Shown here one piece after another: positions 1 through 25,451 of a stretch of DNA of 25,451 nucleotides. Source of the stretch: a virus (taxonomy: Duplodnaviria; Heunggongvirae; Uroviricota; Caudoviricetes). The stretch lies in the IMG/VR virus record IMGVR_UViG_2711768005_000002; one strand, 5' to 3'. Within the stretch, counting starts at the first letter, position 1. Each line of letters begins with the position of its first letter. A model generated the notes under the pieces. That model saw only the letters and a program-made list of their open reading frames with translations, was not told the origin of the DNA and made no database searches. The position numbers and the translations under genes are program-made.

Positions 1-257
1 GGTTATCGCTCGCCACGGGAATATCTGCGGCAGCGGGCTTGTAATGGGTTAAGTGATAACAGATGTCTGGAAATATAGGGGCAAATCCAATCGTCGCCGT
101 ATTCCCGTATTAACAGAGACCGTAGCCCGACGGGGAACTCCTTCTGCGCGAGTGTGCGGGAATAATCAAAAACGATGCACACCGGGGTTACCGGGTACAC
201 ATATTTCATCATGCCAGCGAGTCCGGTTCTGGCACGGAAGAAACCGGACGTTATGAT

Positions 258-668
258 TTAGTGCGGAAATATTTGTGTAGTGTTCTGTATGTTCTCAGTA
301 AAGAGTAATGAATTATCAAAGGTATAGTAATACCTTTTGTTTTCGTGGATATTTGTAATCCATCTGAAAACCCCTGCTGTAGCAAGATTTTTCCTGTATT
401 CGTAAAATGATAACTCTCCTGATTTGAATCCTTTTAAGGTGGCTTCTATAAGGCATTTATTTTTTGAAAATCTTACATTTACAACCTTACCCTGTCCTTT
501 TATTAAAACCGTATTATCGTTTTCAAGAACAAGATGAATATTCTCTGTGGCTAAATAGTAAATGTAATGTGAGACATTGTGACGTTTTAGTTCAGAATAA
601 AACCAGTGATAGTTTAAATTATTTCGCACTTTATCGAATATTTGTTTAAAAATGGCAACCTGAGCCAT
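258..668 (-). CDS. hypothetical protein, about 136 aa from the internal ATG (141 aa if the first ATG at 683 is used); low-GC moron-like gene
   Basis: 141-codon open frame in roughly 30-35% GC DNA, where stop codons are frequent by chance. GAAGG Shine-Dalgarno-like motif 6-11 nt upstream of the ATG at 668. Sits directly downstream of, and on the same strand as, the 726-959 gene. No catalytic motif or hydrophobic segment recognised. Confidence 0.5.
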
Positions 669-725
669 TGTAGTACCTTCCATGTGATATGAGGGGGCGT
701 AGTCTGCACGATTATCTAAATTGCT

Positions 726-959
726 TCAATCTGGTCTAACCTGTTTTCTGAGCAATTCAGTAATGTCACTCTTTTCTTTGTTTGCTTCAGGCGAAACTCT
801 TTTTTCTGAGCACAGTCTCCGGCGGCAGGCTTCAATGACCCAGGCTGAGAAATTCCCGGACCCTTTTTGAACAAGAGCGATGTTAATTTGTTCAATCATT
901 TGGTTAGGAAAGCGGATGTTGCGGGTTGTTGTTCTGCGGGTTCTGTTCTTCGTTGACAT
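726..959 (-). CDS. small basic DNA-binding protein, probable ribbon-helix-helix (Arc/MetJ/CopG-like) regulator, 77 aa
   Basis: N-terminus MSTKNRTRRTTTRNIRFPNQMIEQINIALVQKGSGNFSAWVIEACRRRL has the basic beta-strand followed by two short helices typical of RHH proteins. Fold assignment is by eye only. Confidence 0.5.
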   Translation of the reverse strand: MSTKNRTRRTTTRNIRFPNQMIEQINIALVQKGSGNFSAWVIEACRRRLCSEKRVSPEANKEKSDITELLRKQVRPD

Positions 960-1128
960 GAGGTTGCCCTGTATTCAGTGTCGCTGATTTGTATTGTCTG
1001 AAGTTGTTTTTACGTTAAGTTGATGCAGATCAATTAATACGATACCTGCGTCATAATTGATTATTTGACGTGGTTTGATGGCGTAGATGCACGTTGTGAC
1101 ATGTAGATGATAATTATTATCATTTTGC

Positions 1129-1176
1129 GGGTCCTTTCCGGCGATCCGACAGGTTACGGGGCGGAAGGCGCGCGGG
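1129..1176 (+). promoter_or_regulatory. cos: cos site: cosQ-like segment and cosN terminase nicking region; cohesive-end equivalent at 1159-1170
   Basis: Sequence ...GGGTCCTTTCCGGCGATCCGACAGGTTACG / GGGCGGAAGGCG / CGCGGGTTTTCGCTATTTATGA matches the lambda right-end/left-end junction, except the 12-nt overhang position reads GGGCGGAAGGCG where lambda has GGGCGGCGACCT. Confidence 0.8.
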
Positions 1177-1345
1177 TTTTCGCTATTTATGACAATTTTC
1201 CGGTTTAAGGCGTTTCCGTTCTTCTTCGCCGTAACCTAATGTTTTTATTTAAAACACCCCCTGAAAAGAAAGGAAACGACAGGTGCTGAAAACGGGCTTT
1301 TTGGCCTCTGTCGTTTCCTTTCTCTGTTTTTGTCCGTGGAATGAA
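1177..1345 (+). promoter_or_regulatory. cosB: cosB region (Nu1-binding R elements and IHF site) between cosN and nu1
   Basis: Position and near-identity to the lambda left-end leader (CGCGGGTTTTCGCTATTTATGA...AAAGAAAGGAAACGACAGGTGCTGAAA...) immediately upstream of nu1. Individual R sites not delimited. Confidence 0.7.
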
Positions 1346-1347
1346 CA

Positions 1348-1867
1348 ATGGAAGTCAACAAAAAGCAGCTGGCTGACATTTTCGGTGCGAGTATCCGTAC
1401 CATTCAGAACTGGCAGGAACAGGGAATGCCCGTTCTGCGAGGCGGTGGCAAGGGTAATGAGGTGCTTTATGACTCTGCCGCCGTTATAAGATGGTATGCC
1501 GAAAGGGATGCTGAAATTGAGAACGAAAAGCTGCGCCGGGAAGTTGAAGAACTGCGGCAGGCCAGCGAGACAGATCTCCAGCCAGGGACTATTGAGTACG
1601 AACGCCATCGACTTACGCGTGCGCAGGCCGACGCACAGGAGCTGAAAAATGCCAGAGACTCCGCTGAAGTGGTGGAAACCGCATTCTGTACTTTCGTGCT
1701 GTCGCGGATCGCAGGTGAAATTGCCAGTATTCTCGACGGGATCCCCCTGTCGGTGCAGCGGCGTTTTCCGGAACTGGAAAACCGACATGTTGATTTCCTG
1801 AAACGGGATATCATCAAAGCCATGAACAAAGCAGCCGCGCTGGATGAACTGATACCGGGGTTGCTGA

Positions 1868-1893
<26 letters not shown>
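1348..1893 (+). CDS. nu1: terminase small subunit
   Basis: 181 aa; MEVNKKQLADIFGASIRTIQNWQEQGMPVLRGGGKGNEVLYD matches lambda Nu1 (N-terminal winged helix-turn-helix). Confidence 0.95.
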
Positions 1894-5574
<3,681 letters not shown>

Positions 5575-5594
<20 letters not shown>

Positions 5595-6894
5595 TCTCCC
5601 GCATATTGCCAGCATGGCTTTTAATGAGCCGCTGATGCTTGAACCCGCCTATGCGCGGGTTTTCTTTTGTGCGCTTGCAGGCCAGCTTGGGATCAGCTGC
5701 CTGACGGATGCAGTATCCGGCGACAGCCTGACTGCCGGAGAGGCACCCGCGGCGCTGGCGTTATCCGGTGATGATGACGGACCACGACAGGCCCGCAGTT
5801 ATCAGGTAATGAACGGCATCGCCGTGCTGCCGGTGTCCGGCACGCTGGTCAGCCGGACGCGGGCGCTGCAGCCGTACTCGGGGATGACCGGTTACAACGG
5901 CATTATCGCCCGTCTGCAACAGGCTGCCAGCGACCCGATGGTGGACGGCATTCTGCTCGATATGGACACACCGGGCGGAATGGTGGCGGGAGCATTTGAC
6001 TGCGCTGACATCATCGCCCGTGTGCGTGACATAAAGCCGGTATGGGCGCTGGCCAATGACATGAACTGCAGCGCAGGTCAGCTGCTTGCCAGTGCCGCCT
6101 CCCGGCGTCTGGTCACGCAGACCGCCCGGACAGGCTCCATCGGCGTCATGATGGCTCACAGTAATTACGGCGCTGCACTGGAGAAACAGGGCGTGGAAAT
6201 CACGCTGATTTACAGCGGCAGCCATAAGGTGGATGGCAACCCCTACAGCCATCTACCGGATGATGTCCGGGAAACATTGCAGTCCCGGATGGATGCAACC
6301 CGCCGGATGTTTGCACAGAAGGTGTCGGCATATACCGGCCTGTCCGTGCAGGCTGTGCTGGATACCGAGGCTGCAGTGTACAGCGGTCAGGAGGCCATTG
6401 ATGCCGGACTGGCTGATGAACTTGTTAACAGTACCGATGCGATCACCGTCATGCGTGATGCACTGGATGCACGTAAATCCCGTCTCTCAGGAGGGCGAAT
6501 GACCAAAGAGACTCAATCAACAACTGTTTCAGCCACTGCTTCGCAGGCTGACGTTACTGGCGTGGTGCAAGCGACGGAGGGCGAGAACGCCAGCGCGGCG
6601 CAGCCGGACGTGAACGCGCAGATCACCGCAGCGGTTGCGGCAGAAAACAGTCGCATTATGGGGATCCTCAACTGTGAGGAGGCTCACGGACGCGAAGAAC
6701 AGGCACGCGTGCTGGCCGAAACCCCCGGTATGACCGTGGAAACGGCCCGCCGTATTCTGGCCGCAGCACCACAGAGTGCACAGACGCGCAGTGACACTGC
6801 GCTGGATCGTCTGATGCAGGGGGCACCGGCACCGCTGGCTGCAGGTAACCCGGCATCTGATGCCGTTAACGATTTGCTGAACACACCAGTGTAA
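5575..6894 (+). CDS. C: head maturation protease / scaffold (ClpP/S49-like) gpC
   Basis: GTG at 5575 in frame with ORF 5440-6894, giving 439 aa like lambda gpC (TAELRNLPHIASMAFNEPLMLEPAYARVFF...); overlaps B by 20 nt as in lambda; SD AGGAGGAG at 5562-5569. Confidence 0.9.
6289..6894 (+). CDS. nu3: scaffolding protein Nu3, in-frame internal start within C
   Basis: ATG at 6289 (MDATRRMFAQKV...) in the C frame, sharing the C stop; matches the lambda C/Nu3 nested arrangement. Confidence 0.8.
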   Translation: MDATRRMFAQKVSAYTGLSVQAVLDTEAAVYSGQEAIDAGLADELVNSTDAITVMRDALDARKSRLSGGRMTKETQSTTVSATASQADVTGVVQATEGENASAAQPDVNAQITAAVAAENSRIMGILNCEEAHGREEQARVLAETPGMTVETARRILAAAPQSAQTRSDTALDRLMQGAPAPLAAGNPASDAVNDLLNTPV

Positions 6895-6903
6895 GGGATG
6901 TTT

Positions 6904-7236
6904 ATGACGAGCAAAGAAACCTTTACCCATTACCAGCCGCTGGGCAATAGTGACCCGGCTCATACCGCAACCGCGCCCGGCGGATTGAGTGCGAAAGCGC
7001 CTGCAATGACCCCGCTGATGCTGGACACCTCCACCCGTAAGCTGGTTGCGTGGGATGGCACCACCGACGGTGCTGCCGTTGGCATTCTTGCGGTTGCTGC
7101 TGACCAGACCAGCACCACACTGACGTTCTACAAGTCCGGCACGTTCCGTTATGAGGATGTGCTCTGGCCGGAGGCTGCCAGCGACGAGACGAAAAAACGG
7201 ACCGTGTTTGCCGGAACGGCAATCAGCATCGTTTAA
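6904..7236 (+). CDS. D: head decoration protein
   Basis: 110 aa, [41 protein letters not shown]... = lambda gpD; ATG at 6904 chosen over the upstream ATG at 6898 by lambda homology. Confidence 0.95.
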
Positions 7237-7291
7237 CTTTACCCTTCATCACTAAAGGCCGCCTGTGTGGCTTTTTTTACGGGATTTTTTT

Positions 7292-8317
7292 ATGTCGATG
7301 TACACAACCGCCCAGCTGCTGGCGGCAAATGAGCAGAAATTTAAGTTTGATCCGCTGTTTCTGCGTCTCTTTTTCCGTGAGAGCTATCCCTTCACTACGG
7401 AGAAAGTCTATCTCTCACAAATTCCGGGACTGGTAAACATGGCGCTGTACGTTTCGCCGATTGTTTCCGGTGAGGTTATCCGTTCCCGTGGCGGCTCCAC
7501 CTCTGAATTTACGCCGGGATATGTCAAACCCAAGCATGAGGTGAATCCGCAGATGACCCTGCGTCGCCTGCCGGATGAAGATCCGCAGAATCTGGCGGAC
7601 CCGGCTTACCGCCGCCGTCGCATCATCATGCAGAACATGCGTGACGAAGAGCTGGCCATTGCTCAGGTCGAAGAGATGCAGGCAGTTTCTGCCGTGCTCA
7701 AGGGCAAATACACCATGACCGGTGAAGCCTTCGATCCGGTTGAGGTGGATATGGGCCGCAGTGCGGCGAACAACATCACACAGTCCGGCGTCACGGAGTG
7801 GAGCAAGCGTGACAAGTCCACGTATGACCCGACCGACGATATCGAAGCCTACGCGCTGAACGCCAGCGGTGTGGTGAATATCATCGTGTTTGACCCGAAA
7901 GGCTGGGCGCTGTTCCGTTCCTTCAAAGCCGTCAAGGAGAAGCTGGATACCCGTCGCGGCTCTCATTCCGAGCTGGAGACAGCGGTAAAAGACCTGGGCA
8001 AAGCGGTGTCCTATAAGGGAATGTATGGCGATGTGGCCATCGTCGTGTATTCCGGACAGTACGTGGAAAACGGCGTCAAAAAGAACTTCCTGCCGGACAA
8101 CACGATGGTGCTGGGGAACACTCAGGCTCGCGGTCTGCGCACCTATGGCTGCATTCAGGATGCGGACGCACAGCGCGAAGGCATTAACGCTTCTGCCCGT
8201 TACCCGAAAAACTGGGTGACCACCGGCGATCCGGCGCGTGAGTTCACCATGATTCAGTCAGCACCGCTGATGCTGCTGGCTGATCCTGATGAGTTCGTGT
8301 CCGTTCAACTGGCGTAA
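7292..8317 (+). CDS. E: major capsid protein
   Basis: 341 aa, MSMYTTAQLLAANEQKFKFDPLFLRLFFRESYPFTTEKVYLSQIPGLVNMALYVSPIVSGEVIRSRGG... = lambda gpE; the ORF-track 5' extension (from 7265) is rejected. Confidence 0.95.
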   Translation: MSMYTTAQLLAANEQKFKFDPLFLRLFFRESYPFTTEKVYLSQIPGLVNMALYVSPIVSGEVIRSRGGSTSEFTPGYVKPKHEVNPQMTLRRLPDEDPQNLADPAYRRRRIIMQNMRDEELAIAQVEEMQAVSAVLKGKYTMTGEAFDPVEVDMGRSAANNITQSGVTEWSKRDKSTYDPTDDIEAYALNASGVVNIIVFDPKGWALFRSFKAVKEKLDTRRGSHSELETAVKDLGKAVSYKGMYGDVAIVVYSGQYVENGVKKNFLPDNTMVLGNTQARGLRTYGCIQDADAQREGINASARYPKNWVTTGDPAREFTMIQSAPLMLLADPDEFVSVQLA

Positions 8318-8319
8318 TC

Positions 8320-8346
8320 ATGGCCCTTCGGGGCCATTTTCTCTCT
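8320..8346 (+). terminator. intrinsic terminator-like hairpin downstream of E
   Basis: ATGGCCC-TTCG-GGGCCAT, a 7-bp stem with a UUCG-type tetraloop, followed by TTTCTCTCT; 3 nt after the E stop. Probably partial or attenuating, since FI-H are co-transcribed. Confidence 0.5.
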
Positions 8347-8358
8347 GTGGAGGAGTTC

Positions 8359-8757
8359 ATGACGAAAGATGAACTGATTGCCCGTCTTCAGGAGCTGGGT
8401 GAGCAATTGAACCGCGATGTCAGTTTGACGGGAACGAAAGAAGAACTGGCGCTTCGTGTGGCAGAGCTGGAAGAAGAGCTTGATGACACGGATGAAACTG
8501 CCGGTCAGGACACCCCTCTCAGCCGGGAAAATGTGCTGACCGGGCATGAAAATGAGGTGGTATCAGCGCAGCCGGATACCGTGATTCAGGATACGGCTGA
8601 ACTGGTCACGGTCGTGGCACTGGTGACGCTGCATACTGATGCACTTCACGCCACGCGGGATAAACCTGTGGCATTTGTGCTGCCGGGAACGGCGTTTCGT
8701 GTCTCTGCCGGTGTGGCAGCCGAAATGACAGAGCGCGGCCTGGCCAGAATGCAATAA
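8359..8757 (+). CDS. FI: DNA packaging / head assembly protein FI
   Basis: 132 aa from ATG 8359 (MTKDELIARLQELGEQLNRDVSLTGTKEELALRVAELEEELDDTDE...) = lambda FI; GGAGG SD at 8350-8354. Confidence 0.9.
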   Translation: MTKDELIARLQELGEQLNRDVSLTGTKEELALRVAELEEELDDTDETAGQDTPLSRENVLTGHENEVVSAQPDTVIQDTAELVTVVALVTLHTDALHATRDKPVAFVLPGTAFRVSAGVAAEMTERGLARMQ

Positions 8758-8768
8758 CGGGAGGCGCT

Positions 8769-9122
8769 GTGGCTGATTTCGATAACCTGTTCGATGCTGC
8801 CATTGCCCGCGCCGATGAAACGATACGCGGGTACATGGGAACGTCAGCCACCATGACATCCGGTGAGCAGTCAGGTGCGGTGATACGTGGTGTTTTTGAT
8901 GACCCTGAAAATATCAGCTATGCCGGACAGGGCGTGCGCGTTGAAGGCTCCAGCCCGTCCCTGTTTGTCCGGACTGATGAGGTGCGGCAGCTGCGGCGTG
9001 GAGACACGCTGACCATCGGTGAGGAAAATTTCTGGGTAGATCGGGTTTCGCCGGATGATGGCGGAAGTTGTCATCTCTGGCTTGGACGGGGCGTACCGCC
9101 TGCCGTTAACCGTCGCCGCTGA
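8769..9122 (+). CDS. FII: head-tail connector / head completion protein FII
   Basis: 117 aa, GTG start, MADFDNLFDAAIARADETIRGYMGTSATMTSGEQSGAVIRGVFDDPENISYAGQGVRVEG... = lambda FII. Confidence 0.9.
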   Translation: MADFDNLFDAAIARADETIRGYMGTSATMTSGEQSGAVIRGVFDDPENISYAGQGVRVEGSSPSLFVRTDEVRQLRRGDTLTIGEENFWVDRVSPDDGGSCHLWLGRGVPPAVNRRR

Positions 9123-9133
9123 AAGGGGGATGT

Positions 9134-9712
9134 ATGGCCATAAAAGGTCTTGAGCAGGCCGTTGAAAACCTCAGCCGTATCAGCAAAACGGCGGTGCCCG
9201 GTGCCGCCGCAATGGCCATTAACCGCGTTGCTTCATCCGCGATATCGCAGTCTGCGTCACAGGTTGCCCGTGAGACAAAGGTACGCCGGAAACTGGTAAA
9301 GGAAAGGGCCAGGCTGAAAAGGGCCACGGTCAAAAATCCGCAGGCCAGAATCAAAGTTAACCGGGGGGATTTGCCCGTAATCAAGCTGGGTAATGCGCGG
9401 GTTGTCCTGTCCCGCCGCAGGCGTCATAAAAAGGGGCAGCGTTCATCCCTGAAAGGTGGCGGCAGCGTGCTTGTGGTGGGTAACCGTCGTATTCCCGGCG
9501 CGTTTATTCAGCAACTGAAAAACGGCCGGTGGCATGTTATGCAGCGTGTGGCCGGGAAAAACCGTTACCCCATTGATGTGGTGAAAATCCCGATGGCGGT
9601 GCCGCTGACCACGGCGTTTAAACAGAATATTGAACGGATACGGCGTGAACGTCTTCCGAAAGAGCTGGGCTATGCGCTGCAGCATCAACTGAGAATGGTA
9701 ATAAAGCGATGA
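9134..9712 (+). CDS. Z: tail completion protein Z
   Basis: 192 aa, MAIKGLEQAVENLSRISKTAVPGAAAMAINRVASSAISQSASQVARETKVRRKL... = lambda gpZ. Confidence 0.9.
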   Translation: MAIKGLEQAVENLSRISKTAVPGAAAMAINRVASSAISQSASQVARETKVRRKLVKERARLKRATVKNPQARIKVNRGDLPVIKLGNARVVLSRRRRHKKGQRSSLKGGGSVLVVGNRRIPGAFIQQLKNGRWHVMQRVAGKNRYPIDVVKIPMAVPLTTAFKQNIERIRRERLPKELGYALQHQLRMVIKR

Positions 9713-10104
9713 AACATACTGAACTCCGTGCAGCCGTACTGGATGCACTGGAGAAGCATGACACCGGGGCGACGCTTTTTGATGGTCGCCCCGCTGTTTT
9801 TGATGAGGAAGATTTTCCGGCAATTGCCGTTTATCTCACCGGCGCTGAATACACGGGCGAAGAGCTGGACAGCGATACCTGGCAGGCGGAGCTGCATATT
9901 GAAGTTTTCCTGCCTGCTCAGGTGCCGGATTCAGAGCTGGATTCGTGGATGGAGTCCCGGATTTATCCTGTGATGAGCGATATCCCGGCACTGTCAGATT
10001 TGATCACCAGTATGGTGGCCAGCGGCTATGACTACCGGCGCGACGATGATGCGGGCCTGTGGAGTTCAGCCGATCTGACTTATGTCATTATCTATGAAAT
10101 GTGA
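9709..10104 (+). CDS. U: tail terminator protein U
   Basis: 131 aa, [68 protein letters not shown]... = lambda gpU; ATGA overlap with Z. Confidence 0.9.
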
Positions 10105-10111
10105 GGACGCT

Positions 10112-10852
10112 ATGCCTGTACCAAATCCTACAATGCCGGTGAAAGGTGCCGGGACCACCCTGTGGGTTTATAAGGGGAGCGGTGACCCTTATGCGAACCC
10201 GCTTTCAGACGTTGACTGGTCGCGTCTGGCAAAAGTTAAAGACCTGACGCCCGGCGAACTGACCGCTGAGTCCTATGACGACAGCTATCTCGATGATGAA
10301 GATGCAGACTGGACTGCGACCGGGCAGGGGCAGAAATCTGCCGGAGATACCAGCTTCACGCTGGCGTGGATGCCCGGAGAGCAGGGGCAGCAGGCGCTGC
10401 TGGCGTGGTTTAATGAAGGTGATACCCGTGCCTATAAAATCCGCTTCCCGAACGGCACGGTCGATGTGTTCCGTGGCTGGGTCAGCAGTATCGGTAAGGC
10501 GGTGACGGCGAAGGAGGTGATTACCCGCACGGTGAAGGTCACCAATGTGGGACGTCCGTCGATGGCAGAAGATCGCAGCACGGTGACGGCGACGACCGGC
10601 ATGACGGTGACACCCGCCAGTGCTTCCGTAGTGAAAGGGCAGAGCACCACGCTGACCGTGGCATTCCAGCCGGATGGCGCAACCGACAAGAGCTTCCGTG
10701 CGGTGTCTGCGGATAAAACAAAAGCCACCGTGTCGGTCAGTGGTATGACCATCACCGTGAAAGGTGTTGCTGCAGGCAAGGTCAACATTCCGGTCGTATC
10801 TGGTAATGGTGAGTTTGCTGCGGTTGCAGAAATCAACGTCACCGCCAGTTAA
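10112..10852 (+). CDS. V: major tail tube protein V (with C-terminal Ig-like domain)
   Basis: 246 aa from ATG 10112 ([57 protein letters not shown]...) = lambda gpV. Confidence 0.95.
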
Positions 10853-10867
10853 TCCGGAGAGTCAGCG

Positions 10868-11290
10868 ATGTTCCTGAAAACCGAATCATTTGAACATAAC
10901 GGTGTGACCGTCACGCTTTCTGAACTGTCAGCCCTGCAGCGTATTGAGCATCTCGACCTGATGAAACGGCAGGCAGAACAGGCGGAGTCAGACAGCAACC
11001 GGAAGTTTACTGTGGAAGACGCCATCAGAACCGGCGCTTTTGTGGTTGCGATGTCCCTGTGGCATAACCATCCGAAGAAGACGCAGATGCCGTCCATGAA
11101 TGAAGCCGTTAAACAGATTGAGCAGGAAGTGCTTACCACCTGGCCCACAGAGGCAATTTCTCATGCTGAAAACGTGGTGTACCGGCTGTCCGGTATGTAT
11201 GAGTTTGTGGTGAATGATGCTCCTGAACAGGCAGAGGACGCCGGGCCTGCAGAGCCTGTTTCTGCGGGAAAGTGTTCGACGGTGAGCTGA
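10868..11290 (+). CDS. G: tail assembly chaperone G
   Basis: 140 aa, MFLKTESFEHNGVTVTLSELSALQRIEHLDLMKRQAEQAESDSNRKFTVEDAIRTGAF... = lambda gpG; GGAGA SD at 10856-10860. Confidence 0.9.
   Translation: MFLKTESFEHNGVTVTLSELSALQRIEHLDLMKRQAEQAESDSNRKFTVEDAIRTGAFVVAMSLWHNHPKKTQMPSMNEAVKQIEQEVLTTWPTEAISHAENVVYRLSGMYEFVVNDAPEQAEDAGPAEPVSAGKCSTVS
11266..11272 (+). promoter_or_regulatory. programmed -1 ribosomal frameshift slippery heptamer G GGA AAG (G to G-T)
   Basis: GGGAAAG at 11266-11272, 18 nt before the G stop; the -1 frame downstream is open to 11706 and encodes the lambda T sequence. Confidence 0.85.
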
Positions 11291-11706
11291 GTTTTGCCCT
11301 GAAACTGGCGCGTGAGATGGGGCGACCCGACTGGCGCGCCATGCTTGCCGGGATGTCATCCACGGAGTATGCCGACTGGCACCGCTTTTACAGTACCCAT
11401 TATTTTCATGATGTTCTGCTGGATATGCACTTTTCCGGGCTGACGTACACCGTGCTCAGCCTGTTTTTCAGCGATCCGGAGATGCATCCGCTGGATTTCA
11501 GTCTGCTGAACCGGCGCGAGGCTGACGAAGAGCCTGAAGATGATGTGCTGATGCAGAAAGCGGCAGGGCTTGCCGGAGGTGTCCGCTTTGGCCCGGACGG
11601 GAATGAAGTTATCCCCGCTTCCCCGGATGTGGCGGACATGACGGAGGATGACGTAATGCTGATGACAGTATCAGAAGGGATCGCAGGAGGAGTCCGGTAT
11701 GGCTGA
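11272..11706 (+). CDS. T: T segment of the tail assembly chaperone G-T fusion (expressed only by -1 frameshift from G)
   Basis: -1 frame ORF ...LSFALKLAREMGRPDWRAMLAGMSSTEYADWHRFYSTHYFHDVLLDMHFSGLTYTVLSLFFSDPEMHPLDFSLLNRREADEEPEDD... matches lambda gpT; no independent start expected. Confidence 0.85.
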   Translation: MFDGELSFALKLAREMGRPDWRAMLAGMSSTEYADWHRFYSTHYFHDVLLDMHFSGLTYTVLSLFFSDPEMHPLDFSLLNRREADEEPEDDVLMQKAAGLAGGVRFGPDGNEVIPASPDVADMTEDDVMLMTVSEGIAGGVRYG

Positions 11707-14260
11707 ACCGGTAGGCGATCTGGTCGTTGATTTGAGTCTGGATGCGGCCAGATTTGACGAGCAGATGGCCAGAGTCAGGCGTCATTTTTCCGGTACGGAA
11801 AGTGATGCGAAAAAAACAGCGGCAGTCGTTGAACAGTCGCTGAGCCGACAGGCGCTGGCTGCACAGAAAGCGGGGATTTCCGTCGGGCAGTATAAAGCCG
11901 CCATGCGTATGCTGCCTGCACAGTTCACCGACGTGGCCACGCAGCTTGCAGGGGGGCAGAATCCCTGGCTGATCCTGCTGCAACAGGGTGGTCAGGTTAA
12001 GGACTCCTTCGGCGGGATGATCCCCATGTTCAGGGGGCTTGCCGGCGCGATCACCCTGCCGATGGTGGGGGCCACCTCGCTGGCGGTGGCGACCGGTGCG
12101 CTGGCGTATGCCTGGTATCAGGGCAACTCAACCCTGTCCGATTTCAACAAAACGCTGGTCCTTTCCGGTAATCAGGCGGGACTGACGGCAGATCGTATGC
12201 TGGTCCTGTCCAGAGCCGGGCAGGCGGCAGGGCTGACGTTTAACCAGACCAGCGAGTCACTCAGCGCACTGGTTAAGGCGGGGGTAAGCGGTGAGGCTCA
12301 GATTGCGTCCATCAGCCAGAGTGTGGCGCGTTTCTCCTATGCATCCGGCGTGGAGGTGGACAAGGTCGCTGAAGCCTTCGGGAAGCTGACCACAGACCCG
12401 ACGTCGGGGCTGACGGCGATGGCACGCCAGTTCCATAACGTGACGGCGGAGCAGATTGCGTATGTTGCTCAGTTGCAGCGTTCCGGCGATGAAGCCGGGG
12501 CATTGCAGGCGGCGAACGAGGCCGCAACGAAAGGGTTTGATGACCAGACCCGCCGCCTGAAAGAGAACATGGGCACGCTGGAGACCTGGGCAGACAGGAC
12601 TGCACGTGCATTCAAATCCATGTGGGATGCGGTGCTGGATATTGGTCGTCCTGATACCGCGCAGGAGATGCTGATTAAGGCAGAGGCTGCGTTTAAGAAA
12701 GCAGACGACATCTGGAATCTGCGCAAGGATGATTATTTCGTTAACGATGAAGCACGGGCGCGTTACTGGGATGATCGTGAAAAAAAACGCCTGGAGCGGG
12801 ATGCAGCCCAAAAGAGGGTAGATCAACAGCGTCAACAGGACAAAAATGCGCAGCAGCAGAGCGATACCGAAGCGTCACGGCTGAAATATACCGAAGAGGC
12901 GCAGAAGGCTTACGAACGGCTGCAGACGCCGCTGGAGAAATATACCGCCCGTCAGGAAGAACTGAACAAGGCACTGAAAGACGGAAAAATCCTGCAGGCA
13001 GATTACAACACGCTGATGGCGGCGGCGAAAAAGGATTATGAAGCGACGCTGAAAAAGCCGAAACAGTCCGGCGTGAAGGTGTATGCGGGCGATCGTCAGG
13101 AAGACAGTGCTCATGCGGCCCTGCTGACGCTTCAGGCAGAACTCCGGACGCTGGAGAAGCATGCCGGAGCGAATGAGAAAATCAGCCAGCAGCGCCGGGA
13201 TTTGTGGAAGGCAGAAAGTCAGTTCGCGGTACTGGAGGAGGCGGCACAACGTCGCCAGCTGTCCGCACAGGAGAAATCCCTGCTGGCGCATAAAGACGAG
13301 ACGCTGGAGTACAAACGCCAGCTGGCTGCACTTGGTGACAAGGTTACGTATCAGGAGCACCTGAATGCGCTGGCGCAGCAGGCGGATAAATTCGCACAGC
13401 AGCAACGGGCAAAACGGGCAGCCATTGATGCGAAAAACCGGGGGCTGACTGACCGGCAGGCAGCGCGGGAAGCCACGGAACAGCGCCTGAAGGAACAGTA
13501 TGGCGATAATCCTCTGGCGCTGAATAACGTCATGTCAGAGCAGAAAAAGACCTGGGCGGCTGAAGACCAGCTTCGCGGGAGCTGGATGGCAGGCCTGAAG
13601 TCCGGCTGGAGTGAGTGGGAAGAGAGCGCCACGGACAGTATGTCACAGGTTAAAAGTGCAGCCACGCAGACCTTTGATGGTATTGCACAGAATATGGCGG
13701 CGATGCTGACCGGCAGTGAACAGAACTGGCGCAGCTTCACCCGCTCCGTGCTGTCCATGATGACAGAAATTCTGCTTAAGCAGGCAATGGTGGGGATTGT
13801 CGGGAGTATCGGCAGCGCCATTGGCGGGGCTGTTGGTGGCGGCGCATCCGCGTCAGGTGGTACAGCCATTCAGGCCGCTGCGGTGAAATTCCATTTTGCA
13901 ACCGGGGGATTTACGGGAACCGGCGGCAAATATGAGCCAGCGGGGATTGTTCACCGTGGTGAATTTGTCTTCACGAAGGAGGCAACCAGCCGGATTGGCG
14001 TGGGGAATCTCTACCGGCTGATGCGCGGCTATGCGGAAGGTGGTTATGTGGGCGGTGCCGGAAGTCCGGCGCAGATGCGGCGGGCTGAAGGCATTAATTT
14101 TAATCAGAACAATCACGTGGTGATTCAGAACGACGGTACGAATGGTCTGCCAGGTCCACAGATGATGAAGGCCGTGTATGACATGGCCCGCAAGGGTGCC
14201 CGTGATGAAATTCAGACACAGATGCGTGATGGTGGCCTGTTCTCCGGAGGTGGACGATGA
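11699..14260 (+). CDS. H: tail tape measure protein
   Basis: 853 aa (the lambda gpH length), MAEPVGDLVVDLSLDAARFDEQMARVRRHFSGTESDAKKTAAVVEQSLSRQALAAQKAGIS...; GGAGG SD at 11687-11691; coiled-coil-rich middle. Confidence 0.95.
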   Translation: MAEPVGDLVVDLSLDAARFDEQMARVRRHFSGTESDAKKTAAVVEQSLSRQALAAQKAGISVGQYKAAMRMLPAQFTDVATQLAGGQNPWLILLQQGGQVKDSFGGMIPMFRGLAGAITLPMVGATSLAVATGALAYAWYQGNSTLSDFNKTLVLSGNQAGLTADRMLVLSRAGQAAGLTFNQTSESLSALVKAGVSGEAQIASISQSVARFSYASGVEVDKVAEAFGKLTTDPTSGLTAMARQFHNVTAEQIAYVAQLQRSGDEAGALQAANEAATKGFDDQTRRLKENMGTLETWADRTARAFKSMWDAVLDIGRPDTAQEMLIKAEAAFKKADDIWNLRKDDYFVNDEARARYWDDREKKRLERDAAQKRVDQQRQQDKNAQQQSDTEASRLKYTEEAQKAYERLQTPLEKYTARQEELNKALKDGKILQADYNTLMAAAKKDYEATLKKPKQSGVKVYAGDRQEDSAHAALLTLQAELRTLEKHAGANEKISQQRRDLWKAESQFAVLEEAAQRRQLSAQEKSLLAHKDETLEYKRQLAALGDKVTYQEHLNALAQQADKFAQQQRAKRAAIDAKNRGLTDRQAAREATEQRLKEQYGDNPLALNNVMSEQKKTWAAEDQLRGSWMAGLKSGWSEWEESATDSMSQVKSAATQTFDGIAQNMAAMLTGSEQNWRSFTRSVLSMMTEILLKQAMVGIVGSIGSAIGGAVGGGASASGGTAIQAAAVKFHFATGGFTGTGGKYEPAGIVHRGEFVFTKEATSRIGVGNLYRLMRGYAEGGYVGGAGSPAQMRRAEGINFNQNNHVVIQNDGTNGLPGPQMMKAVYDMARKGARDEIQTQMRDGGLFSGGGR

Positions 14261-14586
14261 AAACCTTCCGCTGGAAAGTGAAACCCGGTATGGATGTGGC
14301 TTCGGCCCCTTCTGTAAGAAAGGTGCGCTTTGGTGATGGCTATTCCCAGCGAGCGCCTGCCGGGCTGAATGCCAACCTGAAAACGTACAGCGTGACGCTT
14401 TCTGTCCCCCGTGAGGAGGCCATGGTACTGGAGTCGTTTCTGGAAGAGCACGGGGGCTGGAAAGCCTTTCTGTGGACGCCGCCTTATGAGTGGCGGCAGA
14501 TAAAGGTGACCTGCGCAAAATGGTCGTCGCGGGTCAGTATGCTGCGTGTTGAGTTCAGCGCAGAGTTTGAACAGGTGGTGAACTGA
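14257..14586 (+). CDS. M: tail tip assembly protein M
   Basis: 109 aa, MKTFRWKVKPGMDVASAPSVRKVRFGDGYSQRAPAGLNANLKTYSVTLSVPREEAMVLESFLEEHGGWKAF... = lambda gpM. Confidence 0.9.
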   Translation: MKTFRWKVKPGMDVASAPSVRKVRFGDGYSQRAPAGLNANLKTYSVTLSVPREEAMVLESFLEEHGGWKAFLWTPPYEWRQIKVTCAKWSSRVSMLRVEFSAEFEQVVN

Positions 14587-15300
14587 TGCAGGATATCCGG
14601 CAGGAAACACTGAATGAATGCACCCGTGCGGAGCAGTCGGCCAGCGTGGTGCTCTGGGAAATCGATCTGACAGAGGTCGGTGGAGAACGTTATTTTTTCT
14701 GTAATGAGCAGAACGAAAAAGGTGAGCCGGTCACCTGGCAGGGGCGACAGTATCAGCCGTATCCCATTCAGGGGAGTGGTTTTGAACTGAATGGCAAAGG
14801 CACCAGTACGCGCCCCACGCTGNNNNNNNNNNNNNNNNNNNNNNNNNNNNNNNNNNNNNNNNNNNNNNNNNNNNNNNNNNNNNNNNNNNNNNNNNNNNNN
14901 NNNNNNNNNNNNNNNNNNNNNNNNNNNNNNNNNNNNNNNNNNNNNNNNNNNNNNNNNNNNNNNNNNNNNNNNNNNNNNNNNNNNNNNNNNNNNNNNNNNN
15001 NNNNNNNNNNNNNNNNNNNNNNNNNNNNNNNNNNNNNNNNNNNNNNNNNNNNNNNNNNNNNNNNNNNNNNNNNNNNNNNNNNNNNNNNNNNNNNNNNNNN
15101 NNNNNNNNNNNNNNNNNNNNNNNNNNNNNNNTCGCGGCGATGAGTGCGGTTATCACGGTCCGGCGGTCGCGGATGAATATGACCAGCCAACGTCCGACAT
15201 CACGAAGGATAAATGCAGCAAATGCCTGAGTGGCTGTAAGTTTCGCAATAACGTCGGCAACTTTGGCGGCTTCCTTTCCATTAACAAACTTTCGCAGTAA
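14586..15300 (+). CDS. L: tail tip assembly protein L (interrupted by N-run 14823-15131; frame not continuous across the gap)
   Basis: N-terminus MQDIRQETLNECTRAEQSASVVLWEIDLTEVGGERYFFCNEQNEKGEPVTWQGRQYQPYPIQGSGFELNGKGTSTRPTL and C-terminus RGDECGYHGPAVADEYDQPTSDITKDKCSKCLSGCKFRNNVGNFGGFLSINKLSQ both match lambda gpL, but the two parts are in different frames relative to the N-run. Confidence 0.8.
14823..15131. other. N-run (309 nt), unresolved or masked sequence inside L
   Basis: Run of n characters. Confidence 1.
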
Positions 15301-15305
15301 ATCCC

Positions 15306-16100
15306 ATGACAGAGACAGAATCAGCGATTCTGGCGCACGCCCGGCGATGTGCTCCAGCGGAGTCGTGCGGCTTCGTGGTAAGAACGCCGGAGGGGGAAAG
15401 ATATTTCCCCTGCGTGAATATCTCCGGTGAGCCGGAGGCGTATTTCCGTATGNNNNNNNNNNNNNNNNNNNNNNNNNNNNNNNNNNNNNNNNNNNNNNNN
15501 NNNNNNNNNNNNNNNNNNNNNNNNNNNNNNNNNNNNNNNNNNNNNNNNNNNNNNNNNNNNNNNNNNNNNNNNNNNNNNNNNNNNNNNNNNNNNNNNNNNN
15601 NNNNNNNNNNNNNNNNNNNNNNNNNNNNNNNNNNNNNNNNNNNNNNNNNNNNNNNNNNNNNNNNNNNNNNNNNNNNNNNNNNNNNNNNNNNNNNNNNNNN
15701 NNNNNNNNNNNNNNNNNNNNNNNNNNNNNNNNNNNNNNNNNNNNNNNNNNNNNNNNNNNNNNNNNNNNNNNNNNNNNNNNNNNNNNNNNNNNNNNNNNNN
15801 NNNNNNNNNNNNNNNNNNNNNNNNNNNNNNNNNNNNNNNNNNNNNNNNNNNNNNNNNNNNNNNNNNNNNNNNNNNNNNNNNNNNNNNNNNNNNNNNNNTT
15901 CATCGGTGCCGAATCATGCCGCCATTTACTGTGGTGACGGCGAGCTGCTGCACCATATTCCTGAACAACTGAGCAAACGAGAGAGGTATACCGACAAATG
16001 GCAGCGACGCACACACTCCCTCTGGCGTCACCGGGCATGGCACGCATCTGCCTTTACGGGGATTTGCAACGATTTGGCCGCCGCATCGACCTTCGTGTGA
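15306..16100 (+). CDS. K: tail tip assembly protein K (interrupted by N-run 15453-15898)
   Basis: N-terminus MTETESAILAHARRCAPAESCGFVVRTPEGERYFPCVNISGEPEAYFRM and C-terminus ...SSVPNHAAIYCGDGELLHHIPEQLSKRERYTDKWQRRTHSLWRHRAWHASAFTGICNDLAAASTFV match lambda gpK; true length unknown because of the gap. Confidence 0.8.
   Translation: MTETESAILAHARRCAPAESCGFVVRTPEGERYFPCVNISGEPEAYFRMXXXXXXXXXXXXXXXXXXXXXXXXXXXXXXXXXXXXXXXXXXXXXXXXXXXXXXXXXXXXXXXXXXXXXXXXXXXXXXXXXXXXXXXXXXXXXXXXXXXXXXXXXXXXXXXXXXXXXXXXXXXXXXXXXXXXXXXXXXXXXXXXXXXXXSSVPNHAAIYCGDGELLHHIPEQLSKRERYTDKWQRRTHSLWRHRAWHASAFTGICNDLAAASTFV
15453..15898. other. N-run (446 nt), unresolved or masked sequence inside K
   Basis: Run of n characters. 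Confidence 1.
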
Positions 16101-16669
16101 AAACGGGTGCCGAAGCCATCCGGGCGATGGCCACACAGCTCCCTGCGTTTCGTCAGAAGCTGAGCGACGGCTGGTATCAGGTGCGTATTGCCGGGCAGGA
16201 TGTTAGCACGTCCGGATTAACGGCACAGTTACATGAGGCTCTGCCTGACGGCGCTGTGATTCATATTGTTCCCAGAGTCGCCGGGGCCAAGTCAGGTGGT
16301 GTATTCCAGATTGTCCTGGGAGCAGCCGCCATTGCCGGATCATTCTTTACCGCCGGAGCCACCCTTGCAGCATGGGGGGCTGCCATTGGTGCCGGTGGTA
16401 TGACCGGCATTCTGTTTTCTCTCGGTGCCAGTATGGTGCTCGGCGGTGTGGCTCAGATGCTGGCACCGAAAGCCAGAACTCCCCGCACACAGACAACGGA
16501 TAACGGTAAGCAGAACACCTATTTCTCCTCACTGGATAACATGGTTGCCCAGGGCAATGTTATGCCTGTTCTGTATGGTGAAATGCGCGTGGGGTCACGT
16601 GTGGTATCTCAGGAGATCAGCACGGCAGACGAAGGGGACGGTGGTCAGGTTGTGGTGATTGGTCGCTGA
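15998..16669 (+). CDS. I: tail tip assembly protein I
   Basis: 223 aa, MAATHTLPLASPGMARICLYGDLQRFGRRIDLRVKTGAEAIRAMATQLPAFRQKLSDGWYQVRIAGQDV... = lambda gpI; overlaps the K 3' end as in lambda. Confidence 0.9.
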   Translation: MAATHTLPLASPGMARICLYGDLQRFGRRIDLRVKTGAEAIRAMATQLPAFRQKLSDGWYQVRIAGQDVSTSGLTAQLHEALPDGAVIHIVPRVAGAKSGGVFQIVLGAAAIAGSFFTAGATLAAWGAAIGAGGMTGILFSLGASMVLGGVAQMLAPKARTPRTQTTDNGKQNTYFSSLDNMVAQGNVMPVLYGEMRVGSRVVSQEISTADEGDGGQVVVIGR

Positions 16670-16729
16670 TGCAAAATGTTTTATGTGAAATCGCCTCCGG
16701 GCGGTTTTATCGTTTATGGAGCATGACGA

Positions 16730-19700
16730 ATGGGTAAAGGCAGCAGTAAGGGGCATACCCCGCGCGAAGCGAAGGACAACCTGAAGTCCACGCAGCTGCT
16801 GAGTGTGATCGATGCCATCAGCGAAGGGCCGGTTGAAGGTCCGGTGGATGGATTAAAAAGCGTGCTGCTGAACAGTACGCCGGTGCTGGACAGTGAGGGG
16901 AATACCAACATCTCCGGCGTCACGGTGGTGTTCCGGGCAGGTGAGCAGGAGCAGTCACCGCCGGAGGGGTTTGAATCCTCCGGCTCCGAGACGGTGCTGG
17001 GTACGGAAGTGAAATATGACACGCCGATCACCCGGACCATCACGTCGGCAAACATTGACCGACTGCGTTTTACCTTCGGTGTACAGGCACTGGTGGAAAC
17101 CACCTCAAAGGGAGACAGGAATCCGTCTGAAGTTCGCCTGCTGGTTCAGATACAGCGTAACGGTGGCTGGGTGACGGAAAAAGACATCACCATTAAGGGC
17201 AAAACCACCTCGCAGTATCTGGCCTCGGTGGTGGTGGATAACCTGCCGCCGCGCCCGTTTAATATCCGGATGCGCAGAATGACGCCGGACAGCACCACAG
17301 ACCAGCTGCAGAACAAAACGCTCTGGTCGTCATACACCGAAATCATCGATGTGAAACAGTGCTACCCGAACACGGCACTGGTCGGCGTACAGGTGGATTC
17401 GGAGCAGTTCGGCAGCCAGCAGGTGAGCCGTAATTATCATCTTCGCGGGCGCATTCTGCAGGTGCCGTCGAACTATAATCCGCAGACGCGGCAATACAGC
17501 GGTATCTGGGACGGAACGTTAAAACCGGCATACAGCAACAACATGGCCTGGTGTCTGTGGGATATGCTGACCCATCCGCGCTATGGCATGGGGAAACGTC
17601 TTGGTGCGGCAGATGTGGATAAATGGGCGCTGTATGTCATCGGCCAGTACTGTGACCAGTCGGTGCCGGACGGCTTTGGCAGCACGGAGCCGCGCATCAC
17701 CTGTAATGCCTGGCTGACCACACAGCGCAAGGCGTGGGATGTGCTCAGTGATTTCTGCTCGGCGATGCGCTGTATGCCGGTATGGAACGGGCAGACGCTG
17801 ACGTTCGTGCAGGACCGACAGTCGGATAAGGTGTGGGCCTATAACNNNNNNNNNNNNNNNNNNNNNNNNNNNNNNNNNNNNNNNNNNNNNNNNNNNNNNN
17901 NNNNNNNNNNNNNNNNNNNNNNNNNNNNNNNNNNNNNNNNNNNNNNNNNNNNNNNNNNNNNNNNNNNNNNNNNNNNNNNNNNNNNNNNNNNNNNNNNNNN
18001 NNNNNNNNNNNNNNNNNNNNNNNNNNNNNNNNNNNNNNNNNNNNNNNNNNNNNNNNNNNNNNNNNNNNNNNNNNNNNNNNNNNNNNNNNNNNNNNNNNNN
18101 NNNNNNNNNNNNNNNNNNNNNNNNNNNNNNNNNNNNNTCAGCGTGGGTGCTGAAGGGCTTCGTCATGTACCGGGCGATGTCATTGAAATCTGCGATGATG
18201 ACTATGCCGGTATCCGCACCGGCGGGCGCGTGCTGGCGGTGAACAGCCAGACCCGGACGCTGACGCTCGACCGTGAAATCACGCTGCCATCCTCCGGCAC
18301 CACGCTGATAAGCCTGGTTGACGGGCAGGGGAATCCGGTCAGCGTGGAGGTCCAGTCCGTCACCGACGGCGTGAAGGTAAAAGTGAGCCGTGTTCCTGAC
18401 GGTGTTGCTGAATACAGCGTGTGGGGGCTGAAGCTGCCGACGCTGCACCAGCGATTGTTCCGCTGCGTGAGTATCCGTGAGAACGACGACGGCACGTATG
18501 CCATCACCGCCGTGCAGCATGTGCCGGAAAAAGAAGCCATCGTGGATAACGGGGCGCACTTTGACGGCGACCAGAGCGGCACGGTGAATGGTGTCACGCC
18601 GCCAGCGGTGCAGCACCTGACTGCCGAAGTCACCGCAGACAGCGGGGAATATCAGGTGCTGGCGCGCTGGGACACGCCGAAGGTGGTGAAGGGCGTGAGC
18701 TTCCTGCTCCGTCTGACCGTAACAGCGGATGACGGCAGTGAGCGGCTGGTCAGCACGGCCCGGACGACGGAAACCACTTACCGCTTCACACAACTGGCGC
18801 TGGGGAACTACAGGCTGACAGTCCGGGCAGTAAATGCGTGGGGGCAGCAGGGCGATCCGGCGTCGGTATCGTTCCGGATTGCCGCACCGGCAGCGCTGTC
18901 GCGGATTGAGCTGACGCCGGGCTATTTTCAGATAACCGCCACGCCGCATCTTGCGGTTTATGATCCGACGGTACAGTTTGAGTTCTGGTTCTCGGAAAAG
19001 CGGATTGCGGATATCAGGCAGGTTGAAACCACAGCACGCTATCTTGGCACGGCGCTGTACTGGATAGCCGCCAGTATCAATATCAAACCGGGCCATGATT
19101 ATTACTTTTATATCCGCAGTGTGAACACCGTTGGCAAATCGGCATTCGTGGAGGCTGTTGGTCAGCCGAGTGATGATGCATCCGGTTATCTGGATTTTTT
19201 CAAAGGCGAGATAGGGAAAACCCATCTGGCTCAGGAGCTGTGGACGCAGATTGATAACGGTCAGCTTGCGCCTGACCTGGCTGAAATCAGGACGTCCATT
19301 ACGGATGTCAGCAATGAAATCACGCAGACCGTCAATAAGAAACTGGAAGACCAGAGTGCGGCAATTCAGCAGATACAGAAGGTTCAGGTTGATACAAATA
19401 ATAACCTGAACAGCATGTGGGCTGTGAAGCTGCAGCAGATGCAGGACGGACGCCTTTATATCGCGGGTATTGGTGCCGGTATTGAGAACACCCCTGACGG
19501 CATGCAGAGTCAGGTGCTGCTGGCGGCGGACAGGATTGCGATGGTTAATCCTGCGAATGGCAACACAAAACCGATGTTTGTTGGTCAGGGCGATCAGATA
19601 TTCATGAACGACGTGTTCCTGAAACGCCTGACGGCCCCCACCATTACCAGCGGTGGAAATCCATCGGCATTTTCCCTGACTCCGGACGGAAAGCTGACCG

Positions 19701-20032
19701 CTAAAAATGCGGATATCAGTGGCAGTGTGAATGCGAACGCCGGGACGCTCAACAATGTCACGGTAAATGAAAACTGTACGATTAAGGGCATGCTGGAGGC
19801 GACTCAGGTCAGAGGTGACTTCGTTAAAGCTGTATCCAAATCATTTCCGAAACAGGCTGGTACGTGGGGTAACACGGAAACACCAAACGGGACGGTTACA
19901 GTCACCATAAGCGATGATCATAACTTTGACCGCCAGATTATTATTCCGCCCATTATTTTTAACGGTATAGCGTATGACGATCCGGGGAGCGGAAATAACC
20001 CAGGAGGCACGCGATACACGGGTTATGGTTTT
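16730..20032 (+). CDS. J: tail tip / central tail fibre protein J (host specificity), 3' end lost in N-run; internal N-run 17846-18137
   Basis: [54 protein letters not shown]... and the fibronectin-like middle match lambda gpJ; frame is preserved across the 17846-18137 gap; GGAG SD at 16718-16721. The last visible ~70 residues diverge from the lambda J C-terminus. Confidence 0.9.
17846..18137. other. N-run (292 nt), unresolved or masked sequence inside J
   Basis: Run of n characters. Confidence 1.
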
Positions 20033-20503
20033 NNNNNNNNNNNNNNNNNNNNNNNNNNNNNNNNNNNNNNNNNNNNNNNNNNNNNNNNNNNNNNNNNNNN
20101 NNNNNNNNNNNNNNNNNNNNNNNNNNNNNNNNNNNNNNNNNNNNNNNNNNNNNNNNNNNNNNNNNNNNNNNNNNNNNNNNNNNNNNNNNNNNNNNNNNNN
20201 NNNNNNNNNNNNNNNNNNNNNNNNNNNNNNNNNNNNNNNNNNNNNNNNNNNNNNNNNNNNNNNNNNNNNNNNNNNNNNNNNNNNNNNNNNNNNNNNNNNN
20301 NNNNNNNNNNNNNNNNNNNNNNNNNNNNNNNNNNNNNNNNNNNNNNNNNNNNNNNNNNNNNNNNNNNNNNNNNNNNNNNNNNNNNNNNNNNNNNNNNNNN
20401 NNNNNNNNNNNNNNNNNNNNNNNNNNNNNNNNNNNNNNNNNNNNNNNNNNNNNNNNNNNNNNNNNNNNNNNNNNNNNNNNNNNNNNNNNNNNNNNNNNNN
20501 NNN
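20033..20503. other. N-run (471 nt) covering the J 3' end, the J-lom intergenic region and the lom 5' end
   Basis: Run of n characters. Confidence 1.
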
Positions 20504-20883
20504 TGATCTGAACGGGATTAACGTGAAATACCGTTATGAGTTTACGGATACGCTGGGGCTGGTGACGTCATTCAGCTATGCAGGAGACAAGAATCGCCAG
20601 CTGACCCGTTACAGCGATACCCGCTGGCATGAAGATTCCGTTCGTAACCGCTGGTTCAGCGTAATGGCGGGGCCGTCTGTGCGCGTGAATGAATGGTTCA
20701 GCGCGTATGCGATGGCGGGTGTGGCTTACAGCCGTGTGTCGACTTTTTCCGGGGATTATATCCGCGTAACTGACAATAAGGGGAAAACGCACGATGTGCT
20801 GACCGGAAGTGATGACGGTCGCCACAGCAACACGTCTCTGGCGCACTGACGGTTTCATCGTGGGTGTCGGTTATAAATTCTGA
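20504..20883 (+). pseudogene. lom: lom-like outer-membrane beta-barrel gene (Ail/Lom/OmpX family), 5' end in N-run, frameshifted near the 3' end
   Basis: ...LNGINVKYRYEFTDTLGLVTSFSYAGDKNRQLTRYSDTRWHEDSVRNRWFSVMAGPSVRVNEWFSAYAMAGVAYSRV... resembles Lom. The frame stops at TGA 20847-20849 after SLAH, while the family C-terminal strand DGFIVGVGYKF-stop is encoded in the +1 frame at 20848-20883. Confidence 0.7.
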
Positions 20884-20909
20884 TTAGCCAGGTAACACAG
20901 TGTTATGAC

Positions 20910-20936
20910 AGCCCGCCGGTTCAGGCGGGCTTTTTT
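20910..20936 (+). terminator. Rho-independent terminator downstream of lom
   Basis: AGCCCGCC-GGTTCA-GGCGGGCT: 8-bp GC-rich stem, 6-nt loop, followed by TTTTTT. Confidence 0.85.
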
Positions 20937-20947
20937 GTGGGGTGAAT

Positions 20948-23900
20948 ATGGCAGTAAAGATTTCAGGTGTACTGAAAGACGGCACAGGAAAACCGGTACA
21001 GAACTGCACAATCCAGCTGAAAGCAAAACGTAACAGCACCACGGTGGTGGTGAACACGCTGGCCTCAGAAAATCCGGATGAAGCCGGGCGTTACAGCATG
21101 GACGTTGAGTACGGTCAGTACAGCGTTATTCTGTTGGTGGAAGGATTCCCGCCGTCACATGCCGGGACCATCACCGTGTATGAAGATTCCCGACCCGGTA
21201 CGCTGAATGATTTTCTCGGTGCCATGACGGAGGATGATGCCCGTCCTGAGGCACTGCGCCGCTTTGAACTGATGGTGGAAGAGGTGGCGCGTAACGCGTC
21301 CGCGGTGGCACAGAACACGGCAGCCGCGAAGAAATCAGCCAGCGATGCCAGCACATCAGCCCGTGAGGCGGCAACCCATGCGACTGATGCTGCAGATTCA
21401 GCACGTGCAGCCAGCACGTCAGCCGGACAGGCCGCTTCGTCGGCTCAGTCAGCGTCTTCCAGCGCAGGAACGGCATCAACAAAGGCCACTGAAGCCTCAA
21501 AAAGTGCTGCCGCTGCAGAGTCCTCAAAAAGCGCGGCGGCTACCAGTGCCGGTGCGGCGAAAACGTTAGAAACGAATGCGGCAGCGTCACAACAATCAGC
21601 AGCCACTTCTGCATCCACCGCGACCACGAAAGCGTCAGAAGCTGCCACCTCAGCCCGGGATGCGTCGGCTTCAAAAGAGGCGGCAAAATCATCAGAAACG
21701 AACGCATCATCAAGCGCCAGTAGCGCAGCTTCCTCGGCGACGGCGGCTGCAAATTCTGCGAAGGCGGCCAAAACGTCCGAGACGAACGCCAGGTCTTCTG
21801 AAACGGCAGCGGGACAGAGTGCCTCAGCTGCGGCAGGCTCAAAAACAGCGGCTGCGTCGTCTGCCAGCGCCGCGTCAACAAGTGCCGGGCAGGCCTCAGC
21901 CAGTGCCACCGCCGCCGGAAAATCGGCAGAAAGCGCCGCATCATCCGCTTCAACAGCCACAACGAAGGCTGGCGAAGCCACTGAGCAGGCCACGGCAGCA
22001 GCGAGGTCAGCTTCCGCAGCGAAGACATCCGAAACGAACGCGAAAGCGTCGGAAACCCGTGCAGAATCCTCAAAAACGGCTGCCGCATCGTCCGCCAGTT
22101 CGGCGGCGTCATCGGCATCATCGGCGTCTGCTTCAAAAGATGAGGCGACCAGACAGGCGTCAGCAGCGAAGGGCAGCGCCACGACGGCATCCACGAAGGC
22201 GACAGAGGCTGCTGGTAGTGCGACGGCAGCAGCTCAGAGCAAAAGTACGGCGGAATCTGCAGCAACGCGCGCTGAGACAGCGGCAAAACGGGCAGAGGAT
22301 ATTGCATCCGCCGTGGCGCTTGAGGATGCGAGCACGACGAAAAAGGGGATAGTACAGCTCAGTAGTGCGACTAACAGCACTTCCGAGTCACTGGCGGCAA
22401 CACCAAAAGCCGTTAAGGCCGCGTATGACCTGGCTAACGGGAAATACACCGCACAGGATGCAACGACAGCACAGAAAGGGATAATCCAGCTAAGCAGCGC
22501 GACCAACAGCACGTCTGAAACGCTGGCGGCAACGCCAAAGGCAGTAAAAGCAGCCAATGACAATGCTGAGAAACGTCTGCAGAAAGATCAGAACGGTGCG
22601 GATATCCCTGGCAAAGACACCTTTACGAAAAATATTGGTGCCTGCCGTGCCTTCGGTGGGTCAGTAAGCACAACAACAGGAAACTGGACGACTGCACAGT
22701 TTATCGAGTGGCTGGATTCTCAGGGAGCATTTAACCATCCATACTGGATGTGCAAGGGTTCCTGGTCTTATGGCAATAATAAAATCATTACTGATACTGG
22801 CTGCGGTAATATTCATCTCGCCGGAGCTGTCATTGAAGTAATGGGGATAAAGTCAGCGATGACGATCCGCATTACCACTCCGACCACATCCAGCGGTGGC
22901 GGAACAACCAACGCCCAGTTTACCTATATTAATCACGGAACAGATTATTCACCTGGCTGGCGAAGGGACTATAACTCCAGAAATAAGCCAACGGCATCAG
23001 AGATCGGGGCGCTACCGTCAGGTGGAACAGCAGTATCATCAGTTAATCTGGCTTCAAAAGGTCGGGTAGCCGCGCTGACAGACAATACGCAGGGGGCAGC
23101 AGGTCTTGAGTTATACGAGGTGTATAACAACGGATATCCAACAGCGTATGGAAATATCATTCACCTGAAAGGGATGACAGCCGTTGGCGAAGGTGAGTTA
23201 CTCATCGGCTGGAGTGGTACAAGCGGTGCTCATGCTCCGGCATTTATTCGTTCACGACGGGATACGACCGACGCAAACTGGTCGCCGTGGGCGCAGCTTT
23301 ACACCTCGGCTCATCCTCCTGCAGAGTTTTATCCAGTCGGTGCACCAATCCCGTGGCCATCAGATACCGTTCCGTCTGGTTATGCCCTGATGCAGGGGCA
23401 GACTTTTGACAAATCTGCTTACCCGAAACTTGCAGCCGCTTATCCGTCAGGCGTGATCCCTGATATGCGTGGCTGGACGATTAAGGGCAAGCCCGCCAGT
23501 GGTCGTGCCGTATTGTCTCAGGAACAGGATGGCATTAAATCGCACACCCACAGCGCCAGCGCATCCAGTACGGATTTGGGGACGAAAACCACATCGTCGT
23601 TTGATTACGGCACTAAATCCACGAATAACACCGGGGCGCATACGCACAGTCTGAGCGGCTCTACAAGTTCAGCTGGGGCCCACCAACATAGTCAGACTGG
23701 GCCCAGAACGAATAGCGGGAGTCAACCTACTGGAATGTTTCCGGCAGGGAGTACTCAAGTTAGCGGGACTAATCAGGTTGGTATCAGTGGCTCATTAACC
23801 AGTGGCACCTCCCAATGGGTAGGTAAATCATCTTCAGAAGGAAACCATACACACTCACTGTCCGGCACAGCAGCATCTGCGGGTGCACACGCGCATACTG

Positions 23901-24031
23901 TCGGTATTGGTGCTCATACGCACTCTGTTGCGATTGGTTCACATGGACACACCATCACCGTTAACGCTGCTGGTAACGCGGAAAACACCGTCAAAAACAT
24001 CGCATTTAACTATATTGTGAGGCTCGCATAA
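20948..24031 (+). CDS. stf: side tail fibre protein Stf (mosaic; about 1027 aa)
   Basis: N-terminus [81 protein letters not shown] matches lambda Stf. Long Ala/Ser/Thr-rich low-complexity region, tandem fibre-repeat units, and a C-terminus with HxH repeats ending ...[31 protein letters not shown] as in lambda. ATG at 20948 preferred over the GTG at 20942. Confidence 0.9.
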
Positions 24032-24612
24032 TGGCATTCAGAATGAGTGAACAAGCACGGACCATAAAAATTTATAACCTGCTGGCCGGAACTAATGAAT
24101 TTATTGGTGAAGGTGACGCATATATTCCGCCTCATACAGGTCTGCCTGCAAACAGTACCGATATTGCACCGCCAGATATTCCGGCTGGTTTCGTGGCTGT
24201 TTTCAACAGTGATGAGTCATCGTGGCATCTCGTTGAAGATCATCGGGGTAAAACGGTTTATGACGTGGCTTCCGGCGACGCGTTATTTATTTCTGAACTC
24301 GGCTCATTACCGGAAAATGTCACCTGGTTATCCCCGGAAGGGGAGTTTCAGAAGTGGAACGGCACAGCCTGGGTGAAGGATACGGAAGCAGAAAAACTGT
24401 TCCGGATCCGGGAGGCGGAAGAAACAAAAAACAGCCTGATGCAGGTAGCCAGTGAGCATATAGCGCCGCTTCAGGATGCTGTGGATCTGGAGATCGCAAC
24501 GGAGAAAGAAACCTTGTTGCTGGAAGCTTGGAAAAAGTATCGGGTGTTGCTGAACCGTGTTGATACATCAACTGCACCGGATATTGAATGGCCAGTAGCA
24601 CCTATAGGGTAA
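24031..24612 (+). CDS. tfa: tail fibre assembly protein
   Basis: 193 aa, [78 protein letters not shown]... = lambda Tfa; start overlaps the stf stop (TAATG). Confidence 0.9.
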
Positions 24613-24698
24613 ATTCGTAATGATTACCTAAATACGTTATTCTTTTGTTAAAAAAGTGATTTTGCTATAGGTAGGGAGTATGTTCTTGGATTAAGAAT

Positions 24699-24729
24699 AA
24701 AAAATCGCCATGAAAGAGCTTCATGGCGA
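24699..24729 (-). terminator. Rho-independent terminator oriented for the minus strand
   Basis: Plus strand reads AAAAAA-TCGCCATGAA-AGAGC-TTCATGGCGA: a perfect 10-bp stem with 5-nt loop. On the minus strand the stem is followed by a T-run; on the plus strand no T-run follows. Confidence 0.6.
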
Positions 24730-25361
24730 GTACATAAACGTACAAAATGTGATGAAAGTAGAGTGGCGTAAGCCACTATATTAAGATATGACAATAGCGA
24801 AGAAAAGTAAATAACATTTTATGGACGTTTAATTGTTAATTATAAAAACTAGAGTGCCCGATATTGTTTATCTTGCTTTAAAATAATGTACTCAAACCAA
24901 ATTTTTGAGCTAAAAGCTCAAATAATATAAATGCAATAATAATGTTTAATAAGACAATTAGCTTGCTTTGTATTTTCATTTCGGAATACTGTTAAGTAAC
25001 TTTGATGACCCTAACAATAGATCGGAATTTTCTTAGAGTCAATGGTCACTGTTTTTGCTTGCAAAGCAAATGTTTTGGTGGTTATAAGTCGTCTTAATAT
25101 AGTCACGCATGCAACTTGTTCCATGCGGAGATTAAAGATTGGAATATAACGCGAAGATGGAATTAAATTACATTTGCAATAATTAATTTATTATTACTCA
25201 ATAATTACCGATATTATTATTGTAAATTAATCATTAGAATGCAAAAAGAAATGTAACGGCAAAATAAGAGGACGATAGCTGAGAAAAAAGCGTGCTTTCC
25301 CAATCTGGGGCAAATCACGTCTGAATGACACCTGAAAACAGGTGGTAGCCTCAAGAAGGCT

Positions 25362-25451
25362 GGTGATGCTGCCAACTTACTGATTTAGTGTATGATGGTG
25401 TTTTTGAGGTGCTCCAGTGGCTTCTGTTTCTATCAGCTGTCCCTCCTGTTC
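25362..25451 (+). mobile_element. insA: IS1 insertion sequence, left terminal inverted repeat and first 90 bp (continues beyond the window); insA begins with GTG at 25417
   Basis: GGTGATGCTGCCAACTTACTGATTTAGTGTATGATGGTGTTTTTGAGGTGCTCCAGTGGCTTCTGTTTCTATCAGCTGTCCCTCCTGTTC is the canonical IS1 left end, and MASVSISCPSC is the InsA N-terminus. Confidence 0.9.

Follow-up and report, generated by a model that had tools for sequence, protein, structure and literature searches.

Two minus-strand genes next to cos in a lambda-like phage, of the DUF1398 and YlcI/YnfO families, are probably independently mobile prophage accessory genes

In a lambda-like phage, two small open reading frames (ORFs) are present on the minus strand just left of cos, opposing the late genes, as an earlier note on this DNA had described, and both are real, conserved genes of catalogued families to which the catalogues assign no function. 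The first, ynfO, encodes a member of the YlcI/YnfO family (DUF3950) and the second encodes a DUF1398 protein. In our judgement the two are probably independently mobile accessory genes (‘morons’) of lambda-like prophages rather than parts of a single obligate two-component system. Databases already covered both genes and families, one solved structure and the exact arrangement, through lambda, the Qin and DLP12 prophages of Escherichia coli K-12 and PGAP annotation. Added here are a negative result on the toxin-antitoxin or two-gene reading, a modest positive result on a ribbon-helix-helix (RHH) fold of YnfO, warnings on database labels and candidate regulatory inputs through a PdhR-type and a Fur-type box.

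The window, i.e. the whole stretch of 25,451 nucleotides that was analysed, belongs to a lambda-like phage or prophage in which the cos region is followed by Nu1 (1348-1893) and terminase gene A (1868-3793). The remainder is a complete plus-strand morphogenetic operon and the phage is apparently intact. All features discussed are collected in Table 1. For the DUF1398 gene the 136-aa form is preferred, because a GGAAGG Shine-Dalgarno sequence precedes the ATG at 668, nothing comparable is read ahead of the alternative start at 683, and the lambda imm21 record, in which a ribosome binding site is annotated at the equivalent position, uses the same start. The GC content amounts to 0.314 for 258-668, 0.444 for 726-959 and 0.519 for 1348-25451; the description of the pair as one AT-rich cassette therefore holds for the DUF1398 gene and fails for ynfO, which is only mildly under the phage average. 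The long open frame noticed in this AT-rich DNA was borne out as well, since in segment 230-720 it spans 153 codons and exceeds all of 2000 shuffles (mean 59, maximum 129). A moron position had also been proposed, with which the location between the lysis-side genes and cos, the GC content of 0.314 against 0.519 and the scoring of lambdap78 as non-essential by CRISPRi (PMC10695390) agree; judged by its composition, ynfO conforms to it weakly. The genes are separated by 57 nt and share one reading frame with a single TGA (then A) between them, which makes co-transcription quite possible. Downstream of the DUF1398 gene, ORF 3..212 is a further candidate gene; PhiR49_1 has a shorter form of 53 aa that is annotated as a hypothetical protein, and no Pfam family was matched.

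Table 1. Positions of the genes, candidate signals and other features in the window
Feature	Position	Strand	Remarks
Third co-oriented ORF, candidate gene	3..212	-	69 aa, GC 0.52, downstream of the DUF1398 gene
DUF1398 ORF	258..683	-	141 aa; internal ATG at 668 gives 136 aa (258..668)
Most divergent DUF1398 segment	402..521	-	about aa 50-89: loop after strand 3 and helix 3
Shine-Dalgarno GGAAGG	676..681	-	7 nt ahead of ATG 668; read from the sequence
Candidate sigma-70 promoter TAGACC-16-GATAAT	711..738	-	9/12 in consensus scan; inside the 3' end of ynfO
ynfO/ylcI-family ORF (DUF3950)	726..959	-	77 aa; stop TGA at 728-726
PdhR-box-like palindrome AACAGGTTAGACCAGAT	729..745		GGTnnnACC core; overlaps the -35 element and the ynfO stop
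Inverted repeat ATCAATTAATACG / CGTCATAATTGAT	1029..1061		13-nt arms, 85% complementary
Promoter-like GTGACA-16-TATCAT	1096-1123	+	consensus scan; towards cos/Nu1; overlaps the Fur-box-like site
Fur-box-like site	1109..1127	-	16/19 to the consensus GATAATGATAATCATTATC; 0.01 expected per window
cosN cohesive-end position	1159..1170	+	placed by aligning with the cos site annotated in phage DE3; reads GGGCGGAAGGCG

Sequence and profile searches confirmed that the 136-aa protein has conserved homologues and identified it as a DUF1398 protein (PF07166; E 3e-43, 147 bits, cut-off 22, profile positions 1-119 of 119). It is 76-78% identical to E. coli YdfO and to lambda p78/YbcV, and it matches the NMR structure of YdfO (2HH8; E 1e-69, about 78% identity), of which it shares the three-dimensional fold. 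YdfO in 2HH8 is a soluble monomer, and the DUF1398 architecture is a soluble tandem in which a helix-helix-three strands unit occurs twice, i.e. a duplicated alpha-alpha-beta3. Beyond YdfO itself, structure comparison yielded no analogue among solved or viral predicted structures and no toxin or defence-protein neighbour. The protein displays no recognisable catalytic motif, and on direct reading its sequence contains neither a signal peptide nor a hydrophobic segment. The gene is under purifying selection with a dN/dS of 0.2-0.35, the strand regions showing values of 0.04-0.2 and the helical parts evolving faster, up to 0.65 (aa 57-97). At the nucleotide level, identity to the alternative allele is 0.60-0.73 in the most divergent segment, with about 0.6 over 402-491, compared to 0.93-1.00 at 701-1000.

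The 77-aa protein matches PF13132 (DUF3950; E 2e-20, 72.8 bits, cut-off 25) and the NCBIfam model NF041551 YlcI_YnfO_N (35.2 bits, cut-off 30), and PGAP names an identical gene ‘YlcI/YnfO family protein’. Its conserved N-terminal 50 residues hold a basic arm (KNRTRRTTTR), a putative strand (NIRFP) and two helices, and they are followed by a variable, mosaic C-terminal tail. Compared with the alleles of HNH-type Stx phages, the first 50 codons show a dN/dS of 0.03-0.10 at a near-saturated dS of 0.8-1.6. Listings of DUF3950 homologues are dominated by near-identical E. coli and lambda-control sequences; a Pasteurella phage ‘repressor’ that had appeared as a homologue was discarded as spurious, being a match to the wrong strand of the annotated gene.

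The signature of an RHH protein that the earlier note had seen in YnfO was retained in part. The basic arm is present, and the AF2 model contains helices at 19-32 and 34-52 (pLDDT about 80) after an extended segment with NIRFP, to which no strand is assigned in the monomer; a turn G33-S-G-N-F-S38 can be read directly from the sequence. Conversely, Pfam, phmmer and hmmsearch against the PDB, and BLASTP against Arc gave no significant RHH match. When the family was compared by hhalign with an RHH alignment put together by hand, the strand, helix A and the G-x-x-S turn were aligned in register (P 5e-4, probability 31%) with a score of 20.1, compared to 8.4±1.9 (maximum 15.0) for 200 column-shuffled versions of this template, none of which reached it (0/200). 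This margin makes RHH the best structural guess for YnfO, a fold that we regard as plausible and not as established.

Both families are abundant, and their pairing is confined to part of their range. The 771-bp region is matched in 3800 of 5426 complete E. coli genomes (about 70%) and is, according to BLASTN, common to many lambdoid phages; in many E. coli prophages the pair is annotated side by side, by PGAP as ‘DUF1398 domain-containing protein’ and ‘YlcI/YnfO family protein’. In the complete E. coli genomes, the DUF3950 N-terminal segment is found at 9861 places in 4184 genomes and a full-length prophage-type DUF1398 in 3011. Comparison of gene neighbourhoods supported adjacency within the lambda-like subgroup and not outside it: among 155 fetched loci searched by local tblastn, adjacency of DUF1398 and DUF3950 is limited to DUF1398 proteins with 71% or more identity to that of the window, and all more distant DUF1398 genes (53% identity or less) lack DUF3950 within 4 kb. 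The latter comprise the YcgX group (44-53%) and genes of Klebsiella, Kluyvera, Raoultella, Pseudocitrobacter and Salmonella (34-39%), which reside in varied chromosomal contexts, often beside prophage remnants, and such partnerless orphans persist under purifying selection. Stx-type phages, on their side, carry DUF3950 without DUF1398, divergently oriented and 41 bp away from an HNH endonuclease gene located ahead of TerS-TerL. Moreover, DUF1398 alleles of 100% and of 76% identity both occur linked to a single YnfO type (97-100%), and identity breaks at about position 700, so recombination separates the two genes.

A conserved read-through of the UGA, leading to a YnfO-DUF1398 fusion, was considered and rejected, as 32 of the 86 adjacent loci are out of frame (54 are in frame) and the fusion is rare. 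The fused allele (protein P0290; TGA changed to TGG, 233 aa) was encountered on 6 short contigs only, and hints at some functional compatibility of both proteins.

Some orphan DUF1398 genes (L119 and L131, also L142 and L148) occupy the same chromosomal spots across genera. By eye, their neighbours include yeeE-yeeD-like ORFs upstream in Escherichia sp. and Klebsiella and a ttcA-like ORF in Pseudocitrobacter; ttcA is the Rac attachment site in K-12. The right end of lambda also turns up in dozens of assemblies from unrelated taxa, among them Pedobacter, Cohnella, Flavobacterium, an Arcanobacterium ‘plasmid’ and Kitasatospora, usually on contigs of some 3.5 kb (L094-L130; ENA). This looks like contamination of public assemblies with lambda control DNA, and it makes the host range of both families seem wider than it is.

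Upstream of the DUF1398 gene, the candidate sigma-70 promoter inside ynfO remains a candidate only, because the scan returned 4 sites in 1..1400 compared to 2.5 expected. For ynfO, the same scan yielded no minus-strand sigma-70 promoter at its threshold, and no clear terminator was found. The palindrome AACAGGTTAGACCAGAT that overlaps the candidate promoter agrees at all consensus positions with AAcaGGTcagACCAgaT, the PdhR site (10/14) listed by genomic SELEX in the ynfO/ydfO row of K-12, and in the same work ybcV mRNA was down 10-fold in a pdhR mutant (PMC7660256).

On the other side of ynfO, an inverted repeat is located 70-100 nt upstream of its start and is identical in lambda; from its sequence it is a possible operator. 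HNH-type phages lack such a repeat ahead of DUF3950; there the upstream DNA is HNH coding sequence and is unrelated to that of lambda-type loci beyond about 45 nt. An operator common to both types of loci was rejected, as they share no k-mers above chance. Between ynfO and cosN, about 35-50 bp left of the latter, lies a Fur-box-like site, scored against the Fur consensus GATAATGATAATCATTATC. The site is kept (L160 1873-1891, L090 3548-3566) in lambda/DE3 and in a Qin-like prophage and is absent from one HNH-type locus examined. By its location it could serve the divergent ynfO/ylcI as well as Nu1/noh; a 2007 paper on clusters of Fur sites reportedly names nohA, the Nu1 homologue of Qin.

The cosN sequence itself deviates from that of lambda, reading GGGCGGAAGGCG here versus GGGCGGCGACCT in lambda and in PhiR49_1 (98.6% identical), a clustered change of 5 of 6 positions, with the surrounding DNA nearly unchanged. 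The variant 30-mer is shared by 7 fetched IMG/VR loci, compared to 63 with the canonical one, and this recurrence indicates a natural allele and not an error. An Rfam scan of 1-1500 produced miRNA matches at chance level only, at the cosB hairpin.

Published data show that homologues of the DUF1398 gene respond to various conditions. ybcV was up more than 1000-fold upon expression of T4 MotB, which alters H-NS-dependent repression (PMC7827196), was up in a sabinene-tolerant strain (PMC7181518) and was among the genes most repressed by copper (PMC13618251), while ydfO is strongly induced by ionic liquid (PMC4077768). A ybcV overexpression clone had a changed glycogen content (PMC2853380). Lambda p79/ybcW was scored as ‘essential’ by CRISPRi (PMC10695390), which may be due to a polar effect on late transcription through cos. 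In the literature searched, no function has been assigned to the DUF1398 or the DUF3950 family. The statement that YdfO overexpression increases oxidative stress resistance (PMC4077768) was left unused, since the cited work, Wang et al. 2010, concerns YfdO. That paper (PMC3105296) names YfdK, YfdO and YfdS of CPS-53 and ydfO nowhere; the confusion is probably a mix-up of gene names, carried on e.g. into PMC8711792.

According to the explanation we prefer, that of two independently mobile accessory genes, the N-terminal 50-residue domain of YnfO would most likely form an Arc/Mnt-type RHH dimer with a basic arm, by which YnfO would bind DNA as a putative transcriptional regulator. Regardless of terminase type, lambdoid phages retain ynfO directly ahead of the packaging module and in the opposite orientation, and its transcription would run leftward from the cos-proximal spacer. 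The DUF1398 gene would most likely be transcribed from a promoter of its own in the 3' end of ynfO, with the PdhR-type box, and as such be expressed from the prophage under particular physiological conditions. Its GC content of 31% makes silencing by H-NS-like proteins probable, as judged from composition and one overexpression study. The protein, soluble, cytoplasmic and seemingly non-enzymatic, would then probably act by attaching to a partner of host or phage origin, with the faster-evolving helical face as its contact surface, presumably to the benefit of the lysogen.

A small regulator followed by an effector had suggested a toxin-antitoxin module to the earlier note, and in this type II toxin-antitoxin or abortive infection reading YnfO would be RHH antitoxin and autorepressor, with a tail that neutralises a DUF1398 toxin. 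The layout and the two-gene interpretation do not hold up well against the distribution of the genes. Conserved co-inheritance, expected of such a pair, is lacking in either direction, orphan DUF1398 genes are maintained by selection without a partner, and in lambda an opposite-strand gene is placed between the two. The YnfO tail is mosaic and does not track the supposed toxin, the same 77-aa YnfO being found with DUF1398 alleles that are 24% apart. DUF1398 resembles no known toxin or defence protein in its fold, and homologues have been overexpressed with lethality unreported: the ybcV clone gave a glycogen phenotype and not lethality (PMC2853380), and YdfO was produced for NMR (2HH8), presumably in E. 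coli. We therefore consider a toxin-antitoxin system quite improbable. The moron position, the foreign composition and expression in the prophage state, together with a very high prevalence with several copies per genome and a fast segment localised in an otherwise constrained DUF1398, would instead suit a prophage function in superinfection exclusion or counter-defence, exerted by DUF1398 alone or under regulation by YnfO, with the variable helical segment determining specificity. PADLOC-DB 2.0 has no matching model (DUF1398 gave a chance-level hit to Csx23, E 0.023, and YnfO none), comparison with solved and viral predicted structures gave no similar fold, not even the variable segment reaches a dN/dS of 1 and such a phenotype is unreported in the literature searched, so that we rate this possibility as unlikely. 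A more specific version, with DUF1398 as a stand-alone superinfection block or neutraliser of host defence acting through the fast helical segment and YnfO as a cos-proximal RHH regulator of such accessory genes, metabolically gated by Fur, PdhR or both, is likewise put forward as a speculation with a low probability; if true, it would provide functions for two of lambda’s last unassigned genes.

The position of the genes allows two other explanations. Lambda DNA enters the cell with its right end first, and given a leftward cos-side promoter, ynfO (and here DUF1398) would be open to transcription before all other genes, in analogy to T7 gene 0.3 or the T5 pre-early genes. Consistent with such immediate-early ‘leading-end’ genes, ynfO is nearest to the right cohesive end and points inward in lambda-type phages, and in HNH-type phages DUF3950 likewise flanks the packaging module on its right-end side. 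The promoter scan, however, gave nothing convincing for ynfO, the HNH-type phages have HNH coding sequence upstream, cryptic prophages, from which no DNA is ever injected, keep and express homologues, and knock-down of lambdap78 caused no plating defect, which leaves this explanation very improbable. That the 136-aa protein would be a component of virion or envelope we consider extremely unlikely. What speaks for it are database labels, PHROG 413 going by the name of ‘head protein’ and lambda p78 by that of ‘putative envelope protein’, whereas lambdap78 is dispensable for plaque formation, the DUF1398 gene is transcribed against the late operon, the protein has no signal peptide or hydrophobic segment and a soluble monomeric NMR structure, and orphan chromosomal copies lie far from structural modules. 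The labels are likely misleading, as sequence, structure, orientation, CRISPRi data and orphan copies offer them no support.

Both families are among the last genes of lambda and of the K-12 prophages that lack an assigned function, and as most E. coli genomes contain them, a function for either would be broadly relevant.

The closest comparison is lambda itself, which by BLASTN carries both ORFs, in a common orientation, between its lysis genes and cos, a point on which the earlier note had been undecided. Its DUF1398 protein, the annotated p78, is 76% identical to that of the window and its DUF3950 protein is 95% identical over residues 1-55, with a differing C-terminal tail; the small ORF (64 aa, about 48109-48303, minus strand) is unannotated in J02459 and annotated in newer records. 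From ynfO to cos the spacer hardly differs between the two, the Fur-box-like site included. In lambda, about 560 extra bp separate the pair and carry the opposite-strand gene p79/ybcW (L001 2364-2570, plus strand), which is absent from the window, and as such lambda has the layout ybcV-ybcW-ylcI of DLP12. A 2026 preprint on an NADase defence domain is said to mention lambda p79. Downstream of the pair, lambda has bor, whereas relatives of the window have KilA-N/ORF11CD3 genes. The adjacent layout of the window is that of ynfO-ydfO in the Qin prophage of K-12, from which the DUF1398 protein differs by 24%, mostly at aa 57-97; unlike in Qin, the pair belongs here to a lambda-like phage that is apparently intact and has its full set of morphogenetic genes.

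With the RHH repressors Arc, Mnt and AmrZ, YnfO has in common the pattern of N-I-R-F-P, a predicted helix, a G-x-x-S turn and a second predicted helix, and it differs from them by an unusually long Arg/Thr-rich N-terminal arm and by the lack of a significant match to any curated RHH model or solved RHH chain. Finally, the lambda ‘morons’ bor and lom, classical genes of lysogenic conversion, encode envelope proteins with known phenotypes, whereas YnfO and DUF1398 carry no export signals; both sets of genes resemble each other in their position in or at the end of the late region, their atypical composition and their dispensability for lytic growth, and bor in addition shares the orientation against the late genes.

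Follow-up and report, generated by a model that had tools for sequence, protein, structure and literature searches.

An AT-rich module downstream of tfa in lambdoid prophages carries a probable YncL-like small membrane-protein gene

Phage morons, a concept of Hendrix and colleagues, are extra genes between conserved phage genes; lom and bor of lambda are examples. Small membrane proteins of the bacterial host offer a second point of comparison. Production of the Escherichia coli proteins YncL and YohP leads to sublethal membrane depolarization, the phage-shock response and nucleoid condensation (PMC12542507). YncL also sensitizes cells to pore-forming peptides, and yncL is upregulated by heat shock and by growth in minimal medium; membrane depolarization, lowered viability and nucleoid condensation upon early production are the sole activities reported for YncL (PMC12542507). 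YncL, an inner-membrane protein, is cleaved in vivo by RseP (PMC10470546). In Salmonella, yncL is sigmaS dependent, and its transcript was first catalogued as a small RNA (sRNA), STnc1110 (PMC5437024). sRNAs derived from the 3′ untranslated regions (3′UTRs) of prophage genes are also known, such as KilS (PMC8175672). Here, we report a 33-codon open reading frame (ORF33) downstream of a tail fiber assembly gene, which appears to be the first phage-borne YncL relative, noted here.

The window is a 25,451-nt stretch of DNA from a tailed phage (IMG/VR record IMGVR_UViG_2711768005_000002). Its tfa gene (positions 24031 to 24612, plus strand; 193 aa), recognized from the ORF list and from the annotation of relatives, has its stop codon at the left boundary of the segment described here (24613 to 25361), and the right edge of the segment, 25361, is the exact junction with an IS1 element. 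GC content was 31.5% in the segment versus 48.5% in tfa and 55.4% in the side tail fiber gene stf, and the ORF list contained no ORF of ≥60 aa on either strand of 24613 to 25361, in agreement with an initial annotation, which had described an AT-rich region (~30% GC) without such ORFs after tfa. By homology, the segment divides into a three-part mosaic, whose pieces were told apart in a megablast search of 5426 complete E. coli genomes: an accessory module with a yncL-like unit (24613 to ~25190), a filler (25191 to 25276), and the start of a prophage right-end module (25277 to 25361).

The accessory module (30% GC; unit on the minus strand) was recognized as a homology block in varied contexts. 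It was present in 831 of the 5426 complete E. coli genomes (~15%) and in 4 of 50,697 phage records, all of them lambdoid (mEp332, PhiR70_1 and ev099, the last in two records); a scan of species-representative genomes with the conserved 3′UTR pattern returned no carrier. The module starts directly at a tfa-type stop codon in every locus inspected, and to its right lie four different contexts, namely, an AraC-type gene, ydfJ, sitD, or sit loci with a tfa stub. The window’s closest relatives have the gene for a YdeO/GadX-like AraC regulator next, adjacent to the lambda attachment site; ydfJ follows in Qin-like prophages and the sit operon in other copies, and copies in the Qin-like and sit contexts are homologous only as far as ~25190. 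A stub (~100 bp) of the 3′ end of another tfa comes after the block in L005 (Qin-like) and in L008 and L010 (sit linked). Since the block is followed by different DNA from locus to locus, it is best described as a discrete cargo module attached to tail-fiber cassettes. The host chromosome had been named as a possible source of this DNA; the segment is instead phage accessory DNA, although a remnant of the host gene serU does follow it in relatives free of IS1.

Like a moron, the module is inserted between conserved genes, is present or absent in relatives at a fixed position, deviates in composition (30% GC versus 48 to 55%), and has its own terminator. Its candidate promoter is a consensus match (TTGACT-17-TATTGT) that is kept across lineages. 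It differs from typical morons in being much smaller and unannotated. Its orientation against the late operon, together with the candidate promoter, the terminator and the deviant composition, fits the pattern of a moron predicted to be expressed in the lysogen.

ORF33 (complement 24878 to 24979; 33 codons plus stop, MKIQSKLIVLLNIIIAFILFELLAQKFGLSTLF) encodes a peptide with a GRAVY value of 1.51 and a best 19-residue Kyte-Doolittle window of 2.54, predicted to be a single-pass small membrane protein. Seven small ORFs of at least 30 aa were observed in the segment versus 4.1 ± 1.8 in composition-matched random sequence, which is within chance, and an ORF as hydrophobic as ORF33 occurred in only ~3% of composition-matched random sequences. 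The conservation pattern of ORF33, read from the aligned copies, clearly goes beyond chance. Copies drawn from E. coli genomes and from IMG/VR and metagenome contigs fell into 35 distinct haplotypes down to ~78% identity, of which one (L036) is interrupted by IS1, inserted between the terminator and the remaining 3′UTR. The other 34 are uninterrupted, and ORF33 was intact and of the same length in all 34. Variable sites within it fell on codon positions 1, 2 and 3 in the ratio 8:2:13, and indels were found in the flanks, with none inside the ORF. Compared with L008, a ~78%-identical copy from the most diverged lineage, ORF33 (identity, 0.82) had 18 nucleotide substitutions leading to 5 conservative amino acid changes; when the same substitutions were placed at random, the probability of ≤5 changes was 6e-5. 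Only four peptide variants occurred, and they came exclusively from E. coli or E. coli-like phage contigs; the selection test therefore depends largely on a single deep divergence, that of the L008/L010/L032 lineage. Disrupted alleles were rare (frameshift variant P0003). This substitution pattern shows ORF33 to be under purifying selection at the protein level, and we hold with high confidence, on the basis of intactness, substitutions and similarity to YncL, that ORF33 is a genuine small membrane-protein gene. The initial annotation had proposed it as a small membrane peptide, a reading that the selected ORF and the YncL match both support.

None of the RefSeq or phage records inspected carries an annotation of ORF33, probably because its score falls below the NCBI family cutoff. 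A tblastn search of phages with the peptide gave no match even in phages that carry it, an uninformative outcome attributed to the low-complexity filter. Among 1.84 billion representatives searched with phmmer, the sole matches were the peptide and one frameshift variant, a scan of IMG/VR with a degenerate N terminus added only an unrelated family of 30-aa ORFs, and searches of the literature for the peptide, its carrier phages, and small membrane proteins near tfa brought up nothing on this locus.

ORF33 is very likely a diverged, prophage-borne homolog of YncL. Its sole NCBIfam match at an E value of ≤10 was NF000537 (YncL, stress response membrane protein; E = 1.3e-5; 25.0 bits; 28 of 30 profile positions), at 25 bits below the curated cutoff of 35 bits. 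Against YncL of K-12 (b4598; 31 aa, MNVSSRTVVLINFFAAVGLFTLISMRFGWFI), BLASTP gave 11/28 identical (39%) and 18/28 positive residues (E = 2e-7). As a control for specificity, 8640 distinct ORFs of 20 to 80 aa from all the loci collected were compared with YncL, which matched only the four ORF33 variants (17 to 18.6 bits; next, 8.6 bits); the best nonself match of ORF33 was YncL, and the two are reciprocal best hits in this set of 8640 small ORFs. The precomputed Pfam annotation of metagenomic gene calls assigns the exact peptide to PF28073:YncL, as a weak match. Our own Pfam search returned no match to ORF33, but K-12 YncL itself got none in the Pfam copy used; that copy therefore lacks the family, and this negative result carries no information. 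Searches of PHROGs and PADLOC brought up no meaningful match to ORF33.

Both proteins are ~30 aa long, have one hydrophobic helix, are collinear over residues 1 to 28, and are encoded on a short monocistronic minus-strand unit; they have in common M1, S5, K/R6, V9, L10, N12, A16, L19, F20, L22, K/R26, F27 and G28. ORF33 is the more hydrophobic of the two (GRAVY, 1.51; window, 2.54) compared with YncL (1.34 and 2.15) and has a C-terminal tail that is five residues longer (LSTLF). The settings also differ: ORF33 lies directly after tfa in lambdoid prophages, whereas yncL of K-12 lies between patD and ortT; K-12 yncL has a Shine-Dalgarno motif (AAGGTGG), whereas ORF33 has none; and the ORF33 unit has a long conserved 3′UTR and a canonical terminator. 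As the patD-yncL-ortT synteny is absent, ORF33 is a paralog or xenolog of yncL and not the ortholog. Other small membrane proteins that E. coli induces under stress, YohP among them, resemble ORF33 as single-helix peptides of <50 aa, but YohP has no sequence relation to it.

The best promoter-like site on the minus strand upstream of the ORF33 ATG, identified by a consensus scan, is TTGACT-17-TATTGT (25014 to 25042; −35 TTGACT at 25042 to 25037, a 17-nt spacer, and −10 TATTGT at 25019 to 25014). It matches the consensus at 9 of 12 positions, a level that sites in AT-rich DNA reach by chance (5 such sites found versus 3.5 expected). The −35 hexamer is kept in nearly all haplotypes (exceptions, TTAACT in L009 and TTGATT in L022), and the −10 hexamer is TATTGT or TATCGT, always with C at −13, in surroundings that are only ~75% identical. 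That C (CTATTGT or CTATCGT) is the only hint of stress-dependent (heat, sigmaS) expression. From the predicted transcription start, the 5′UTR would be ~27 nt long. No Shine-Dalgarno motif precedes the ATG (...CAGUAUUCCGAAAUG); the leader sequence thus confirms what the initial annotation had said of this ORF. Five codons 5′ of the ATG stands an in-frame TAA, and since no start codon intervenes, the ORF33 start is unambiguous. Upstream of the candidate promoter lies a conserved patch (25061 to 25165) with 87 to 93% identity to L008 (30-nt windows starting at 25071 to 25159) versus ~78% overall. No ORF within the patch survives in diverged copies, and the patch may have a regulatory role or belong to a longer leader.

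At the other end of the unit, a scan and a fold both located a predicted intrinsic terminator (24699 to 24729, minus strand) with a 10- to 11-bp stem (24729 to 24705) and a run of six U residues (24704 to 24699). The minus strand reads TCGCCATGAAG-CTC-TTTCATGGCGA from 24729 to 24705, followed by TTTTTT; the scan gave an 11-pair stem with a 3-nt loop and the fold 10 pairs with a 5-nt loop. The stem is invariant in all haplotypes, with changes confined to the loop or the closing pair. No T-run follows the hairpin on the plus strand, so the terminator would work only for leftward transcription, as the initial annotation had recognized; its deduction that something to the right is transcribed on the minus strand is likewise consistent with the conservation pattern. 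The 148 nt between the ORF33 stop codon and the terminator (24730 to 24877, minus strand) would form the 3′UTR.

We consider it probable that the locus is a leftward phage accessory gene (a moron) of YncL-like type and that the rest of the segment is a phage-end leftover cut by IS1. A sigma70- or sigmaS-like promoter at 25042 to 25014 would start a leftward RNA of ~310 nt, a length derived from the predicted ends, opposite in direction to the tail genes. This RNA would consist of a leader of ~27 nt without a Shine-Dalgarno motif, the 33-codon ORF (24979 to 24878), and the 148-nt 3′UTR with a stem-loop, an AU-rich linker and the intrinsic terminator (24729 to 24699), which would end transcription 87 to 92 nt short of tfa. 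The peptide is predicted to insert in the inner membrane as a single helix and, by analogy with YncL and YohP, may partly dissipate the membrane potential or alter membrane physiology. Its expression may occur from the prophage, independently of late transcription.

Alternatively, the locus could have a dual function or act mainly at the RNA level, with the last ~90 nt released as an Hfq-type 3′UTR-derived sRNA and the peptide secondary or additional, a possibility that we rate as unlikely yet deserving of weight. This reading is compatible with a YncL-like gene, and the two do not exclude each other. The most conserved stretch of the module is the terminator together with 24730 to 24782, which holds a stem-loop (24779 to 24764) and an AU-rich linker. 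Identity to L008 is 0.87 to 1.0 in 30-nt windows starting at 24690 to 24759 versus 0.5 to 0.6 at 24808 to 24870, after the stop codon, and the last ~90 nt are ~94% identical to the diverged lineage (5 differences in ~86 nt) versus 82% for ORF33 and 50 to 60% for the rest of the 3′UTR. A 97-nt piece of the 3′ end folds at −27.1 kcal/mol (z = −6.7) into the stem-loop, linker and terminator, and two one-sided substitutions yield G-U pairs on the minus-strand RNA only. The U-tract terminator, the upstream stem-loop, the AU-rich linker and conservation above the surroundings are features of Hfq-type sRNAs, and the short predicted transcript with its conserved, structured 3′ end and U-tract terminator resembles those of STnc1110, the yncL transcript that was itself first catalogued as an sRNA (PMC5437024), and of KilS, from the 3′UTR of kilR in Rac (PMC8175672). 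Against an RNA-level function stands the absence of compensatory covariation in the 3′ stems (0 pairs changed on both sides), which are simply invariant; the high identity could also stem from recombination tracts, with lineage breakpoints near 24700, and there is no demonstrable internal promoter or processing site. The initial annotation had suggested an Rfam search, and here the 3′ end differs from STnc1110 and KilS: at an E value of ≤1, the region 24000 to 25451 and an intact relative gave only IS009 inside tfa and tRNA-like fragments, and the segment itself matched no family. Both functions together, with a membrane-depolarizing YncL-like peptide and a 3′ end released as an Hfq-type sRNA acting on host transcripts, we regard as improbable. 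Of the two small hairpins listed by the initial annotation, both are present; that at 24764 to 24779 is the stem-loop just described, but that at 24905 to 24921 lies in coding sequence and is lost in diverged copies (not kept in L008 or L009).

A further reading takes the whole segment as noncoding, either a decayed b-region spacer or an H-NS-bound region upstream of the AraC-type (YdeO/GadX-like) gene, with ORFs arising by chance. The AT-richness does run on through the AraC-type gene in relatives, the small-ORF count is within chance, ORF33 is annotated in no inspected RefSeq or phage record, and 25191 to 25361 does appear as leftover. Within the latter, the filler (25191 to 25276; 24% GC) is specific to the lineage in which the AraC-type regulator gene follows, and 25277 to 25361 are the first 85 bp of a lambdoid prophage right-end module, which is found alone in hundreds of genomes, at prophage ends that include those of O157:H7 and ST131. 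In IS1-free relatives, this module continues into the 3′ half of the tRNA-Ser gene serU and its flanking DNA, and tRNA-Ser is annotated at the serU remnant in phage SerU-LTIIb; on sequence grounds, the remnant is an old attachment-site junction. The stretch from 25191 to 25361 appears to be a noncoding leftover of the phage right end (b region, old serU junction), cut by IS1 at 25362, and the idea of a decayed b-region remnant, as the initial annotation had put it, is fair for this stretch only. It does not suit 24613 to 25190, a block that travels without the AraC-type gene (next to ydfJ or sitD) and contains an ORF that is homologous to YncL and, by its substitutions, under protein-level purifying selection. 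We judge a wholly noncoding segment to be quite improbable.

Least probable of all, and very doubtful in our view, is the type I toxin-antitoxin locus of the initial annotation, in which the 33-aa hydrophobic peptide would act as a toxin on the membrane and a small RNA, antisense or partly complementary, would restrain it: YncL was the peptide’s only NCBIfam match at an E value of ≤10, nothing meaningful came from PADLOC, PHROGs or a Pfam copy that lacks YncL, and neither a type I toxin family match nor an antisense or trans-complementary RNA gene was detectable. Like type I toxins (TisB, Hok, Ldr, Ibs, ShoB, ZorO and DinQ), ORF33 does encode a small hydrophobic peptide, here with a weak translation signal, and early production of its homolog YncL depolarizes the membrane and reduces viability (PMC12542507), so the toxin idea has a functional basis. 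It differs from them in matching no type I toxin model and in the lack of a recognizable antitoxin RNA; no direct repeats were found that would give a complementary RNA of the IstR, OhsC or AgrB type, and the single promoter-like site on the plus strand (24788 to 24817) loses its −35 in diverged copies, with no plus-strand terminator after it; a fully overlapping antisense RNA may still be encoded. The chromosomal yncL, moreover, is not classed as a toxin-antitoxin system.

A YncL-like accessory gene at this position is not a new kind of system; it fills a gap in annotation and offers a starting point for work on small proteins and possibly on sRNAs. Proteins of this size are routinely missed, and ORF33 is unannotated while present in the prophages of ~15% of complete E. 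coli genomes; it argues for a lower cutoff for the YncL family or an added model, so that pipelines call it. The presence of such a gene in prophages, with a candidate promoter and a terminator, suggests that peptides of this type are among the accessory genes that temperate phages carry for expression in the lysogen; for structure-function studies, ORF33 adds a natural second member to the family. If the dual function were true, the prophages of ~15% of E. coli strains would have a concealed means of influencing the membrane energetics and gene regulation of the host, with dormancy, superinfection or stress tolerance as example outcomes.

Other candidates in the segment were set aside. The second hydrophobic peptide of the initial annotation (complement 25217 to 25318; 33 aa) exists as an ORF, as written, and sits in a TTG-start ORF of 52 aa (25375 to 25217) that crosses the IS1 junction, or 45 aa if limited to 24613 to 25361; its reading as a membrane peptide and gene did not hold, as it has no homolog and straddles the mosaic junction at 25276/25277, so its hydrophobic C-terminal half is missing wherever the third piece occurs elsewhere. 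ORFs of 37 aa (complement 25011 to 25124; annotated in PhiR70_1) and 48 aa (complement 24648 to 24794) have stops or frameshifts in diverged copies. In a plus-strand ORF of 24 aa (24710 to 24784), all four L008 substitutions change an amino acid, as read from the alignment. A 25-nt inverted repeat (24762 to 24786 and 25092 to 25116) is lost in L008 and was taken as chance.

The window ends in the left end of IS1 (25362 to 25451, plus strand), which is 100% identical to the IS1 ends of >5000 plasmids annotated with an IS1 family transposase, including the terminal inverted repeat and the start of insA. The same junction is present in 79 E. coli genomes. In one of these (L143), 550 bp of the intact arrangement, the serU remnant included, have given way to IS1 without target duplication, and 207 bp separate the end of the element from the AraC-type gene downstream of it.

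The AT-rich module that directly follows the tfa stop codon, and that carries the leftward yncL-like unit, is itself followed in Qin-like and some sit-linked prophages by a frameshifted, ~100-bp stub of the 3′ end of a second tfa (positions 4580-4680 in relative locus L005, 4546-4645 in L008, and 4587-4686 in L010), which suggests that an older cassette was displaced by the tail-fibre cassette and module through recombination inside tfa. Rfam gave a match to its family IS009 (RF02111; RNA type “Gene”) at 24374-24572 on the plus strand (218 bits), entirely within the coding sequence of the window's tfa, and tfa remnants, not a genuine RNA gene, are probably the source of that family. Among the tail genes of the window, masked or unresolved sequence appears as N runs at four places (14823-15131, 15453-15898, 17846-18137, and 20033-20503).

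Upstream of the candidate promoter of the yncL-like unit, a patch at 25061-25165 was 87 to 93% identical to the diverged module copy in L008, versus ~78% for that copy overall; a conserved ORF was sought within the patch, and none was found.

The AT-rich module has been struck by IS1 twice. The first junction, that of the window (25362-25451), is common to 79 complete Escherichia coli genomes, one of which contains relative locus L143, where IS1 (4713-5480) replaced 550 bp, corresponding to 5750-6299 of relative locus L003 and including its serU remnant, without target duplication. The IS1 end in L143 lies 207 bp upstream of a gene for a YdeO/GadX-like AraC regulator, the expression of which could be changed by the insertion. 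The second IS1, a separate and independent insertion in relative locus L036 (~12583, equivalent to window ~24733), is located between the terminator hairpin and the remaining 3′ untranslated region (UTR) of the yncL-like unit.

Many lambdoid prophages, independently of their present integration site, carry at the right end a serU module that comprises the 3′ half of tRNA-Ser serU and ~300 bp of flanking DNA (copies at L003 5862-5928 and flanks, L006 3990-4210, and L007 3990-4560). In L006, this module is bordered by direct repeats of ~100 bp, one bearing the annotation of a “capsid protein” coding sequence of 168 nt.

The Rac prophage small RNA KilS, derived from the kilR 3′ UTR, has chromosomal yncL as a target reported by RIL-seq (PMC8175672); this is a prophage-YncL link separate from the yncL-like prophage gene.

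A 30-amino-acid ORF (MKIQSKFICLKCEMELRKEDFFEPYRSMMK, with several conservative variants), unrelated to the 33-codon ORF of the module, was present in >60 viral contigs (L070-L142 from IMG/VR, mostly metagenome 3300045988) and was retrieved solely because of a shared N-terminal MKIQSK.
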